A DNA stretch of 64,000 nt from contig CBDUBQ010000026.1 of assembly GCA_965365435.1 (NCBI GenBank), positions 25,641 to 89,640 on the forward strand, read 5' to 3'. Both the position numbers and the translations under genes were made by a program. Source of the DNA: an uncultured Flavisolibacter sp. GTDB taxonomy: Bacteria > Bacteroidota > Bacteroidia > Chitinophagales > Chitinophagaceae. The notes beneath the pieces were generated by a model. The model saw nothing but the letters and a program-made list of their open reading frames with translations. It did not search any database and was not told where the DNA came from. This document shows, piece after piece, positions 1-64,000 of the stretch (position 1 is its first letter; each line of letters starts with the position of its first letter).

Positions 1-558
1 CGATTGTTGCCATGGGATGATTGTTTTTTTGGTGAAGAAACAGGCCTGTAAAATAATTCGCCAGGTTACGGCGTGGGCGGGCTTTTTTCACCGGGTGGGA
101 GGGGATTTTTCCCGGGGGAGGAAGGGGAGGAATTTTCCTTCGGTAAACAAAGTGACACGCGACGATTCGAGCGCAAACTTTGCTAGTTGCTTTGTTTTCC
201 TACTGACTACATCCAACAAGAACGGGTCCATCGAAGCATTTTTATTGATGTCCATCAAACAAAAAATCTTATCGAAATCGCTTTCAATTGACTTCGTTTG
301 AAAACTTTTGCCAGAAACTTTTGCCAGTGAATATTGTGTATTATAGCTGTTTGTGCCACGAGTATGTTCAACCAGCGACTTAAGTAGGAAGTGGCTTCGT
401 TACAGGATGCCTTACACAGAGAGGATGAACAACAAATAAATGATTTATGGCCTCAAAAATTTTGGAATAAGCTGCGAAGCAAAACGGCAGTAGTTACAAG
501 ATTGAACAAGTTGTCCTTACAACATTGTCATCGCCTCAGAAATTTCGATTCAAAAAAA

Positions 559-734
559 CTACGCCTCTATCCCATCTATGTCCGCAACACCCTTCACAAA
601 GCTAACGGTTTTGGTGGCGGTGTTGTAGAACACCTCCACATAAAACCTGTCCAACTGAAACGGCAACACCAAAAGTCTATGGACGCTCGTTACGTTAAAA
701 ACACGCCCCATCTCTTCACCAGTAATTCCCCCTT
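559..734 (-). pseudogene. Truncated, frameshifted paralogue of the small protein encoded at 7524..7778
   Basis: Minus-strand translation gives KGELLVKRWGVFLT, then a stop at 690-692. One frame over it continues SVHRLLVLPFQLDRFYVEVFYNTATKTVSFVKGVADIDGIEA*. This is colinear with KLVKRWGVFLMERKSMGVSVLLFQLDGFYVEVFYNTATETVSFVKSFEDMDGIEAYL. No start codon is present. The DNA is visibly similar to 7565-7733. Confidence 0.55.
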
Positions 735-750
735 TCACTTACCGACCACA

Positions 751-1497
751 TTAATTTTCTTGATACTGAGTTAGGGGTAAGCGAATGGCCACGGTGGTTT
801 GCCCTTCCTCCGACAGCCACTGAATATCGCCGCCAAACAAGCGGGTGCGGTGGCGCATGTTGCGGGTGCCCATGCCGCTGAACACCGCCGGCAGCGGCTT
901 GCCGTCGTTGATCACCTTTACTTCCAGGGCCTGGCCGTTGCTGATCTGCACCTGGATGCGGGAGGGCTGGGCATGACGAATGGCGTTTTGAATGGCCTCC
1001 TGCACAATGCGAAAAAGGATGATCTGCTGTTCGGGATTCATGGAAATAGCCGTAGAACATTCCACGGCCGCTCTGATGGCGTCACCGGCGTTGATACGCT
1101 CTACTTCGTTGTGCAGGTTGTCCAAAAAGTTGAACTGCTCCAGCCATTCGCGGTCGAGGGAGCGGGAAAGCAGGCGCAGTTCTTCGATGGCTTTGGAAAG
1201 GGTGGCACTGGCCGTTTGCAGCGTGTCGGGTGCCTGGCCCAACTGCAGTTCCATAACGCCCATGAGCATTTTGGTGGTGCTGAGCAACTGGCCCACGTTG
1301 TCGTGCAGCTCATTGGCAATGTGGCGGTAGGTTTCTTCCTGTGTTTCCAGCTTCGATTGCAGCAGTTCCTGTTCAAACCGTTTTGTCATCACCTTTCTTT
1401 CCTCTAATTCTATGGCCATCCTGCGCCGGTACTTCAGCACCGAAAGAATAAAAATGACAGCCAGAAACAGGATCAACGCCATCCCGGCGATAGCCAT
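751..1497 (-). CDS. Sensor histidine kinase, HisKA_3/NarL-partner type, one N-terminal TM helix
   Basis: H-box ANELHDNVGQLLS, N-box IVQEAIQNAIRHA, G-box NDGKPLP...GMGTRNMRHR. I prefer the start at M72 of track ORF 751..1710 because it overlaps the upstream stop as TGATG. An alternative start is at 1527. Confidence 0.8.
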   Translation of the reverse strand: MAIAGMALILFLAVIFILSVLKYRRRMAIELEERKVMTKRFEQELLQSKLETQEETYRHIANELHDNVGQLLSTTKMLMGVMELQLGQAPDTLQTASATLSKAIEELRLLSRSLDREWLEQFNFLDNLHNEVERINAGDAIRAAVECSTAISMNPEQQIILFRIVQEAIQNAIRHAQPSRIQVQISNGQALEVKVINDGKPLPAVFSGMGTRNMRHRTRLFGGDIQWLSEEGQTTVAIRLPLTQYQEN

Positions 1498-2144
1498 CAA
1501 TACGATTTCACCTTTTTGGCGGAGCATAAAAAGCCTATCGACAACAATATATATAAAAAATAGTTTAGAAATATATTTATGTATGTCCGCAATTCTTTTG
1601 CCAATGCCGGGTCCTGTTTTGCAATCAGTGGATAGACAGGATTGAAAAAGAAAACTCCGGCAAAAAAAATGAGCAGTCCTGAACAAATCAGGAATAATGG
1701 ATTGAACCATATTTCACGGCCATCTTCTGGCTCGAAGTTAAAAAGCAGCAAGGCAATCCATATTGTGTTAAGAAAACAACTGATGTTGTATAATACCGAT
1801 GGGTAACCGGAAAACCGATGGTAAAAGAAGGAAAGGCCCGTCGCTAACAGAAAATAAACCGGAAGTGAAAGGTTCATGGCCCTGCGGAGCGGCGCCACCT
1901 TTGTGTTATGCCGATAAAACTGCACTAGGCAGAAATATTCTATGGGGATATAGACATAATAGGGACCATTCTCTTCTTTCTTCAGGTATTGCAGTACCTC
2001 AATTACGCCTTCCGTTACCAGCCCGGCCAACAGCATGATGCGCAGGAAAACAAGGCCGGGAATAGACGTTCTCCCGGCCTTAAAGCTGGCGTAAAGGCAG
2101 AAGAGGTAAATGGTGTAGTATATGTAATCGGCAGATGTGAGCAT
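1497..2144 (-). CDS. Multi-pass (about 6-7 TM) membrane protein, translationally coupled to the kinase
   Basis: 215-aa ORF made almost entirely of hydrophobic helices. Its stop overlaps the kinase ATG (TGATG at 1495-1499). Confidence 0.6.
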   Translation of the reverse strand: MLTSADYIYYTIYLFCLYASFKAGRTSIPGLVFLRIMLLAGLVTEGVIEVLQYLKKEENGPYYVYIPIEYFCLVQFYRHNTKVAPLRRAMNLSLPVYFLLATGLSFFYHRFSGYPSVLYNISCFLNTIWIALLLFNFEPEDGREIWFNPLFLICSGLLIFFAGVFFFNPVYPLIAKQDPALAKELRTYINIFLNYFLYILLSIGFLCSAKKVKSY

Positions 2145-2148
2145 AGGG

Positions 2149-2805
2149 TCAGTAAGAGCCGAAGATTACATCTGAAAACGGTGGTTCTGTGAAGCCCTCC
2201 CTTTGCGCTTTCAACTTTGACCACAATTCCATTGCTTCTTCCATGTTTAAGCTGTCGTTATGAACTTCACCGCAAAGAACGCTTCCGTTATCGAGTGTAA
2301 GGTCAGGCCCTACCGTCATATGCACCGGTTCCGATTTTGCAACGTTCCGGTCGCTTTGGCCTGGCACCGAACTCGGTCTCGTCTGATCTATACCTGCAGC
2401 GTCCTTGGTCGTTTTCACTGCCATAAGAATTAGCGTTAGTTTTTCGGCGGCATCAATCCCCATCGTGTACCTCAATCCTTCGCATTCCCTTTGCGCAATC
2501 AGTTGTAAAATAATTTCTTTACCGAATACACCGGATGCTACATGCTTTTTCCTATCTAGGAGCCTGAGCAATGCAAGGAAGCCTGCATGATCTTTATATT
2601 TTTCGTCAGTTTTTAGTTCATTCGCAAGCTCTTCAACTTGCAGAAAAAGACGGAGGTAGGCATTGACCATTTCAGTGGCCACTTCCTGAGTAATCGGCTG
2701 ACCAAAGCCGATTAACTCATCGTCGGAAGCAAGAGGAATGTACAACTGGTCTTTAGGATGTTTATGGCTGATGCCATACAAGTGCATGTAGTTTGGAGTA
2801 GGCAT
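2149..2805 (-). CDS. Hypothetical protein (218 aa), first gene of the 2805-to-751 operon
   Basis: Long ORF with a 4-nt gap to the next gene and no competing ORF. I recognise no motif. Confidence 0.5.
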   Translation of the reverse strand: MPTPNYMHLYGISHKHPKDQLYIPLASDDELIGFGQPITQEVATEMVNAYLRLFLQVEELANELKTDEKYKDHAGFLALLRLLDRKKHVASGVFGKEIILQLIAQRECEGLRYTMGIDAAEKLTLILMAVKTTKDAAGIDQTRPSSVPGQSDRNVAKSEPVHMTVGPDLTLDNGSVLCGEVHNDSLNMEEAMELWSKLKAQREGFTEPPFSDVIFGSY

Positions 2806-2945
2806 GTTACTTATTTTTTGTTTGAAGGCACAATTTCAGGTACCCAGCGGGTGTAAAAAACGGGGTTTTTCCCGGTATTTGCGGGTTAAATCCCCTTTTT
2901 TCACCTGCCCGTTCCAGTTAGGTTTGTTTTGGTTTAGGAGCTGAA

Positions 2946-2960
2946 TCCGGAAATTCCGGA
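2946..2960. promoter_or_regulatory. Perfect 7+1+7 palindrome TCCGGAA-A-TTCCGGA in a divergent promoter region (possible operator)
   Basis: Read directly from the sequence. It lies between divergent genes 2149..2805(-) and 3010..4512(+). Confidence 0.25.
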
Positions 2961-3009
2961 ACCACCCCTCCTGCCGCTTTTTTTCTTTTCACCACTTAAA
3001 CTATTTTGT

Positions 3010-4512
3010 ATGTCAAACGACATTTTTCTTTACTGGAACAACGCCGCGCTGGAAGCTAACCGGGTCAGCCATACAAACGGCAAAATGGAACAAGCCGGGC
3101 CGGTGCTGAGTGCAAGAGCGCTGGCCATGGTTCACCTCAGCATGTATGAAGCGTATGCCAGGGCCCGGAATAATCCAGCGACGCTGCCGGTGTTTTATCC
3201 TCAATTAAACATCGCCAGCAAGCCATCCGCATCGCCAAGAGCGGCGGTTTCGGCAGCCGGCAGCGCTATGCTGATGAAGCTTTTTCCCTCGCAAAAAGAT
3301 TATTTTCTGCAGCAATTGCATGCGGCTCCACAAGGCGGCGGCGATGCCGCAGCCGGCGTTGGGCTGGGCCAGGCGGTGGCCAACGCCATCTGGCAACTCC
3401 GCAAAAATGACCCGGATGCAAAAGACGATGGTTATTCGCCCTCGCTGGCACGTTATGCCCATCGGCCCGATCCCGAAAATCCCGGGCAAGGATATTATGC
3501 GCCGTTCTACGGCGACAAAGCCGCGCTGTTTGGGATAAAGGATACGACGACGCCGCCGGAACTTGAAGAGCCGCTCAAAAATGTAAACTATCAAATGGCC
3601 CTGGACCAGGTGCGCCGCCTCGGTATTTCACCGGCGTTGGCCGGCACCCTTGAAGCCGGCGAGAAAAAGCGTACGGTCGAGCAAACCCTGATTGGCTTGT
3701 ACTGGGGCTACGATGGTGCAAAGGGACTGGGCACACCGCCCCGCCTGTATAACCAGATTGTGCGGCAGGTTTCGGAAAAGCAAAAACTGGATGAAGACAA
3801 AAATGCTGTGCTGTTTATGCTGGTAAACGTGGCCATGGCCGATGCTGGGACGCTTGCGTGGAAAGAAAAATACAAACACAATTTTTGGCGGCCGGTGGTG
3901 GGCATCCGTGAGCATCACAGTTCCATGGGGTGGCAAGCGCCAACCGACAGTCCATGGGACAAAAACTGCGATCCCGGCTGGCTGCCGCTGGGTGCCCCGG
4001 CTACCAACGGCAACAACCCGCAGTTCTCCACCCCGCAGGTTTCGTCTACGTTTCCCTTCAACCAGATAACCACCGCCCGTGCCAAAAACTTCACGCCCAA
4101 TTTTCCGGCCTATCCATCCGGCCATGCCACATTTGGCGCCGCGGCCCTGCACATGGCCCGCATGGTTTGCGGCATCGCACCCGACAACACGGCGGCCGAT
4201 CCGTTGTTTAAGGATGAATATTTTGTGTCGGAAGAATTGAATGGTGTGAACGAAGACAACAATGGCACGGTGCGGCCCCGCCATCACCGGAAGTTCAACG
4301 ATGGCTTGTGGGGCATGATCATCGAAAACGGACTAAGCCGCGTTTACCTGGGTGTGCATTGGGTGTTTGATGCCTTTGCCACAAAAGCCGATGGCAGTCC
4401 TGACCTTGACAAAAAAAAAATCGGCGGCGTGCCGCTGGGTCTTGATATTTCAAAAGAAATTTTCCGGCATTTTGAAAGCCTGAAAGGAGGAGCGACTGCA
4501 AAGAACGCCTGA
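3010..4512 (+). CDS. Vanadium-dependent haloperoxidase-like / PAP2-superfamily protein
   Basis: All three PAP2/V-HPO motifs are present: KYKHNFWRP (Kx6RP), YPSGHATFG (PSGH), SRVYLGVHWVFD (SRx5Hx3D). The N-terminus, LYWNNAALEANR, is typical of V-haloperoxidases. Confidence 0.8.
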   Translation: MSNDIFLYWNNAALEANRVSHTNGKMEQAGPVLSARALAMVHLSMYEAYARARNNPATLPVFYPQLNIASKPSASPRAAVSAAGSAMLMKLFPSQKDYFLQQLHAAPQGGGDAAAGVGLGQAVANAIWQLRKNDPDAKDDGYSPSLARYAHRPDPENPGQGYYAPFYGDKAALFGIKDTTTPPELEEPLKNVNYQMALDQVRRLGISPALAGTLEAGEKKRTVEQTLIGLYWGYDGAKGLGTPPRLYNQIVRQVSEKQKLDEDKNAVLFMLVNVAMADAGTLAWKEKYKHNFWRPVVGIREHHSSMGWQAPTDSPWDKNCDPGWLPLGAPATNGNNPQFSTPQVSSTFPFNQITTARAKNFTPNFPAYPSGHATFGAAALHMARMVCGIAPDNTAADPLFKDEYFVSEELNGVNEDNNGTVRPRHHRKFNDGLWGMIIENGLSRVYLGVHWVFDAFATKADGSPDLDKKKIGGVPLGLDISKEIFRHFESLKGGATAKNA

Positions 4513-4548
4513 GCCAAGCCATATCAAATAACACAAAGAACCAAAAAC

Positions 4549-5082
4549 ATGGAAAACAAACCTATCATCAATCTCGTGGGCTGGCTGCTTCTTTTTTCTG
4601 CCCTCGGCTTTTTCCTGTACGGCATTGGATACGCTATTTATTTGTCGTGGGATGGTAATGTTGAGAAAGAGTATGCACCGGCGCTGGAAGGCATTATTGC
4701 CTCTTTACAAGCTTTGCTGCTCACCAATTTGGGGATGCTGTTAGGTATCTCTGTAGCCAATCCGCAATCGGGCATCGCACAGCAGCTACTGTTGGGACGG
4801 CCAGCAAAGGGCGTCGAGGCACAAAAATTGGATCTGCCGGACCCCTTGTCACTCCGAGAGAAAATTCAGCTTTTTGGATTGGTCGTTTATGTTGTAAGTC
4901 TTATTGTCTGTGTGGTTACCTGGGCGGTTAATGACTTTCCTTCAGGATTGAGCAATGATACTACAACTACCACAAAAAGAGAAGTACTACCACTGATAGC
5001 TGCATCGGGTAAAATATTTTTCGGCGTGGCGCTGGCGTACCTGACGTTGGTGCTAACGACTAAGCCAGCACAAGGGCAATAG
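4549..5082 (+). CDS. Four-TM membrane protein, unknown function
   Basis: 177-aa ORF with four clear hydrophobic helices, 36 nt after the haloperoxidase-like gene. Confidence 0.6.
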   Translation: MENKPIINLVGWLLLFSALGFFLYGIGYAIYLSWDGNVEKEYAPALEGIIASLQALLLTNLGMLLGISVANPQSGIAQQLLLGRPAKGVEAQKLDLPDPLSLREKIQLFGLVVYVVSLIVCVVTWAVNDFPSGLSNDTTTTTKREVLPLIAASGKIFFGVALAYLTLVLTTKPAQGQ

Positions 5083-5124
5083 ACCAAAAAATAAGCAAAG
5101 ATCGAAAACACAAAAAACACCTTT

Positions 5125-5538
5125 ATGGCTATCGTAAAAATCAAAAAAGCCAATACAATCAACCATGATGCTTTGATGAAAGTTCTATCGACTTTCGGCA
5201 GAGAGGAGGTTTTGGTCAAATACGACCTAGTTACTACTTCCAATGTTTCATTAAGAACTATGTACATCGGCTTCACAGAGATTGAATTAACGAAAGATCA
5301 GAATCCGCTCAATCGTAACCACTTTAGAACCAGTGATTCTAAGTCTTACAAATGCACCGTCACCGACACTGGTTTAAAGGTGCAGATGATTGCTTCCGGT
5401 ATGGAAGGGGATTACTGGGAACTGAAAATCAAAATTCGGAAACAGGGCGCAACTGATTACACAGATTTGTCAGACAATCCCATTTTTGAACAAACCGGGT
5501 CTAATGGCACACTTGACCACAGTGAGTATCATAAATAA
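5125..5538 (+). CDS. Hypothetical soluble protein (137 aa)
   Basis: ORF in a tight co-directional array (42-nt and 8-nt gaps). No motif recognised. Confidence 0.5.
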   Translation: MAIVKIKKANTINHDALMKVLSTFGREEVLVKYDLVTTSNVSLRTMYIGFTEIELTKDQNPLNRNHFRTSDSKSYKCTVTDTGLKVQMIASGMEGDYWELKIKIRKQGATDYTDLSDNPIFEQTGSNGTLDHSEYHK

Positions 5539-5546
5539 ATCCAATC

Positions 5547-6662
5547 ATGAAAAGACTCTTTTTACCCCTATTCTTTTTTTGTTTATCCTTGGCGTCCAGG
5601 TCACAACTAACCGTTGAAGATGCGAGTGGAAAAAGCAGTGTCAATCTCCAGCAATCGAACCTGGCATTTGACTTTAGTGCTACATCGGGTAGGTTTTCTT
5701 TCAATAACTTTCATTTGGCAAAATTTGAGCGGCCGCACCAAACTTTGTGGGGACTCGATCTTCGCGGTGAACTTACCGGAGGCTTAAACCAACTAATCAG
5801 TTCAGGAAACATTTCTACAGGGTCGCGTTTAACGGGTTTTATTGGTTTCATGGGTAGCGGTGATCAAAAAGAGAATATGATTGACCGGGACCGAATAGAA
5901 CTCGAAAAAAGAAGGAAAAAACTTAAATCGGAAAAACCAACGCCGCAAGTAATTGCGGAAATTACCTTGCTGACCGAGCAGATAGACCGCAAAGTGGACG
6001 AACTCATTAGCTATAGGAAAAAAGATGATTATCGCTTCACACGGCGTTTTTTCTACCTGTCCCCTTTTTTAAATGCCAACACGTTCAGGCGTTATAACGA
6101 AGCCATTCCAGGTGATTTAAAGAACCGGTTTCCAAAAGAAAGGTTCCGTGGTGGTGGCTTTGATATCGGACTTAACGAAGTGGTAAGCCGCCGGATTATT
6201 TGGGGTGTTTCTGTCGGCTATGAGAGAGCCAACACCATTGATTCTTTAGAAGACAGGGAAAGTATAGTGAGAACCTCCACGACAGTTAACACACAAACGA
6301 TCATCGACGATAAAAAATTTACTGTCAAAGATGGGACATATGTTGTACATAGCCGACTGAATATTAAAACAGATTTACTTTATTACGGAAAAATCGACAC
6401 CAGCTTCCGGTTTGTTTGGAATGTTTTTTTCACGAGGTGGCATAAAGCTATCAGTCACACCGACGAAGTGAAGGACGTTTTTGTATTAGGCAGTGGCGTC
6501 AATTTTTTTAAATCAAGGGAAGCCAAATTTGTAGGCGGTGTTTACCTACAATCTTCCGATTTATTTAATAATGTTAGCAATGAGCAAGACTTTTTCAGAC
6601 GCCTGAATTTTGGTCTCACTGCAAAATTTGTGTTTGGTTCAATCATTAACGGCGGTCTGTGA
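5547..6662 (+). CDS. Exported protein with signal peptide and a central charged coiled-coil insert; possibly outer-membrane
   Basis: N-terminus MKRLFLPLFFFCLSLASRSQ. The ends have an alternating beta-like pattern. Central segment: DRDRIELEKRRKKLKSEKPTPQVIAEITLLTEQIDRKVDEL. Confidence 0.6.
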   Translation: MKRLFLPLFFFCLSLASRSQLTVEDASGKSSVNLQQSNLAFDFSATSGRFSFNNFHLAKFERPHQTLWGLDLRGELTGGLNQLISSGNISTGSRLTGFIGFMGSGDQKENMIDRDRIELEKRRKKLKSEKPTPQVIAEITLLTEQIDRKVDELISYRKKDDYRFTRRFFYLSPFLNANTFRRYNEAIPGDLKNRFPKERFRGGGFDIGLNEVVSRRIIWGVSVGYERANTIDSLEDRESIVRTSTTVNTQTIIDDKKFTVKDGTYVVHSRLNIKTDLLYYGKIDTSFRFVWNVFFTRWHKAISHTDEVKDVFVLGSGVNFFKSREAKFVGGVYLQSSDLFNNVSNEQDFFRRLNFGLTAKFVFGSIINGGL

Positions 6663-6988
6663 GTTCAATTGCTGATCTTCACTCCAAAACAAAATTCGAA
6701 CGCCAACAAATCCCGACAAGAATATGCATTTTGGCTTTCCCGCTAAAAAGACGGCACACTATCATTTCCCAATAAATTTCTTTTTTTATTTGCTGCAATT
6801 CCCTCTCCCTCTCTATATCTTTCAGATTGCTTGATATACTCAGCACTAAGCCAAAAATTGGACAATGTTAATAAGTTCCTATCAGTGGTAAATCCATTTA
6901 TTGGTGCCTACATTAGCTTTTTTCCACACAACCCGGGAAGCCGAAAACGGGATTTTAGAGTAGGCATTAACCAAATAAATGCTCCGTT

Positions 6989-7258
6989 ATGGCCAAAGCA
7001 ACAAAAGCCGCCACCGATCTGTCCGCCCAATTTGCCGAAAGCATCAATGAGCTGCAAAAGGCAGCCAACAGGGCCGATTTTACCAGCATTCAAACGCGGG
7101 CCGGCACCGCCGCCAAAGGGGTTGATGTCTGCGGCGTTTACGTGAAGGTGCGCCCGTTCCTCGAAATCATTCTGAAAATTCCGGTTATTATTCCCGAGAA
7201 AGTGAAAAAAGGCATACGGCTGCTTATGTCGGTGCTCGATACTATGTGCCCGCGTTGA
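6989..7258 (+). CDS. Small hypothetical protein (89 aa)
   Basis: ORF followed directly by a stem-loop at 7264-7292. No motif recognised. Confidence 0.4.
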   Translation: MAKATKAATDLSAQFAESINELQKAANRADFTSIQTRAGTAAKGVDVCGVYVKVRPFLEIILKIPVIIPEKVKKGIRLLMSVLDTMCPR

Positions 7259-7263
7259 ACAAA

Positions 7264-7292
7264 GCGGTTGAAGGACAAATGCCTTCAGCCGC
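7264..7292 (+). terminator. Stem-loop after the 89-aa ORF
   Basis: GCGGTTGAAGG (7264-7274) pairs with CCTTCAGCCGC (7282-7292) with one G-U pair. The tail is T-rich but there is no clean U-tract. Confidence 0.45.
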
Positions 7293-7523
7293 TCTCTTCT
7301 TCCTTTCCGCAACCGATGATTAGATATGATAAGACAAAAAGAATAGTGGATGATTCAAGTGACCGGATCCGTTTGCAACAAATGAATGTCTGTTAAAAGT
7401 GAATTCATGATCCCGAGGCCTTGTTGCGGGAAATGTTTTATTTAGCGTTGATGTATCAACAAGCTGTTTCAGGTTTTCGTCGCTGGCCTGTCTTTGAATT
7501 GAGAAAGTTTCTGTACGACTTTT

Positions 7524-7778
7524 TTACAACCTCGCCATCACCTCACTAATATCAATTCTTCCCAAATACGCCTCTATCCCATCCATGTCCTCAAAGCTCT
7601 TGACAAAGCTCACCGTTTCGGTTGCCGTATTATAAAACACCTCCACGTAAAACCCATCCAACTGAAACAGCAACACCGAAACGCCCATGGACTTTCGCTC
7701 CATCAGAAACACGCCCCATCTCTTCACCAGTTTTTCCTGTACCTCTGGCGAGGCCGACCGGAATTGTCGCAGCTTCAT
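7524..7778 (-). CDS. Small conserved hypothetical protein (84 aa)
   Basis: Start taken at MKLRQFRSAS inside track ORF 7524..7850. A degenerate paralogue lies at 559-734. Confidence 0.5.
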   Translation of the reverse strand: MKLRQFRSASPEVQEKLVKRWGVFLMERKSMGVSVLLFQLDGFYVEVFYNTATETVSFVKSFEDMDGIEAYLGRIDISEVMARL

Positions 7779-8074
7779 AATGCGGTTTTCTTCTTTAAAT
7801 GCGACAAAAGCGATACCCGCCCTGCTCCAAACACGCCCCGTCCGCCCCATTACATTGCCTGTGCAAGGGATTACACAATACGGTTATTCATCTCTACAGC
7901 ATCCGTTTTGTTCAGTCCGTTCTTTCCGCTTAAAACCCGCATTGGCACTGCATTTGAAAAAGAGGAAGGGAATTACTGCACGGCCCATCGAAGGTCAATG
8001 AGAAGAAGGCCGGCCGAGCAGATTCAAAATGTGTTTTGTGTTTTTTGTGTGTATTGGATAAGGTGGATAATCGC

Positions 8075-8105
8075 AAAAAAGGTAGTCGCCCGGCTACCTT
8101 TTTTC
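8075..8105. terminator. Bidirectional-looking terminator hairpin with no assigned gene
   Basis: AAAAAAGGTAG-TCGCCCGG-CTACCTTTTTT: a 5-bp GC core extended by complementary A and T runs. Confidence 0.4.
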
Positions 8106-8260
8106 ATGTCCATACAGTAACAACCCCACCCCCGGTTTGCCGTTTATGTCCCAATCCTTTTTGCCAACCGCACTTGTAAACCAAAAACATGATCTTATTC
8201 CGGTGGCATTGGCCTTGCATGTGTCCGGTGATCGTTTACACAACAATTCAAACCTTCTTT

Positions 8261-9724
8261 ATGAAACAATTCATGCTGGCAGCGGCGTTGGCTGCCGCTG
8301 TTCTTACCATCAGCAATTGCGCCCGAAACCCTGTGACCGGCAAACGGCAGGTCGTTACCATGTCCGAAAACCAGGAACTGGCTATGGGACAGGAAGCCGA
8401 TCCGCAGATCGTGGCACAGTTTGGCCTTTATGCCGACTCGGCCCTGCAGCGTTACATGCGCCAGGAAGGACAGCGGATGGCGGCTCTTTCGCACCGCAAC
8501 GATATCAGCTACGGATTCCGGGTGCTAAATTCCAATGTTATTAACGCTTTTGCCATTCCGGGTTATGTGTATTTCACCCGCGGCATTATGGCGCACTTCA
8601 ATAACGAAGCGCAGTTTCAGGGTGTGCTGGGGCACGAGCTGGGACATATTGCCGCCCGGCACACAGTGATTCAGCAGCGCAACCAGATGCTGGGACAATT
8701 TGGTATTCTGGCCGGCGCTATTATTTCGCCGCAGTTTGGCCAGTTTGCTGAAAGTGCCATGCAGGGCCTGCAACTGATGCTGCTCAAAAACAGCCGCGAT
8801 GACGAACGCGAGGCCGACCGGCTGGGCGTGGAATATTCCACCAAAGCCGGCTTTGATGCCACCGAAATGGCTGGATTTTTCAACACCTTAAAGCGGCAGG
8901 GCGAACAAAGTGGGGGAGAGGCCTTGCCGAATCTTCTTTCCACCCACCCCGATCCCGGCGAACGTAACCAAACAGTGGCGCAACTGGCCACCGAATGGAA
9001 ACAAAAGACAAACCTTGCCAATCCAAAAATTAACCGCGAAACCTACCTGCGCCGCATCGAGAACATGGTCTATGGCGAAGACCCGCGGGAAGGTTTTGTA
9101 GAGGCTTCTGTTTTCTATCATCCCGAACTGAAATTCCAGTTCCCGATTCCGCAGGGCTGGCAATACCAGAACACACCGCAAATGGTGCAGATGGCGCCCG
9201 GCGATGGCAAAGCCCTGATGATGCTGATGCTGGCACAGGGAAACGATTTGCAACAGGCTGCGCAAACCACCCTGCAGCAATACGGGCTTACCGCCATTGG
9301 CTCCCGCGAAACCACTATCAATGGTTTTCAAGCTTTACTGGTAGAAGCCCAGCAACAACCGCAACAGCAGCAGCAGCAACAAGGCGCCGCGTTGCGAACG
9401 CTGTCGGCTTTTATCCGGTACAATAATCTTGTTTACCATTTTATCGGCGTGGCCGGTGCGCCCGATTACGGAGCCTATTCGCAATACTTTTTGGGCACCA
9501 TGCAAAACTTCCGCACACTTACCGATGCCGCTAAACTGAACCGCCAGCCCGAACGCATCCGGCTGCGGTCAACGGCATCGGCCACTACGCTGGAACAAGC
9601 CCTCCGTGGTTTTGGTATTCCGGCGGCCCGCCTCAATGAATTTGCCATTTTAAATGGCATGAACCTGAACGACCGCGTGCCGCAGGGCACGATGCTGAAA
9701 GTGATAGGGCAGGGCGCCAATTAA
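8261..9724 (+). CDS. M48-family zinc metalloprotease lipoprotein with C-terminal LysM-like segment
   Basis: HELGHIAARH (HExxH). Lipoprotein-like N-terminus MKQFMLAAALAAAVLTISNC. C-terminus FAILNGMNLNDRVPQGTMLKV. Internal QQQPQQQQQQQ run. Confidence 0.85.
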   Translation: MKQFMLAAALAAAVLTISNCARNPVTGKRQVVTMSENQELAMGQEADPQIVAQFGLYADSALQRYMRQEGQRMAALSHRNDISYGFRVLNSNVINAFAIPGYVYFTRGIMAHFNNEAQFQGVLGHELGHIAARHTVIQQRNQMLGQFGILAGAIISPQFGQFAESAMQGLQLMLLKNSRDDEREADRLGVEYSTKAGFDATEMAGFFNTLKRQGEQSGGEALPNLLSTHPDPGERNQTVAQLATEWKQKTNLANPKINRETYLRRIENMVYGEDPREGFVEASVFYHPELKFQFPIPQGWQYQNTPQMVQMAPGDGKALMMLMLAQGNDLQQAAQTTLQQYGLTAIGSRETTINGFQALLVEAQQQPQQQQQQQGAALRTLSAFIRYNNLVYHFIGVAGAPDYGAYSQYFLGTMQNFRTLTDAAKLNRQPERIRLRSTASATTLEQALRGFGIPAARLNEFAILNGMNLNDRVPQGTMLKVIGQGAN

Positions 9725-9842
9725 ACACAATTTGCAATGAGCAATGAGGCAATAGCAACAGCCTAACGGAAAATGCAGGTGCATCAGAACTTTTGAAGAA
9801 ATTGGTCCGCGAAAACCGAATTGAAAACGGTGGCTACGGATC

Positions 9843-9886
9843 AACGCCAGGGCAGTAAGAACAAGGCTGCCCTGGCGTTTTTTTTT
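9843..9886 (+). terminator. Rho-independent terminator
   Basis: AACGCCAGGGCAG (9843-9855) pairs with CTGCCCTGGCGTT (9867-9879), followed by a T9 run. Confidence 0.8.
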
Positions 9887-9907
9887 GGCGGTGCCATTCC
9901 AAAGCCA

Positions 9908-10798
9908 TCAGTAAGAATTTTCAGCGGTTGAATCGGCCGCTTTTGCAGCGCCGGGATAACGGGTCACCAGCGAAAACTCCAGGTCATCCCGCTTTTTTAG
10001 GAGCTGTAAGAACTGCCGCAACTGAAACGAGTCGGCGCTTTTCTGATATACCTGATCGTGGGCCAGCAGCACCAGGTGGTCTTGGCGTTTTGTTCTTCGT
10101 TTATTAAACACCGAATCCATCTGCCGGATCAGGGTTTCGGCCGGTGTGCTCACACTCATCGTCTGGTGGTCGAAATGCCATTCCAGATCCCAGCCCATCA
10201 ACACAAAGCCGGCTTTTTGCAACGAGTCGGCAGCGGCTTTGCTTTTATTCGCATCGGTAAACTGCAGGGTGTCAATACGCCAGATGTTGCGGCCCGGCGT
10301 GCGGGCAATGGTGTTGTCGAGGCGCAGGCTGTCGTGGGTTCGCCGGAAATCACCCACCACCGAATCGGGCTGCTGGTAGTAGCTTTCATAACGGCCGTGT
10401 GCATGCGAAAAGCTGTGGTTGCACCGGTCCACGTGGGGCATTGTTTTCAGGCTGTCCCATAGCCTTGCCTGCATGGCCGACGCAAACACATGTTCGCCCA
10501 CCACAAAGAACGATACCGGAACGCCTTCGTCCTGCACAATGCGCAACACGTTTCTGGTGCCGCGGTTGGGCCCGTCGTCGAAGGTGATGTACAGTTTCTT
10601 TTTTTTCTTTTTTGCCGCCACCGGCTGTTTTGTTGCCGCTGCCTGCGTGGCACGCAGATGCAGGGATGGCGAAGTGGCCGGCGGAACCCGGCGCTGTAAA
10701 AAAGATTTGTGAAGTGTAAGCGGAAAAAAGAGCAATAAAAGCAGCGCAGCTTTTGTCAGGAGGGTGGCACTGTCGCCCTCGTCATCGGATGTTTCCAT
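9908..10798 (-). CDS. Polysaccharide deacetylase (NodB homology domain), membrane-anchored
   Basis: ITFDDGPN and HSFSH motifs. N-terminal hydrophobic helix AALLLLLFFPLTL. Confidence 0.85.
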   Translation of the reverse strand: METSDDEGDSATLLTKAALLLLLFFPLTLHKSFLQRRVPPATSPSLHLRATQAAATKQPVAAKKKKKKLYITFDDGPNRGTRNVLRIVQDEGVPVSFFVVGEHVFASAMQARLWDSLKTMPHVDRCNHSFSHAHGRYESYYQQPDSVVGDFRRTHDSLRLDNTIARTPGRNIWRIDTLQFTDANKSKAAADSLQKAGFVLMGWDLEWHFDHQTMSVSTPAETLIRQMDSVFNKRRTKRQDHLVLLAHDQVYQKSADSFQLRQFLQLLKKRDDLEFSLVTRYPGAAKAADSTAENSY

Positions 10799-11140
10799 AA
10801 ACTTTTGGGGAAATTGTTTTGCTGAATTTACCCTTGCAAAAAGGCCGTTTGCAAATTCTTTTGGTTAAAGAATTTGTAAACCGTAAAGGTTGTTTTGCCG
10901 GAAAGGCAGAAGGGCGGAAAGAATTATTTTTTTCTCCGACACGGCGGCAGATTTCTTCCAACTACCAAAAAAATAATAGCCATAATCGGTCGCCCTGAAA
11001 ATTTAAAAACAGATGAAATTATTTTACCGCCTTCCTACCTTCCCGGCCACCCTTCTCTCCTTCTTCCCGCCGCCACGCCTACCGAAAAAATTTTACCCGG
11101 TTCTTCCAGAACGTTTATCTTCCGTCCAAAGACTTTATCA

Positions 11141-12487
11141 ATGAAAAAAACAATTGCGGCCGGCCTGTGTTCCATACTGGCTGTTTCTGCTTACGCTCAA
11201 AAAAACTGGGACGCAGTCATCACTTCGGCGGCCGCCAAAATAGAACCGAAATGCATTGAATGGCGGCGGCAACTGCACCAGAACCCGGAGCTGGGCAACC
11301 GCGAATTTAAAACGGCCAAGCTCATTGCCGGGCATTTGCGTTCGCTGGGGCTGGAGGTGAAAGAAGGCGTGGCACATACCGGCGTAGTGGGCATTTTGCG
11401 CGGCGGCAAACCGGGGCCGGTAATTGGCCTGCGGGCCGATATGGATGCCCTGCCGGTACCGGAAAGAGGAAACCTGCCGTTTGCGTCGAAAGCCACAGCC
11501 GAATACAATGGCCAGCAAACACCGGTGATGCATGCCTGCGGACACGATACTCACGTGGCCATGCTGATGAGCGTAGCCGAGATACTCACCGCCAGTAAGG
11601 CCGACCTGGCTGGCACCATCAAGTTTGTGTTTCAGCCGGCCGAAGAAGGTGCGCCGAAAGGCGAAGAAGGCGGTGCGGAACTGATGATCAAGGAAGGCGT
11701 AATGGACAACCCAAAGATTGACGTGATGTTTGGCCTGCACATCAGCGCACAAACCGAAGTGGGAAAGATCACCTATCGCCCCGGTGGTTTTTATGCCGGA
11801 GTGAGTGATATGAAAATCACCGTGAAAGGCCGGCAGGCGCATGGGGCGTCGCCCTGGGATTCGGTGGACCCGATCGTTACTTCCGCCCAAATTGTCAACA
11901 GCCTGCAAACCATCATCAGCCGCAATGTGGATATTACGGAGAATGCCGGCGTGGTCACCATCGGTTCCATTCATGGCGGTGTTCGCAGCAACATTATTCC
12001 TGAGCAGGTGGAGATGATGGGCACCATCCGTTCGCTGTCGAAGCAGCAGGAGGCCTACCAGATTGACCGCATCACCGCCATCGCCAAAAATATTGCCGAA
12101 GCCAACAACGCTACGGCCACCGTAGAGGCGCCGTACAGTTCGCACTACCCGGTTACGTACAACAACGAAACGCTCACGGCGAAAATGCTTCCCTCCCTGC
12201 AAAAGGCGGCAGGCACCGGCAACGTATCCACCATTCCCGCCAAAATGGGAGCGGAAGATTTTTCGTTTTTTGGCGAGAAGGTACCGGCGCTGTTCTTTAA
12301 TGTCGGCGGCATGCCCAAAGGACAAGACCCGAAGAAAACACCCTCACATCATACCCCCGATTTTTTTATTGACGAAAGCGGCATGCAAACCGGCATCAAA
12401 GCCTTTTTGTACCTGGTTACCGATTATATGAACAGCGGCAGCGGCAAAGGCAGCTCATCGAACAAAAAAGTAAGTTCTGCCAAATGA
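11141..12487 (+). CDS. M20-family amidohydrolase (aminoacylase / hippurate-hydrolase type), secreted
   Basis: MHACGHDTH and FQPAEE motifs. Signal peptide MKKTIAAGLCSILAVSAYAQ. Start at the internal ATG 11141 of the track ORF. Confidence 0.9.
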   Translation: MKKTIAAGLCSILAVSAYAQKNWDAVITSAAAKIEPKCIEWRRQLHQNPELGNREFKTAKLIAGHLRSLGLEVKEGVAHTGVVGILRGGKPGPVIGLRADMDALPVPERGNLPFASKATAEYNGQQTPVMHACGHDTHVAMLMSVAEILTASKADLAGTIKFVFQPAEEGAPKGEEGGAELMIKEGVMDNPKIDVMFGLHISAQTEVGKITYRPGGFYAGVSDMKITVKGRQAHGASPWDSVDPIVTSAQIVNSLQTIISRNVDITENAGVVTIGSIHGGVRSNIIPEQVEMMGTIRSLSKQQEAYQIDRITAIAKNIAEANNATATVEAPYSSHYPVTYNNETLTAKMLPSLQKAAGTGNVSTIPAKMGAEDFSFFGEKVPALFFNVGGMPKGQDPKKTPSHHTPDFFIDESGMQTGIKAFLYLVTDYMNSGSGKGSSSNKKVSSAK

Positions 12488-13347
12488 AAAAGTTCGTTGG
12501 TTTGCTGATCGCCTGTTTTTTGCTATTGCAGCTTTCGGCACAAAAAGCCGATAAAGGCCTGCAGCGGAAAATAGAAACCGCCATGCAGGGATTTAGTGGC
12601 GACATTGGCATTTACATTAAAAACCTGAACAACGGAAAAGTTGTTGCCATCAATGCCGATACGGTTTTTCCCACCGCCAGCGTGGTAAAGATCCCGATCC
12701 TGATTGGGGTGATGGATAAGCTCCATCGCGGCGAGCTTGCGTATCACCAGGAACTCACGTACAAAGACTCCCTGCTGTACGAAGGCGTGGATATTCTTGG
12801 CTCTTACAAAAACGGCGAAAAGATTGAACTGAGCAAGGTGCTGATGCTGATGATGACCATGAGCGATAACACGGCCTCGCTCTGGCTGCAAAGCCTTGCC
12901 GGCAGGGGCACCCGCATTAACGAGATCATGGACAGCCTTGGCTTTACTGCCACCCGCGTTAACTCCCGCACGCCAGGCCGCGAGGCGGCCCGCAGCCGCT
13001 TTGGCTGGGGACAAACCACACCCCGCGAAATGGCGCAGCTGGTGGAAAAAATGGTGAGCGGGCAACTTATCAATGCGGAAAAAAGCGAAAAAATGCTGCG
13101 GCTGATGGGCCGCAACTATTGGGATGAAGAAGGACTGTCGCAGATTCCGGCCGGCGTGTTTGTGGCCAGCAAAAACGGGGCAGTGAACGAAAGCCGCAGC
13201 GAAGTGATGTACGTAAACGGCTGTGGTACCCGCTACATTTTTTCGGTGTTTACCAAAAACATTAAAGACCAAAGCTGGAAAGAAAATAACGAAGCGTGGA
13301 CGCTTACACGAAAGCTGTCGAAGCTGGTGTGGGAGTACTTTCAGTAG
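12484..13347 (+). CDS. Class A beta-lactamase-like serine hydrolase
   Basis: SVVK (SxxK), SDN and KNG (KTG-like) motifs in canonical order. Signal peptide present. ATGA overlap with the upstream gene. Confidence 0.8.
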   Translation: MKKFVGLLIACFLLLQLSAQKADKGLQRKIETAMQGFSGDIGIYIKNLNNGKVVAINADTVFPTASVVKIPILIGVMDKLHRGELAYHQELTYKDSLLYEGVDILGSYKNGEKIELSKVLMLMMTMSDNTASLWLQSLAGRGTRINEIMDSLGFTATRVNSRTPGREAARSRFGWGQTTPREMAQLVEKMVSGQLINAEKSEKMLRLMGRNYWDEEGLSQIPAGVFVASKNGAVNESRSEVMYVNGCGTRYIFSVFTKNIKDQSWKENNEAWTLTRKLSKLVWEYFQ

Positions 13348-13354
13348 CTTTATT

Positions 13355-13432
13355 GAACCACAACGACACAGCGGCACCACGAAGCACTAAGCAATCTTTG
13401 TGAAGCTCTGTGCCTTTGTGCCTTCGTGGTTC
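13355..13432. repeat. Imperfect hairpin built from about 8-nt units (nnnGGCAC / GTGCCnnn)
   Basis: Left arm GAACCACAACGACACAGCGGCACCACGAAGCAC. Right arm GTGAAGCTCTGTGCCTTTGTGCCTTCGTGGTTC. The outer 7 bp are perfectly complementary. Confidence 0.6.
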
Positions 13433-13444
13433 AAAAAAATCATC

Positions 13445-14821
13445 ATGCAAGACCTGCACAAAAACCTCCAGTCGCTTCCGTCCTTTTTTGCCACCGGTGC
13501 CACCAGAGAATATGCGTTTCGCAAACAGGCGCTGGAAAACCTGCGCCGCGTTGTGTTGCAGAACGAAGAAGAACTGATGCAGGCCCTGTACACCGACCTG
13601 AAAAAAAACAGGGAAGAAAGCTGGATCACCGAGATTGGTTTTTTGCTGGCTGAAATACGGCATACGCTAAAGCACCTGCGGCGGTGGATGAAGCCACAAA
13701 AGGTAGCCACCAACCTGATGAACCTGCCGGCAAAAAGCTACCTCTACAAAGAGCCGCTGGGCGTGGTGCTGATCATTGGTCCGTGGAACTATCCGTTTCA
13801 GTTGTTACTGACACCGCTGGTTGGTGCTATAGCGGCCGGCAATTGCGCCGTGCTGAAACCCAGCGAGGTCGCCCCTGCCACTGCGGCGGTTATGAAAAAG
13901 ATCATTGCCGGGGCCTTTCCGCCGCATTTTGTTTTGTATGTGGAAGGCGATGGCGCACAAGTGGTGCCTGCCATGATGAACCAGTTCCGGTTCGATCATG
14001 TTTTTTATACCGGCAGCACCACGGTTGGCAAAATCATTTATGAGCTGGCTGCCAAACAACTGGTGCCGGTAACGCTTGAGCTGGGCGGCAAAAGTCCCTG
14101 TGTGGTGGAAAGCGATGCCAATCTTAAAGTGGCGGCCCGCCGCATTGCCATGATCAAGTTTTCCAATGCGGGGCAAATGTGCGTGGCGCCCGATTATGTG
14201 CTGGTGCACCGGAGCATTAAAAAAGAGCTGGTGCAATGGCTGGCAATTGCCATCCGGGATTTTTACACCACCGATCCGTCGGGCAGCGACAGCTATGGAA
14301 AGATCATCAATGAAAAAGCTTTCAACCGGCTGTTGGTGTACCTGAAGCAGGGCACCGTGTTGCACGGCGGAAAAACCGATGCCGATTCGCAGTACATTGA
14401 ACCCACCCTGCTGGAGAATGTGGACATGGAGGCGGCAGTGATGGGCGAGGAAATTTTTGGGCCGCTGCTGCCCATTCTCACTTTTGAAAGCTTTGACGAA
14501 GCAAAGGCCATTATTCAGCGCAATGCCAATCCGCTGGCGTTTTATGTATTTACCGAAAGCCGCGAACGGGAAGAAAAATGGTTGCGGGACATTCCGTTTG
14601 GCGGCGGCTGTGTGAACAATGCGGCTGTACACCTGACCAATTTTAATCTGCCGTTTGGCGGCCGTGGGGCCAGTGGCACCGGCGCCTACCACGGCAAATT
14701 TTCGTTCGATGTGTTCAGCCATCAAAAGGCCGTGATGAAAACGCCAACCTGGTTCGATCCGGCTTTTAAGTACCCGCCATTTACCGGCAAGCTAAAGCTG
14801 CTGAAGAAGATCATGCGGTGA
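13445..14821 (+). CDS. Aldehyde dehydrogenase (class-3-like)
   Basis: ELGGKSP and catalytic-Cys motif GQMCVAPDY. Confidence 0.9.
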   Translation: MQDLHKNLQSLPSFFATGATREYAFRKQALENLRRVVLQNEEELMQALYTDLKKNREESWITEIGFLLAEIRHTLKHLRRWMKPQKVATNLMNLPAKSYLYKEPLGVVLIIGPWNYPFQLLLTPLVGAIAAGNCAVLKPSEVAPATAAVMKKIIAGAFPPHFVLYVEGDGAQVVPAMMNQFRFDHVFYTGSTTVGKIIYELAAKQLVPVTLELGGKSPCVVESDANLKVAARRIAMIKFSNAGQMCVAPDYVLVHRSIKKELVQWLAIAIRDFYTTDPSGSDSYGKIINEKAFNRLLVYLKQGTVLHGGKTDADSQYIEPTLLENVDMEAAVMGEEIFGPLLPILTFESFDEAKAIIQRNANPLAFYVFTESREREEKWLRDIPFGGGCVNNAAVHLTNFNLPFGGRGASGTGAYHGKFSFDVFSHQKAVMKTPTWFDPAFKYPPFTGKLKLLKKIMR

Positions 14822-14842
14822 AATTTTACCCGAAACGGTCTG

Positions 14843-15385
14843 TTATCTTTCCTCGCCTGTTTTTTTCGTTGTCAGCTCTTTTTTCATCAGCCAGTCCCGC
14901 TGCAGGTCGTTGCCGAGCAGAAAGTCGCACTCGCCAAATTTTTCAAAACCCCAGGCGGTGTAAAAATCAATGGCCCGCTGGTTCAGCTCCCAAACGCCCA
15001 GCCACACCACTTCTTTTTGCCTTTCCAGCGCTATGTTCAATGCGGTTTGCATCAGCAGGCGCCCGGCGCCCTTTCCAATGTAAGGCTTGGTGACATAGAG
15101 GCGGGCAATCTCCACCGACGGTGCCCCATTCAGCCCGGCGGGCCGGCGGCCTTCCCGCAGCTTCAGGTAGCCGGCTACTTCACCGGCATCAAAGGCCAAC
15201 ACAAAAGTGTTTTCCGCTGCACCCACTTCCAGCATCAGGCGGCCTTTGGTAAATTGTTCGTCCAGAAATTTCGTCATGTCGGCGGCGGTGTTGTGCGGGG
15301 CAAACGTATCGTAAAAAGTCTGGCGGCTAATGTCGGCCACCAGGGCGGCATCTTGGGTGGTGGCATATCGAAGCGTGAAGTTCAT
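14843..15385 (-). CDS. GNAT-family N-acetyltransferase
   Basis: Start at MNFTLRY. Acetyl-CoA-binding-like segment YIGKGAGRLLM. Typical length of about 180 aa. Confidence 0.8.
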   Translation of the reverse strand: MNFTLRYATTQDAALVADISRQTFYDTFAPHNTAADMTKFLDEQFTKGRLMLEVGAAENTFVLAFDAGEVAGYLKLREGRRPAGLNGAPSVEIARLYVTKPYIGKGAGRLLMQTALNIALERQKEVVWLGVWELNQRAIDFYTAWGFEKFGECDFLLGNDLQRDWLMKKELTTKKTGEER

Positions 15386-15866
15386 AAGGGTAAAGATAAA
15401 TGGCTCCCGCCGGGCTCCCCAAACCCCTCCGGTGGGGAGGCCATCCATTTCACAGCCCCCTGCTTTTCGACAATGGTTTTGTAGGTAAGCTGGTTGCTAA
15501 CGCAAAGGGTGGTGCGTTGTCATCCGGGGGAACGAGGGATCTTTGGGTGGTCCCGTAAGGAATGATGGTGAAGTGTTGTACTGATTGTTGTTTTTCTTCT
15601 TTTTGCAATTCACAGATGCCTCCTTCCTCGGCATGAGAAGCAAAGGGCTGCGTAAGAGCAGGCAAGAAGCTTTGCGAACAGACAAGTGCCTTTCCTTCCC
15701 TGCCTTCTTTGCCCTTTGCGCCTGTGCGTAAAACCAGCCGGAAAAGGGCTCCTCACTTGTCTTTCTTCTATGTGAAACCCTATGTACCTATGATCCTATG
15801 TGGTAAAAAAAACTCCACCACTTCGGCATCAAACCCAATCGGCAAACACTCCGCACAATGCCCAGC

Positions 15867-15898
15867 AGAATTACCAGCCGTACAAGAGTGCGACGCAA
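15867..15898 (+). repeat. Copy 1 of a 32-nt exact repeat AGAATTACCAGCCGTACAAGAGTGCGACGCAA
   Basis: An identical 32-mer occurs at 25948-25979 in the same orientation. Both copies are intergenic. Confidence 0.9.
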
Positions 15899-16054
15899 CG
15901 GAAGCCCCATCTATATTCTATCGCCGGTAACCAAAATAAAAAGCCTGCACCAAAAAACGGATGAAGGCTTACAATAGCATCGTCGCAAAGCGAGGGTCTG
16001 CGCCTGGCTCACTCCCCCACCGGGAGAGCCGGAGGGGGCCGGGCGTTGGGGATG

Positions 16055-16975
16055 CTATAACCGCAATTGCAGTCCCACGCCGATCAATGACTTTACCTGC
16101 AGCGCCGGCGACTTTCCATTTTTGCCGAAAATGCGCACATCATCGTCATAAATAAAATCAATGTTCCAGTTGGCGCTCAACATGCGGGAGATCTTCAGCG
16201 ACAAAACATTGGTCATAAACAGGTCAATGTTCTGCGGGTTGTGGCGGTAATTGGAGAACAGATCGAGACGGGCCCGGTACTGCAGGTTTTTGCTGAACTC
16301 GCGGATGTAGTTGGCGCTGGCAAAGGCACCAAACTCCGAGCTGCTATGCTTGCCGGGCTCCACGCCATAAAGCCCTTTGGCCGACAAGGTATCATTCCTT
16401 ACAATCACCCAGCGGGTGGTGACCGGCGAAATAAACAGCGAAAAGTTGGGCCCCGGCTTGTAATCGAAACCAAGGCTAAAAAGAAGGTAAGCCGGCGACA
16501 GAAAAGCCGACGAAAAGGTTTTGACGTTTTGGGGGTAAGTGTACCCGCGGGCCAGTTGCGAACGGAAATTGCCCAGCGCCGACAGGTTCCAGGCGGAGTC
16601 TATGGCATACCCGTATTTGGACAGAACATCGAGGCGGTCGTCGTTTTTGCGGCTGCCCAGGCTGGTGGTGTTTACATACCCAAAGTTGAAGTCGAGGGTA
16701 TTGTCCCAACTGATTTTGCCTTTTTTGTAAAACGAAAAAAGGTTGAGGTAGGAGGTTAACGTGAGCGAAAAATCATCGCCGCCGGCCGCCCAGTTGCTGA
16801 GCGACCCCTGTGCCAGGTTAAGATTATAGATACCGCCGCGGCGCCAGGCAATGGTATCGGGCCCTTCTTTCTTAATGGTTTTGGCCGCGTCGTTTTTCAG
16901 TTGTTTAATGGTTTTGTCCTGCGCGGAGGCGGACAGGCTGAAGCATAGAAAGCCCAGGAGTAAAACTTTCTTCAT
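16055..16975 (-). CDS. Outer-membrane beta-barrel protein, DUF3078-like
   Basis: Signal peptide MKKVLLLGFLCFSLSASAQ. GSLSNWAAGG motif. Alternating beta pattern to the C-terminus. Confidence 0.65.
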   Translation of the reverse strand: MKKVLLLGFLCFSLSASAQDKTIKQLKNDAAKTIKKEGPDTIAWRRGGIYNLNLAQGSLSNWAAGGDDFSLTLTSYLNLFSFYKKGKISWDNTLDFNFGYVNTTSLGSRKNDDRLDVLSKYGYAIDSAWNLSALGNFRSQLARGYTYPQNVKTFSSAFLSPAYLLFSLGFDYKPGPNFSLFISPVTTRWVIVRNDTLSAKGLYGVEPGKHSSSEFGAFASANYIREFSKNLQYRARLDLFSNYRHNPQNIDLFMTNVLSLKISRMLSANWNIDFIYDDDVRIFGKNGKSPALQVKSLIGVGLQLRL

Positions 16976-17001
16976 AAACAGTGGTGGCTTTAAACGGTGG
17001 G

Positions 17002-17817
17002 TTACAAATCTACATGCCTTCCTTCAACCGGCCCACCAAAAAACAGTGAGCCCCGGGCACTGAAATCGGTTGCCGAATCGGTGGTGTAAAAAGATCTTTC
17101 GCCGCGGCGGGAGATCTTGTTTTCAATTTCGGGATGCCGCTGCAGGTAGTGTTGCAGGCTGCTGGCCACTATCTGCCCCTGCGACAGCAACCTGACGCCG
17201 GGCGGCAGGTGCTTTTTAATTTTTTCTTTCAGCAACGGGTAATGGGTGCAGGCGAGAAGAAGTGTGTCTATTTTTTTATTGCGGTGTAAAATGTTGTCCA
17301 GATGCTTGCGCACAAAAAAATCGGCTCCGTCCGACAGATGTTCGTTGTTTTCTACCAGCGGTACCCACATGGGACAAGCCTCCTGCTCCAGCGTTACGTC
17401 CGGAAAAAACTTCTCAATTTCAATTTCGTAAGAGCGGGACTGCACGGTGCCGGTGGTGGCCAGGATGCCGATGTTTTTTGTGTTGGTGAATTGGCCAATC
17501 ACTTCGGTAGTGGGCCGCAAAACTCCCAACACTCTTGCCGTGGGATGAAGGCGCGGCAAGTCGGCCTGCTGAATGCTGCGCAGCGCTTTTGCGGATGCCG
17601 TGTTGCAGGCCAAAATAATCAACGGACAGTTTTGCTTTAGCAGCCACTGCACACACTGCAGGGTGTAGCGGTACACCGTGTCGAAGCTGCGGGTGCCATA
17701 CGGCGACCGGGCATTGTCGCCCAGGTAGAGATAGTCGTATTGCGGCAGCTTGTTCACCAGCTCCCGCAACACCGTAAGTCCGCCATAACCCGAGTCGAAA
17801 ACGCCGATAGGAGACAT
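17002..17817 (-). CDS. murI: Glutamate racemase
   Basis: GVFDSGYGGLTV, ACNTAS and ACTHYPLL motifs. Start at MSPIGVF. Confidence 0.9.
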   Translation of the reverse strand: MSPIGVFDSGYGGLTVLRELVNKLPQYDYLYLGDNARSPYGTRSFDTVYRYTLQCVQWLLKQNCPLIILACNTASAKALRSIQQADLPRLHPTARVLGVLRPTTEVIGQFTNTKNIGILATTGTVQSRSYEIEIEKFFPDVTLEQEACPMWVPLVENNEHLSDGADFFVRKHLDNILHRNKKIDTLLLACTHYPLLKEKIKKHLPPGVRLLSQGQIVASSLQHYLQRHPEIENKISRRGERSFYTTDSATDFSARGSLFFGGPVEGRHVDL

Positions 17818-17832
17818 ATGGCGAAGATAGTC

Positions 17833-17863
17833 CACGGGTTCACGGGTTCGCAAGTTCACGGTT
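17833..17863. repeat. Tandem 8-nt units (GTTCACnn), left arm of an inverted pair
   Basis: CACGGGTTCACGGGTTCGCAAGTTCACGGTT. The inverted partner is at 18064-18099. Confidence 0.65.
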
Positions 17864-18063
17864 TTTTGTTCGAGGATCAGGGTGTATAAATCCACCAGTT
17901 CATAAAAGCAAAACGGATCCATAATCAAAACGAACGTGAGTACGATTCAAAATCTTTGGGTGATCGGCAGGGTTGGGTTCGAAAATGTGAGGAAATCATT
18001 GCGGGGTAAAAAGACAGAGAACGAATGCGAACCAAGAGACAGCTCCCTTACCTAAGCCCGCGT

Positions 18064-18099
18064 ACCTTGTAAACCTGTAAACACGTGAACTTGTAAACT
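18064..18099. repeat. Tandem 8-nt units (nnGT[GT]AAC), right arm of an inverted pair
   Basis: ACCTTGTAAACCTGTAAACACGTGAACTTGTAAACT. Confidence 0.65.
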
Positions 18100-18110
18100 A
18101 TCTTTATCCC

Positions 18111-18950
18111 GTGCAGCACGTTGAGTTTTTTCATAAAGATCATTTCGAGTTCCGGTACCACCGGCAAAAGGCAAAAAAGTCGTTGTCGAAGTTTATTGAT
18201 TTTTTCTGGGAAACGGATTTTGCCTCACTCTTTAGACAATACCCCGACGGCTTTTCCGATGCTTTGTTCCCGAATGTCGGTTATACTTACCTCATCAACC
18301 TGGGTACGCCATTCGTTATGCAACTGGAGGAAGAAAAGTACGAGGTGAAAGGCGATGGTTTTCTGCCCCGGCATAAGGCCATGGTTTGCCACCATTCGGC
18401 CGGCAATAAAATCTTCGGCATCAAGTTCAACGTATCGCCGGTGCTGTTTCAGAAGAAGGTGAATTTTGCCGAATACCGCGAGTATATTTTTCCGTTGTCG
18501 TACCTCATTGACCGCGAAGTGGTGGCGCAGGTAAAAAGAGCAGCCTCATTTGAGCAACGCCTGCAGCTGCTGACGGCCTATTACGAGGGTATCATTCAGC
18601 ACCACGAAGGCTCGTTTACACAGGTTGATATTGTGGCGCAAATACTGCAGGACTGCACCGAAAGAAACCGTTTTGACGTGCCTGTTGAAGAACTGGCGGC
18701 ACAACACCACATCAGCACCCGTACCCTGCAGCGTTATTTCGAAGCCACCACCAGCATCACCAGCAAACAGGCTTTGCAAATACTTCGCATTCGCAAGGCA
18801 GTGGAAAAGCTCACCAACCATCCGGCCGATTTTCACTTCAGCCAGTTTGGCTACTACGATTACAGCCATTTTCACAAACACCTGAAGCAGTTTCTTTGCC
18901 GCAAAACCATCAGCATTATTCAGCCTCACCTTCAATTGCTTCATTCGTGA
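18111..18950 (+). CDS. AraC-family transcriptional regulator
   Basis: C-terminal HTH_18-like segment LAAQHHISTRTLQRYFEATTSITSKQALQILRIRKAVEKL. GTG start as in the track. Confidence 0.8.
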   Translation: MQHVEFFHKDHFEFRYHRQKAKKSLSKFIDFFWETDFASLFRQYPDGFSDALFPNVGYTYLINLGTPFVMQLEEEKYEVKGDGFLPRHKAMVCHHSAGNKIFGIKFNVSPVLFQKKVNFAEYREYIFPLSYLIDREVVAQVKRAASFEQRLQLLTAYYEGIIQHHEGSFTQVDIVAQILQDCTERNRFDVPVEELAAQHHISTRTLQRYFEATTSITSKQALQILRIRKAVEKLTNHPADFHFSQFGYYDYSHFHKHLKQFLCRKTISIIQPHLQLLHS

Positions 18951-19042
18951 ATCGGCAATAATGGTCATTCTTACCGGCACCATTCTGTTATCATGATGGC
19001 GAATGTACCGGCTGTTACATTCCCGATTCCCGATTGACGTTG

Positions 19043-21532
19043 TTAATTCGCTCCGGCCCGTTGCCGCTCTTCTTCCGATGCCGTGGTGCGCCGGCGGGCC
19101 GCCTGCACTTTGTTATTGCCAAAACGGTAGGTAAAGGTGAGGTTTGCTACCCGGCTTTCGCGGTAGGCGTGCCAGTTCTCCACGTAGCTTCCTTTGTATT
19201 CAACTGTTGCCCGTGGCCGGCTGGTCCAGAAAATGTCGGTGAAGTTGAGGCGCACCGTTCCCTTACCTTCCATGATAGTTTTCTGCACCCCGGCGCCAAG
19301 GCCCCATTGCGTTTTGAAGGTGGCGTAACCATAGCGTCCACCGGTATTCACGTTGGCATTGAGTTCGGCCGTCCAGCCTTTTTTGAAAGTAAATGTGTTG
19401 TTGGTGCGGATGTTGGCGGCCGGTGCGCCATCATTCAATTGCGCCCCGCTGATGTTGCCGTTGAATTTGTTGTAAAACACGTTCAGGTTATTGATCATGC
19501 TCCACCACTTGTTCACTTTTACCGGGGCCGATGCTGTAAGCCCGATGTACTCCGAAAGGCCAAGATTGACGGGCAACTGTACGGTGATGTTGCTGTCTTG
19601 CCCGGGCAAGATTTCAAAAGTGGGAATCACGTCCAGGATCTTGGCCAGCACAAAGTTTTGCGTGTTTTGGGTGCGGCTGTAACCCAGGGTAAAGTTCAGG
19701 CTCTTCAGCGTGTAATTCATTTCGTACGACCAGGTTGTTTGCGGCCGCAGCAACGGATCGCCGGTGGAGTAGATGGTGGCATCTACCTGGAATAGAAAAG
19801 GATTCAGCGACTGGTAGCCCGGCCGGTCAATGCGCCGGCTCACCGACAGGCCAATGGTTTGGTCGGGCGTTAGCTTGTAATTAAAAAATGCACTGGGAAA
19901 AAGCTGGAAATAATCGTTTTTGTACTGCCGGTTGCCTCTTGCCTGCCGGGTGCGCAGGTTGGTCAGCTCGCCCCGCAGGCCCAGTTGCACATTAAACTTT
20001 TTATACTCTTTGCTTAGGTTGGTATAAGCGGCATTGTTGTATTCTTCGTAAAAAAAGCGATTCGTTTTTCCTTCGTCCACCAGGGTTTCTGTGGGCATTA
20101 CATTGTAAAACCTGGCGTCGTTGTCGGAGGAAACATAGCTTGTTTTGGCGCCCGCCTCCAGCTTGGCGCCGCCCGTTAGCGGATGGGTATAATCTACCTT
20201 GGCAGTTTTCAGCGTCAGCTTGCCCCGCTGGTCGCCGTCCAGGATGTCATCGGGCCGGCGCTTGCTGCCATTGAGGTTGAAAAAATAGGATGAAGTGCGG
20301 GTAAGGGAGGTATTGTTGAATACACCATAGTCCACATCGGCCGTCAGCTCGCGGCCTGCGCTGTCGAACTTGTGTTTCAGGTTAATGTTGGCAACCGTAT
20401 TGCCAAACCTGTCGTCGTTGGTGCCAATGGAGTGGAACCGGAAAAGGGGTTGGTAAAACCGGTCGGTAACGGCTGTGCGAATGTCGGCCAGCCGGCTAAA
20501 GTTGTTGTAGTTGCCGTTGATGACAAATCCAAGAATGGTATTTTTCGAGGGGAAAAAATCGGCGCCAAAGCGGATGGTGTTGGAGCGAAACGGCATGCGG
20601 GCATAATTGTCCTTATCGTCCGACCCGTTGAACACACCGTTCTCGTAAAAGTTGCGGTTGATGATGAGATGGTTCAGGTTTTCGCGGTAGCTGTGGTTGT
20701 AATTGCCAAAAATGTTAACGCTTTTGTTGCGGTAGTTAAACGTGTTGCCGGCGTTCCATTTGGGATAAACGCCCTGTCCGTAGCTCGCCGTAAGCGTACC
20801 ATTGTAGCCAAGCCGCTGGTCTTTTTTCAGCCGAATGTCAATGATGCCCGAATTGCCCGCTGCATCGTATTTGCTCGATGGGTTGGTGATGATCTCAATC
20901 CGCTCGATGGCGTTTACCGGTAAGCCCCGCAGGTAGTTGGCCAGGTCGGCACCGGTCATCGGGGTTACCCGCCCGTCAATCATCACAATCACACCCGACC
21001 GGCCCCGCAAAATGATGTTGTCGTTCTGGTCAATGGTAACTCCCGGCGACCGCTCCAGCACATCAATGGCCGCACTGCCGGCATTCACCACGCTGTTGTC
21101 CACATTTACAATCAGCCGGTCGTTGAGGCGCTGAATAAAGGGTTTGCGGGCAGCCACAGTTACCTCCTGCAGTTGGTGGTCCTTTTGCACAATCAACTGC
21201 ACTGCCGGTGCCGGAACGGTTTCGCCGGCGTTGATAGGAAACACGGCGGTATAGGCTGTTTGAAAACCAACGGCAGTAATGCGCAGCAGGTAACTGGCGG
21301 GTTGAATATTTTCGATTTCGGCAAGCCCTTTTTTATCGGTGATGGCGCTTTTGGCCAACGTGGAATCGTGGCCGCGAAGCAGTTCGACCGTGGCGCCTTC
21401 CACCGGCTGGTTCTGTTCGTTGAGCACGGTGGCTACTGCTTTCCCACGACCCGTTTGCGCCAGGGCGGCAACAGTGGTAAGAACAGCCAGCATACCCGTA
21501 AAAATGATCCGCATTGTTGATTTTTGCTGCAA
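19043..21532 (-). CDS. Outer-membrane beta-barrel receptor (CarboxypepD_reg + plug + OMP_b-brl_3 / TonB-dependent-like)
   Basis: Signal peptide, then an N-terminal carboxypeptidase-regulatory-like segment (GKAVATVLNEQNQPVEGATVEL), plug-like VTIDQNDNIILRG, and a long beta-rich barrel. Paralogue of 38169..40619. Confidence 0.85.
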   Translation of the reverse strand: MQQKSTMRIIFTGMLAVLTTVAALAQTGRGKAVATVLNEQNQPVEGATVELLRGHDSTLAKSAITDKKGLAEIENIQPASYLLRITAVGFQTAYTAVFPINAGETVPAPAVQLIVQKDHQLQEVTVAARKPFIQRLNDRLIVNVDNSVVNAGSAAIDVLERSPGVTIDQNDNIILRGRSGVIVMIDGRVTPMTGADLANYLRGLPVNAIERIEIITNPSSKYDAAGNSGIIDIRLKKDQRLGYNGTLTASYGQGVYPKWNAGNTFNYRNKSVNIFGNYNHSYRENLNHLIINRNFYENGVFNGSDDKDNYARMPFRSNTIRFGADFFPSKNTILGFVINGNYNNFSRLADIRTAVTDRFYQPLFRFHSIGTNDDRFGNTVANINLKHKFDSAGRELTADVDYGVFNNTSLTRTSSYFFNLNGSKRRPDDILDGDQRGKLTLKTAKVDYTHPLTGGAKLEAGAKTSYVSSDNDARFYNVMPTETLVDEGKTNRFFYEEYNNAAYTNLSKEYKKFNVQLGLRGELTNLRTRQARGNRQYKNDYFQLFPSAFFNYKLTPDQTIGLSVSRRIDRPGYQSLNPFLFQVDATIYSTGDPLLRPQTTWSYEMNYTLKSLNFTLGYSRTQNTQNFVLAKILDVIPTFEILPGQDSNITVQLPVNLGLSEYIGLTASAPVKVNKWWSMINNLNVFYNKFNGNISGAQLNDGAPAANIRTNNTFTFKKGWTAELNANVNTGGRYGYATFKTQWGLGAGVQKTIMEGKGTVRLNFTDIFWTSRPRATVEYKGSYVENWHAYRESRVANLTFTYRFGNNKVQAARRRTTASEEERQRAGAN

Positions 21533-21707
21533 AGAAGCATTGGCCGGCCAACGAAAAAAAGGAAAACTGGTTTAGCCGTTGTATGCTGCTACAGGCGGAG
21601 AGAAAAAACAAGGGAGGAAAAATGCGGTGTCGGTTTTTTACATCAAAAAACCCCGGGCGCAAATTGGGCGAAATAGCGGACTTTTGCCGCCTTACAAATA
21701 CGGAAGC

Positions 21708-22292
21708 ATGGAATACAATGTAGAAGAAATAAACCGGCTGATACGCAACCGGCGCTCCCACTTTCCCAAACAATACGCCGAAGCAAAACCGGTGGACGAT
21801 GCCATCGTAACACAGATACTGGAGAATGCCACCTGGGCACCCAGCCATGGCAATATAGAGCCTTGGAAGTTTATCGTGTTTACCGGCGAAGGCCTGCAAA
21901 AGCTGGCCACCTTCCAGGCCGAACTGTATAAGGCAGAAGCCGGCGATAATTTTAAAGAGACCGTTTATCAAAACCTGCTGGCCAATCCGCTCAGGGCCTC
22001 GCACGTGATTGCGCTGTGCCTGAAGCGGGACCCCAATAAAAAATTTCCGGAGCAGGAAGAGGTAGCGGCTGTGTCGTGCGCCGTGCAGAACATGTACCTC
22101 ACCACCGCCGCCTACGGGCTTGGCGGTTACTGGACCACCGGCGGCCCCACCTACAAGGCAAGCGCTAAAGAGTTTTTTGGCTTAGGCGATGATGACAAGC
22201 TGCTGGGCTTTTTTTACCTGGCGCATGTGGCTGTGCCTTCGCCCGACAGCAAACGCAGGCCGCTGGAAGAAAAGGTGGAGTGGGTGCGGTGA
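21708..22292 (+). CDS. Nitroreductase-family protein
   Basis: RRSHFPKQY near the N-terminus, WAPSHGNIEPW, and typical size. Start at MEYNVEEI. Confidence 0.8.
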   Translation: MEYNVEEINRLIRNRRSHFPKQYAEAKPVDDAIVTQILENATWAPSHGNIEPWKFIVFTGEGLQKLATFQAELYKAEAGDNFKETVYQNLLANPLRASHVIALCLKRDPNKKFPEQEEVAAVSCAVQNMYLTTAAYGLGGYWTTGGPTYKASAKEFFGLGDDDKLLGFFYLAHVAVPSPDSKRRPLEEKVEWVR

Positions 22293-22298
22293 GGACAT

Positions 22299-22323
22299 GA
22301 ATCGTCAATCGTGAATCGTGAAC
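22299..22323. repeat. Tandem 7-nt units GAATCGT / CAATCGT / GAATCGT
   Basis: Read directly from the sequence. It begins 7 nt after the nitroreductase stop. Confidence 0.6.
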
Positions 22324-22380
22324 AATTCCTTTCTGCTCTCTCGGTTGCGTTTGACGTTTTGTTACTTTACGAAATACTTC

Positions 22381-24096
22381 ATGTCTCAAGCCCTTTCTTC
22401 TGATGCGGATACTACCGGGCCGGCCCAGACCAATCGTATAGCGTCGAGGCCGGTTTTATCGTTTCTTCTTTTTTGGTTTGTATTAAACCTGTTGCAGGTA
22501 GCGTTTACGGAGCTTACCAGCGACGAAGGGTATTACTGGTTTTATGCGCAGCACCTGCAGTGGGGTTATTACGACCATCCTCCCCTGATAGCGTTCCTTA
22601 TCCGGTGCGGCACTGCCCTGCTGCCCGGCGAATTGGGCGTACGGTTTTTTAATGTGGTCTTGAGTACGGGTAGTGTGGCCTTGTTTTTTTTGCTGCTGCC
22701 GCAGAACCTGAAGCAAAGCAAACGCACCTACCTGGTGCTGCTGTCGGCGCCGCTGTTGCACTACCTTACCTTTCTTCTTTTTCCGGACGGGCCGCTGCTT
22801 TTTTTCAGCCTGTTATTTTTGGTACTGTACAAACGGTTTTTGCGCCGCAAAAACCTGCTGACCGCCTTACTGCTTGGTCTTGCGTTGGCAGGCATGGCTT
22901 ACGCCAAATACCATGGCGCCCTGGTGCTGCTGTTTACGGTCATCGCTAATCCAAGATTGTTGCGGTCGGGCTATTTTTATTTGTCGCTTTCCGTAGCGGC
23001 CGTGATTTTCATGCCGCACCTCTGGTGGCAATACAGCAATGATTTTCCCACCCTGAAATATCACCTGTCGGGGCGCACCGGGCAGTGGGGTTTGCGGCAT
23101 GTGGGCGAATACCTGTCGCAGCAGGTGGCTGCCATTGGGCCGGGGCTTATTTTCCTTCCGTTTGTTGTGCGAACGAAAGATATTTTTGAGCGAACCCTTA
23201 AGGTCATCATTATTGGAACGTTTGCTTTCTTTTTGTTCAGCTCTTTCAAAACCTTTGTGCATTTTCACTGGACCTCGATTGCCCTTTATCCGCTGCTGTA
23301 TTTTGCCGTGGCCTACTATAATCTTCCGGCGAAAACAAAGCTGTTTCGGTGGTTGATTCTTCCGTTCGTTGTCCTGTTCGTCATCGCCAGAATTTTGCTG
23401 ATGGTGCCGCTGATCCCGAACCTGCATGCCGGCGAAGATTATTATCATGGACGAAAAGCATGGGCGAAAGAACTGTCAGTGCTGGCTGGCAACAGGCCCC
23501 TTTTTATGCCGAACAATTTGCGGGAAGCTTCGCTGTATTCCTATTATTCGGGCAAAATGGGTGTGACGCTTTACAACCGGCCGGAGAAAAAATCGCAGTA
23601 TGAGTTGTGGGGCTATGAAGACAGCCTGCAGGGACGGGAAGTTTTGTTCGTGGCAAAATATCCGTTCGCGGGCAGCAGAGAACGAACGATGGCAACAGGG
23701 CAAAGAATGTATCTGGGTGTTATCCCCTCGTTCCGTTCTTATTATACAGGTATTAAAATAAGTGCTGTCCGTGAACCAGCCAAAGAAGGGGATTCGGTTT
23801 TATTTTCTCTGCAAATCGTTAACCACCGCCAAACTCCAGTTTTCTTTTCGTCTGTCCGCGGTGAGGCACCGAAACTTGTTTACAGCATTGAAAAAAACAA
23901 CCGCGAAACCGCCTACGGAATCTTGCATACCTTTTCTGCCGCAGACGTACTGGCGCCGGGTGGCATTTTCACAAAAGACTTTCGGGTGAATGTGCCGGCT
24001 TTACCGAAAGACGAATACCGGATTTATTTCGGAATCAGAGAGGGCGTGCTACCGGATGCGTGGTTGTCCAATGGCGTTTTAATAAGCCGGCAGTAA
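22381..24096 (+). CDS. Glycosyltransferase family 39 (ArnT/PMT_2-like) membrane protein
   Basis: N-terminal DEGYYWFYAQHLQWGYYDHPPL. More than 10 TM helices followed by a soluble C-terminal domain. Confidence 0.8.
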   Translation: MSQALSSDADTTGPAQTNRIASRPVLSFLLFWFVLNLLQVAFTELTSDEGYYWFYAQHLQWGYYDHPPLIAFLIRCGTALLPGELGVRFFNVVLSTGSVALFFLLLPQNLKQSKRTYLVLLSAPLLHYLTFLLFPDGPLLFFSLLFLVLYKRFLRRKNLLTALLLGLALAGMAYAKYHGALVLLFTVIANPRLLRSGYFYLSLSVAAVIFMPHLWWQYSNDFPTLKYHLSGRTGQWGLRHVGEYLSQQVAAIGPGLIFLPFVVRTKDIFERTLKVIIIGTFAFFLFSSFKTFVHFHWTSIALYPLLYFAVAYYNLPAKTKLFRWLILPFVVLFVIARILLMVPLIPNLHAGEDYYHGRKAWAKELSVLAGNRPLFMPNNLREASLYSYYSGKMGVTLYNRPEKKSQYELWGYEDSLQGREVLFVAKYPFAGSRERTMATGQRMYLGVIPSFRSYYTGIKISAVREPAKEGDSVLFSLQIVNHRQTPVFFSSVRGEAPKLVYSIEKNNRETAYGILHTFSAADVLAPGGIFTKDFRVNVPALPKDEYRIYFGIREGVLPDAWLSNGVLISRQ

Positions 24097-24353
24097 CGAA
24101 AGATTTTTGCAAGCATCCTTCCTGTGCCGCATTCGTTGCACTTCTATTATCTGAATGACGTCTTCTATTGTATAGATAACGCGGTAGTCGGCCACCGTAT
24201 AAGGCAAGCCTCCTCTCCTTTTAATTTCTTAACGCCTTCTGGTCGTGGGTTGTTTGCCAAAGCGTCAATGGCCTCTACTATTTTGTGGCTATATGGAGGC
24301 GAAATTTGTTCAAGTTCTTTTTGCGCAGATTTCTTTACGCTGATTTTGTACAT
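24079..24353 (-). pseudogene. RelE/ParE-family toxin with one frameshift
   Basis: MYKISVKKSAQKELEQISPPYSHKIVEAIDALANNPRPEGVKKLKGEEA runs in one frame. The expected continuation YTVADYRVIYTIEDVIQIIEVQRMRHRKDA is in another frame, with the shift near 24200-24215. Confidence 0.55.
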
Positions 24354-24355
24354 CT

Positions 24356-24546
24356 TCACTCTTTGGACTTACCCAATAGTTGTTGCTTCACGTGTTCCCA
24401 AGGTACTGCTTCTTCATTCTTTCGCAACTCAATGGCGAGAATATCATAAACGTCTTCTAACAATTCACCATTCTCTGCATCAAACGGTGGTTGTTGGTTT
24501 CATTTCGCAAAATAGTAATCGCTTCCCTAATAAGCTTTCTTTTCAA
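24356..24546 (-). pseudogene. Putative cognate antitoxin remnant, also frameshifted
   Basis: LKRKLIREAITILRNETNN (TTG start, frame a) and PPFDAENGELLEDVYDILAIELRKNEEAVPWEHVKQQLLGKSKE* (frame b) join only through an indel near 24485-24500. The stop lies 2 nt before the toxin ATG. Confidence 0.35.
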
Positions 24547-24555
24547 ATTTGCGAT

Positions 24556-25917
24556 TTAAACCCTTCTAATTTCTGCCCCTAAACTCTGCAACCGCTTGTC
24601 AATATACTGGTAGCCTCTGTCAATCTGGTCAATATTTTGAATGGTGCTTTTACCCTCCGCACTCAAAGCAGCAATCAGCAGCGACACACCGGCCCGGATG
24701 TCGGGAGAGCTCATGGTAATGCCCCGCAACTTGTGCCGGCGCTCAAGGCCAATGACCGTGGCCCGGTGCGGATCGCAAAGAATAATCTGGGCGCCCATGT
24801 CAATGAGTTTGTCCACAAAAAACAACCGGCTCTCGAACATTTTTTGATGAATAAGCAGGGATCCGCGGGCCTGCGTAGCCACCACCAATACAATGGAGAT
24901 TAAGTCGGGCGTAAAGCCCGGCCAGGGATGGTCGTAAATGGTCAGCACGCCGCCATCCATATACGTTTGTATCTGGTACAGCTCTTGTTCGGGAATGTGA
25001 ATGTCATCGCCGATGATGTTCATCTGGATGCCCAATTGCCGGAATTTTTCCGGAATCACACCGAGGTATTCTACGCTGCAGTCTTTGATGGTAATATCGC
25101 TTTGCGTCATGGCGGCCAGGCCAATGAACGAGCCGATCTCGATCATATCGGGCAGGATGCGGTGCTCGGTACCGTGCAGCTTTTCTACGCCCGAAATCAC
25201 CAGCAGGTTGCTGCCTATACCGCTAATATCAGCGCCCATGCGGTTGAGCATTTTGCAAAGCTGCTGGATGTAGGGCTCGCAGGCAGCGTTGTAAATGGCT
25301 GTTTCGCCCCTGGCCAATACGGCGGCCATCAATACATTGGCCGTTCCCGTCACCGAGGGTTCGTCCAGCAGCATGTATGTGCCTTTGAGCCCGCTGGTGG
25401 TAAAATGGTAGAACGCATCTTCCTGGCTGTAGGTAAATTCGGCGCCCAGTTTTTGAAACCCAAGCAGGTGGGTATCCAGCCGGCGGCGGCCAATTTTATC
25501 GCCGCCCGGTTTTGGAATAAAGGCTTGCTTGAAGCGGGCCAGCATGGGGCCGGCCAACATCACCGAACCACGCAGCATGCCGCTTTTGCTTTTGAACTCG
25601 GGGCTGCGCAGGATTTGCAAATCCACTTCATCGGCCTGGAAGATGCAGGTGTGGCGGTTGGGCCGCTCCACTTTTACATTCATGGCCTTCAGCAACTCAA
25701 TCAGGTTGTTGACGTCGAGTATGTCGGGAATGTTGGTGATGGTGACTTTGTCAGCAGTCAGCAGTACGGCGCTAATGATTTGCAGGGCTTCGTTCTTTGC
25801 GCCCTGCGGAATGATTTCGCCTTTCAGCTTTTTGCCGCCGATGACTTCAAAAGACCCGCCCCCCCTTTCCCCGGCGGGGGAACTTAGGCCGGTGTTTTTG
25901 CTTTTTTCTTCGATCAT
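24556..25917 (-). CDS. murA: UDP-N-acetylglucosamine 1-carboxyvinyltransferase
   Basis: FEVIGGKKLKGEIIPQGAKNEALQIISAVLL, PGGDKIGRRRLDTH, and full-length colinearity with MurA. Confidence 0.95.
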   Translation of the reverse strand: MIEEKSKNTGLSSPAGERGGGSFEVIGGKKLKGEIIPQGAKNEALQIISAVLLTADKVTITNIPDILDVNNLIELLKAMNVKVERPNRHTCIFQADEVDLQILRSPEFKSKSGMLRGSVMLAGPMLARFKQAFIPKPGGDKIGRRRLDTHLLGFQKLGAEFTYSQEDAFYHFTTSGLKGTYMLLDEPSVTGTANVLMAAVLARGETAIYNAACEPYIQQLCKMLNRMGADISGIGSNLLVISGVEKLHGTEHRILPDMIEIGSFIGLAAMTQSDITIKDCSVEYLGVIPEKFRQLGIQMNIIGDDIHIPEQELYQIQTYMDGGVLTIYDHPWPGFTPDLISIVLVVATQARGSLLIHQKMFESRLFFVDKLIDMGAQIILCDPHRATVIGLERRHKLRGITMSSPDIRAGVSLLIAALSAEGKSTIQNIDQIDRGYQYIDKRLQSLGAEIRRV

Positions 25918-25947
25918 ATTTTAGGCTAAAAATTTAGATTGGTGAAT

Positions 25948-25979
25948 AGAATTACCAGCCGTACAAGAGTGCGACGCAA
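25948..25979 (+). repeat. Copy 2 of the 32-nt exact repeat
   Basis: Identical to 15867-15898. It lies 31 nt upstream of the murA start on the minus strand. Confidence 0.9.
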
Positions 25980-26092
25980 GAGAAGCTTCATAGTAGCACT
26001 GTTGCCTGGCCCCAAAAAAAACATTGCGCAAAAAAAGGTCATAAAAGAAGGTTGGGTGATACGCCTAAGGCTCCCTTCAGGGGGCAGGGCGT

Positions 26093-26842
26093 TTACAGGG
26101 GGCCCTTGATCTGCTCTCCGGTTTTTCCAAACCGCCGCTCCCGGTGCTGGTAGTCAACAAGGGCTTCGTACAGGTTTTGCTTGCGGAAATCGGGCCAGCG
26201 AACCTGTGTGAAATACAACTCGGCATACGCCAGTTGGTACAGCAAAAAGTTAGAAATGCGGTATTCGCCGCTGGTGCGGATCATCAGCTCCGGGTCGGGA
26301 AAATCGGACGTGGTCAAGAAACGTTGCAGCGTATCCTGGTCAATTTCCTCCACGGCCAGGCGGCCGCTTTGCACTTCGTGGGCAATGCTTTTAACAGCGT
26401 TCAGCAGTTCCCAGCGGCCGCTGTAGCTAAGGGCCATAATCAGTTGCAGGCCGGTGTTTTGGCCGGTGATCTGCAGCGCTTCGGTCAGTTCCCGCTGTGC
26501 ATAATCGGGCAGCATGGCCACGTCGCCAATCACGTGCAGGCGAATGTTGTTCTTATTCAGGCTTTCCACCTCGCCCCGAATGGTCTTTACCAGCAGCTCC
26601 ATCAGGCCTACCACTTCGTATTGCGGACGGTCCCAGTTTTCGGTGGAGAAGGCGTAAAGCGTCAGGTAGCCGATGCCCAGTTCAGCGCAGCCTTCTACAA
26701 TATCCCGTACGCTTTCTACGCCCTGGTAATGGCCAAAGAGCCGGTCTTGTCCCTGCTCTTTGGCCCAGCGGCCGTTGCCGTCCATGATAATGGCGATGTG
26801 CCGCGGAAGCCGGCTTTTGTCAATTTGCTGCAGAAGGTCCAT
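26093..26842 (-). CDS. uppS: Undecaprenyl-diphosphate synthase
   Basis: HIAIIMDGNGRWA, FSTENW and ERRFG motifs. Confidence 0.95.
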   Translation of the reverse strand: MDLLQQIDKSRLPRHIAIIMDGNGRWAKEQGQDRLFGHYQGVESVRDIVEGCAELGIGYLTLYAFSTENWDRPQYEVVGLMELLVKTIRGEVESLNKNNIRLHVIGDVAMLPDYAQRELTEALQITGQNTGLQLIMALSYSGRWELLNAVKSIAHEVQSGRLAVEEIDQDTLQRFLTTSDFPDPELMIRTSGEYRISNFLLYQLAYAELYFTQVRWPDFRKQNLYEALVDYQHRERRFGKTGEQIKGPL

Positions 26843-26849
26843 GGAATGA

Positions 26850-26884
26850 GTTTACGGGTTCACTTGTTTACACGTTCACAAGTT
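26850..26884. repeat. Four tandem 8-nt units GTTTACGG GTTCACTT GTTTACAC GTTCACAA
   Basis: Read directly from the sequence, 8 nt upstream of the uppS start. I found no inverted partner. Confidence 0.65.
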
Positions 26885-26995
26885 TTTTGTAAATAGAAAC
26901 AGAGCGCAAAGGTAAACCGCAGCGGGCAAAGAGATGGGGATATTGGAGTAATGGCATTTTATTGGTGAAGCGCCAAAATTGCTGGAGGATGCCAT

Positions 26996-27021
26996 TAAAA
27001 AAGCACGGAGGTTATCCGTGC
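26996..27021 (-). terminator. Rho-independent terminator of the DUF6089-like gene
   Basis: On the minus strand: GCACGGA-TAACC-TCCGTGC followed by TTTTTT. Confidence 0.75.
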
Positions 27022-27059
27022 CGGTAGCTTTATTACTGTTTTTTGCCGGTTGCCAATAG

Positions 27060-27905
27060 TTAGTTGGCAGAAGGGCATTTATACGATTGCAGGTTCAGGC
27101 TAAGATAAAAGATGGCGGTGGCAAACTGGTCTTTGTTCTGGCTGTTGCCCCGCTGCCGGTCTTTGCCGCCAATGGGCGTGCCGCGTTCGTAAGAGCGGTC
27201 CTGCAGCAGAAAGGCCAGCGATGGCGTGCCATCGGGGTTGGGCGGAAAAGCCGCCGGGTCGGCGTAGGTCTTGCTCACGTCATCGAGGTAATCGGTATTG
27301 CCGAAGCGGTGAACAATCTCGAAGCCCACGTTGAGGCGCTCGTTCAGCGCATATTTTACGCCCACGCCAAACGGAATGGCCAGGGCCATGGTGCCGTAGG
27401 GCTTACGGTCGGGGTAAAGGCTGCTGCCCTGTCCCTCGGTGCCAAGCTGGCGGAGGTTGATCTTTTCATTGCGGTAGTAAGCATACGGATCGTAGCTGAA
27501 AGCACTGACACCCATGGTAAGGTAGGGCGTAAACCGCAGATCCGGATCGCCGGGCAAAAAGCGATAAAAGTTGAAGTCGCCCTGCAACGCCAGCTCCCAC
27601 ACATTGGTATTGAAGCTCAGGTTGCGGCGGTACATCAGCTCATTTTGCGTATTGTAAACATCGGAGTAGCCAAGCTGCGCAAAATTGCCGGCCAGGCGCA
27701 GGGCAATGTAATTGCCAAAATTCTTCCGGAAAAAAAGGCTGGCGGCCAGCTTGGGCCGGTTGAGCCGGGCATTGGTGTTCAGGTCGCCAAAGTAATGGCC
27801 GGCACCAAGGCCAAACCCAAATTCGCCCTCCTGAATAATGCTGTTTTGCGCCCACAGCGACAGCGGCAGGCTTAGCAGTAAAGCAGTTACAAATTTCTTC
27901 ATCAC
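27060..27905 (-). CDS. Outer-membrane beta-barrel protein, DUF6089-like
   Basis: Signal peptide. GEFGFGLGAGHYFGDLN start. It sits in the nadK / DUF6089 / uppS neighbourhood typical of Bacteroidota. Confidence 0.7.
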   Translation of the reverse strand: MMKKFVTALLLSLPLSLWAQNSIIQEGEFGFGLGAGHYFGDLNTNARLNRPKLAASLFFRKNFGNYIALRLAGNFAQLGYSDVYNTQNELMYRRNLSFNTNVWELALQGDFNFYRFLPGDPDLRFTPYLTMGVSAFSYDPYAYYRNEKINLRQLGTEGQGSSLYPDRKPYGTMALAIPFGVGVKYALNERLNVGFEIVHRFGNTDYLDDVSKTYADPAAFPPNPDGTPSLAFLLQDRSYERGTPIGGKDRQRGNSQNKDQFATAIFYLSLNLQSYKCPSAN

Positions 27906-28066
27906 GTTACAAAATTCTTACTTGATAGCCTTTAACGAAAAAAACAAGCCTTTGGTATGCGGGGAGAAACAGAACCGCAGAACAGACGAACAAGGAATGA
28001 TGAAGTGGTAGCCTCCGCTGTTTCTTTACTTCTATATTCGAAAATCCTTGTTCCCCTGTTCGATAT

Positions 28067-28945
28067 TCAATTCCGCTTATCCAGCCCCCACGATAACTTG
28101 TTTCGCAGGGTTTGCAAAAAGTTGTTTTCGTTCAGGCGCACAAGATTAATCGAAAAATTTTCTTTTCGCACCGCCAGCAGCACATTTTTGTCAACCCACT
28201 CGCGGCGTGAGTCCATGGCGCAGATGATTTCATCGGCCCGGCTTTCCACTTCAAACGAAACAATGGTGTTGTCCGGAATCACAATCGGCCGCACGTTGAG
28301 GTTGTGCGGGGCAATAGGCGTGAGCACAAAAGAGCCCGATTCGGGAAACACCACCGGTCCGCCGCAGCTTAACGAATAACCCGAGGAACCGGTGGGGGTG
28401 GCCAGTATCAAACCATCGGCCCAGTACGTGTTCAGCAATTCGCCGTTGATGTACGTGTGTATTTTGATCATGGGCGCTATGTCACGCTTGTGAATGGCAA
28501 ATTCATTCAGCGCATACGGCACCTCGTTGAACAGCGGAATGTTGGAATCGAGGTGGATCAAGGAGCGTTTGTCAAGAACGTACGAACGCCGCGCCAGCGC
28601 TTTTACGGCTTCGGTCACCTCGTCGCGGCCAATGGAGGCCAAAAAGCCAAGGCGGCCAAAGTTGATGCCCACCACCGGCAGCGCCTTGTTCCGCACCAGC
28701 GTTACGGTGTCCAGCAGCGTACCATCGCCGCCAAGGCTGATGAGAAAATCAATATCGTCGGTAAGCTCTGTGTGGTGCGAAAACGTGGTGGTATTGGGCG
28801 GGAGGGTGAGGTATCGTATCAGCTTGTCATAATAATCGGCATAAATAACCGGCTGTATCCCTTCTTTTTCCAGTTCGTCAAAAAACAGTTGTATAAAGCT
28901 TTGCTGCGTACTTTCCAATACACGGCTATAGATCGCTACTTTCAA
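28067..28945 (-). CDS. nadK: NAD kinase
   Basis: GGDGTLL and NFGRLGFL motifs. Confidence 0.9.
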   Translation of the reverse strand: MKVAIYSRVLESTQQSFIQLFFDELEKEGIQPVIYADYYDKLIRYLTLPPNTTTFSHHTELTDDIDFLISLGGDGTLLDTVTLVRNKALPVVGINFGRLGFLASIGRDEVTEAVKALARRSYVLDKRSLIHLDSNIPLFNEVPYALNEFAIHKRDIAPMIKIHTYINGELLNTYWADGLILATPTGSSGYSLSCGGPVVFPESGSFVLTPIAPHNLNVRPIVIPDNTIVSFEVESRADEIICAMDSRREWVDKNVLLAVRKENFSINLVRLNENNFLQTLRNKLSWGLDKRN

Positions 28946-28953
28946 AGTTTTCA

Positions 28954-29035
28954 GTTTACAAGTTCACTCGTTCACGGGTTCACGAGTTATGTTTGATAAA
29001 GATCACCAACTTGTGAACCTGTGAACTCGTGAACT
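28954..29035. repeat. Long imperfect hairpin built from 8-nt GTTCACnn units (about 27-bp stem, about 19-nt loop)
   Basis: Left arm GTTTACAAGTTCACTCGTTCACGGGTTCACGAGTT. Right arm AACTTGTGAACCTGTGAACTCGTGAAC. I paired it by hand; it needs a few G-U pairs and mismatches. Confidence 0.75.
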
Positions 29036-29039
29036 ATAA

Positions 29040-30482
29040 CTACTGGTGTAAATATACCCCCTTTTGCCCTAACTGGTTAAAGCTGTACTCGAATTTGAAA
29101 ACCAGGTCGGCGAAGGCGATAATGTCAATACCAAAGCCGCCACTGTACAGCAGGCGGTTGTTCAGCGCATTGCGAAGGGTGACATTGGGGTTATGGGCAT
29201 AGCCGCTGTTGACGTAGGTTTTGGCATACACCCGCAGCGGAATTGAGCTGAGCGATTTAAACCATTTCATCCGCGGCAGCGGAATGGCGGTTTTCAACAC
29301 ATTGTAACCAATCGTGGCCTTGGCAAAACCACCGGCCACACCGTCAATAATGTAATTTTCATAACCCTGCAGGTAGGCATCGCCATAGCCGAGGAACGAT
29401 TGCGTAACGTAGGGCTGCTTAAACGGTAATTTTAACACACCACCGGCGCTCATGCTAAACCATGACCGGCTGCCCAGGCTCCAGAAGTTGGTGCCCCGTA
29501 CAGAAAGCTCCCAAAGATTTACCGGGCCGCCAAAGCCCGCTTTGTGGAGGGCTACCATGCCGCCCCGTCCTTTGGTGGGGTAGGGGTTGAAGTCATAGTC
29601 TAAAAACCGGACGTTGTAGGTAAGGTAGGGAAAACTGTAGCTTTCCTGCGTGGGGGAGTAAAACGCATTGAGTTTAATAACGGTGTCGGCAATCTGATTA
29701 TGGTTGTAGCCAACGGTAAAAGTGTGCCGTGTGCGTATGGCCGGCCGGTACATTACATCAATAGAGCTTTGCGAAAACTCATACAGATAACCATCAGGAT
29801 TGCGTACCGGCAGCAGCTTGTTGTCGAGGGTGGCATAGTTCAGCTCCCGGTTTTTGCCATAGGCAAAATTGATGCTGGAGGACCATTTCAGCTCACGGTC
29901 TAAAAAGAAGCCCTGGTATTGCAAGGCGATTTTTTTGGTGTAGCCATCAGCAAAATGCACATGCATTTTATCGCCGCGGCCCGAAAAATTAAACTGCGAG
30001 AGCTTGACGCCGTAATTGAGGTGTTCGAGCTTGCGGCCTCTCTCGTTCCATTGCGAAAAGGTGCCGTTGGCCACCCTCACAAATGGCTGCGGGAAAAAAT
30101 ACCATCGCTCCTCCACCGCCACCGTAATGTAAACATTCTGCTCCTGCAGGCTGCGCAGCGTTACTTCCACCGTGCGAAAAAGCGTGGTGTTCATTAACTG
30201 CCGCTTCGCGAGCTCCAGCTTTTCAATAATTTCCGGCAGGGAATAGTTTTCGCCTTCGCGAAACGGCAGTTCCCGCAGGATGGTTGATTTGCGGGTGCGT
30301 TTATGACCGGATACGGCCACCTCTTTGATAGCGAATGTTACGTCGGAGTTGGGAAGCACGGCCTCTTCGGGCCGGCTGGTGGAATAAAAGAAAGCCTGAG
30401 CGGCGCCCAGTTCCTGCGCTTTCAGCCTGCCTTCCGACAAAAAGACCACACACAAAGCCAATATAAGCAAGCGAGTTTTCAT
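29040..30482 (-). CDS. BamA/TamA-family outer-membrane protein (POTRA + surface-antigen barrel)
   Basis: Signal peptide MKTRLLILALCVVFLSEG. POTRA-like VAVSGHKRTRKSTILRELPFREGENY. Barrel ending FEYSF. Confidence 0.8.
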   Translation of the reverse strand: MKTRLLILALCVVFLSEGRLKAQELGAAQAFFYSTSRPEEAVLPNSDVTFAIKEVAVSGHKRTRKSTILRELPFREGENYSLPEIIEKLELAKRQLMNTTLFRTVEVTLRSLQEQNVYITVAVEERWYFFPQPFVRVANGTFSQWNERGRKLEHLNYGVKLSQFNFSGRGDKMHVHFADGYTKKIALQYQGFFLDRELKWSSSINFAYGKNRELNYATLDNKLLPVRNPDGYLYEFSQSSIDVMYRPAIRTRHTFTVGYNHNQIADTVIKLNAFYSPTQESYSFPYLTYNVRFLDYDFNPYPTKGRGGMVALHKAGFGGPVNLWELSVRGTNFWSLGSRSWFSMSAGGVLKLPFKQPYVTQSFLGYGDAYLQGYENYIIDGVAGGFAKATIGYNVLKTAIPLPRMKWFKSLSSIPLRVYAKTYVNSGYAHNPNVTLRNALNNRLLYSGGFGIDIIAFADLVFKFEYSFNQLGQKGVYLHQ

Positions 30483-30642
30483 CAACGGCTTCCTTGTAAA
30501 CAAAAATGATACTAAAAATAGCGTACCGGAACCCGGCTTTGCCACACCATCAGAAAAGTAAGATAAGGAAAAATGAACTGCAACGGTATTTTAACGGTAA
30601 ATGGCGGCGCGGCGGCCGGCAACTGTTTAAGCCTGCCGGTTG

Positions 30643-31299
30643 TCAGATGTTCAGATAATTCATCAGATTATCGAAATTGGTCTTTAACTCGTTTTCGTAC
30701 AGCTCCTCGCCAAAGTAGTATTTTATGTTGTACTCATACCGCTGAAAAGTGCTGATCAGGTCCGAGACTTCCATTTTATTTACCCGGATGGTGACCTGGG
30801 TGGTGCCGCTTTCGGGGTCGGTAAATGTATTGAGCTGCGTAATCTGCGCACCAACCGATTCTACAATTCGGTTTATCTCTGTAAAGGAATAGTTGCGGTT
30901 GTCAATTTCCAGCACCACCAGCGCACCCGGCTGGCTGAGGCTCATAAACTCCGAGGCGTTGCGAAGCAGGTCATTGTAGGTAACGATGCCCAGCAACTGT
31001 TTTTCTTCCACCACCGGCACGATGCTGAGCTTATTAGCCACTGCGGTTTGGATGGCTTTCAGAAAATGCTCACTGCCCTGCACCGAAGATGTGCCGTCGG
31101 AAAGGGAAAAGTCGGTTAACCGGCTATCTTCATCGCTTTGCAACAGCTGCTCTTCGCTGATGATGCCGAGGTAGTGCTCGTCCTCCACCACGGGCAGGTG
31201 CGCCACATGGTAGTCATTCATCAACTGCAAGGCATGGTAAACTGTATCGTCTTTGTGGAGATAAGGAATTGCGTTTGATATGAGATCACGGGTTAACAT
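30643..31299 (-). CDS. CBS-domain pair protein
   Basis: Two CBS-like repeats (HLPVVEDEHYLGIISEEQLL and IVPVVEEKQLLGIVTYNDLL). Confidence 0.85.
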   Translation of the reverse strand: MLTRDLISNAIPYLHKDDTVYHALQLMNDYHVAHLPVVEDEHYLGIISEEQLLQSDEDSRLTDFSLSDGTSSVQGSEHFLKAIQTAVANKLSIVPVVEEKQLLGIVTYNDLLRNASEFMSLSQPGALVVLEIDNRNYSFTEINRIVESVGAQITQLNTFTDPESGTTQVTIRVNKMEVSDLISTFQRYEYNIKYYFGEELYENELKTNFDNLMNYLNI

Positions 31300-31331
31300 A
31301 GAACGGTGCTATATACATAAGACACGCCAAC

Positions 31332-32108
31332 CTAAACAACTGTTGCAGTGGCAGCGAGTTTTTTCAAAAAATTCTCAAGTATGATATTGAACTCGCCGGG
31401 ACGCTCCATCATGGGTGCATGCCCGCAACGGTCAATGAAATGCAGCTCGCTGTTTGGTATCAGCCGTTGAAATTCGCGTGCCACAAAAGGAGGGGTGATG
31501 GTATCGTTGTTGCCCCACACCAGCAGTGTGGGTTGCTGAATGTTCCGCAGCTCTTCGCCCAAGTTGTTGCGGATGGCGCTCTTGGCCAGGGCAATGATCT
31601 TGATCACTTTGAGGCGGTTGCGGGTGATCTCAAATACCTCGTTCACCAGTTCATCGGTGGCCATGGCCGGATCGTAAAACGTCAGTTCGGTTTTTTTTCG
31701 AATGTATTCGTGGTCGCCGCGTTTGGGGTAGGTGTCGCCCATGCCATTTTCAAACAGGCCCGATGAGCCGGTAAGCGTGAGCGATTTGATACGTTCGGGA
31801 TGCTTCAGCGTGTGCACCAGTGCCACATGCCCGCCCAGCGAGTTGCCCAGCAGGTGAACCCGTTTCAGGTCCCTGGCTTCCAAAAAACGATGAACATGTT
31901 TGGCCAGCCCGCCCACGGTGGTGTGCAAAATATCCAGCTCAAACAGGGGCAGCAGCGGCACCACCACTTTGTACTGGCTGCGGAAATGCTCCACCAGGTC
32001 TTTAAAATTGCTCAACGCACCAAACAAGCCGTGCAGCAATACGAGCGGTTCGCCCTCACCCTCTTCCACATACTTAAACCGTCCTTGTTCTTTCACCTGG
32101 TATTGCAT
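31332..32108 (-). CDS. Alpha/beta-fold hydrolase
   Basis: LLHGLFG oxyanion region, nucleophile elbow GNSLGG, C-terminal CGH. Confidence 0.85.
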   Translation of the reverse strand: MQYQVKEQGRFKYVEEGEGEPLVLLHGLFGALSNFKDLVEHFRSQYKVVVPLLPLFELDILHTTVGGLAKHVHRFLEARDLKRVHLLGNSLGGHVALVHTLKHPERIKSLTLTGSSGLFENGMGDTYPKRGDHEYIRKKTELTFYDPAMATDELVNEVFEITRNRLKVIKIIALAKSAIRNNLGEELRNIQQPTLLVWGNNDTITPPFVAREFQRLIPNSELHFIDRCGHAPMMERPGEFNIILENFLKKLAATATVV

Positions 32109-32280
32109 GAATCGTTATTCTGATGTTGCTAAAGTAACTGTTTTTTTATCAAAAGCCGCCGATAGAACATAGTGGCAAAAAGGCTGTTTTGCAGGCGCAA
32201 GCGATACCTGAATGTAGCCTTGGCAGAGCGCCACGGATGCCTGCCCCGCGGGCCTGGCCGCCGGTGCTATTTACGGTTGC

Positions 32281-32817
32281 TTAGGTTTTCTTTTTGCCGG
32301 CTTCGTCAAAAAACTGCAGCAGCTCCGCAAAGGCATCGCGAAAGAAAGGGATAGCGGCGCCAAGGAGAGCAATGGCTTTCGGCGCCAGGGGGGCAATCAA
32401 ACCATAGCTTACCGAGGCGTTGATGGTTTCTGTTTTCAGCAAATGCAGCTGCGCCGCATAAAACAAAAGAATGCTGTAGATAAAAAAATAAATCAGCAGA
32501 TAAAACAGCGCACCGCCCAGCCGGTTCAGCCATCCCAGCAGCATCATTCGCACCATGCCTTCCACGGCTTTGGCGCCCAGCCTTACCAACAGCACCACCA
32601 CCACAAATACTACAAAAAAAGCAATAAAGGGCAGCCACCGTTGCGATACCTCCACGTTGGTGCCAATATATTCCGCCACCACCGCCGACAGCTTGATGGC
32701 TGCGGCCAGGCCAACCAGGTAGGCTACAAACGAAAACAGGGCCACAATTAGCCCTTTGCGCAAGCCTTTGAATAGTGCCAGGGCTAGCAGGATGATGGTG
32801 ATGATGTCTATGAGCAT
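32281..32817 (-). CDS. CvpA-family membrane protein
   Basis: MLIDIITIILLALALFKGLRKGLI start and four TM helices, which is typical CvpA topology. Confidence 0.75.
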   Translation of the reverse strand: MLIDIITIILLALALFKGLRKGLIVALFSFVAYLVGLAAAIKLSAVVAEYIGTNVEVSQRWLPFIAFFVVFVVVVLLVRLGAKAVEGMVRMMLLGWLNRLGGALFYLLIYFFIYSILLFYAAQLHLLKTETINASVSYGLIAPLAPKAIALLGAAIPFFRDAFAELLQFFDEAGKKKT

Positions 32818-32820
32818 AGT

Positions 32821-32936
32821 GGTTCGTTCACTGGTTCACAAGTTCACGGGTTCACAAGTTGTTTGTCGTTGAATTCATCGCCAGGTTGCCTGCAGCCGTT
32901 AAATCGTGAACCCGTGAACTTGTGAACTCGTAAACT
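32821..32936. repeat. Inverted arrays of 8-nt GTTCACnn units flanking a 43-nt spacer
   Basis: Left arm GGTTCGTTCACTGGTTCACAAGTTCACGGGTTCACAAGTT. Right arm TCGTGAACCCGTGAACTTGTGAACTCGTAAACT. The right arm abuts the GatB/YqeY stop codon. Confidence 0.75.
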
Positions 32937-33388
32937 CATTTCGTCAACAGCTCCTTTACCACCGCCGATATGGTTTTGCCATCGGCTTTGCCGGCAAAAC
33001 GTTTGGTGGCTACACCCATCACTTTGCCCATATCGGCCGGCGAGGCAGCGCCGGTTTCGGCAATAATCTGCTGCAATTCGACCCTTAGTTCATCGGCACT
33101 GAGTTGTGCTGGCAAAAACTTTTCAATAACCCGTATTTCTTCTTCCTCTTTTTTGGCAAGGTCTTCACGGGCCTGCTGCCTGTAAATGTCCAGCGAGTCG
33201 CGGCGCTGCTTCACCATTTTTTGCAAAAGGCTGATTTCTTTCTCAGCCGGCACTTCGCCGCCGGCACCGGGTTCGGTTTTGGCTTTAATGATCTCCGCCT
33301 TAATGGCCCGCAGTCCGCGAAGCGTGGGTTCATCCTTGGCTTTCATCGCCTCCTTCATTTCGGCCATGACTTTTTGTTCAAGACTCAT
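32936..33388 (-). CDS. GatB/YqeY-domain protein
   Basis: MSLEQKVMAEMKEAMKAKDEPTLRGLRAIKAEI and C-terminal GKADGKTISAVVKELL. Confidence 0.85.
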   Translation of the reverse strand: MSLEQKVMAEMKEAMKAKDEPTLRGLRAIKAEIIKAKTEPGAGGEVPAEKEISLLQKMVKQRRDSLDIYRQQAREDLAKKEEEEIRVIEKFLPAQLSADELRVELQQIIAETGAASPADMGKVMGVATKRFAGKADGKTISAVVKELLTK

Positions 33389-33491
33389 GCGTAAAAAGGT
33401 TTGTGGTTGGTAGTTTAGGATTTGTGGTTCGGTGTTGAACGTTCTCAGACTTCTTTATGCCTTGTTCTTTATTCCTCTGTTCGTCTGTTCT

Positions 33492-33842
33492 CTATCCCGC
33501 CTTGTTTTCCTCCATTTGCAGCTCCTGAAAACGGCGGTAAAACTGCTCGGCGTAGGCTTTCATTTCGTCGGTCAGTTCAGTCATGCGGGTGGCCCGGTGA
33601 AACGTGTCGGCCATTGTCATCAGGGTCTGGTAATAAAAATCGGCCATTTCGTCCACCATCATTTTTTGTGTCCACAGGTCTATGCGGAGAGCCGCTTTAT
33701 CGGCGCCGTCCCACAGCGACAGCATAAAGGCTTTTGCCTGCTGCGGCCTTTCGATGGTGCTGTCAGTAGCCGACCATTCGATGCCTGCCGGTACCTTCTG
33801 TTCATCCAGCTCCACCTCTATTTTAATTGTTGATTTCGCCAT
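33492..33842 (-). CDS. gldC: Gliding-motility protein GldC-like
   Basis: IKIEVELDEQKVPAGIEWSATD...AKAFMLSLWD...LRIDLWTQKMMVDEM...TLMTMADTFHRAT matches my recollection of GldC. An alternative start is at 33851. Confidence 0.65.
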   Translation of the reverse strand: MAKSTIKIEVELDEQKVPAGIEWSATDSTIERPQQAKAFMLSLWDGADKAALRIDLWTQKMMVDEMADFYYQTLMTMADTFHRATRMTELTDEMKAYAEQFYRRFQELQMEENKAG

Positions 33843-33960
33843 GCGTTTCAAATTAAGCGGCGAAGATAGGAAGGGATGAAAAAGTTGATCGTTTGCCGTT
33901 GACCGTTGTCCGGTTTGAAAATAAACGTACAGTGCCTGTTTTTTTCACCGGTAGCCGGCG

Positions 33961-34542
33961 TTATTTCCGGAGGCTAACCTGCCGGCGAATGCGGCTGAGT
34001 GTTTCGGGGGTAATGCCGAGAAAAGACGCCATCATATGTTGCGGTACACGCTGCGGAATGGTGGGACAGGCATGCACCAACTCGTGGTACCGTTCTTCGG
34101 CCGAGCGGCTGAGAGAACTCACCAAGCGGCGTTGCAGGGCAATGAGGCTATTTTGCAGCAGCAGCCGGAAATAGCGTTCCATTTTCGGAACCTGCTGAAG
34201 CAACTCTTCTTCGGCTTTTTTGCCCAGCAGCAGCAGCTCGCAGTCTTCCAGGGCATCAATATTGTACGGCGAGGCTTCGCCGGTGAGAAAAGAGTATTGG
34301 TCGGCAATCCACCAGCCTTCAAATGCAAACTGCAGGATGTGCTCCACGCCCTTGTCGTCAACGGTGTAAGAGCGAAGCATACCTTTTTCTACAAACGCCA
34401 CGTATTTGTTTACATCGCCCTCCTGCAGCAGGTACTGGCGCTTGCGCAGCTTTTTGGGCTGGAAAAACGTTTTGGCCAGCTCTTTCTCCTCAGCGGTAAG
34501 CTGTATTTTTTGATCAAAATTTTGCAACAGGCGCTCATGCAT
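33961..34542 (-). CDS. Crp/Fnr-family regulator (cNMP-binding domain + HTH)
   Basis: cNMP-binding-like LRKRQYLLQEGDVNKYVAFVEKGMLRSY. C-terminal HTH VPQHMMASFLGITPETLSRIRR. Confidence 0.8.
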   Translation of the reverse strand: MHERLLQNFDQKIQLTAEEKELAKTFFQPKKLRKRQYLLQEGDVNKYVAFVEKGMLRSYTVDDKGVEHILQFAFEGWWIADQYSFLTGEASPYNIDALEDCELLLLGKKAEEELLQQVPKMERYFRLLLQNSLIALQRRLVSSLSRSAEERYHELVHACPTIPQRVPQHMMASFLGITPETLSRIRRQVSLRK

Positions 34543-34613
34543 CGGAAGCAAAAATAAGGTGGCGGGTGCCGGTTTGGCCAATTTGGCTAACCCTGAAATG
34601 GAGCCGCTGTTTT

Positions 34614-36689
34614 TTAGTAAAACAGGTCGTTCCAGATCAGCGTTCTTGACAAGTGTGTTTTTACATCAAACCGGCCGGGTTTTTTAAACTTCGCCGGGTC
34701 GCCCTGTGCTTTTTCAAACTCGTAAACCAGCACCGTGCAGCGGTGGCTGGGTGTATAGTGCCGAAAGGCGTCTTCGTCGGGCAGGCGGTCGAGCCCCGGC
34801 GGAAGATGGAGTACCACCTGTCCGCTGCTGCGGGCATTGGGCGCAATGGGCTGATTAGTGAACATAAACACCAACACGCGGTAATATCCCTTCTCTCCAA
34901 AAAACAGGGCTTTCAGGTAATTAGTGAATGAAAACTCTTCCCGCAGGCTTACTTTCACTTCGTATCGCGGTGGGTCGTTCTTGGGCGAGGCATCGTCCTT
35001 TAATTGCTCCAGCGGCGTTACCACTGCAAAACCCCCGTTGATGCCGTAATAGGAAACCTGGTTGTAGTTGGCCTTGGCAAGGGCCCGCATCAGCAGGCGG
35101 TCGGCATCGGCCCAGGTTTTTGGATTGCCTTTCAGCACAAGTGGCTGTGTGCGCCGCGACGGCTCCGGGGGCGGGAACGGAAAACGGGCATTGCTAAGCC
35201 CTTGTTCGCCCGACTGGGCCAGTTTGGGAGGGCGGGTGTTGGTTTGTTGTTGCCATTGCCATAATTGCTGCTCCAATTCTTCTTTCACCTGGCTGGTGAC
35301 GCCGTCCGTGGCACAACTCAGCGCCAATGAATCCGCTACTTTTTTAATGCTGGCATCCAGCAACGAGCCGGAGGGTTCATCCTGCAGGCTGGTAAGCGCC
35401 GTTACCCACCGGTAGCCGGCTGTGTAAAGAAGAATTTTATCGCACTGGTTTTCCAATATGGCCTGCCGGCTTTTGAAATAAAAGGCCACGGCCTGTGCGG
35501 TCAGAAAGTTTTTGTCCACTGATTGTTGCAGCTCGTCGTTGGCCGGTTCGTTGTAGCGGTGGGCATTATCGTAGGGCCGCTGCAAGGAAAAAAGGCTGTC
35601 AATCAATTCCGGCTTTGCTGTATTGGTTTGCTGGTACTTTTCATATTCTTTTACCAGCCATTGCGTCACGGTGCTGTTATAGGCGAGAATAATCCTGTTG
35701 ACATCGGGGTAGGCCGGCCAGTCCAGCGTTGCGTAGCGCACACCTGCCAGCTCCCGCAGTATTTTTGTTTCCACCACTGCAGGATATGGCGGCAACTGCC
35801 GAAAAAAGGCAATGGCTGTATCAAGGCCCTGCAGCCTGGCGTCTTCGGTTTTGTCCGCCGAGTCGGCCAGGAGCAGCGCCTTCAGGTATAACCGTTCGGT
35901 GTGCAGGGCCTGGCGCAAAGAAGAAAACAGGGTGTCGGCCGGCGGCAAGTTTTTTATGGCGGACAAATATTTCTCCGCCGCCTGCCAAACCGTTTGCCGC
36001 TGGCTGGCAGTGGCGTACTGGCCGCCGGTGCGGCTGAGAAGCAACAGATCGTGTGCATCGAGCAGGTTTGTCAATTCATTAGTGCTATTGGCAGCGCCAT
36101 TCTGTTTATGTGACTGGAATCGTAAGGTAAGAACGTGGTGCAGCAGCCCGGTGAAGGGGTTTGTGGCCAGTCCGTGCAACCCGCGTTTCTCCTCTTCTTC
36201 CAGCAGGCTTTCCCAACGGATGCCCGTTTCTTTTCGGAGCAGTGCGGTTTCGCGTTCTTCTTTCCGGATAGTATTGAAATAATCAACACTATCAAGGTAC
36301 TGCAGCATTACCGCATCATATGCCGCACCGGGCCGCAGCAGAGAAACAATGGCTTTCAGTGCATAATATTCCATGGCATACTGTGCAAAAGCAAAGGGGT
36401 AAGCCTTGCGCAATGCCGGCAGATTGCTGATTTTTGCTATCCTGCCCTCGGCATCTTCTAGAATGGCTGCAGGGCTCAAGCCACTCTTCGGTTTTGGCTC
36501 CCGGTCGAATGCCGCTGTTGTTTGCGGTTTGGTGAGGAACACGCCGCTTTTACGGTAATCGTCGTTAGCCTGGCGATTATAATAAAGCACATCATGTGCA
36601 TCCAACAGATGGATGATGTCTTTGTTTTGTGCAGCGCAGGCCAGGCAGGCAACAATGGCCGCTACAACCAGAAACGATTTTCTTCTCAT
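34614..36689 (-). CDS. Exported 691-aa protein with no recognisable domain, coupled to the TIR gene
   Basis: Signal peptide with a possible lipobox (MRRKSFLVVAAIVAC). Its ATG overlaps the TIR gene stop (ATGA at 36686-36689). A long helical N-terminal part is followed by a distinct C-terminal domain. Confidence 0.7.
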   Translation of the reverse strand: MRRKSFLVVAAIVACLACAAQNKDIIHLLDAHDVLYYNRQANDDYRKSGVFLTKPQTTAAFDREPKPKSGLSPAAILEDAEGRIAKISNLPALRKAYPFAFAQYAMEYYALKAIVSLLRPGAAYDAVMLQYLDSVDYFNTIRKEERETALLRKETGIRWESLLEEEEKRGLHGLATNPFTGLLHHVLTLRFQSHKQNGAANSTNELTNLLDAHDLLLLSRTGGQYATASQRQTVWQAAEKYLSAIKNLPPADTLFSSLRQALHTERLYLKALLLADSADKTEDARLQGLDTAIAFFRQLPPYPAVVETKILRELAGVRYATLDWPAYPDVNRIILAYNSTVTQWLVKEYEKYQQTNTAKPELIDSLFSLQRPYDNAHRYNEPANDELQQSVDKNFLTAQAVAFYFKSRQAILENQCDKILLYTAGYRWVTALTSLQDEPSGSLLDASIKKVADSLALSCATDGVTSQVKEELEQQLWQWQQQTNTRPPKLAQSGEQGLSNARFPFPPPEPSRRTQPLVLKGNPKTWADADRLLMRALAKANYNQVSYYGINGGFAVVTPLEQLKDDASPKNDPPRYEVKVSLREEFSFTNYLKALFFGEKGYYRVLVFMFTNQPIAPNARSSGQVVLHLPPGLDRLPDEDAFRHYTPSHRCTVLVYEFEKAQGDPAKFKKPGRFDVKTHLSRTLIWNDLFY

Positions 36690-37837
36690 ATGGTTTCAAT
36701 GCTTTTCAACAGCGCCGGAAACGTTTCGGGCAGTTTGTCATCGCGAAGGTCGAGGCAGAGCGAATTGCGCAGCCGGCCAATAATTTCATCCATGTGGCTG
36801 CGCAGGGCCATTAGGCGGCTTTTTTCGTCGTTCAGGTCGCGGGTGTCAACGCCCAGCCGGTTGTGCTCCGCAATTTGCTCGCCCACCTGCTGCAGACGGG
36901 CATCAATGCTTTTGATGGCTTCGGCCGTAAAGCGCATGTCGAAAAAGCTTTCGTCGAGATAGCCGGCGATAAACCGCTTGCGGCTCGAAAATTTTTGCAG
37001 CGAAAACGTATCCACCGTTTCCAGCGACACCCAGCCCGATAGCAGGCTTTCTTTGGAAACAATAGCCAGCGTTACCCTTGATGATTTGACGGAGCGAATG
37101 ATAAAGCTCCGGATATCCTCGCCTGCCAGCATGGTTTCCGAATCAATGCAAACCGAAAGGCCTTTTTCCTGCAAAAGATTTTTCACCTTATCAGCAGCCG
37201 TTTTATTGGCATGGTTGTAAGAGATAAAGACGTCGAAGATTTCTTCCATTACATCATCGGCCGGTTGGGCCGCCTGCTTTTGCGTACGGTACACAAACAC
37301 GCCGGCAGCCGCAATTACGATGGCCTGAAAGATCAGCAGGCCCGTGTTGGTGCTGTGAAGGTTTTCCGCCGCGGATTTTTCGGCATCGCCAAACGGCTGT
37401 AGCAAAAGCGCCAGCATGGTGGCGCCGAGATAAGCAAACGATAATGTATAAACAAGGCGGAACAAAAGAGCATCGGACCTTATTAGCCGGAAAGCGGACC
37501 GTTTGTACCGGAAGTAGCTGAAAAGAATAAGCGCAATTCCCGGCAGTACACAAAGGGCAAACCAGGCCCAGGCGCTGTTGGCTTTATCGCCGTATTTTCT
37601 AAAAACAGTTTGCAGAAACAAAAACAAGATGAGAACAACAGCAAAGGCAAGCCATACGGTAAACAGCCGCTTTACTGCCCGGTCGAGAGTTAGTTCCATG
37701 GCCACAGTGTGCGTTTGGTTATTTTCGAAAATCATCATTTGTGGTTCGCTGCCCAGCCACAGGTCGGCAATGCAACCGCTATCGGAACGGGAAACGAAAA
37801 GGCAACATGAGTTTTTGAATATAGCCATAAAATTCAT
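36686..37837 (-). CDS. Four-TM membrane protein with cytoplasmic TIR domain and helical C-terminal tail
   Basis: TIR_2-like FDVFISYNHANKTAADKVKNLLQEKGLSVCIDSETMLAGEDIRSFIIRSVKSSRVTLAIVSKESLLSGWVSLE, roughly 36938-37240. Four hydrophobic helices lie upstream. The start codon is uncertain (M1, M4, M34 or M47). Confidence 0.8.
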   Translation of the reverse strand: MNFMAIFKNSCCLFVSRSDSGCIADLWLGSEPQMMIFENNQTHTVAMELTLDRAVKRLFTVWLAFAVVLILFLFLQTVFRKYGDKANSAWAWFALCVLPGIALILFSYFRYKRSAFRLIRSDALLFRLVYTLSFAYLGATMLALLLQPFGDAEKSAAENLHSTNTGLLIFQAIVIAAAGVFVYRTQKQAAQPADDVMEEIFDVFISYNHANKTAADKVKNLLQEKGLSVCIDSETMLAGEDIRSFIIRSVKSSRVTLAIVSKESLLSGWVSLETVDTFSLQKFSSRKRFIAGYLDESFFDMRFTAEAIKSIDARLQQVGEQIAEHNRLGVDTRDLNDEKSRLMALRSHMDEIIGRLRNSLCLDLRDDKLPETFPALLKSIETI

Positions 37838-38168
37838 ATAACCTTTGTTTTAAAGCCGGCGTCAAAATCCATTGCCTTATTCGCCTTCGGCATTTTTATT
37901 ATCTATCTCCGGTTTTACGCCGCTCGTTGTGGTACCAGCCAATCGGTCTGTTTTCATAAACAGATGCGGGGTGGCGACATTCACGGACTTGCAATAGCTG
38001 GATTACCGTAAGAATTGTTGATGTTTTGCCTGTTGACTAGCATCCTGCCCTCCCTTTTGTCCTCCCAATCGGCCTTTTTGTTTAACATTTTTCCCCTTCT
38101 TGTCGGCGAATTCTACGTTTGTGCCCTTAGAAACCGAAAACCAATTGTCCAACCTAAATAGAAAAGAA

Positions 38169-40619
38169 ATGAGACTGTTTATCCTCTTCCTGCTGCTGAC
38201 TGGTTTTACCACCTTGCAGGCCCAATCCATTAACGGTGTAGCCAAAGACGATGGGGGTGCACCGCTGGCCGGCGCCACTGTGGCCCTGGTAAAAGCCAAA
38301 GACACGGCTGTAGTAAAGCTGGCTGTGGCCGGTGGCAATGGCGCTTATACATTTAACAACATTCCCCAAGGCAACTACCGCGTAATGGTGAGCCACGTGG
38401 GTTATGCTCAGGCCCTTTCGGCGCCATTTACTTTTGATAAAGCCGATGTAACCGCACCCGCACTAGCTGCGAAAAAGGCAGCCGGCGATTTGGCCGCTGT
38501 AACGGTGTCGGTGCGCAAGCCAATGGTAGAAGTGAAAGCCGATAAAACCGTATTGAATGTGGAAGGCACCATCAACGCCGCCGGCTCCGATGCGCTGGAG
38601 TTGATGCGGAAGGCGCCCGGCGTATTGGTTGATAAAGACGAAAACCTGAGTGTGAACGGCAAAAACGGCGTGCAGGTGTACATTGACGGCCGCCCCTCGC
38701 CGCTCACCGGCACCGATCTGGCCAATTTCCTGAAATCAACCCAGGCATCGCAGATCGAATCCATCGAGATCATCACCAACCCATCGGCCCGTTATGAAGC
38801 CGCCGGCAATGCGGGTATCATTAACATCCGCATGAAAAAAAACAAAGCCTTCGGCACCAACGGTTCGGCTAATGCCGGCTATGCCGTGGGCATTTTTTCG
38901 CGGTACAATGCAGGCTTTACCCTAAACCACCGCAACAAGGCGCTGAATGTTTACGGAAGCTACACATTTGCCAAAGGCCCTACCAACACCACCCTCAATT
39001 TTTACCGCACGGTGCTGGATACGGCCTTTGATCAGCAGGGCCGGATGATCATGGACAACCTGAGCCATAACATCCGCCTGGGTGCCGACTACACGTTGAG
39101 CAAAACTTCTTCTGTTGGTGTGCTGGCAACAACGTCCATCACCGATCCTTCCATGACCAACAGCAGCCGCACAGCTATCTCTTATGTCCCCACCGGTGTT
39201 ACCGACCGTTTTCTGGTGGCCAACAATATGTCGGACCTGAGGCGGAACAATTACACCCTGAACCTGAACTACAACTACAACGGCGCCGACGGAAAAGTGC
39301 TGACGCTGAATGCTGACCGGGGATACTATGAGAACAACAACGACCAGTTTCAGCCCAACTTTTATTATGGCGCCAACGGCTTTACCTTTCTCCGCTCGGT
39401 GATTGTGGAAATGATTGCGCCCACCACCATCAGCATCAACTCCGGCAAGCTGGATTATGAGCAGAACTTTAAAGGAGGAAAGCTGAGCCTGGGTGGCAAG
39501 GTTTCGTTTGTGAACACCGACAACGATTTCCGCCGGTTTGATGTGTTTAGCTCGGGCAAAACGCTCGACCGCGACCGCAGCAACCGTTTCCGGTACGACG
39601 AAAACATCAACGCCGTGTACGCCAACTGGAACAAAGCCTATAAAGGACTGATGGTACAGGCCGGCCTACGCGTAGAAAATACCAATGCTACCGGCACGTC
39701 AACCGGTGAGCGTAAGCAGGGTTCGGGCTACATGCCCATGCAGTCGGGCTTCGATCGTAACTACACCAACTTCTTCCCCAGCGCTGCGGTTACGTTCAAC
39801 AAAAACCCAATGAACCAGTGGACGGTAAGCTACAGCCGCCGCATAGACCGGCCGGCCTATCAAAACCTCAATCCGTTTGAGATGAAGCTGGACGAATACT
39901 CGGTGATGAAAGGCAACATTAACCTGCGGCCGCAATTCACCAACAGCTTCGAGCTAACCAATATTCGCAAGTACCGCCTTACCACCAAGCTGGGTTACAG
40001 CCATATTTCGGACCTGTTTACGCAGATCATTGATACCACCGAGGGGTCGAAGTCGGTGATGATGGCCCGCAACCTGGCCACGCAGGACCTCATCAGCCTG
40101 AACATAAGCTACCCGTTTCAGTACAAAGCCTATAGCCTCTTTACCAACATCAGCGCCAACTATAATATGAACCGGGCCAACTTCGGCAACGGCCGCGAGA
40201 TTAAGGTCAACGCCTTTGGCGCTACCGCGTTTGCGCAAAACAGTGTGCGGTTTGCCAAAACCTGGACGGTTGAATTGAGCGGTGTTTATATTGCGCCTAC
40301 GGTGTTTCAGGGAACCTTTAAAACAAAAGGATTTGGCTTTATAGACCTGGGGCTGCAAAAGCAAATCTTTGGTGGCAACGGCACCGTGAAGGTGGCAGGC
40401 AGCGATCTGTTTGGGTTCTTTCGCATCCGTGCCACCTCCGATTTTGCCGGCCAGGTAACAAGAGTGATGGTGGCCCCCGAAATGCGGCAGTTCAAGATCA
40501 ACTTCAACTGGCGCTTTGGCAGCACAACGGTGAAAGGCGCCAAACAAAAAGCCGGTGCATCGGAAGAAGAAAAAAGAAGGGCCGAGCAGCAGGGTGGCGG
40601 CCTCAATATCGGCCAGTAA
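38169..40619 (+). CDS. Outer-membrane beta-barrel receptor (CarboxypepD_reg + plug + OMP_b-brl_3), paralogue of 19043..21532
   Basis: Signal peptide MRLFILFLLLTGFTTLQAQ. Segments GVAKDDGGAPLAGATVAL and LVDKDENLSVNG. Same architecture and same charged C-terminal tail as the paralogue. Confidence 0.85.
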   Translation: MRLFILFLLLTGFTTLQAQSINGVAKDDGGAPLAGATVALVKAKDTAVVKLAVAGGNGAYTFNNIPQGNYRVMVSHVGYAQALSAPFTFDKADVTAPALAAKKAAGDLAAVTVSVRKPMVEVKADKTVLNVEGTINAAGSDALELMRKAPGVLVDKDENLSVNGKNGVQVYIDGRPSPLTGTDLANFLKSTQASQIESIEIITNPSARYEAAGNAGIINIRMKKNKAFGTNGSANAGYAVGIFSRYNAGFTLNHRNKALNVYGSYTFAKGPTNTTLNFYRTVLDTAFDQQGRMIMDNLSHNIRLGADYTLSKTSSVGVLATTSITDPSMTNSSRTAISYVPTGVTDRFLVANNMSDLRRNNYTLNLNYNYNGADGKVLTLNADRGYYENNNDQFQPNFYYGANGFTFLRSVIVEMIAPTTISINSGKLDYEQNFKGGKLSLGGKVSFVNTDNDFRRFDVFSSGKTLDRDRSNRFRYDENINAVYANWNKAYKGLMVQAGLRVENTNATGTSTGERKQGSGYMPMQSGFDRNYTNFFPSAAVTFNKNPMNQWTVSYSRRIDRPAYQNLNPFEMKLDEYSVMKGNINLRPQFTNSFELTNIRKYRLTTKLGYSHISDLFTQIIDTTEGSKSVMMARNLATQDLISLNISYPFQYKAYSLFTNISANYNMNRANFGNGREIKVNAFGATAFAQNSVRFAKTWTVELSGVYIAPTVFQGTFKTKGFGFIDLGLQKQIFGGNGTVKVAGSDLFGFFRIRATSDFAGQVTRVMVAPEMRQFKINFNWRFGSTTVKGAKQKAGASEEEKRRAEQQGGGLNIGQ

Positions 40620-40640
40620 ACGATTAGTGTTGAAAAACAA

Positions 40641-40705
40641 AACGGTAAACAGGCAACAGGGCGCAGGGGCAGGAACCACCCGCTTTCTTTTGCCTGTTTA
40701 CCGTT
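40641..40705 (+). terminator. Perfect 15-bp inverted repeat with a 35-nt loop, between the receptor gene and lytS-like gene
   Basis: AACGGTAAACAGGCA (40641-40655) and TGCCTGTTTACCGTT (40691-40705). No U-tract follows, so a terminator role is uncertain. Confidence 0.4.
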
Positions 40706-40745
40706 TACTGTGTGGCAATAAAAAAGCAATTGATAATCCTCATCC

Positions 40746-41852
40746 ATGAATTTTCTTTTTTTGCAACACCGGCGCCGGTACCGTTTTGGCCGTGTGTTTT
40801 GGACGGTGCTTGCTATTTATCTGGTGCTGGCTTTCCTGGGTTTGATATTTGCTGTATTTGGGCCGGCCGTGTCCGAAAAGTCCTTTGATCTTTCTACACT
40901 GTTGAGCTGGAAGTTTTTTTTACTGCAGGCAATTAAGATCGGTTTTTATTCTGTTTTATATTTTGGCCTGCTCAATTTGTTTTACCGGTTGATAGCCGAA
41001 CGGCACACCGCCAACAAATACCTGCAGCCCATATTGATGGCCGTGCTCACGATGGCCCTGTATTATTATCTTACGTTTCTGTTCGAGTCGTTGCTGGTGG
41101 ACCGCAAACAAATGACCGAACAACTTACCACCGGGTCTATTTTTTTCTTTCATGCCTTTGCCATGGTGTTTCACCTGGGGCTTTCGTTCAGCATTGCCTA
41201 CATCACTTTCCTGCGTGATGAAAAAAATCATAACAAGGTGCTGGAAGAACAAAAGATGCAACTGGAAGTGGAAAAAACCCAGGCCAACCTTAATTTTTTA
41301 AAAGCGCAGATCAACCCGCATTTTTTGCACAACACACTGAACTTTTTGTACGCTAAGTCGCTGCCTTATTCCGAAGAATTGTCGGAAGGCATTCTGACGC
41401 TTTCCGAAATCATGCGATATGCCCTGGGGCCGGCGGCCCGCGATGGCATGGTAGCCCTGAAAGACGAAATTGAGCATGTGCGGAATGTCATCAAAATTAA
41501 CCAGCTCCGTTTTTCCAATAACCTGAACGTGCGGTTTGAAGTGAATGGTGTGGTGAACGGCGCCACGGTTATCCCGTTTTTGCTGATTACACTGGTGGAG
41601 AACGCATTTAAGCACGGCGACTTAAAAAGCACCGAAAACCCCATTGAAATACGGGTGAACATGCTGCCGGGCGGGCGCATGCAGTTTTTTTGCCGCAACA
41701 AAAAGAAAGGCGGCCCGAAGGAGATTTCTACCGGCATTGGGCTCGACAATATTCGCAACCAACTGGACCTGACCTATGGTGCAAATTATTTACTGGCGAT
41801 AAAAGACGAAGCCGATTTTTACACCACCGAATTAACCATCAACGCCGTATGA
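40746..41852 (+). CDS. LytS-type sensor histidine kinase (His_kinase PF06580-like)
   Basis: QINPHFLHNTLNFLY motif, a multi-TM N-terminus, and ATPase-like ENAFKHG. Confidence 0.85.
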   Translation: MNFLFLQHRRRYRFGRVFWTVLAIYLVLAFLGLIFAVFGPAVSEKSFDLSTLLSWKFFLLQAIKIGFYSVLYFGLLNLFYRLIAERHTANKYLQPILMAVLTMALYYYLTFLFESLLVDRKQMTEQLTTGSIFFFHAFAMVFHLGLSFSIAYITFLRDEKNHNKVLEEQKMQLEVEKTQANLNFLKAQINPHFLHNTLNFLYAKSLPYSEELSEGILTLSEIMRYALGPAARDGMVALKDEIEHVRNVIKINQLRFSNNLNVRFEVNGVVNGATVIPFLLITLVENAFKHGDLKSTENPIEIRVNMLPGGRMQFFCRNKKKGGPKEISTGIGLDNIRNQLDLTYGANYLLAIKDEADFYTTELTINAV

Positions 41853-42571
41853 TCAACTGCCTTGTCGTAGATGACGAACAACACGCCATTGACATCCTGA
41901 AGCATTACATTGGCCAAACACCGTTTCTGCAATTGATTGCCTCCACCACCAATCCTATCGAGGCATTGCAGATCGTAAACGAGCAGCCGGTAGAGCTCAT
42001 TTTCTTGGACGTGCAAATGCCCGAGCTGTCGGGCATTGATTTTATAAAAGCCATACAGGGCAAGGCAAAAGTAATTCTGACCACGGCTTACAGCGAGTTT
42101 GCCATTGAAAGCTATGAGCTGGATGTGGTGGACTATCTGCTGAAGCCTATCCGCTTTCCGCGGTTTTTGCAGGCGGTGCAAAAGGTGGCAAAAGAAGGAG
42201 GCGATGCCGCAAAAGAAGAAACCGATACAGACGGCGATGACGACTATATTTTTGTGAAAACCGAATCGAAGGGAAAGCTGCTGAAAATAAACCTCGCTGA
42301 TATTGATTTTATCGAGGGCATGAAAAATTACGTGGCCATCCATTGCGGCGAGAAAAAAACCCTGGTGTACACCAGCATGAAAGAACTGGAAGAACGCCTG
42401 CCGCACAAGCGTTTTTTGCGGGTGCACAAATCCTATATTATCCCCATTGCCAAAATTACCGGCATCGAAGGCAACCTGCTTCGCCTCAAAGGTGTAGTCA
42501 GTGAAATACTGATTGGCGAAAACTACAAGGCCGATTTAATGGAGATTATCAGGGGCAAGATGATCCAGTGA
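41849..42571 (+). CDS. LytTR-family response regulator
   Basis: Receiver domain LVVDDEQHAIDIL...IFLDVQMP. LytTR segment FLRVHKSYII. ATGA overlap with the kinase. Confidence 0.9.
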   Translation: MINCLVVDDEQHAIDILKHYIGQTPFLQLIASTTNPIEALQIVNEQPVELIFLDVQMPELSGIDFIKAIQGKAKVILTTAYSEFAIESYELDVVDYLLKPIRFPRFLQAVQKVAKEGGDAAKEETDTDGDDDYIFVKTESKGKLLKINLADIDFIEGMKNYVAIHCGEKKTLVYTSMKELEERLPHKRFLRVHKSYIIPIAKITGIEGNLLRLKGVVSEILIGENYKADLMEIIRGKMIQ

Positions 42572-42594
42572 GGTGAGTGGTTAGTGGTGAGTAC
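42571..42594. repeat. Tandem 7-nt units (GGTGAGT/GGTTAGT), left arm flanking the four-helix-bundle gene
   Basis: GGTGAGTGGTTAGTGGTGAGTACG. The inverted partner is at 42974-43000. Confidence 0.65.
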
Positions 42595-42618
42595 GTTAAC
42601 TGTAAGCAAACCCTGCTT

Positions 42619-42984
42619 ATGTTTTTAAAATTAGCGCACACAAGACTGGACGTATTTCAGGCTTCCAAAGAATTTGTTCTCGAATGTTACCGCGTCACCA
42701 ACAGCTTTCCAGGCGACGAAAAATTCGCCATGACATCGCAGATAAGGCGTGCAGCACTTTCTGCGCACCTGAATGTTGCTGAGGGATGTTCCCGAAAATC
42801 TTTGGCAGAACGAAAGCGGTTTTATGAGGTGTCACGTGGTTCACTCATTGAAGTTGACACAGCATTCGACATCGCTCTTTCGCTGAACTATTGCACAAAC
42901 GATAGGCTGGAAAACTTAGGGGAAATATTAGTAAAGACATTCAAAATGCTATGCGGCTCGATTGGCGGCGATTCTCACTACTGA
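42619..42984 (+). CDS. Four-helix-bundle protein (23S rRNA intervening-sequence protein family)
   Basis: FPGDEKFAMTSQIRRAALSAHLNVAEGCSRKSLAERKRFYEVSRGSLIEVDTAFDIA matches the family pattern (Q.RRA..S...NIAEG..R.....F..A.GS..E). Confidence 0.8.
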   Translation: MFLKLAHTRLDVFQASKEFVLECYRVTNSFPGDEKFAMTSQIRRAALSAHLNVAEGCSRKSLAERKRFYEVSRGSLIEVDTAFDIALSLNYCTNDRLENLGEILVKTFKMLCGSIGGDSHY

Positions 42985-43000
42985 CCACTGACAACTCACC
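42974..43000. repeat. Right arm (ACTCACC/ACTGACC units) of the inverted pair flanking the four-helix-bundle gene
   Basis: CTCACTACTGACCACTGACAACTCACC. Its reverse complement is GGTGAGTTGTCAGTGGTCAGTAGTGAG. Confidence 0.65.
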
Positions 43001-43001
43001 A

Positions 43002-44231
43002 TCACGCTGCCGGCTGCCCAACCACTGATACAACTTCATAGTCCACCTTCGTTGCGGTGGGATGGTCGGGGATAGCGATGGTTTTTGATTCTTTCGCATC
43101 TATCTTGCCAAAGCTGATCGTCTTTTTTTGCAGCAATTCATTCTCATCGTTATAGTACGACACGGCAACGGTAGCACCAGCGATTTTCTGCGAACTCCTG
43201 TTCACAAGGGTGGCCCTGGCCCCGCGGATGCCCATCATCCAATCGTTCGGCACATCAAAACGCACATAAACCAGCTGGGCAAGGTTAGCTGCACCATCGC
43301 GGCGGGTGGCCACCCGCTCGCCGTTTTCCGTTTCGGCCGGCCGTCTTTCTTCCGCTTTGTTCTCCGCAGGTTTTTTCCTGAACAAGTCAGCGATCTTATC
43401 ACGCAGCGATTTCTTTTTCTCCTGCGGTGGAGAAGGTGTTTCGGCCGGTGCTGCCGCTGCATCTTCCGCATGCGTCACGTCTTCGCTGCTCAATGGTTCG
43501 CTGGCTTTTTCAATGGTGGGGTCTGCAGCGGCTTCGCTTTGTTTGTTTTTGGCCGGCGGTGGCGTTTGTGTCGCCGGTACCTGGTTCAGAACCCGGCCGT
43601 TCGTTCGCTTTTTTGATGCCGCAGGAAATGCCACTGTTTTTTTATCGGTGTTTTCATCGGCTGCAACGGCCGCAGGTAATAGTTCGCCCGGTGTGGATGA
43701 GGTTGAGGCAAGATCTGCTGGTGGATCGTTTGTTTCGCCACCCCGGTTAAGCAGCCAAGAGGCGGCAAACACACCACCCACGATTAAAACCGTGACTGCG
43801 CTCACCACAGCCGGGTGAGGCGATTTACGATTTTGTACCGGCGTGGTGGCCGCCGTTGATGACGCTTGGGGAATAGCCGCCGGCGCTTCAAACTGCGCAT
43901 GCACCGCTGCTTCCAGGTTGGTGATAGCCGGCTTTATGGTTTGCCAGGCAGCCGGCGGCGCTTCTTCAAAAACGGCTGGCGCCGCCGATTGGACAGCGCC
44001 TGGCTGTTGGGGAACAATCTTATTTTCCGTGGGTGCCGGCGGCTTTGGTTTTTGCGGCAAAAACGACAGGTAAGGGTGCAGGGCCGCTATTTCCTGCGGA
44101 TAGTACCAGCCGGCACTTCGCCCTTCCATCCAGATCAGATCATAGGGTTTTAAATCAAATTGCGTGAGTTCGGCAAGGCTGTAGGGGCCTGTTTGTTGAT
44201 CGTGGCGCAGGAGAACGTAAATCTTTTCCAT
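43002..44231 (-). CDS. GYF_2 (DUF4339)-domain protein with P/A-rich linker, one TM helix and a C-terminal domain
   Basis: N-terminus IYVLLRHDQQTGPYSLAELTQFDLKPYDLIWMEGRSAGWYYPQEI. TM helix VVSAVTVLIVGGVFAASWLL. Long low-complexity segment. Confidence 0.7.
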   Translation of the reverse strand: MEKIYVLLRHDQQTGPYSLAELTQFDLKPYDLIWMEGRSAGWYYPQEIAALHPYLSFLPQKPKPPAPTENKIVPQQPGAVQSAAPAVFEEAPPAAWQTIKPAITNLEAAVHAQFEAPAAIPQASSTAATTPVQNRKSPHPAVVSAVTVLIVGGVFAASWLLNRGGETNDPPADLASTSSTPGELLPAAVAADENTDKKTVAFPAASKKRTNGRVLNQVPATQTPPPAKNKQSEAAADPTIEKASEPLSSEDVTHAEDAAAAPAETPSPPQEKKKSLRDKIADLFRKKPAENKAEERRPAETENGERVATRRDGAANLAQLVYVRFDVPNDWMMGIRGARATLVNRSSQKIAGATVAVSYYNDENELLQKKTISFGKIDAKESKTIAIPDHPTATKVDYEVVSVVGQPAA

Positions 44232-44310
44232 ACGTGCCGTTTTATGCGGGGATGTTTGCACATAACGCACAAAACCAAAGATTCGTGTGCAGCCGGCCTT
44301 TAAAGAAAAG

Positions 44311-45123
44311 CTAATTGACCGCCCGGAGCCGCTCGCCGCAGCCGGTGTAGGTTTCGCCTTTATACACCACCTTTATTTTTTGGCTGTAAAGAAAATCGCT
44401 CATGCCGTCGCTGCAGAAAAGAGGATACACAATTACCCGCAGTGAGTCATTGATGGCTGTATAGACGGTACTGTCAGAAGAAACCGAAGCCCTGGCCGCT
44501 TTTGCCCGAAGCGGGGCCGGCCAGTCGGGCATGGTCATCACCAGCGAATCCTGGCGGGTGAGCTCTACACTCCAGAAAGGTTCTGTGCCAACGGCGTAGA
44601 GCAACGTGCCTTCGGATTTTTTGTTTTGCCAAAACTCATTCACCCTTACCGATGTGAGCTTTTCCAGGGCAAAATGTTTTTTCATTCGTGGGCTGAAATA
44701 CTGCAGGGTATCGCCCTGCCAGGTGTACCGGCCCCGCACCACCTGGTCTTTGTACAACCAAATGAAACCGGCCGACGGTGCCCAGGTACCTTTGGTGACC
44801 GAAACGCTGTCCCACCCCGGACCAAACTCTTCCTGCAGCAGAAACTGGCCATCGGTAAACGAAACGGTATGCAGAATATGGCCTCCATCTTCGCCTGGCA
44901 ATAAAAAGCGGTAAACACCAGAAGGTCTTTTTATGGCAGGCGGCGCTGGTTTTTCTTCGGCCGGTTCTTCCTCTTTTGCAAAATTCAGGTCGCTATCGGC
45001 GGCGGGCAATTCGCTGGCGGTGGGCATGCTGGTGTCGGTGGTTGGTGTTGGACTGGCTTCTTCGCCTGGCCCGGTACCGCACGAGAGCAAGATCAAACAG
45101 CCAAAGGCGAGCCACAGACGCAT
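44311..45123 (-). CDS. Lipoprotein, unknown function
   Basis: MRLWLAFGCLILLSCGTG lipobox. Start at the internal ATG 45123. Confidence 0.6.
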   Translation of the reverse strand: MRLWLAFGCLILLSCGTGPGEEASPTPTTDTSMPTASELPAADSDLNFAKEEEPAEEKPAPPAIKRPSGVYRFLLPGEDGGHILHTVSFTDGQFLLQEEFGPGWDSVSVTKGTWAPSAGFIWLYKDQVVRGRYTWQGDTLQYFSPRMKKHFALEKLTSVRVNEFWQNKKSEGTLLYAVGTEPFWSVELTRQDSLVMTMPDWPAPLRAKAARASVSSDSTVYTAINDSLRVIVYPLFCSDGMSDFLYSQKIKVVYKGETYTGCGERLRAVN

Positions 45124-45271
45124 GAAGATTGTTTGACGAAAAGGAGAAAAACTTATGCCACGAATGAAAGGCCCAACGCCGTAGGTAAGGCTGCCTGTGT
45201 GCCGGCTTTTGTGGACAAAAGAAAAAAAATCCCCACCGGGGTGAGGATAAACTATTTCTTTCAAAGGCCTA

Positions 45272-45739
45272 TTAGTCCAGCACTTTCACGCCTTTGGCGG
45301 CAAATTGAATGTCTTTTTCCGAACCTTTGATCTTGGCAATTTCTTCTTTCGACTTACCGGCGTCTTCGGCATAATGCTTCCGCATTTCTTCGGTGGTTTC
45401 TTTTACGGTGGCGTTGCCGTCAATCAGCACCGTTTTGCCCACAATGTTTTCCGGCAGCAAAAAAGCGTGGTCTTTGGCCCGCACCATCATGCGGGTGCCA
45501 TCTTTGCGCTCCACCTTTATCCAGCAGCCTTCGGCCTTGCACACTTCCACCACTTTGGCTTTCACCTGTCCCTCGTACTGGTTGTCAACAAGTTTTGCCG
45601 CCAGGTCATCCGGCGCAACCGGTGTTTTGTCATCGGCCACCACGCCATATACCACGCCTTTGGCAGCCGGTGTTTTTTCTTTTTGCGCTGCAGCGCCAAG
45701 GGTTACCAGCAGCAGGGTAGAGAGGAGTATTTTTTTCAT
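45272..45739 (-). CDS. DUF4920-like secreted protein
   Basis: Signal peptide. VVEVCKAEGCWIKV segment. About 155 aa. Confidence 0.55.
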   Translation of the reverse strand: MKKILLSTLLLVTLGAAAQKEKTPAAKGVVYGVVADDKTPVAPDDLAAKLVDNQYEGQVKAKVVEVCKAEGCWIKVERKDGTRMMVRAKDHAFLLPENIVGKTVLIDGNATVKETTEEMRKHYAEDAGKSKEEIAKIKGSEKDIQFAAKGVKVLD

Positions 45740-45970
45740 AGCAGAAATTGTTTAATGAACAAATATAGTTGTTGCGGCTGGAAAGAAAACTGGCTGTTGC
45801 GGCTTTAACGAAACCTGTCACCAACACTTTTCTTGGTAGGAGTTGTTGGGATTTGTGAAGACGAAAGCGTAGGTAGTAGCCGCTAGAATAATTATTTCAG
45901 TGCCAGCCAGCCGCAGTAAATGGCTACCCTTATTGCAAAGGCAACTGCATGATGACCAGGCCGAAAACGT

Positions 45971-47083
45971 TTAATTTTTCATCCCTGTTTCAACATTGTG
46001 AAAAACAGTTTTTGAAGAAACAACAAGCGGTATGGTCAGCACTTCCTGGCCAACGCTGATCTCAGCCATCTGTGTTTGTGTTTCGGCATTGTGAATGGCA
46101 ACACCGGTTTTGGTGCCATAGTAAATTTTGCCGTCCGAAAAAACCGCCGGCGTGGTGAGGTTGGCCTGGAACCAAAACTTCCGGTCGGTCAGGTCAAAGG
46201 CATTGACCCGGTCGGTGCCGCTGTACAAAAACCCGCTGGCGACAACATAGGCAGAGGAAGAAAGAAGATTATATGGCGAGGTGCCCACCACCGCTCCGGT
46301 TGCTTTGTTGAAGGCCAGCAGGGGGCCGCCATTGCCGATGTAGAGCAGGCTGTCAACCACCGGCGAGGTCCAATGGGGTGCCAATGGAAGGTTAACCTGC
46401 CAAATTTTTGTTCCGTCGCCGGCACGAAAAGCCGTCAGCTTTTTATCGAATTCTGCCAGGAAAATAACGGCATGGCCGTCGGAGGCAGGGCTAGAGTGAA
46501 TGTTGTTGGCCGAGGTGTACTGCCAGCGTTCGGCACCGGTGGCCGGGTCAAGGGCAAAAAGCGTTTTCCCGGACACACAATAAACGGTTCCGTTCAGGTG
46601 TAAAGGGTTGCTGCCACCCAGGCCTCCGTTCGGCGATTTAGTCCAGATTTTCGTGCCGCTCGCCGCATCGAAACATTCAATTACGCCAATCGAATTCACC
46701 GTTATCAGCCGGCTGCCGGCCAATACAAAGGAGTTGGTGAAGAAACTATTGCTACGGGCCTGCCAGCGAATGGTTCCATTGCCTTTCCTTACGGCATACA
46801 CGGTTGAATTGCGCCCGCCCAAAAAAACCAGGCTGTCGTTCATCACCGGGTGCGAATCCATAATAGCCGTACCGGCAAGCTTCCACACCAGGATGCCGGT
46901 TTCTTTGTAGCAATAAAGGGTGCCGGCTTTATCGCCGAAGATGAGCGACACATCGGCGCTAAGCTGCGGACCGGGTGCCGGCGTGCCCCCGTTGTTGCCT
47001 GGTAGCTCTGGTGGGCTTTCTTCTTTATGGCAGGAAAAGCTAAAAAGAAAGAGTAGGGAAAGAAGGCTGAGTAGCTGTTTCAT
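45971..47083 (-). CDS. PQQ-like beta-propeller repeat lipoprotein
   Basis: Lipobox LFSFSC. Repeated G.V/I.. ...W motifs: GTIRWQ, GTKIWT, GAERWQ, GTKIWQ. Confidence 0.75.
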   Translation of the reverse strand: MKQLLSLLSLLFLFSFSCHKEESPPELPGNNGGTPAPGPQLSADVSLIFGDKAGTLYCYKETGILVWKLAGTAIMDSHPVMNDSLVFLGGRNSTVYAVRKGNGTIRWQARSNSFFTNSFVLAGSRLITVNSIGVIECFDAASGTKIWTKSPNGGLGGSNPLHLNGTVYCVSGKTLFALDPATGAERWQYTSANNIHSSPASDGHAVIFLAEFDKKLTAFRAGDGTKIWQVNLPLAPHWTSPVVDSLLYIGNGGPLLAFNKATGAVVGTSPYNLLSSSAYVVASGFLYSGTDRVNAFDLTDRKFWFQANLTTPAVFSDGKIYYGTKTGVAIHNAETQTQMAEISVGQEVLTIPLVVSSKTVFHNVETGMKN

Positions 47084-47524
47084 ATCCGGTGTATTATGGC
47101 CTGTTCTTTATCAGCCGAAGCTGGCGTTACTGTCGTTTTCGTTAGGGTTGGTGCCTGCTACTGTTTGGCGTGGGCACGCATTGGGTTAAAGTAAAAAAGA
47201 TAGGGTACGGACACATGAGAAGAAACCTGCTTTGTGAGAGGACTTTTGTGGATGACAAAAGCCTTTGTTTTCACACGACTGCTTATGCTGCTATTGGCCA
47301 AAGCTGCGTTTTTGCCAACAGCTCAAAAACGGGTTTTTGCCCCAAACAAACCGGTGTTTTTCCCGTCAATAGCCGGGCGCCCCGTTTACCGCACTGCAAT
47401 TATGCTTGTGTATTTAATTTAATATCAGTACATTGGTTCACCGGTTAGCCGGTTTCTTCCGTTATTGAAAGCTGCTCCTTTTTAATCCCGCTCTGCTGCT
47501 TTTTTCACCGTCAAAACCATCACC

Positions 47525-49888
47525 ATGGAAGAACACTTGCTGATTTCCACAAAAACAGAAGCCGCTGCGTTGATTGAAGAAAAACGCTACCGCGAAGCCA
47601 TTGAGCAATTGTACAGCAACACCGATCCTGACCCGGGCGCCGAACACTATGCCTTGTTAGGACTAGCCAGTTTTCACCTGGAGAAATACGAAATGGCCGC
47701 CACCTATTTTCAGAAGGCCGCCGATGCCGATCCGGCCAACCCGCAATGGCAGGACCTGCTTTTGCAGGCAAAGGGCAATCAGCTTTCGGGTATTAGCGAG
47801 CCGGTGCCTGAGCCCTATCTTTTTGAGAAAGAAAAATTGCTGCGCAAACCAGAAGTGCCGGCAGGCTCTTTGCCTCCTCAACCTTTGCCGTGGCCGGCAC
47901 CGCCGTTGCTGACGCGGCTGCGCCGAAAGGCGGGCAATGCCATCGGCAGTGTTGCAACGGCTTTGATGGAAGGCATTACCCGGATTCACGGAAACCTGTT
48001 TGGCTACCAAGACCGGGTTTGGACCAATTGGTACCGAAGGCCCTTGCTGCGGGGCATTTTAACGCTGGCCTATATGCGGGAAAAGCTGAATAAAAACAAC
48101 CTCCGGACGGCTTATCCGGCCGATGCTTTGGTAGGATTTCAGGCAGCCGGGCAAACGCCTCCCGAAGGTGTGACGCATTTCCGCACGGCGGATGGTAGCT
48201 GGAACAACCTGGAAAATCCAAAAGAAGGAGCAGCCGGTACCCGCTTTGGGCGAAACGTGCAGATGGAGGTTACCCGGCCCGAAACCGAAACACTGCTGAA
48301 GCCCAATCCACGGGAAATCAGCCGCCATCTCTTAAGCCGCGAGGGTGAAATTAAGGAAGTGCCTTTCCTCAACATGCTTGCTGCCGTATGGATCCAGTTT
48401 CAAAACCACGACTGGGTCAATCATGGCGAAAATGTTTTGAACCAGCTCATAGAAGTGCCCTTGGCGCCCGATGATCCGGCACGTAAAAAATTCCGCCACA
48501 AAAGCATGTTGGTTCCCCGCACCCAGCCCGACCCCACAAGGCTGGAGAAGGGCGAACCGGCCGCTGTTTCCTTTATCAATGAAGTAACGCATTGGTGGGA
48601 TGGCTCACAAATTTACGGCAGCGACCAGGCCACCGTCAACCGCCTACGCAGTGGCATAGATGGCAAGCTGAATGTGAAGGAAGACGGTACGCTGCCGGTG
48701 GGCAAAGGCGGCGTGGAAGAAACCGGTTTTGTGCGCAACTGGTGGATTGGCCTTTCCATGCTGCACACCGTGTTCACCCGCGAGCACAATGCCATCTGCG
48801 ATCACCTGAAAGCCCATTATCCTACCTGGGATGATAATCGTTTGTTTAATGTGGCCCGCCTGATTAATGCCGCCATCATGGCCAAGATTCACTCGGTGGA
48901 ATGGACGCCGGCCATACTTGCCAACCAGGGACTCGACAACGGGCTGAATGCAAACTGGTATGGACTGCTCACGAACCTGTTTCGCTCCGGCACCCACCGC
49001 AAAACGGTGGCTGCCATCAACGTGCAAAACCCGGAGTTGGGCGGCGTGGTAGGCAATCCTATCAACAAGCACGGCGTGCCTTATTCGCTTACGCAGGAGT
49101 TTGTGGAAGTGTATCGCCTGCACTCCCTGCTTCCAGAGGCCTTGCACCTTCGCAAGGTTACCGATAAAGAAACGGTGACGAATGTTCCGTTTGTGGAAAC
49201 AAGACAGGCGGCATCGTCCAAACTGTCGGCCCGCTTTTCGTTTGCCGATCTGTTCTTTTCGTTCGGCAACCAGCATCCGGGCCAGTTGGTGCTGAACAAC
49301 TATCCCAAATTCATGCAGGAGCTGAGCATTCCGTTTAATCCTGTGTACGATATGGCGGCGGTGGATATTTTGCGTGCCCGCGAACGCGGAGTGCCCCGCT
49401 ATAATGAATTCAGGCGGCAGTTGGGACTAAACCCGATTGCTTCGTTCGAAGACCTGACGGAAGACAAAGCTGTGGTGGCGAAATTAAAGCAGGTTTACGG
49501 CAGCGAACCAGAGGCAGTGGAACAACTGGACCTGCTGGTGGGGAATCTTGCCGAAGGACACCGGCCGACCGGTTTTGGCTTTGGCGAAACCATGTTCCAG
49601 ATCTTTATTCTCAATGCCACCCGCCGCCTGCAGGCCGACCGGTTTTACACCGACTGTTACACAGAAGAATACTACACCAAAGAAGGCCTGGAATGGATTG
49701 ATCAAACCGATTTCAAAACGGTTATTCTGCGGCATTATCCCGAACTGGCCGCCACTGGTTTGGGCAATGTAAAAAATGCTTTTGAGCCCTGGGACACCGG
49801 CAAACGCCTGGACCCCGCACGGCATCCGTTGCGGGCCTGGGATAAAGCGCTGAAGGCTGATCCGTGGAAGGGCGATGCCGTGAAGTAA
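47525..49888 (+). CDS. Animal-type heme peroxidase family protein with N-terminal TPR-like region
   Basis: FRTADGSWNNLENP, distal-His region WIQFQNHDW, HWWDGSQIYGS, RARERGVPRYNEFRR and LDLLVGNLAE. Confidence 0.85.
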   Translation: MEEHLLISTKTEAAALIEEKRYREAIEQLYSNTDPDPGAEHYALLGLASFHLEKYEMAATYFQKAADADPANPQWQDLLLQAKGNQLSGISEPVPEPYLFEKEKLLRKPEVPAGSLPPQPLPWPAPPLLTRLRRKAGNAIGSVATALMEGITRIHGNLFGYQDRVWTNWYRRPLLRGILTLAYMREKLNKNNLRTAYPADALVGFQAAGQTPPEGVTHFRTADGSWNNLENPKEGAAGTRFGRNVQMEVTRPETETLLKPNPREISRHLLSREGEIKEVPFLNMLAAVWIQFQNHDWVNHGENVLNQLIEVPLAPDDPARKKFRHKSMLVPRTQPDPTRLEKGEPAAVSFINEVTHWWDGSQIYGSDQATVNRLRSGIDGKLNVKEDGTLPVGKGGVEETGFVRNWWIGLSMLHTVFTREHNAICDHLKAHYPTWDDNRLFNVARLINAAIMAKIHSVEWTPAILANQGLDNGLNANWYGLLTNLFRSGTHRKTVAAINVQNPELGGVVGNPINKHGVPYSLTQEFVEVYRLHSLLPEALHLRKVTDKETVTNVPFVETRQAASSKLSARFSFADLFFSFGNQHPGQLVLNNYPKFMQELSIPFNPVYDMAAVDILRARERGVPRYNEFRRQLGLNPIASFEDLTEDKAVVAKLKQVYGSEPEAVEQLDLLVGNLAEGHRPTGFGFGETMFQIFILNATRRLQADRFYTDCYTEEYYTKEGLEWIDQTDFKTVILRHYPELAATGLGNVKNAFEPWDTGKRLDPARHPLRAWDKALKADPWKGDAVK

Positions 49889-49923
49889 AAACAAATTTTC
49901 ACTCTTAGCAGAACAAAGCAAAC

Positions 49924-49948
49924 AGCAGGCGTAGGGCCTGCTTTTTTT
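49924..49948 (+). terminator. Rho-independent terminator
   Basis: AGCAGGC-GTAGG-GCCTGCT followed by T7. Confidence 0.8.
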
Positions 49949-50163
49949 ATCGAAACCGGCTTTGCCGGCAGGTTGGTTTAATGGCTGGTTACCCTCAAAA
50001 CACCACCTTTTCATTAACGTATTTTTAGGGCCGGCGGGGCCAAATTTTTTGCCGGGTTTTTGCTAAAATCATTAGCTTTACACCCTATTAAAAATTCAGA
50101 ATGGCCGGTGAAAAAGCCTAACTTTAAGTCACCATTCTACTCACAAAAATCAAAATCAGAAAC

Positions 50164-51165
50164 ATGTCAAACGCTGAAAAATTAAAAGCACTGAAACTGA
50201 CCATAGACAAGATTGACAAAGACTTTGGCAAGGGCAGTGTGATGATGATGAACGAACGTGGTGAGCAAACACAGGAAGTGGTATCCACCGGCTCAATTGG
50301 CCTCGATGCGGCGCTGGGAATCGGTGGTTTGCCCCGTGGCCGAGTAGTGGAAATTTATGGTCCGGAAAGCTCCGGTAAAACTACCATCGCCACGCATGTG
50401 ATTGCCGAAGCACAAAAGAAAGGTGGCATGTGTGCAATTATTGATGCCGAACACGCCTTTGACAGTGCGTATGCACAAAAGCTGGGTGTGGATATTGATA
50501 ACCTGCTGATCTCTCAGCCCGATTATGGTGAGCAGGCGCTTGAAATTGCCGACCGCCTGATTCTTTCCGGTGCGCTTGATGTGGTGGTGATTGACTCTGT
50601 GGCGGCACTGGTACCAAAAGGCGAGCTGGAAGGCGAAATGGGTGACTCGAAAATGGGTTTGCAGGCACGTTTGATGTCGCAGGCATTGCGTAAGCTTACC
50701 GCTACCATCTCCAAAACAAACACCATCTGTATTTTCATTAACCAGCTGCGGGAAAAAATCGGTGTGATGTTCGGTAACCCTGAAACCACCACCGGTGGTA
50801 ACGCCCTGAAGTTTTACGCTTCTGTTCGTCTCGATATTCGTCGTATGACACAAATCAAAGACGGTGAAGAAGCCATTGGTAACCGTGTAAAGGTAAAAGT
50901 GGTGAAGAACAAAGTGGCGCCTCCTTTCCGCACCGCCGAATTTGACCTGGTGTTTGGCGAAGGCATTTCCAAGATTGGCGAAATCCTGGACATGGGTGTG
51001 GAAATGGGCATTGTGCAGAAAAGCGGTAGCTGGTTTAGCTACGATGCCAACAAACTGGGCCAGGGCCGGGAAGGCGTGAAGCAATTGCTGAAAGACAATC
51101 CTGAGCTGGCTGGCGAACTGGAAGCAAAAATCCGTGCGAAGATTACCGATCTTCAAACAGCTTAA
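50164..51165 (+). CDS. recA: Recombinase RecA
   Basis: [13 protein letters not shown] Walker A and full-length RecA colinearity. Confidence 0.97.
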
Positions 51166-51183
51166 CCATACGAAAAAGGTGAA

Positions 51184-51212
51184 AAAATCCCGCTTTACCG
51201 GCGGGATTTTTT
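51184..51212 (+). terminator. Rho-independent terminator of recA
   Basis: AAAATCCCGC-loop-GCGGGATTTT followed by TT. Confidence 0.8.
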
Positions 51213-51426
51213 ATGTACGGTTGTTGTTAGCGGTCTTTTTCGTTTTCATCATTGGTCTTCACCCGGTACAGGTTTGGTTTTTCAGGACTAATACATTCGT
51301 CAACGGTTCAAATCGGCACCCTTAGCCTGTTTTTTTCAGTTTCCTGGCAAATGTTTTTTTCATCAGTAAAATAGGAAACAAAGGCTTTGCCAAAAATAGT
51401 GGGCTATCCCCAACGGCCTCCCCCGT

Positions 51427-51443
51427 CCCCTCCGGTGGAGGGG
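51427..51443. repeat. GC-rich REP-like palindrome CCCCTCC-GGT-GGAGGGG
   Basis: Perfect 7-bp arms. Related copies are at 15424-15440, 16012-16026, 25867-25882 and 57969-57982. Confidence 0.6.
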
Positions 51444-51624
51444 CTCAGGTGTAAGTCACTGGTTTTTTCTGCAAGCAAGCTGTGTAGGTAGCTGGAGTGC
51501 CCTGTAAAAAAGGATTATTGCCAACAAGAACAGAGTCTTCGATCTGGACCCTGCTACCGGGAGGGGCGCGGTGGGCGGCGGAGGCCCTTGGGCCCTCGGG
51601 CCGTAAATTTGTAACTATTCAACT

Positions 51625-53655
51625 ATGGGATTTCAACTTCATGCTCCATATCAGCCGGCCGGCGACCAGCCGTCGGCCATTCGTGAACTGACAGATGGTG
51701 TGCTGCGCGGCGATAAGCACCAGGTGCTGCTGGGCGTAACGGGTTCGGGCAAAACCTTTACCATGGCCAATGTGATAAAGAATGTGCAAAAGCCCACACT
51801 GGTGCTGACGCATAACAAAACGCTGGTGGCCCAGCTTTACGGCGAATTCAAGCAGTTTTTTCCGGACAATGCGGTGGAATATTTTGTGTCGTACTACGAT
51901 TACTATCAACCCGAAGCCTACCTGCCCACCACCGACACGTACATTGAAAAAGACCTCAACATTAACGAAGAGCTGGATAAACTTCGCCTGCGGGCTACTA
52001 CCTCTTTGCTCTCAGGCCGTCGGGATATTATTGTGGTGGCCTCGGTAAGCTGCATCTACGGTATGGGCAATCCCACCGATTACGAAAGCGGCATCATTCG
52101 TATTGCCAAAGGTGATGTGCTGTCGCGGCAGGGCTTTTTACATGCGCTGGTGAACTCGCTTTACAACCGCACTTCCATTGAGTTTACCAGGGGCACTTTC
52201 CGGGTAAAGGGCGATACGGTTGACATTAACCTGCCCTATGTGGATTTTGGTTACCGGGTTACGTTTTTTGGCGATGAGATCGAAGAAATTGAAAGCATTG
52301 ATGTGCAAACAAGCAAGCGAATCGGCAAGCTTGACAACGCTGCTATTTTTCCGGCCAATTTGTATGTGGCGCCAAAGGACATGATCCAGAATGTGCTTTA
52401 CGAAATACAGGACGAAATGAATGCCCAGGTCGAATACTTTAAAAGCGTGGGCAAGTTCATTGAAGCGCAACGCCTGAAAGAACGGGTGGAATACGATCTG
52501 GAGATGATTCGTGAGCTGGGCTTTTGCAACGGCATTGAGAACTACTCCCGCTTTTTCGACCGGCGAAAACCCGGTACTAGGCCCTTTTGCCTGCTCGACT
52601 ATTTTCCGAAAGATTTTCTTTGTGTGATTGACGAAAGCCATCAGACCGTGCCGCAGGTGAGCGGTATGTACGGCGGCGACCGCAGTCGCAAGATAACGCT
52701 GGTAGATTACGGCTTCCGCCTTCCTTCTGCACTTGACAACCGGCCGCTGAATTTTCATGAGTTTGAAAACCTGATTAACCAAACGGTGTATGTGAGTGCC
52801 ACGCCGGGCGACTACGAGCTGGAGCAAACCGGTGGCGTAGTGGTAGAACAGGTGGTGCGGCCAACAGGTCTGCTGGAACCGCCCATTGACGTGCGCCCGA
52901 GTGTAAACCAGATTGACGACCTGCTGGATGAAATAGACAAGCGGGTGAAAAAAGGCGACCGGGTGCTGGTAACCACGCTCACCAAACGAATGGCCGAGGA
53001 AATGGACAAATACCTGAAGCGCATTGACATTAAAAGCCGATATATTCACAGCGATATTGATGCGCTGGAACGGGTGGAAATTTTGCGTGACCTGCGGCTG
53101 GGCAAGATTGATGTGCTGGTGGGGGTAAACCTGCTTCGCGAAGGATTGGACCTGCCCGAAGTTTCACTTGTAGCTATTCTGGATGCCGATAAAGAAGGTT
53201 TTCTTCGCAATGAACGGTCGCTGACGCAAACCGCCGGCCGCGCTGCCCGCAATGTCGAAGGGCTGGTTATTTTTTATGCCGATAAGATGACCGAAAGCAT
53301 GCAGCGTACTATTGACGAAACGGCCCGCCGTCGCGAAAAGCAGGTTGCCTATAACTTGCAGCACGGCATTACACCTACCACGGTAAAAAAATCGGTTGAC
53401 CAGATTATGCGGCAAACAGCGGTGCTCGATATCAAGGGGTATGATCCGGACTCACCGTATGCCGTAGACGAAATTCCAGTGAGTAAAGCGGCCGAGGACG
53501 AAGCGGAATACGCCACCATTCCGCAGGTGGAGAAAAAGATTGCCGCCACCAAAAAAGAAATGGAAAAAGCCGCAAGGGATATGGACTTTATGGAAGCGGC
53601 AAGGCTGCGTGACGAAATGTTTTCGCTGCAAAAAAAGCTGGAAGGGATGAAGTGA
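51625..53655 (+). CDS. uvrB: Excinuclease ABC subunit B
   Basis: [10 protein letters not shown], the helicase motifs, and a C-terminal UVR domain ([13 protein letters not shown]). Confidence 0.97.
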
Positions 53656-53828
53656 TAAGGATAAACCTGGCGCCGCCCGCTCAACAGAATTTTCCCTTCC
53701 GGCCGGCGGTAAGCAGCCATCCCGATGGGTCGGTTTTGTCCGATATGTTTTCTTTAAACTTCAGCAGCGCCGATTCCCGTACTTTAGAATTTTTAAACCA
53801 AACATTACGCTAATTAAATTTCATCTGC

Positions 53829-54398
53829 ATGGTAAAATTTGCCTTGTGTTTCCTGCTTGTGTGCCTTCTTGGCTGTGCTGCCGACAGCAACCAGTCGGCC
53901 GACATGTATTTTGAGCTAAACGAAAAACTGGTGGACAAAAAAATCAGCGACTCGGCGCTGAACATCCGCTATCAGTTGCCTTCTGCCTGGACGGACCTGA
54001 CAGGCGACAGCAGCATTCAGGATAAATTAAAAGAAGCAAGCCTGAAAAAGATCGCCGTGAAAAACATCGTGTCGTCCGCCGACGGGGCCTCGCTGCTGGC
54101 TATCCTTGATATACGCCAGGTGGCAAAAGAAGACCTGCAACGCCTGAAGGCAAATTATAGCAAAGAGCTGAACAGCCAGGGACAGTGGTCGGCCGTGAAG
54201 CTTGACAGTTTTGCAAAAGACGGATTTGATGTGCTGCAGTTTGTGATGGCAAACAAGCAGGCAACGCAATTTCAGCTATTGTTTTTTAAAAAAGAAGAGC
54301 CCCGGATGGCCCTGAACTTTTTCACGGCAATTGACAGCAGCTATCAGCGAAAAACAAAAATTTTCGAATCCATAATCGCGTCAATTAAGTCATTATGA
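53829..54398 (+). CDS. Lipoprotein, unknown function
   Basis: MVKFALCFLLVCLLGC lipobox. 189-aa ORF. Confidence 0.55.
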   Translation: MVKFALCFLLVCLLGCAADSNQSADMYFELNEKLVDKKISDSALNIRYQLPSAWTDLTGDSSIQDKLKEASLKKIAVKNIVSSADGASLLAILDIRQVAKEDLQRLKANYSKELNSQGQWSAVKLDSFAKDGFDVLQFVMANKQATQFQLLFFKKEEPRMALNFFTAIDSSYQRKTKIFESIIASIKSL

Positions 54399-54425
54399 TT
54401 ATTTTAGTTTTCTAAATGTAAACGA

Positions 54426-54713
54426 ATGAAAAGAAAATTACTAAGCATTGCAGTAGCCTGCTTTATGCTTGCCTCTTGTTACACGCATGTACACACAGTT
54501 GGCAGTGGCGGAAGCGGTGGTGAAAAAGTAGAAAAAAGGGCCTGGTATATCTTGTGGGGTATCGTTCCGCTCAACCAGTTCGACACAAAAGAACTGGCCG
54601 GAAACGCCACTAACTACACCGTGAAAACGTCTATGACGCCGTTGGATTTTGTGATCAACATTTTTACAGGCATCATCACCGTGGGTTCTCGCACGGTGGA
54701 AGTTCAGAAATAA
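54426..54713 (+). CDS. Bor/Iss-like small lipoprotein
   Basis: Lipobox MLASC. WYILWGIVPLN ... VKT ... FTGIITVGSRTVEV resembles the Bor family pattern. Confidence 0.55.
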   Translation: MKRKLLSIAVACFMLASCYTHVHTVGSGGSGGEKVEKRAWYILWGIVPLNQFDTKELAGNATNYTVKTSMTPLDFVINIFTGIITVGSRTVEVQK

Positions 54714-54728
54714 TGTTTTTAACGAAAA

Positions 54729-54769
54729 GTGGGTTGACCGGCATTTGCCGGTCAACCCACTTTCTTTTT
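54729..54769 (+). terminator. Rho-independent terminator
   Basis: GTGGGTTGACCGGC-ATTT-GCCGGTCAACCCAC followed by TTTCTTTTT. Confidence 0.85.
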
Positions 54770-54837
54770 ATAAAATCGGCCGAAAGATTGCATTTCCGCC
54801 GCCGGAAGATTACTTTCGTTTTCTTAATCCGTATTGT

Positions 54838-55035
54838 ATGAAGAAAAACGCCAACCGGCTTCTTTATGTCTTTTCGTTTTCACTCTTGTTTACAGCACTG
54901 TATTTAAACTTTTTCCAAAAGGATAAAAGCGAAACCGCTGCCTTAAAACCTGGTACAAACATGGAGCAGTCCGCTTCCGCTTCTGGTACCGGTAGTGCCG
55001 TTGCCCAACCTGAAAACCCCACGGTGTTGAAGTAA
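54838..55035 (+). CDS. Small membrane-anchored hypothetical protein (65 aa)
   Basis: MKKNANRLLYVFSFSLLFTALYLNFF. Weak support (ORF only). Confidence 0.35.
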   Translation: MKKNANRLLYVFSFSLLFTALYLNFFQKDKSETAALKPGTNMEQSASASGTGSAVAQPENPTVLK

Positions 55036-55146
55036 TCTATTGCATCATAGATTGCCTTAAACTATCGAACAGCAAATCCTGCTGCGTGGCGGGATTTGCT
55101 TTTGCATTTTCTGCAAAAAACTTTTCATAGCCTACCTTCGTAAGCT

Positions 55147-57960
55147 ATGGACAAACGTTTGTTTTTACTCGATGCCATGGCCCTTATTTTCCGGGCTTAT
55201 TATGCGTTGATCCGCAATCCCCGCATTACTTCCAAAGGAAAAAATACCAACGCCCAGTTTGGGTTTACCAATACACTACTCGACCTTATCAACAACCAGA
55301 AACCCACGCACATGGCCGTGTGTTTCGAGGGTGGGCGCCCCTCCGACCGTGTAAATGATTTTGCCGATTACAAAGCCAACCGGCAGGAAGCACCCGAAGA
55401 CCTGATGGCGGCCATGCCCGATATCAAACGAATTATTGCCGGCTTCAACATTCCTATGATGGAATACGACGGCTTTGAGGCCGATGATGTAATTGGCACG
55501 CTAAGCAAACAGGCGGAAAAACTGGGATATGAAGTGTACATGGTCACCCCCGATAAAGATTACGGGCAGTTGGTCAGCGAAAAAGTAAAAATTTACAAGC
55601 CGGGATACCAAGGTGGCGAGGTGGAAATCATGGGCCCGCAGGAGGTGTGCGACAAATGGTGCATTCAAAACGTAGATCAGGTAAGAGATATTTTGGGGTT
55701 GATGGGCGATGCGGTTGATAATATTCCGGGCATTGCCGGCGTAGGCCAAAAAACAGCCTGCAAACTGCTGACGGAGTATGGATCCTTGGAAGCCATTCTG
55801 GAAAAAGCCGATACAATAAAGGGCGCCCTGGGCGAAAAGATCCGCACCGGCCGCGAAGCGGCCATTATGAGCAAAAAGCTGGCAACCATCATCACCGATG
55901 TGCCGGTGGAGTTCCATGAAGAAGACTTCCGGCTGAAGGACTGGGACAAGGATGGGTTGCGCAGCATTTTCACCGAACTCGAATTTAAAACCCTTGGCAA
56001 GCGATTGCTGGGCGATGATTTTGGTGGCGATATCGTGTCGCAAAAAAAAGGCTCGCAGGGTGTGCAGGCCGACTTGTTCAGCGCCGCTGGCGCAAATCCG
56101 GTTGATGCGCCTGACGAAACAAACATCGTTACACCCGGCAGGAACATTGGCAATGTAGAACACGAGTACGAACTGGTGGAAAGCGAAGGGGAATTTAAAA
56201 ATCTGTTGGCGGCCTTGGAAGCTGCCGGAGAAATTTCTTTCGATACCGAAACCACCGGCCTCGATGCCAACAATGCGCAGCTGGTGGGAATGAGCTTTGC
56301 CATGCGGCCACACCATGGCTGGTATGTGCCACTGCCGCCCGATAATGCAGAAGAGGCCAAAACTATCCTGGCCCGCTTTGCCCACCTTTTTGCCAATGAA
56401 AAAAAGATGTGGATCGGCCACAACATCAAATACGATCTGCTGATGCTGAAATGGTACGGTGTGGCCATTAAAGGCAAACTCTTCGACACCATGCTGGCCC
56501 ATTACCTGATAGAGCCCGACGGCAAAAGCAACATGGACTGGCTGGCGGTAAAATACCTGGGTTATGAACCGGTGCATATTGAAGACCTGATTGGCAAAAA
56601 AGGGAAAGGCCAGGGAAATATGCGGGATGTAGAGTTGGAAAAGATCAAGGAGTATGCCGTGGAAGATGCCGACATCACCCTGCAGTTCAAGGCCGTGTTT
56701 GAGCCGCAGTTAAAGAAATATGAAGTACGCGATGTTTTTTGCGATGTGGAAAACCCGCTGGTGCCGGTGCTTACCGATATGGAGTTTGAAGGGGTACGGA
56801 TAGACACGGGTTTTTTGAACGATTACTCCAAAGTGCTGGAGAAAGAAGCGCAGCAACACGAGGAAAAAGTGTACGAGCTGGCCGGCGTAAAGTTTAATCT
56901 CGGCTCGCCAAAACAATTGGGCGAAGTGCTGTTTGAAAAGCTGCAACTGGACCCGAACGCCAAAAAAACAAAAACAGGCCAGTATGCCACCGGCGAAGAA
57001 GTGCTGAGCAAAATGGCAAAGAAGCATCCGATAGCTGATCACATCATGGCTTACCGCGAATACACCAAGCTGAAGTCAACCTATGTGGATTCGCTGCCGC
57101 TGCTGATCAACGCCAAAACCGGTCGTGTACATACCAATTATGCCCAGGCCATTGCCGTAACGGGTCGTTTATCGAGCAATAATCCCAACCTGCAAAACAT
57201 CCCTATCCGTACCGAAAGAGGCCGGGAAATTCGGAAAGCCTTTATTCCACGCGATAAGGACCATGTGCTGCTGAGCGCCGATTACTCACAAATCGAATTG
57301 CGGATTGTGGCCGCCATCAGCGGCGATGAAATTATGAGCGATGCCTTTCGGCAAAACAAAGACGTACACACGGCTACGGCAGCCAAGGTGTTTAAAGTGC
57401 CGGAAGCCGAAGTGACAAAGGAAATGCGGTACAAGGCCAAGAGCGTGAACTTCGGCATCATCTACGGCCAAAGCTCGTTTGGCCTGGCCGAGAATATCAA
57501 CATCAGCCGCAGCGAAGCCAAAGAAATTATTGATGCCTACAAGCTGGAGTTTTCGGGCATTACCCGCTACATGGACGAGATGATCAACTTTGCCCGTGAG
57601 CATGGTTATGTGCAAACACTGCTGGGCCGCAAACGCTGGCTGCGGGATATTAATTCATCGAATTTTACCGTGCGGGGTTATGCCGAACGAAACGCCATCA
57701 ACTCGCCCATACAGGGAACAGCCGCCGATATGATAAAGATGGCGATGGTAAAAATTCACAAGGCGTTTAAAGAGCACCGTTTTCAATCGAAAATGATTTT
57801 GCAGGTACATGATGAACTGGTGTTTGATGTAACGCGGGAGGAAGTGGAGAAAGTGAAACCGGTGATTCTCGATTGCATGCAATCGGCCATGACGCTGCCG
57901 AATGGTATTCCTATCATTGCCGAAGTGGGAGCGGGAGAGAATTGGCTGGAAGCGCATTAA
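55147..57960 (+). CDS. polA: DNA polymerase I
   Basis: 5'-nuclease N-terminus, DYSQIELRI motif A, QVHDELVFD motif C, 937 aa. Confidence 0.97.
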   Translation: MDKRLFLLDAMALIFRAYYALIRNPRITSKGKNTNAQFGFTNTLLDLINNQKPTHMAVCFEGGRPSDRVNDFADYKANRQEAPEDLMAAMPDIKRIIAGFNIPMMEYDGFEADDVIGTLSKQAEKLGYEVYMVTPDKDYGQLVSEKVKIYKPGYQGGEVEIMGPQEVCDKWCIQNVDQVRDILGLMGDAVDNIPGIAGVGQKTACKLLTEYGSLEAILEKADTIKGALGEKIRTGREAAIMSKKLATIITDVPVEFHEEDFRLKDWDKDGLRSIFTELEFKTLGKRLLGDDFGGDIVSQKKGSQGVQADLFSAAGANPVDAPDETNIVTPGRNIGNVEHEYELVESEGEFKNLLAALEAAGEISFDTETTGLDANNAQLVGMSFAMRPHHGWYVPLPPDNAEEAKTILARFAHLFANEKKMWIGHNIKYDLLMLKWYGVAIKGKLFDTMLAHYLIEPDGKSNMDWLAVKYLGYEPVHIEDLIGKKGKGQGNMRDVELEKIKEYAVEDADITLQFKAVFEPQLKKYEVRDVFCDVENPLVPVLTDMEFEGVRIDTGFLNDYSKVLEKEAQQHEEKVYELAGVKFNLGSPKQLGEVLFEKLQLDPNAKKTKTGQYATGEEVLSKMAKKHPIADHIMAYREYTKLKSTYVDSLPLLINAKTGRVHTNYAQAIAVTGRLSSNNPNLQNIPIRTERGREIRKAFIPRDKDHVLLSADYSQIELRIVAAISGDEIMSDAFRQNKDVHTATAAKVFKVPEAEVTKEMRYKAKSVNFGIIYGQSSFGLAENINISRSEAKEIIDAYKLEFSGITRYMDEMINFAREHGYVQTLLGRKRWLRDINSSNFTVRGYAERNAINSPIQGTAADMIKMAMVKIHKAFKEHRFQSKMILQVHDELVFDVTREEVEKVKPVILDCMQSAMTLPNGIPIIAEVGAGENWLEAH

Positions 57961-58087
57961 GCTGCCTGTCCCCCGGTGGGGAACATAGGCTAAGGCACGC
58001 TGTTTTTTAGCGGATGTTTCAACAGACAAAGACACGCTTTGCAGCATCGCTTGTCTCTTTTATTCAGTCTTATTTTAATTTAGTAGT

Positions 58088-58378
58088 ATGGACAAAGCGG
58101 TGATTCTTTCTGAACTTAGGCGGGTAAAGCCGGAACTTCAACAGAAGTACGGCCTCACGGAGATTGCTCTTTTTGGGTCTTACAGTCGCGATGAACAGAC
58201 GCCGGAAAGTGATATTGACCTGATGTTGTACTTCGAAAAGCCCGATGTTGATAAATTTTTTGAATGTGCCTTCACATTAGAAAATTTGTTTCAAAAGAAA
58301 AAAGTACAGGTGGTGAGCAAAGGAGGAATAAAACCGAGATACTTCGAGGCAATTAAACGCGACTTGCTTTATGCCTAA
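58088..58378 (+). CDS. MNT-type nucleotidyltransferase antitoxin
   Basis: LFGSYSRDEQTPESDIDLM (GSx10-12DxD). Confidence 0.85.
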   Translation: MDKAVILSELRRVKPELQQKYGLTEIALFGSYSRDEQTPESDIDLMLYFEKPDVDKFFECAFTLENLFQKKKVQVVSKGGIKPRYFEAIKRDLLYA

Positions 58379-58712
58379 GAGGGAAGATCTTTTACTGCTG
58401 ATGGATATTCAGGAGGCGGGCGAAAAAATTATTCGTTTCACTGCTGGCTGTACTTTCGATGCCTATCTGAAAGATGAGCTGATAAAAGATGCTGTGATAC
58501 GTAATTTTCAAGTAATTGGAGAAGCATCGCGCCACCTCTCCCAAAATGTCATCTTAAAGCACCCTGACATTCCGTGGCAAAAACTGATCGGTTTTCGCAA
58601 TATTCTTGTCCATCATTATTTTGGAATTGATCATGAGTTGGTTTGGCAGATTATAAACGGCTACCTTCCCGAAACAATCGAAAGAATAAGCGAGCTTACC
58701 AAGCTGTTGTAA
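58371..58712 (+). CDS. HepT/DUF86 HEPN-domain toxin
   Basis: RNILVHHYFGID (Rx4-6H HEPN motif). 8-nt overlap with the MNT gene. Confidence 0.85.
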   Translation: MPKREDLLLLMDIQEAGEKIIRFTAGCTFDAYLKDELIKDAVIRNFQVIGEASRHLSQNVILKHPDIPWQKLIGFRNILVHHYFGIDHELVWQIINGYLPETIERISELTKLL

Positions 58713-58807
58713 ATGTTTTACTCATTTCTTTAAAACCCTGTTAACCTTGACAGCCGGGTTTTGCTATTCATTCACCAGAAATACATTTAACCAAACACTA
58801 TTCTGCA

Positions 58808-59938
58808 ATGAAACAATTGGCCTGTACTGTGGTTGCCGCTTTCCTGCTTGCCTCTATCGGCTTTGCCCAAAACAAAGCCCGCATTGATTTTGAAACCTAC
58901 AACCCGCCTTCTTCGCTGGTAACAACTGAGCATCCGCTCAAAAAAGCAAAGTATCCGTTTATTGATGTGCACAATCATCAGTACAACATGCCCGACCAGG
59001 ACATTCCGGCCCTGCTAGCGCAAATGGACAGCCTGAACATGAAAGTGATGGTAAACCTTAGCGGACGGGGCTTCCGGAATAACAACGGCGTGTTTGATGT
59101 GGCCGACAATTCCTATCTGGTTCGCTCTATACAGAACGCGAAGAAGACAACGCCCAACCGCCTGGTAGTTTTTACCAATGGATCGTTTACCGGGGTGGGC
59201 GAACCCGGTTGGGGCGAGAAGGCGGCTGCGCAACTGGAAGCCGATGTAAAAGCCGGTGCACAGGGATTGAAAATTTATAAAAGCCTCGGTTTTTCCGCCA
59301 AAGACAACAAGGGAAATATTATACAGGTAGATGACCCCCGGCTTGATCCCGTCTGGGCCAAATGTGGTCAGTTGGGTATTCCGGTGCTGATTCACACCGC
59401 CGACCCGAAACAGTTTTGGGAAGAACCCGACGAGCACAACGAACGCTGGCTGGAATTGCTGACCTATCCTGGCCGCAAGCGTAGCGCCACCGACCCGGCG
59501 CCGTGGGAAGACATGATCCAGCAACAGCACAACGTGTTTCGCCGGCATCCGAAAACAACCTTTATCAATGCCCATTTTGGCTGGTACGGCAGCAACCTGG
59601 CGCACCTCGGTAAATTGATGGATTCATTTCCGAACATGTACACCGAGTTCGGTGCTGTGATAGCCGAACTGGGCCGGCAACCGAAAGCCGCCAAAGCTTT
59701 TTTTGAAAAATACCAGGACCGGATTTTGTTTGGCAAAGACAGTTGGGTGCCGGCAGAGTACAGCACCTACTTTCGGGTGCTGGAAACGGAAGACGAATAT
59801 TTTCCCTACCACAAAAAATACCACGCCTTCTGGCGCATGTACGGCCTGGGCCTGAGCGATGCGGTGCTAAAGAAAGTGTATTACAAAAATGCCATGAAGA
59901 TCATTCCCGGCATTGACAAAACATTGTTCCCCGATTAA
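58808..59938 (+). CDS. Amidohydrolase-family metal-dependent hydrolase, secreted
   Basis: Signal peptide. IDVHNHQ metal-binding start of a TIM-barrel hydrolase. LIHTADP and NAHFG segments. Confidence 0.75.
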   Translation: MKQLACTVVAAFLLASIGFAQNKARIDFETYNPPSSLVTTEHPLKKAKYPFIDVHNHQYNMPDQDIPALLAQMDSLNMKVMVNLSGRGFRNNNGVFDVADNSYLVRSIQNAKKTTPNRLVVFTNGSFTGVGEPGWGEKAAAQLEADVKAGAQGLKIYKSLGFSAKDNKGNIIQVDDPRLDPVWAKCGQLGIPVLIHTADPKQFWEEPDEHNERWLELLTYPGRKRSATDPAPWEDMIQQQHNVFRRHPKTTFINAHFGWYGSNLAHLGKLMDSFPNMYTEFGAVIAELGRQPKAAKAFFEKYQDRILFGKDSWVPAEYSTYFRVLETEDEYFPYHKKYHAFWRMYGLGLSDAVLKKVYYKNAMKIIPGIDKTLFPD

Positions 59939-59961
59939 ACATAGCTGTACGGGAAAGGCAG

Positions 59962-60000
59962 AGGGCTTGCTGCAGTTTGCAAACAAGCCCTTTGTTTTTT
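59962..60000. terminator. Stem-loop between convergent genes
   Basis: AGGGCTTG (59962-59969) pairs with CAAGCCCT (59984-59991), followed by TTGTTTTTT. Confidence 0.65.
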
Positions 60001-60011
60001 ATGTTTCGGGC

Positions 60012-61730
60012 TCAGGCGCCCAGCACATCTCTGATAGCCGAAATAGCGGGAGCAAAAAAGTAACCGCCGCCGGTGGGTGTTACCCATTCATCTTTTAGCG
60101 TAATGTTTACCGGACCGCCAGGCGCCGGAAATTGTATAAACCGCTCTCTTGTACCGGTGCCGTTCTGCCCTATGATTGGATCGTGCCCGCCCAGGTTTGG
60201 CTGCACAGCCGAATTGCTCCACCGGCGCTGTAAAAATTCAAACTGGTCTTCGATGCTGGCGCCATAGCTGAGGAACATTAAACCCCTTTCCTTCGCCAGC
60301 AGTGCTTTAGAGGGATGCTTTACCCCGATCACAGAGGGCCCAAAGGGAATACCCCGCCGCAAAATAAGGCGGGTAAGATTATCCTCTGGTTTGCCCAGGT
60401 CGGTAGGACTGTCGCGTGGATTCATTTTACGGATATGGGCAAAATGCGGGCATACGGTGGCCAGGAAATCTGCCACCGCCGGCGGATGTTTGTCGCCGGG
60501 ATAACCACTTATTGGCCGCAGTTGTGAGGGCTTTGCGCTGTCGTCGAACAGGAAATGATTGTTGGCAAATGTGTCCTCGCCAAGCTTAGGGTCATCGTTG
60601 CCCGGCACTCTTACTATCGGCGCGCCACTGGGCCAGCGGCCTACCAGCATGGCCGCTACTTTTTCTACTGGCATGGCCGCGGTTGCGGCCAGTTTTCCAA
60701 TAAAACTCCAAAATGCGGTCACGTCCTGCCGCAGCCGGCGCACAACAAGATATGAGCCCAGCTTTGCCCACGGGGGAAAATTCGTTGCCGGCAGGGCTGG
60801 TTTCAGCAAATCATTGGCGTCCTGCCGCGGTTCGCCCAACAGAAACTGGCCGGGCCACACCAGCAGCTGCCCGGGTTTGGCAAAATAAAGCCGTCGCGGA
60901 TCGGTGCCGGCAATGTAGCGGGCGGTAATGTAGTCGCCAGGCTCGGTGGAAAGCTTGCCACGTACACCCGGCTGCGATACACCGTCTTTAAAACCGAAGT
61001 GTTCGTGACCGCGGTAAGGATCGGGCAACGTATCGCCCCGCTGTTGAAAAACAAGGCTCATGCCGGCCGCTTCGGCGTTCTTCTGTACCAGTTTTACGGC
61101 ATCGGCCAGCATCGAAGGCCGGTCCGAGGCGATAATGACGATAACGTCGGCTTCGTTTTTTGGCCCGCCCACCTTCCATTTGCCTGGGTTGCCGGGATTC
61201 CTGGCAGCCGTTGGATCGCCAAGGAATGATGAGCGTTTGGCCAGGCCCTGCCGGAAGCTTTCGTCGCCAAACGCATCGGCGTCGGCCGCCTTCGTGAGCT
61301 TCCGGATAGCGTTGTGCGAAAATGCCATATTAATCCAGGTAGCGCTCAACATCATCATCTCTTCGCCCACACGAAACCGTACCGCCCGAAAGATTTTCCG
61401 GAACGCCAGCACTTCTTCCATAGACGAGAGATAGGGCACGATCCAGCGCAAAAACGGCTTGCAACGTTTCGCGGTGCCAATTTTATAAAACAAAAAATGC
61501 TGATGGTCTTTATTGAAACCGGGAATGATATTGCCCTGGATATCGTCTTGTGTTTTGGCCGTGTACACCGGTTCGGCCAGGCTGCCCGGTACATCTTCTT
61601 TTACCTGCGGAGTCAGGATGGGGATGGTAATATTTTTCTGCTCTTCCCGCCCGGATATTTTCAACTTGCCGAAGAGTTTTGTAACCTTTTGCTGATCCAC
61701 TTCTTTTTTGGAAAATGTCATTTCTACCAT
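60012..61730 (-). CDS. DyP-type heme peroxidase (large, 572 aa)
   Basis: IQGNIIPGFNKDHQHFLF, GHEHFGFKDGVSQP (GxxDG) and proximal-His region FAHIRKMNPRD. Confidence 0.85.
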   Translation of the reverse strand: MVEMTFSKKEVDQQKVTKLFGKLKISGREEQKNITIPILTPQVKEDVPGSLAEPVYTAKTQDDIQGNIIPGFNKDHQHFLFYKIGTAKRCKPFLRWIVPYLSSMEEVLAFRKIFRAVRFRVGEEMMMLSATWINMAFSHNAIRKLTKAADADAFGDESFRQGLAKRSSFLGDPTAARNPGNPGKWKVGGPKNEADVIVIIASDRPSMLADAVKLVQKNAEAAGMSLVFQQRGDTLPDPYRGHEHFGFKDGVSQPGVRGKLSTEPGDYITARYIAGTDPRRLYFAKPGQLLVWPGQFLLGEPRQDANDLLKPALPATNFPPWAKLGSYLVVRRLRQDVTAFWSFIGKLAATAAMPVEKVAAMLVGRWPSGAPIVRVPGNDDPKLGEDTFANNHFLFDDSAKPSQLRPISGYPGDKHPPAVADFLATVCPHFAHIRKMNPRDSPTDLGKPEDNLTRLILRRGIPFGPSVIGVKHPSKALLAKERGLMFLSYGASIEDQFEFLQRRWSNSAVQPNLGGHDPIIGQNGTGTRERFIQFPAPGGPVNITLKDEWVTPTGGGYFFAPAISAIRDVLGA

Positions 61731-61759
61731 AAAAGCAATTTTTTAGCGCCCTCTGAAAT

Positions 61760-62725
61760 TCAGCGTTTCATCAGCTTGCCAGCCGTTACCGAAAACATCA
61801 CCGTTACCAGTTCGGCCAACTGCCCGCCATATTCAATTGGCCGTCCGCCAATGCAAAGGTCTCCAACAACAAAACCTTTAGCCGGCGGCACTTCGTACAC
61901 CACCCGCAACGCCATGCCAGGCACGCCGCGTTCGATGCGCCAGTAGTCGGCGGCCGGGCGGCCCTTGTCATCAGTGATGCCGCTGTTGTCCCAGGCGGCC
62001 ATGTACAAGCCCACCGGGTTGCGTACGGTAACATAAAATCCTTTTCTGACCAGCATGTGCACATCAAAGGAAATGCGGGGATCGGCCGAGGTAGGGTTGT
62101 TGTACAGCCCTGGCGTTGCATCGTAGTTGTCTTGAAACGGATTTTTTGATTTGACGGACTCGAGCGACAAGCCAATTGCATCCCCAAAACTGTTAGCCCC
62201 GTGGATGTAATGCATTATGCCATCGGTGGTGTTCCACCGGTTGAATGGATTATACTCGCCATCGGCCTGAAGGTCGGCCTGCTCTACCTTCGGATTTACG
62301 TAGTCTTGATAAAGCTTCACGACCATTTTCTTGTCCACACTCCATAACAGCTCATAATAATCCGGTGTTTCGGTCACAAAAGTCACCTTGGTGATTTTGC
62401 CGGCCGCATTGCGATCAACTTTCCATTCAAAGTATTCGATCTGCGGTTTTCGTTCGGCCACATCGGCATCGGCCAAACGGTAGGCCTCCCGGCGGTCTAT
62501 GTTTTCCATCAGCACCTGCCGGGGAAAGCCCATCCAGGTCAGGGCTTTTTCTGCGGTGACTTTTACATCGGTGCGGGTAGGATTGTAAAAGGCACCACGG
62601 CCATCACCGGGCTTTGTCCTGCCAATCAGGTCAGAAATATGCTTGCTGAACTTGCGATAAAAAACGGAATCGGGCGGAACATCGGCTAAAAAAGCCGGCG
62701 GGTCGAAGCGGGGCAAGAGTGGCAT
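61760..62725 (-). CDS. Hypothetical protein (321 aa), 29 nt upstream of the DyP gene
   Basis: Long ORF with no signal peptide and no motif I recognise. Confidence 0.55.
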   Translation of the reverse strand: MPLLPRFDPPAFLADVPPDSVFYRKFSKHISDLIGRTKPGDGRGAFYNPTRTDVKVTAEKALTWMGFPRQVLMENIDRREAYRLADADVAERKPQIEYFEWKVDRNAAGKITKVTFVTETPDYYELLWSVDKKMVVKLYQDYVNPKVEQADLQADGEYNPFNRWNTTDGIMHYIHGANSFGDAIGLSLESVKSKNPFQDNYDATPGLYNNPTSADPRISFDVHMLVRKGFYVTVRNPVGLYMAAWDNSGITDDKGRPAADYWRIERGVPGMALRVVYEVPPAKGFVVGDLCIGGRPIEYGGQLAELVTVMFSVTAGKLMKR

Positions 62726-62969
62726 AGAAAAAAATGGTTGGTTTTACGATAAGGGTTGTGCAAAACTGCGAGACGTCTTTACTTAAGCGACAGCGTCAGC
62801 AGAGGCACCAGGATTTAAACTATGAAGAAAATATTGAATAGGCAAATCGTGTGCATTGGTTTCACGTCATTTGTTTTCGGCTCCATTGTTACAAAAAAGG
62901 CAGCCGCTTATCCCGGCCTACCTTTGCCGCTGGCAAAAACGGACCTTGTGTTTTGCCAAACGTAATTGT

Positions 62970-63650
62970 ATGGAAAACTCATTTCAACCAACCCTTTACT
63001 ATTGTTACGATGCCTGGTGCGGCTGGTGTTACGGCTTTAGCCCGGTGATAAAAAGGCTTGCTGACGAATACGAAAATCACATAGCCTTCGAAGTCCTGTC
63101 GGGCGGTATGATACTGCCCGAAACACCGCAGCATTTTGGTGTAATGGCAACATACATTCAGGGCGCCTACAAACGGGTGGAAGAACTGACCGGTATCAAA
63201 TTCGGCGAAGATTTTCTCTGGCATGTGTTCAACCCCGACAAAACCGATTGGTACCCGCATTCCGAAATGCCGGCCATTGCGCTTTGTATTTTAAAGGAAT
63301 ATCATCCCAACAAGGCGGTGCAAATTGCATCGGACCTGCAGCATGCCTTAAACTACGAAGGACGTGACCTGACCGATAAAGAAGCGTACCGCCATCTTTT
63401 ACCAATGTATAATGTGCCGGAAGAAGAATTTTATGCTAAGCTGAAAAGCGAAGAATACAGGGAAAAGGCTTACTATGAGTTTGCCCTGGTAAAGCAGTTG
63501 CAGGTGAGCGGTTATCCAACGGTATTACTACAAACAGGCGATGCTAAGTTTTACCTGCTGTCGCAGGGCTTTACCGACTACGATACCTTAAAAGCAAGGA
63601 TTGAAAGAGTGCTTGCGGAAGTCGGAGATGGGTTGCATAAGCCATCATGA
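62970..63650 (+). CDS. DsbA-like thioredoxin-fold protein
   Basis: YCYDAWCGWCYGF (CxxC) near the N-terminus and C-terminal GYPTVLL. Start at the internal ATG 62970. Confidence 0.7.
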   Translation: MENSFQPTLYYCYDAWCGWCYGFSPVIKRLADEYENHIAFEVLSGGMILPETPQHFGVMATYIQGAYKRVEELTGIKFGEDFLWHVFNPDKTDWYPHSEMPAIALCILKEYHPNKAVQIASDLQHALNYEGRDLTDKEAYRHLLPMYNVPEEEFYAKLKSEEYREKAYYEFALVKQLQVSGYPTVLLQTGDAKFYLLSQGFTDYDTLKARIERVLAEVGDGLHKPS

Positions 63651-64000
63651 CAAAATCAAGCCGGAGGAAAGCGCAATGTTGCTGTGGTCTTTTAAGGTAA
63701 TGTACTGAAAAATAGTTGGTGGTTTTTTCCTCTTTAATGTTTATTATAGCTCTTGTCAGTCTGAAGGGGACGCAGGCGCTGCTGGAGAGCAACCTGCCAG
63801 CAATAAGGCTGATGACATCAACGGTAAGGGCAGTTCTTCGGAGCTGCCTTTTCATTGCTTACCGGAATGTCCCTTATGGCTCCCAAAACTCATTTGTCGT
63901 TAGACAAATACACGTACCACTTGATGAAGTCAGCTCTGTGCTTTACGGTAAGGCCTCGGTGTAAGTCAAGGTGGTTCTTTAAGTGAGAGAAAAAGCCTTC

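Follow-up and report, generated by a model that had tools for sequence, protein, structure and literature searches.

A TIR-carrying variant of a widespread gene pair for an exported protein and a small inner-membrane protein in Flavisolibacter

EAD11-TIR effector proteins of NTP-dependent conflict systems (Kaur, Burroughs, Iyer and Aravind 2020, PMC7159879; Pfam PF19964) are among the closest described relatives of the gene pair reported here, which encodes a TIR protein with a four-helix membrane module (4TM-TIR) and an exported partner of 691 aa. The pair lies in a 64,000-nucleotide stretch of DNA from an uncultured Flavisolibacter sp. (contig CBDUBQ010000026.1), analysed as a whole and referred to as the window. 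As in EAD11-TIR proteins, the TIR domain is followed by a tail, and one of them (P0020) is 54% identical to the window protein over 179 aa that include the motif DTRDLN and the catalytic Glu; in both, the N-terminal module is presumed to act as an adaptor between the TIR domain and a partner. However, the window protein has no EAD11 domain (Pfam, E<0.1) and carries the 4TM module in that place, and its partner is an exported protein with a conserved C-terminal domain (C-dom) rather than a cytoplasmic NTPase core. The TIR domain and helical tail move as one cassette. TM and TIR effectors are interchangeable in the effector slots of Pycsar and CBASS, and the present family likewise has a membrane-only or TIR-bearing protein in the same operon position. 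The family differs from Pycsar and CBASS in that its effector carries no fused cyclase, CD-NTase, SAVED or cNMP-binding domain and its partner is exported; the Pfam match to CAP12-PCTIR_TIR is sub-threshold (E = 0.065). A conserved-Glu TIR in a small operon also recalls Thoeris, with its ThsB TIR sensor and ThsA effector. In contrast to Thoeris, the window locus lacks a ThsA-like gene of the SIR2, SLOG or Macro kind and its TIR domain is membrane-anchored; the ThsB_TIR Pfam match is sub-threshold (E = 0.085) and the PADLOC ThsB models match weakly.

Toll-like receptors and the split receptor of Hydra, in which a TIR protein pairs with a separate LRR protein, share with the pair an extracytoplasmic variable binding part, a membrane part and a cytoplasmic TIR domain, here as in Hydra on two polypeptides. 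The Hydra TIR protein is membrane-anchored and has no ligand-binding domain (PMC7075850). Homology to these receptors is zero beyond the TIR fold, with four TM helices here against one and LRRs absent here. The bacterial TIR domain is probably an enzyme, unlike the scaffold TIR of Toll-like receptors, and the likeness is one of analogy only. Zorya, a system with a MotAB-like 5:2 motor and proven anti-phage activity, provides the concept of a membrane-embedded defence sensor that reports envelope events, although its proteins are unrelated to those of the window module and such activity is proven for Zorya only. ZorAB, a complex of the inner membrane, has been proposed to sense disturbance of the envelope by phage (PMC11890865). 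PADLOC, Pfam, NCBIfam and the literature consulted yielded no described system of the present composition, in line with the preliminary description, which knew of none that joins a membrane TIR to an exported partner.

The window contains three co-directional minus-strand ORFs (TIR gene, partner gene and Crp-like gene) at the positions first reported. Core genes surround the pair, the base composition of which is not unusual; Pfam agrees with the earlier reading of the flanks, a GldC-like gene at one end and an OMP_b-brl_3/Plug outer-membrane receptor at the other, and no flanking defence genes were found, again as claimed. The longest ORF of the TIR gene does span 36686..37837 (383 aa), the extent originally given to the gene. 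Because homologues are 338-345 aa long and align from MELTLDR, Met-47 is the likely start, and the gene is shortened as follows:

36686..37699, minus strand: 4TM-TIR gene, 337 aa from probable Met-47 (ATG 37699-37697); stop TGA 36686-36688
37268..37699, minus strand: 4TM module, ORF residues 47-190; member of a stand-alone ~140-aa 4TM family
36896..37231, minus strand: TIR domain, ORF residues 203-314, predicted cytoplasmic (Pfam TIR_2, Pfam TIR)
37019..37021, minus strand: codon of the putative catalytic Glu, ORF residue 273 (227 from Met-47), in GWVSLE
36689..36895, minus strand: conserved helical tail after the TIR domain, ~70 aa, with invariant RDLN at 36830-36841

The proposed TIR_2 assignment is borne out by Pfam (E = 3.2e-16; 60.3 bits, cut-off 28; residues 203-314), with a further match to Pfam TIR (E = 1.8e-8), and the Glu codon lies where it had been placed. 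PDB matches of the domain are Roq1 TIR and TcpB, and the putative catalytic residue aligns with Roq1 E86 and the TcpB Glu. It is invariant in 18 4TM-TIR proteins, and is also invariant in a second class of TIR-bearing membrane partner (TIR-2TM, below). The helical tail of about 70 aa is likewise conserved. Full-length 4TM-TIR relatives number only about 16.

Hydrophobicity analysis gives four segments in the 4TM-TIR protein, and an HMM built from 37 TIR-less 4TM proteins matches it with E = 3.4e-29. Conserved motifs of the 4TM module are AWxW and a Pro, where TM2 begins on the periplasmic side, and QPF after TM3. An AF2 model of the module (pLDDT 89.5) is an up-down bundle of four long helices. 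The charge pattern of the family is positive-inside, conserved positions concentrate on the periplasmic face (11/62 vs 3/48), and the predicted topology of the window protein is N-in, C-in.

The 4TM-TIR and partner genes form one operon. The partner ATG overlaps the TIR stop codon (ATGA), as previously noted, suggesting translational coupling. Features of the partner are:

34614..36689, minus strand: partner gene, 691 aa; ATG overlaps the TIR stop (ATGA)
36630..36689, minus strand: predicted signal peptide, residues 1-20 (MRRKSFLVVAAIVACLACAA/Q, slash at the signal end), from the hydrophobicity profile
35205..36629, minus strand: variable N-terminal region, residues ~21-495, few relatives
34617..35192, minus strand: C-dom, the conserved C-terminal domain, residues ~500-691, ~190 aa
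35166-35183, minus strand: C-dom motif FPFPPP
35004-35036, minus strand: C-dom motif GGFAVVTPLEQ
34866-34889, minus strand: C-dom motif GYYRVLVF
34713-34730, minus strand: C-dom motif LVYEFE
34644-34658, minus strand: C-dom motif THL

An N-terminal hydrophobic segment is found where a signal had been predicted, and cleavage probably follows residue 20; the closest partner homologue, P0046, has an analogous LFA/QSND at the signal end. The composition of residues ~21-495 suggests a helical region. Residues 203-495 match P0046 only, and residues ~23-162 and ~204-322 are an internal duplication (z = 6.2; 0/300 shuffles reached the score). The protein had been described as an orphan with no assignable motif, which fits residues ~21-495 but not residues ~500-691: C-dom has relatives in 2,373 cluster representatives (E<1e-3, among 1.84 billion representatives), which rules out a full orphan. 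The partner has zero matches in Pfam, NCBIfam and PADLOC, and belongs to no characterised family.

C-dom itself matched nothing in the PDB, and its AF2 model (pLDDT 90.2, pTM 0.88) has zero fold matches in the PDB and BFVD. Aligned members from many phyla are 33-54% identical to the window copy, with conserved polar residues (E, R, R, Y-E, H), and C-dom could be an enzyme instead of a docking domain. Domains N-terminal to C-dom in 100 members are of periplasmic types (e.g. TPR, CsgG, FlgO, SH3_3, CarboxypepD_reg). An N-terminal hydrophobic segment is present in 88/132 family representatives, and from hydrophobicity C-dom proteins are predicted to be exported.

Synteny of the TIR gene and exported partner, which the preliminary description had proposed to survey, holds in all 12 independent 4TM-TIR loci: C-dom genes are adjacent in each, in three gene orders. 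By comparison, C-dom genes occur in 0/23 loci with a TIR-plus-tail protein that has no 4TM module and instead stands alone or follows EAD11 or another N-terminus. A survey seeded with C-dom covered 80 reference-genome loci, 78 of them assessable, and found a membrane partner within 1.5 kb in 75, almost always immediately downstream and on the same strand. These partners are stand-alone ~140-aa 4TM proteins (48), TIR-2TM proteins (25) or 4TM-TIR proteins (2). Tandem C-dom paralogues have one membrane partner in common, there is no third conserved gene, and genomic contexts vary. Natural C-dom/4TM fusions number zero among 149 representatives. The C-dom gene and its membrane partner are very probably a real, conserved two-gene module, and the window pair is a rare TIR-carrying variant of this widespread, unannotated combination of exported and small inner-membrane protein. 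It had been called a candidate undescribed TIR cassette, but TIR is not its core, 48/75 partners being TIR-less. By hhalign (probability 0.3%), the 2TM part of TIR-2TM proteins is not related to the 4TM family, so TIR domains were recruited at least twice. C-dom sequences group by partner type (25/25).

The explanation favoured here, with confidence and doubt about evenly balanced, is a two-gene trans-envelope module that runs from a C-dom protein in the periplasm through a partner in the inner membrane to a TIR output in the cytoplasm. The exported component would begin with a signal of Sec or lipoprotein type and end with C-dom, with either a Pro-rich linker or a variable N-terminal region for binding or anchoring between them. 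The second component would be a small inner-membrane protein, usually a stand-alone 4TM bundle, which in some lineages bears a cytoplasmic TIR domain instead of, or besides, the 4TM; the window protein would have acquired the TIR-plus-helical-tail cassette also found behind EAD11 adaptor domains elsewhere in bacteria. We infer that periplasmic C-dom docks onto the conserved periplasmic face of the bundle, and that an envelope change (ligand binding by the variable region, strain or tether loss) may act as trigger by altering this contact. The 4TM proteins would then rearrange or cluster and bring the cytoplasmic TIR domains together, which, through the catalytic Glu, may cleave NAD+ or make an NAD-derived signal, leading to growth stop or cell death. 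In TIR-less versions the 4TM protein itself could be the output, for instance by membrane permeabilisation. The original suggestion, that sensing in the envelope may drive a TIR output in the cytoplasm, is compatible with the predicted topology.

A non-immune envelope complex, in which C-dom and 4TM proteins play a structural or homeostatic part, such as tethering the inner membrane to peptidoglycan or the outer membrane, and TIR is a regulatory or scaffolding add-on of minority lineages, is rather unlikely. In its favour, the module is chromosomal: the family has no member in 50,697 phage records or in IMG/VR, no phage association of the C-dom/4TM(-TIR) module was found, and the family occurs on 2/72,556 plasmids, both records showing the same pair. 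No defence-island enrichment was found (~4/150 immediate neighbours match non-generic PADLOC models), which, like the phage and plasmid counts, also weighs against the favoured reading; every phylum recovered is diderm, and the window copy sits between gldC and an outer-membrane receptor. Linkers preceding C-dom are Pro-rich (13.9% vs 8.0% background), as in TonB, TolA and OmpA. At loci L002 and L006, C-dom follows Asp-rich repeats (DxDxDG-type in the alignment) resembling thrombospondin type-3 repeats, a reading that has no Pfam support; in OmpA-like proteins of Bacteroidota, the position that C-dom occupies here is taken by a peptidoglycan-binding domain. Against a housekeeping complex are the sparse distribution, the catalytic Glu invariant in both TIR classes, and the TIR-plus-tail cassette shared with 'effector-associated' EAD11 proteins. 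The swapping of TM-only and TIR-bearing partners, typical of abortive-infection outputs in CBASS and Pycsar, and the service of tandem C-dom paralogues by one membrane partner also speak against it.

Also improbable is a toxin-immunity or toxin-antitoxin-like pair, in which an exported toxic or enzymatic C-dom would be neutralised by the small membrane protein or, in reverse, a membrane or TIR toxin would be restrained by the C-dom protein. In its favour are the constant C-terminal domain behind variable N-termini, the translationally coupled small TM gene (overlaps of 1-4 nt), tandem paralogues, conserved polar residues that might form an active site, and a self-contained two-gene unit in varying contexts. 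However, toxin-trafficking domains such as RHS, LXG, PAAR and TPS are missing at the N-termini of the 100 members, where only Sec/lipoprotein signals and modules for periplasmic binding occur. The sequence of C-dom is well conserved and not polymorphic, it is hard to see why an immunity protein would be fused to a TIR that is catalytically intact, and one domain is served by two unrelated membrane partners.

The third ORF was correctly recognised as a cNMP-binding and HTH protein (Pfam cNMP_binding, E = 7e-14; HTH_Crp_2, E = 7e-4):

33961..34581, minus strand: Crp/Fnr-type cNMP-binding regulator, likely start ATG 34542; a neighbour, not part of the module

A three-gene cassette in which this regulator senses a TIR-linked cyclic nucleotide and controls or answers the pair, a link already called speculative, is highly improbable: the gene is co-directional and ~70 nt downstream, the minus strand has no terminator-like site in the gap, a Crp-like gene of 38% identity lies just downstream of the pair at L036 (Chryseolinea), and a class III cyclase adjoins six related alphaproteobacterial TIR-2TM loci, but no Crp gene occurs at the other 11 4TM-TIR loci or at 79/80 surveyed C-dom loci (L036 being the sole other case), the six cyclase loci are syntenic relatives with the cyclase on the opposite strand, and Crp/Fnr regulators abound in Bacteroidota, as class III cyclases do in Alphaproteobacteria.

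For the trans-envelope module as a family, about two thirds of members lack TIR or any other output domain that can be recognised, and its general function may therefore not be effector signalling. The TIR-carrying module, as in the window, may couple cell-envelope events to an NAD-cleaving output within the cell.

Three co-directional minus-strand ORFs, grouped as one cassette in the preliminary description, were recovered in the window:

36686-37837, minus strand: TIR gene, a 383-aa ORF with four hydrophobic segments
34614-36689, minus strand: partner gene, encoding a 691-aa protein
33961-34581, minus strand: Crp/Fnr-type gene (cNMP_binding E = 7e-14, HTH_Crp_2 E = 7e-4)

The ATG of the partner gene does overlap the TIR stop codon, the two genes sharing the 4 nt ATGA. 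Pfam matches bear out the cNMP-binding and HTH identity proposed for the third gene, as well as the flanks, with a GldC-like gene on one side and an OMP_b-brl_3/Plug receptor on the other. On the plus strand at 40746-42571, a 368-aa membrane-protein ORF is followed by an overlapping 293-aa ORF; by eye the two resemble a sensor kinase-response regulator pair.

The TIR domain anticipated on the four-TM (4TM) protein scores well above threshold, both for TIR_2 (PF13676; 60.3 bits against a cut-off of 28, E = 3.2e-16, residues 203-314) and for TIR (PF01582; 34.9 bits against 21.3, E = 1.8e-8). The conserved Glu reported earlier is residue 273 (codon 37019-37021). It lies in the stretch 'GWVSLE' and, in a phmmer alignment, pairs with E86 of the Roq1 TIR domain ('TWCLEE'), which we take to be the catalytic residue, and with the Glu of Brucella TcpB. 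This putative catalytic Glu follows a 'W' motif and is invariant in 18 proteins with the 4TM-TIR architecture and in 16 with an N-terminal TIR domain and two TM helices (TIR-2TM). The tail behind the TIR domain carries an invariant RDLN motif. Homologues of the window protein are 338-345 aa long and their alignment begins at 'MELTLDR', which makes Met-47 (ATG 37699-37697) the most likely start, for a predicted product of 337 aa. Both the longest ORF and the 380-aa database entry P0002, which starts at Met-4, reach about 45 codons upstream of the start shared by all homologues, across 37700-37837, and the deposited gene model is probably overextended.

The 691-aa partner has no match in Pfam, NCBIfam or PADLOC. 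Its designation as an orphan holds for residues ~21-495, whose sole relative is protein P0046 (37% identity over residues 203-690), but not for residues ~500-690, for which HMMER, run exhaustively against 1.84 billion cluster representatives, returned 2,373 relatives at E<1e-3, with 1,514 passing E<1e-10. Almost all align only to residues ~500-690 of the query and at their own C-terminus, with a median of 2 residues following the conserved region, here termed C-dom. Word-indexed searching is insensitive for this domain: the full 691 aa retrieved only itself, and the C-terminal domain alone two matches. C-dom is defined by the motifs FPWPPPxxS, GFA(L/V)VTxLEQ, GYYRV(I/L)VF, (I/V)YEFE and PGR...THL, all present in the window protein, with invariant or near-invariant G, E, R, R, Y-E and H residues. 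The C-dom profile has no match among PDB sequences. The structural check proposed earlier for the 691-aa protein was carried out on C-dom; AlphaFold2 gave a confident model (pLDDT 90.2, pTM 0.88), for which Foldseek found no similar structure (best E 0.18 in PDB, 0.15 in BFVD).

A Pfam scan of 100 C-dom family members revealed no family in common. Their N-terminal parts are drawn from a varying assortment of modules of periplasmic or lipoprotein type, including TPR, CsgG, FlgO/FlgT, DUF4384, SH3_3, PPC, CarboxypepD_reg and cytochrome c, and the 40 aa ahead of C-dom are enriched in Pro (13.9% vs 8.0%). The window partner has an N-terminal hydrophobic signal segment, in keeping with its description as an exported protein, and is predicted to be exported; such a segment is found in 88 of 132 family representatives, many with a lipobox-like Cys. 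The N-terminal region of the window protein contains a diverged duplication (35725-36623; residues ~23-162 vs ~204-322) of a module of ~120-140 aa. Both copies begin 'LLDAHD.L...R', and their local alignment score is 65, compared with 32.8 +/- 5.2 for shuffled sequences (z = 6.2). P0046 has a single copy of this module. In two partners from other loci (L002:3143-5140 and L006:1409-3388), the N-terminal ~470 aa are unrelated to those of the window protein and comprise Asp-rich 'DxDxDGxxD' repeats, thrombospondin type-3-like, which lack a Pfam match. OmpA-like proteins of Bacteroidota carry a peptidoglycan-binding domain at the position occupied by C-dom in these two proteins.

The surroundings of C-dom genes were surveyed in 80 loci from reference genomes of Acidobacteriota, Bacteroidota, Pseudomonadota, Planctomycetota, Nitrospinota, Nitrospirota, Chlorobiota, Myxococcota, Verrucomicrobiota and other phyla. 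All stop-to-stop ORFs were searched with HMMs; under a greedy ORF filter, 17 loci in high-GC genomes falsely scored as 'no partner'. The membrane partner is nearly always directly downstream of the C-dom gene on the same strand.

Membrane partners at 80 C-dom loci
48 loci: stand-alone 4TM protein of ~140-155 aa within 1.5 kb of the C-dom gene, often with a 1-4 nt overlap
25 loci: ~235-aa protein within 1.5 kb, with N-terminal TIR_2 (E = 7e-17, 5e-13) and two C-terminal TM helices
2 loci: 4TM-TIR fusion within 1.5 kb (Ulvibacter antarcticus, Eudoraea)
3 loci: partner absent despite room on the contig
2 loci: C-dom gene at the contig edge

At these loci the conserved companion of C-dom is a small membrane protein, to which TIR is an optional addition. 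Matches downstream of alphaproteobacterial C-dom genes (HMM positions ~113-173) are identified by sequence and Pfam as TIR-2TM proteins. The 2TM region of these proteins has no detectable homology to the 4TM family (hhalign probability 0.3%), and TIR therefore joined the module at least twice. C-dom copies also group by partner type, the nearest neighbor of each of the 25 TIR-2TM-linked copies being TIR-2TM-linked itself. No third conserved gene recurs at these loci beyond close relatives. C-dom and 4TM genes occur together on two plasmid records, Caballeronia insecticola p1 and a Nostocales plasmid; the Nostocales record labels each gene just 'hypothetical protein', and the Caballeronia stretch has no listed annotation. 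With all C-dom motifs and an adjacent 4TM-family protein, the window locus belongs to the same module. We are highly confident that the pair is a real, conserved and co-inherited module. At ten loci (L013, L021, L022, L023, L033, L043, L053, L058, L070 and L091), two or three tandem C-dom paralogues with differing N-terminal regions precede one membrane partner, which suggests that several exported proteins share a single membrane component.

Twelve distinct 4TM-TIR loci were identified (the window, L002, L004, L006, L008, L023, L043, L089, L090, L091, L092 and L113). Synteny of the TIR and partner genes, raised as a question in the preliminary description, is complete among them: one or two C-dom genes adjoin the 4TM-TIR gene at all 12. 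Gene order varies, with TIR first at five loci, C-dom first at six, and a divergent arrangement at one; the C-dom genes of L004 and L008, one divergent and one upstream, were found by HMM search. In the same metagenome scan, none of 23 loci encoding the TIR domain and its helical tail without a 4TM module has a C-dom gene nearby, the N-termini of those proteins being EAD11-fused, absent or different. The C-dom gene therefore tracks the membrane module, not the TIR domain.

The TIR-plus-tail region behaves as a freely shuffled cassette. That of the window is 54% identical over 179 aa to P0020, in which EAD11 precedes TIR and tail. Elsewhere (L106:4953-5555, L114:438-3587, L093, L102 and L104) the cassette stands alone as a ~200-aa protein, forms the N-terminus of a 1,050-aa protein, or lies beside a second, more distant TIR gene. 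Two further genes were observed next to 4TM-TIR/C-dom pairs. The pair in L006 is immediately followed by an 891-aa protein (L006:3437-6112) that combines a patatin phospholipase domain with a faint TPR-S match and, towards its C-terminus, three hydrophobic segments; defence systems commonly use patatin domains as effectors. In L008, the gene just upstream of the pair, divergently oriented, encodes a 1,241-aa WD40 beta-propeller protein (L008:142-3867).

An HMM built from 37 stand-alone 4TM proteins alone matches the window TIR protein (E = 3.4e-29) and all of its ~340-aa homologues. The window protein is collinear with the stand-alone proteins over the four helices, including an invariant AWxW motif and Pro. 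The module is modeled as a four-helix up-down bundle (pLDDT 89.5), and a PDB fold search with this bundle yielded generic helical-bundle similarities, with nothing specific. Among 49 members of the family, basic character marks the N-terminus and loop 2, and acidic or neutral character marks loop 1, loop 3 and the start of TM2. This charge pattern fits an N-in/C-in topology that would place the TIR domain in the cytoplasm. Positions conserved in at least 80% of the family number 11 of 62 in the periplasm-proximal half, compared with 3 of 48 in the cytoplasmic half. A conserved periplasmic face would be expected if the exported C-dom touches it, a contact that we infer.

The window protein is a TIR-domain protein, and the PADLOC check of the locus proposed earlier gave no match to a known defence system beyond that domain: PADLOC-DB v2 returned TIR-level matches only (PDC-S66, E = 1.9e-10, on the TIR part), and none for the partner. 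Unlike Thoeris, the window lacks a ThsA-like (SIR2/SLOG or Macro) gene, the neighbors of the TIR gene being the C-dom protein, the Crp gene and an outer-membrane receptor; the match to ThsB_TIR (E = 0.085) falls below the cut-off, and PADLOC ThsB models give E values of at least 1e-3. Nor is there a cyclase or SAVED domain as in CBASS/Pycsar, the CAP12-PCTIR_TIR match (E = 0.065) being below the cut-off and the PADLOC SAVED_TIR match spanning only the TIR part. TM-only and TIR-bearing proteins interchange in CBASS/Pycsar effector slots, and by analogy the operon slot of the C-dom module, which likewise holds TM-only or TIR-bearing proteins, resembles them. The window protein differs from EAD-coupled systems in having no EAD11, which is N-terminal in relatives P0020, P0029, P0036 and P0045, although the TIR-plus-tail cassette is common to both. 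As the defining features of all three systems are missing, membership in any of them is denied. In NTP-dependent conflict systems, EADs are described as adaptors through which effectors are recruited (PMC7159879). The EACC1 'System 4' of Kaur et al. 2020 (PMC7159879) was also considered and is a different system from that of the window. The closest functional likeness of the window pair, by analogy only, is to a split Toll-like receptor; Hydra has a membrane-anchored TIR protein without a ligand-binding domain (PMC7075850). A literature search that was not exhaustive turned up no account of either the C-dom or the 4TM family, or of the two as a pair; the pair is therefore rated as outside the known kinds, and its function is a proposal.

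The best-supported functional reading of the pair, to which we give about even chances, is that its two genes make up a trans-envelope module. The variable N-terminal region would tether or target the exported C-dom protein, which would engage the periplasmic face of its inner-membrane partner, and altered engagement would reorganize the membrane protein. In the window lineage this may bring putatively catalytic TIR domains together, such that NAD+ would be consumed or converted; in versions without TIR, the 4TM protein itself would be the output. Like the resemblance to CBASS/Pycsar effector slots, the cassette shared with EAD11-type proteins points towards a putative role in conflict or abortive infection.

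The main competing explanation, that the pair forms a non-immune envelope tether or homeostasis complex, is rather unlikely in our judgment. Several findings argue against a classical defence system. Neither the 50,697 phage genomes nor IMG/VR contain the C-dom family, and only 2 of 72,556 plasmids carry it. Among 150 immediate neighbors across loci there are six class III cyclases, from syntenic Alphaproteobacteria, and about four matches to other PADLOC models (E<1e-10), the rest being diverse housekeeping genes. The window copy sits among core genes in a region of unremarkable base composition, and no natural C-dom-4TM fusion was found among 149 representatives. A toxin/immunity-like pair, which the two-gene arrangement might bring to mind, is improbable; RHS, LXG, PAAR and TPS trafficking domains were absent in the Pfam scan of 100 members.

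The Crp gene had been put forward as a third member of the cassette. In tblastn searches of ~120 loci, a relative lies near only one other pair, just downstream in L036 (Chryseolinea; L036:7132-7677, 38% identity), and none is present at the other 11 4TM-TIR loci. The Crp gene is a neighbor and not a component. Six alphaproteobacterial C-dom/TIR-2TM loci (L062, L065, L066, L067, L069, L082) adjoin a class III adenylate/guanylate cyclase of ~499 aa (PF00211, E = 3e-11; PADLOC PycC, E = 2e-21), which lies immediately downstream of the TIR-2TM gene and is encoded on the other strand (e.g., L062:7406-8905). Together with the Crp gene, these cyclases could hint at a cyclic-nucleotide link, and could equally reflect chance, given how common both families are in those phyla and the synteny of the six loci; they are worth noting, no more. 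A three-gene cassette linked to cNMP and Crp is very improbable. Between 33400 and 38200 there are 17 terminator-like hairpins, compared with 8.2 +/- 3.0 expected; 14 of them fall within coding sequence in plus-strand orientation, antisense to the genes, and none lies between partner and Crp on the minus strand.

It is tempting to extend the trans-envelope reading, and we do so tentatively, to a widespread envelope-surveillance conflict system of diderms with 4TM, TIR-2TM or 4TM-TIR outputs, in which the window pair would be a two-polypeptide counterpart of a Toll-like receptor. If this is true, an exported variable sensor would signal across the inner membrane to a catalytic TIR, in what would be the first bacterial TIR pathway triggered from outside the cytoplasm, built from two families without detectable relatives, of which at least C-dom would be a new fold. 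Whatever their function, two large families without annotation are defined here: the 4TM partner and C-dom itself, the latter with at least 2,373 clusters at 50% identity. Together they make up a tightly linked module of two genes, present in at least ten phyla of diderms. Cultured carriers, namely Ulvibacter antarcticus DSM 23424 (4TM-TIR) and Polaromonas glacialis R3-9 and Caballeronia insecticola (4TM only), provide direct experimental handles on the module. To our knowledge, the characterised bacterial TIR systems (Thoeris, CBASS/Pycsar effectors, SPARTA, and retron- or STAND-linked TIRs) all sense cytoplasmic cues. Here, a putatively catalytic TIR domain is joined to a membrane module whose obligate genetic partner is a predicted exported protein. 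If the pair signals across the membrane, bacterial TIR biology would reach envelope or extracellular sensing, in parallel to Toll-like receptor architecture.
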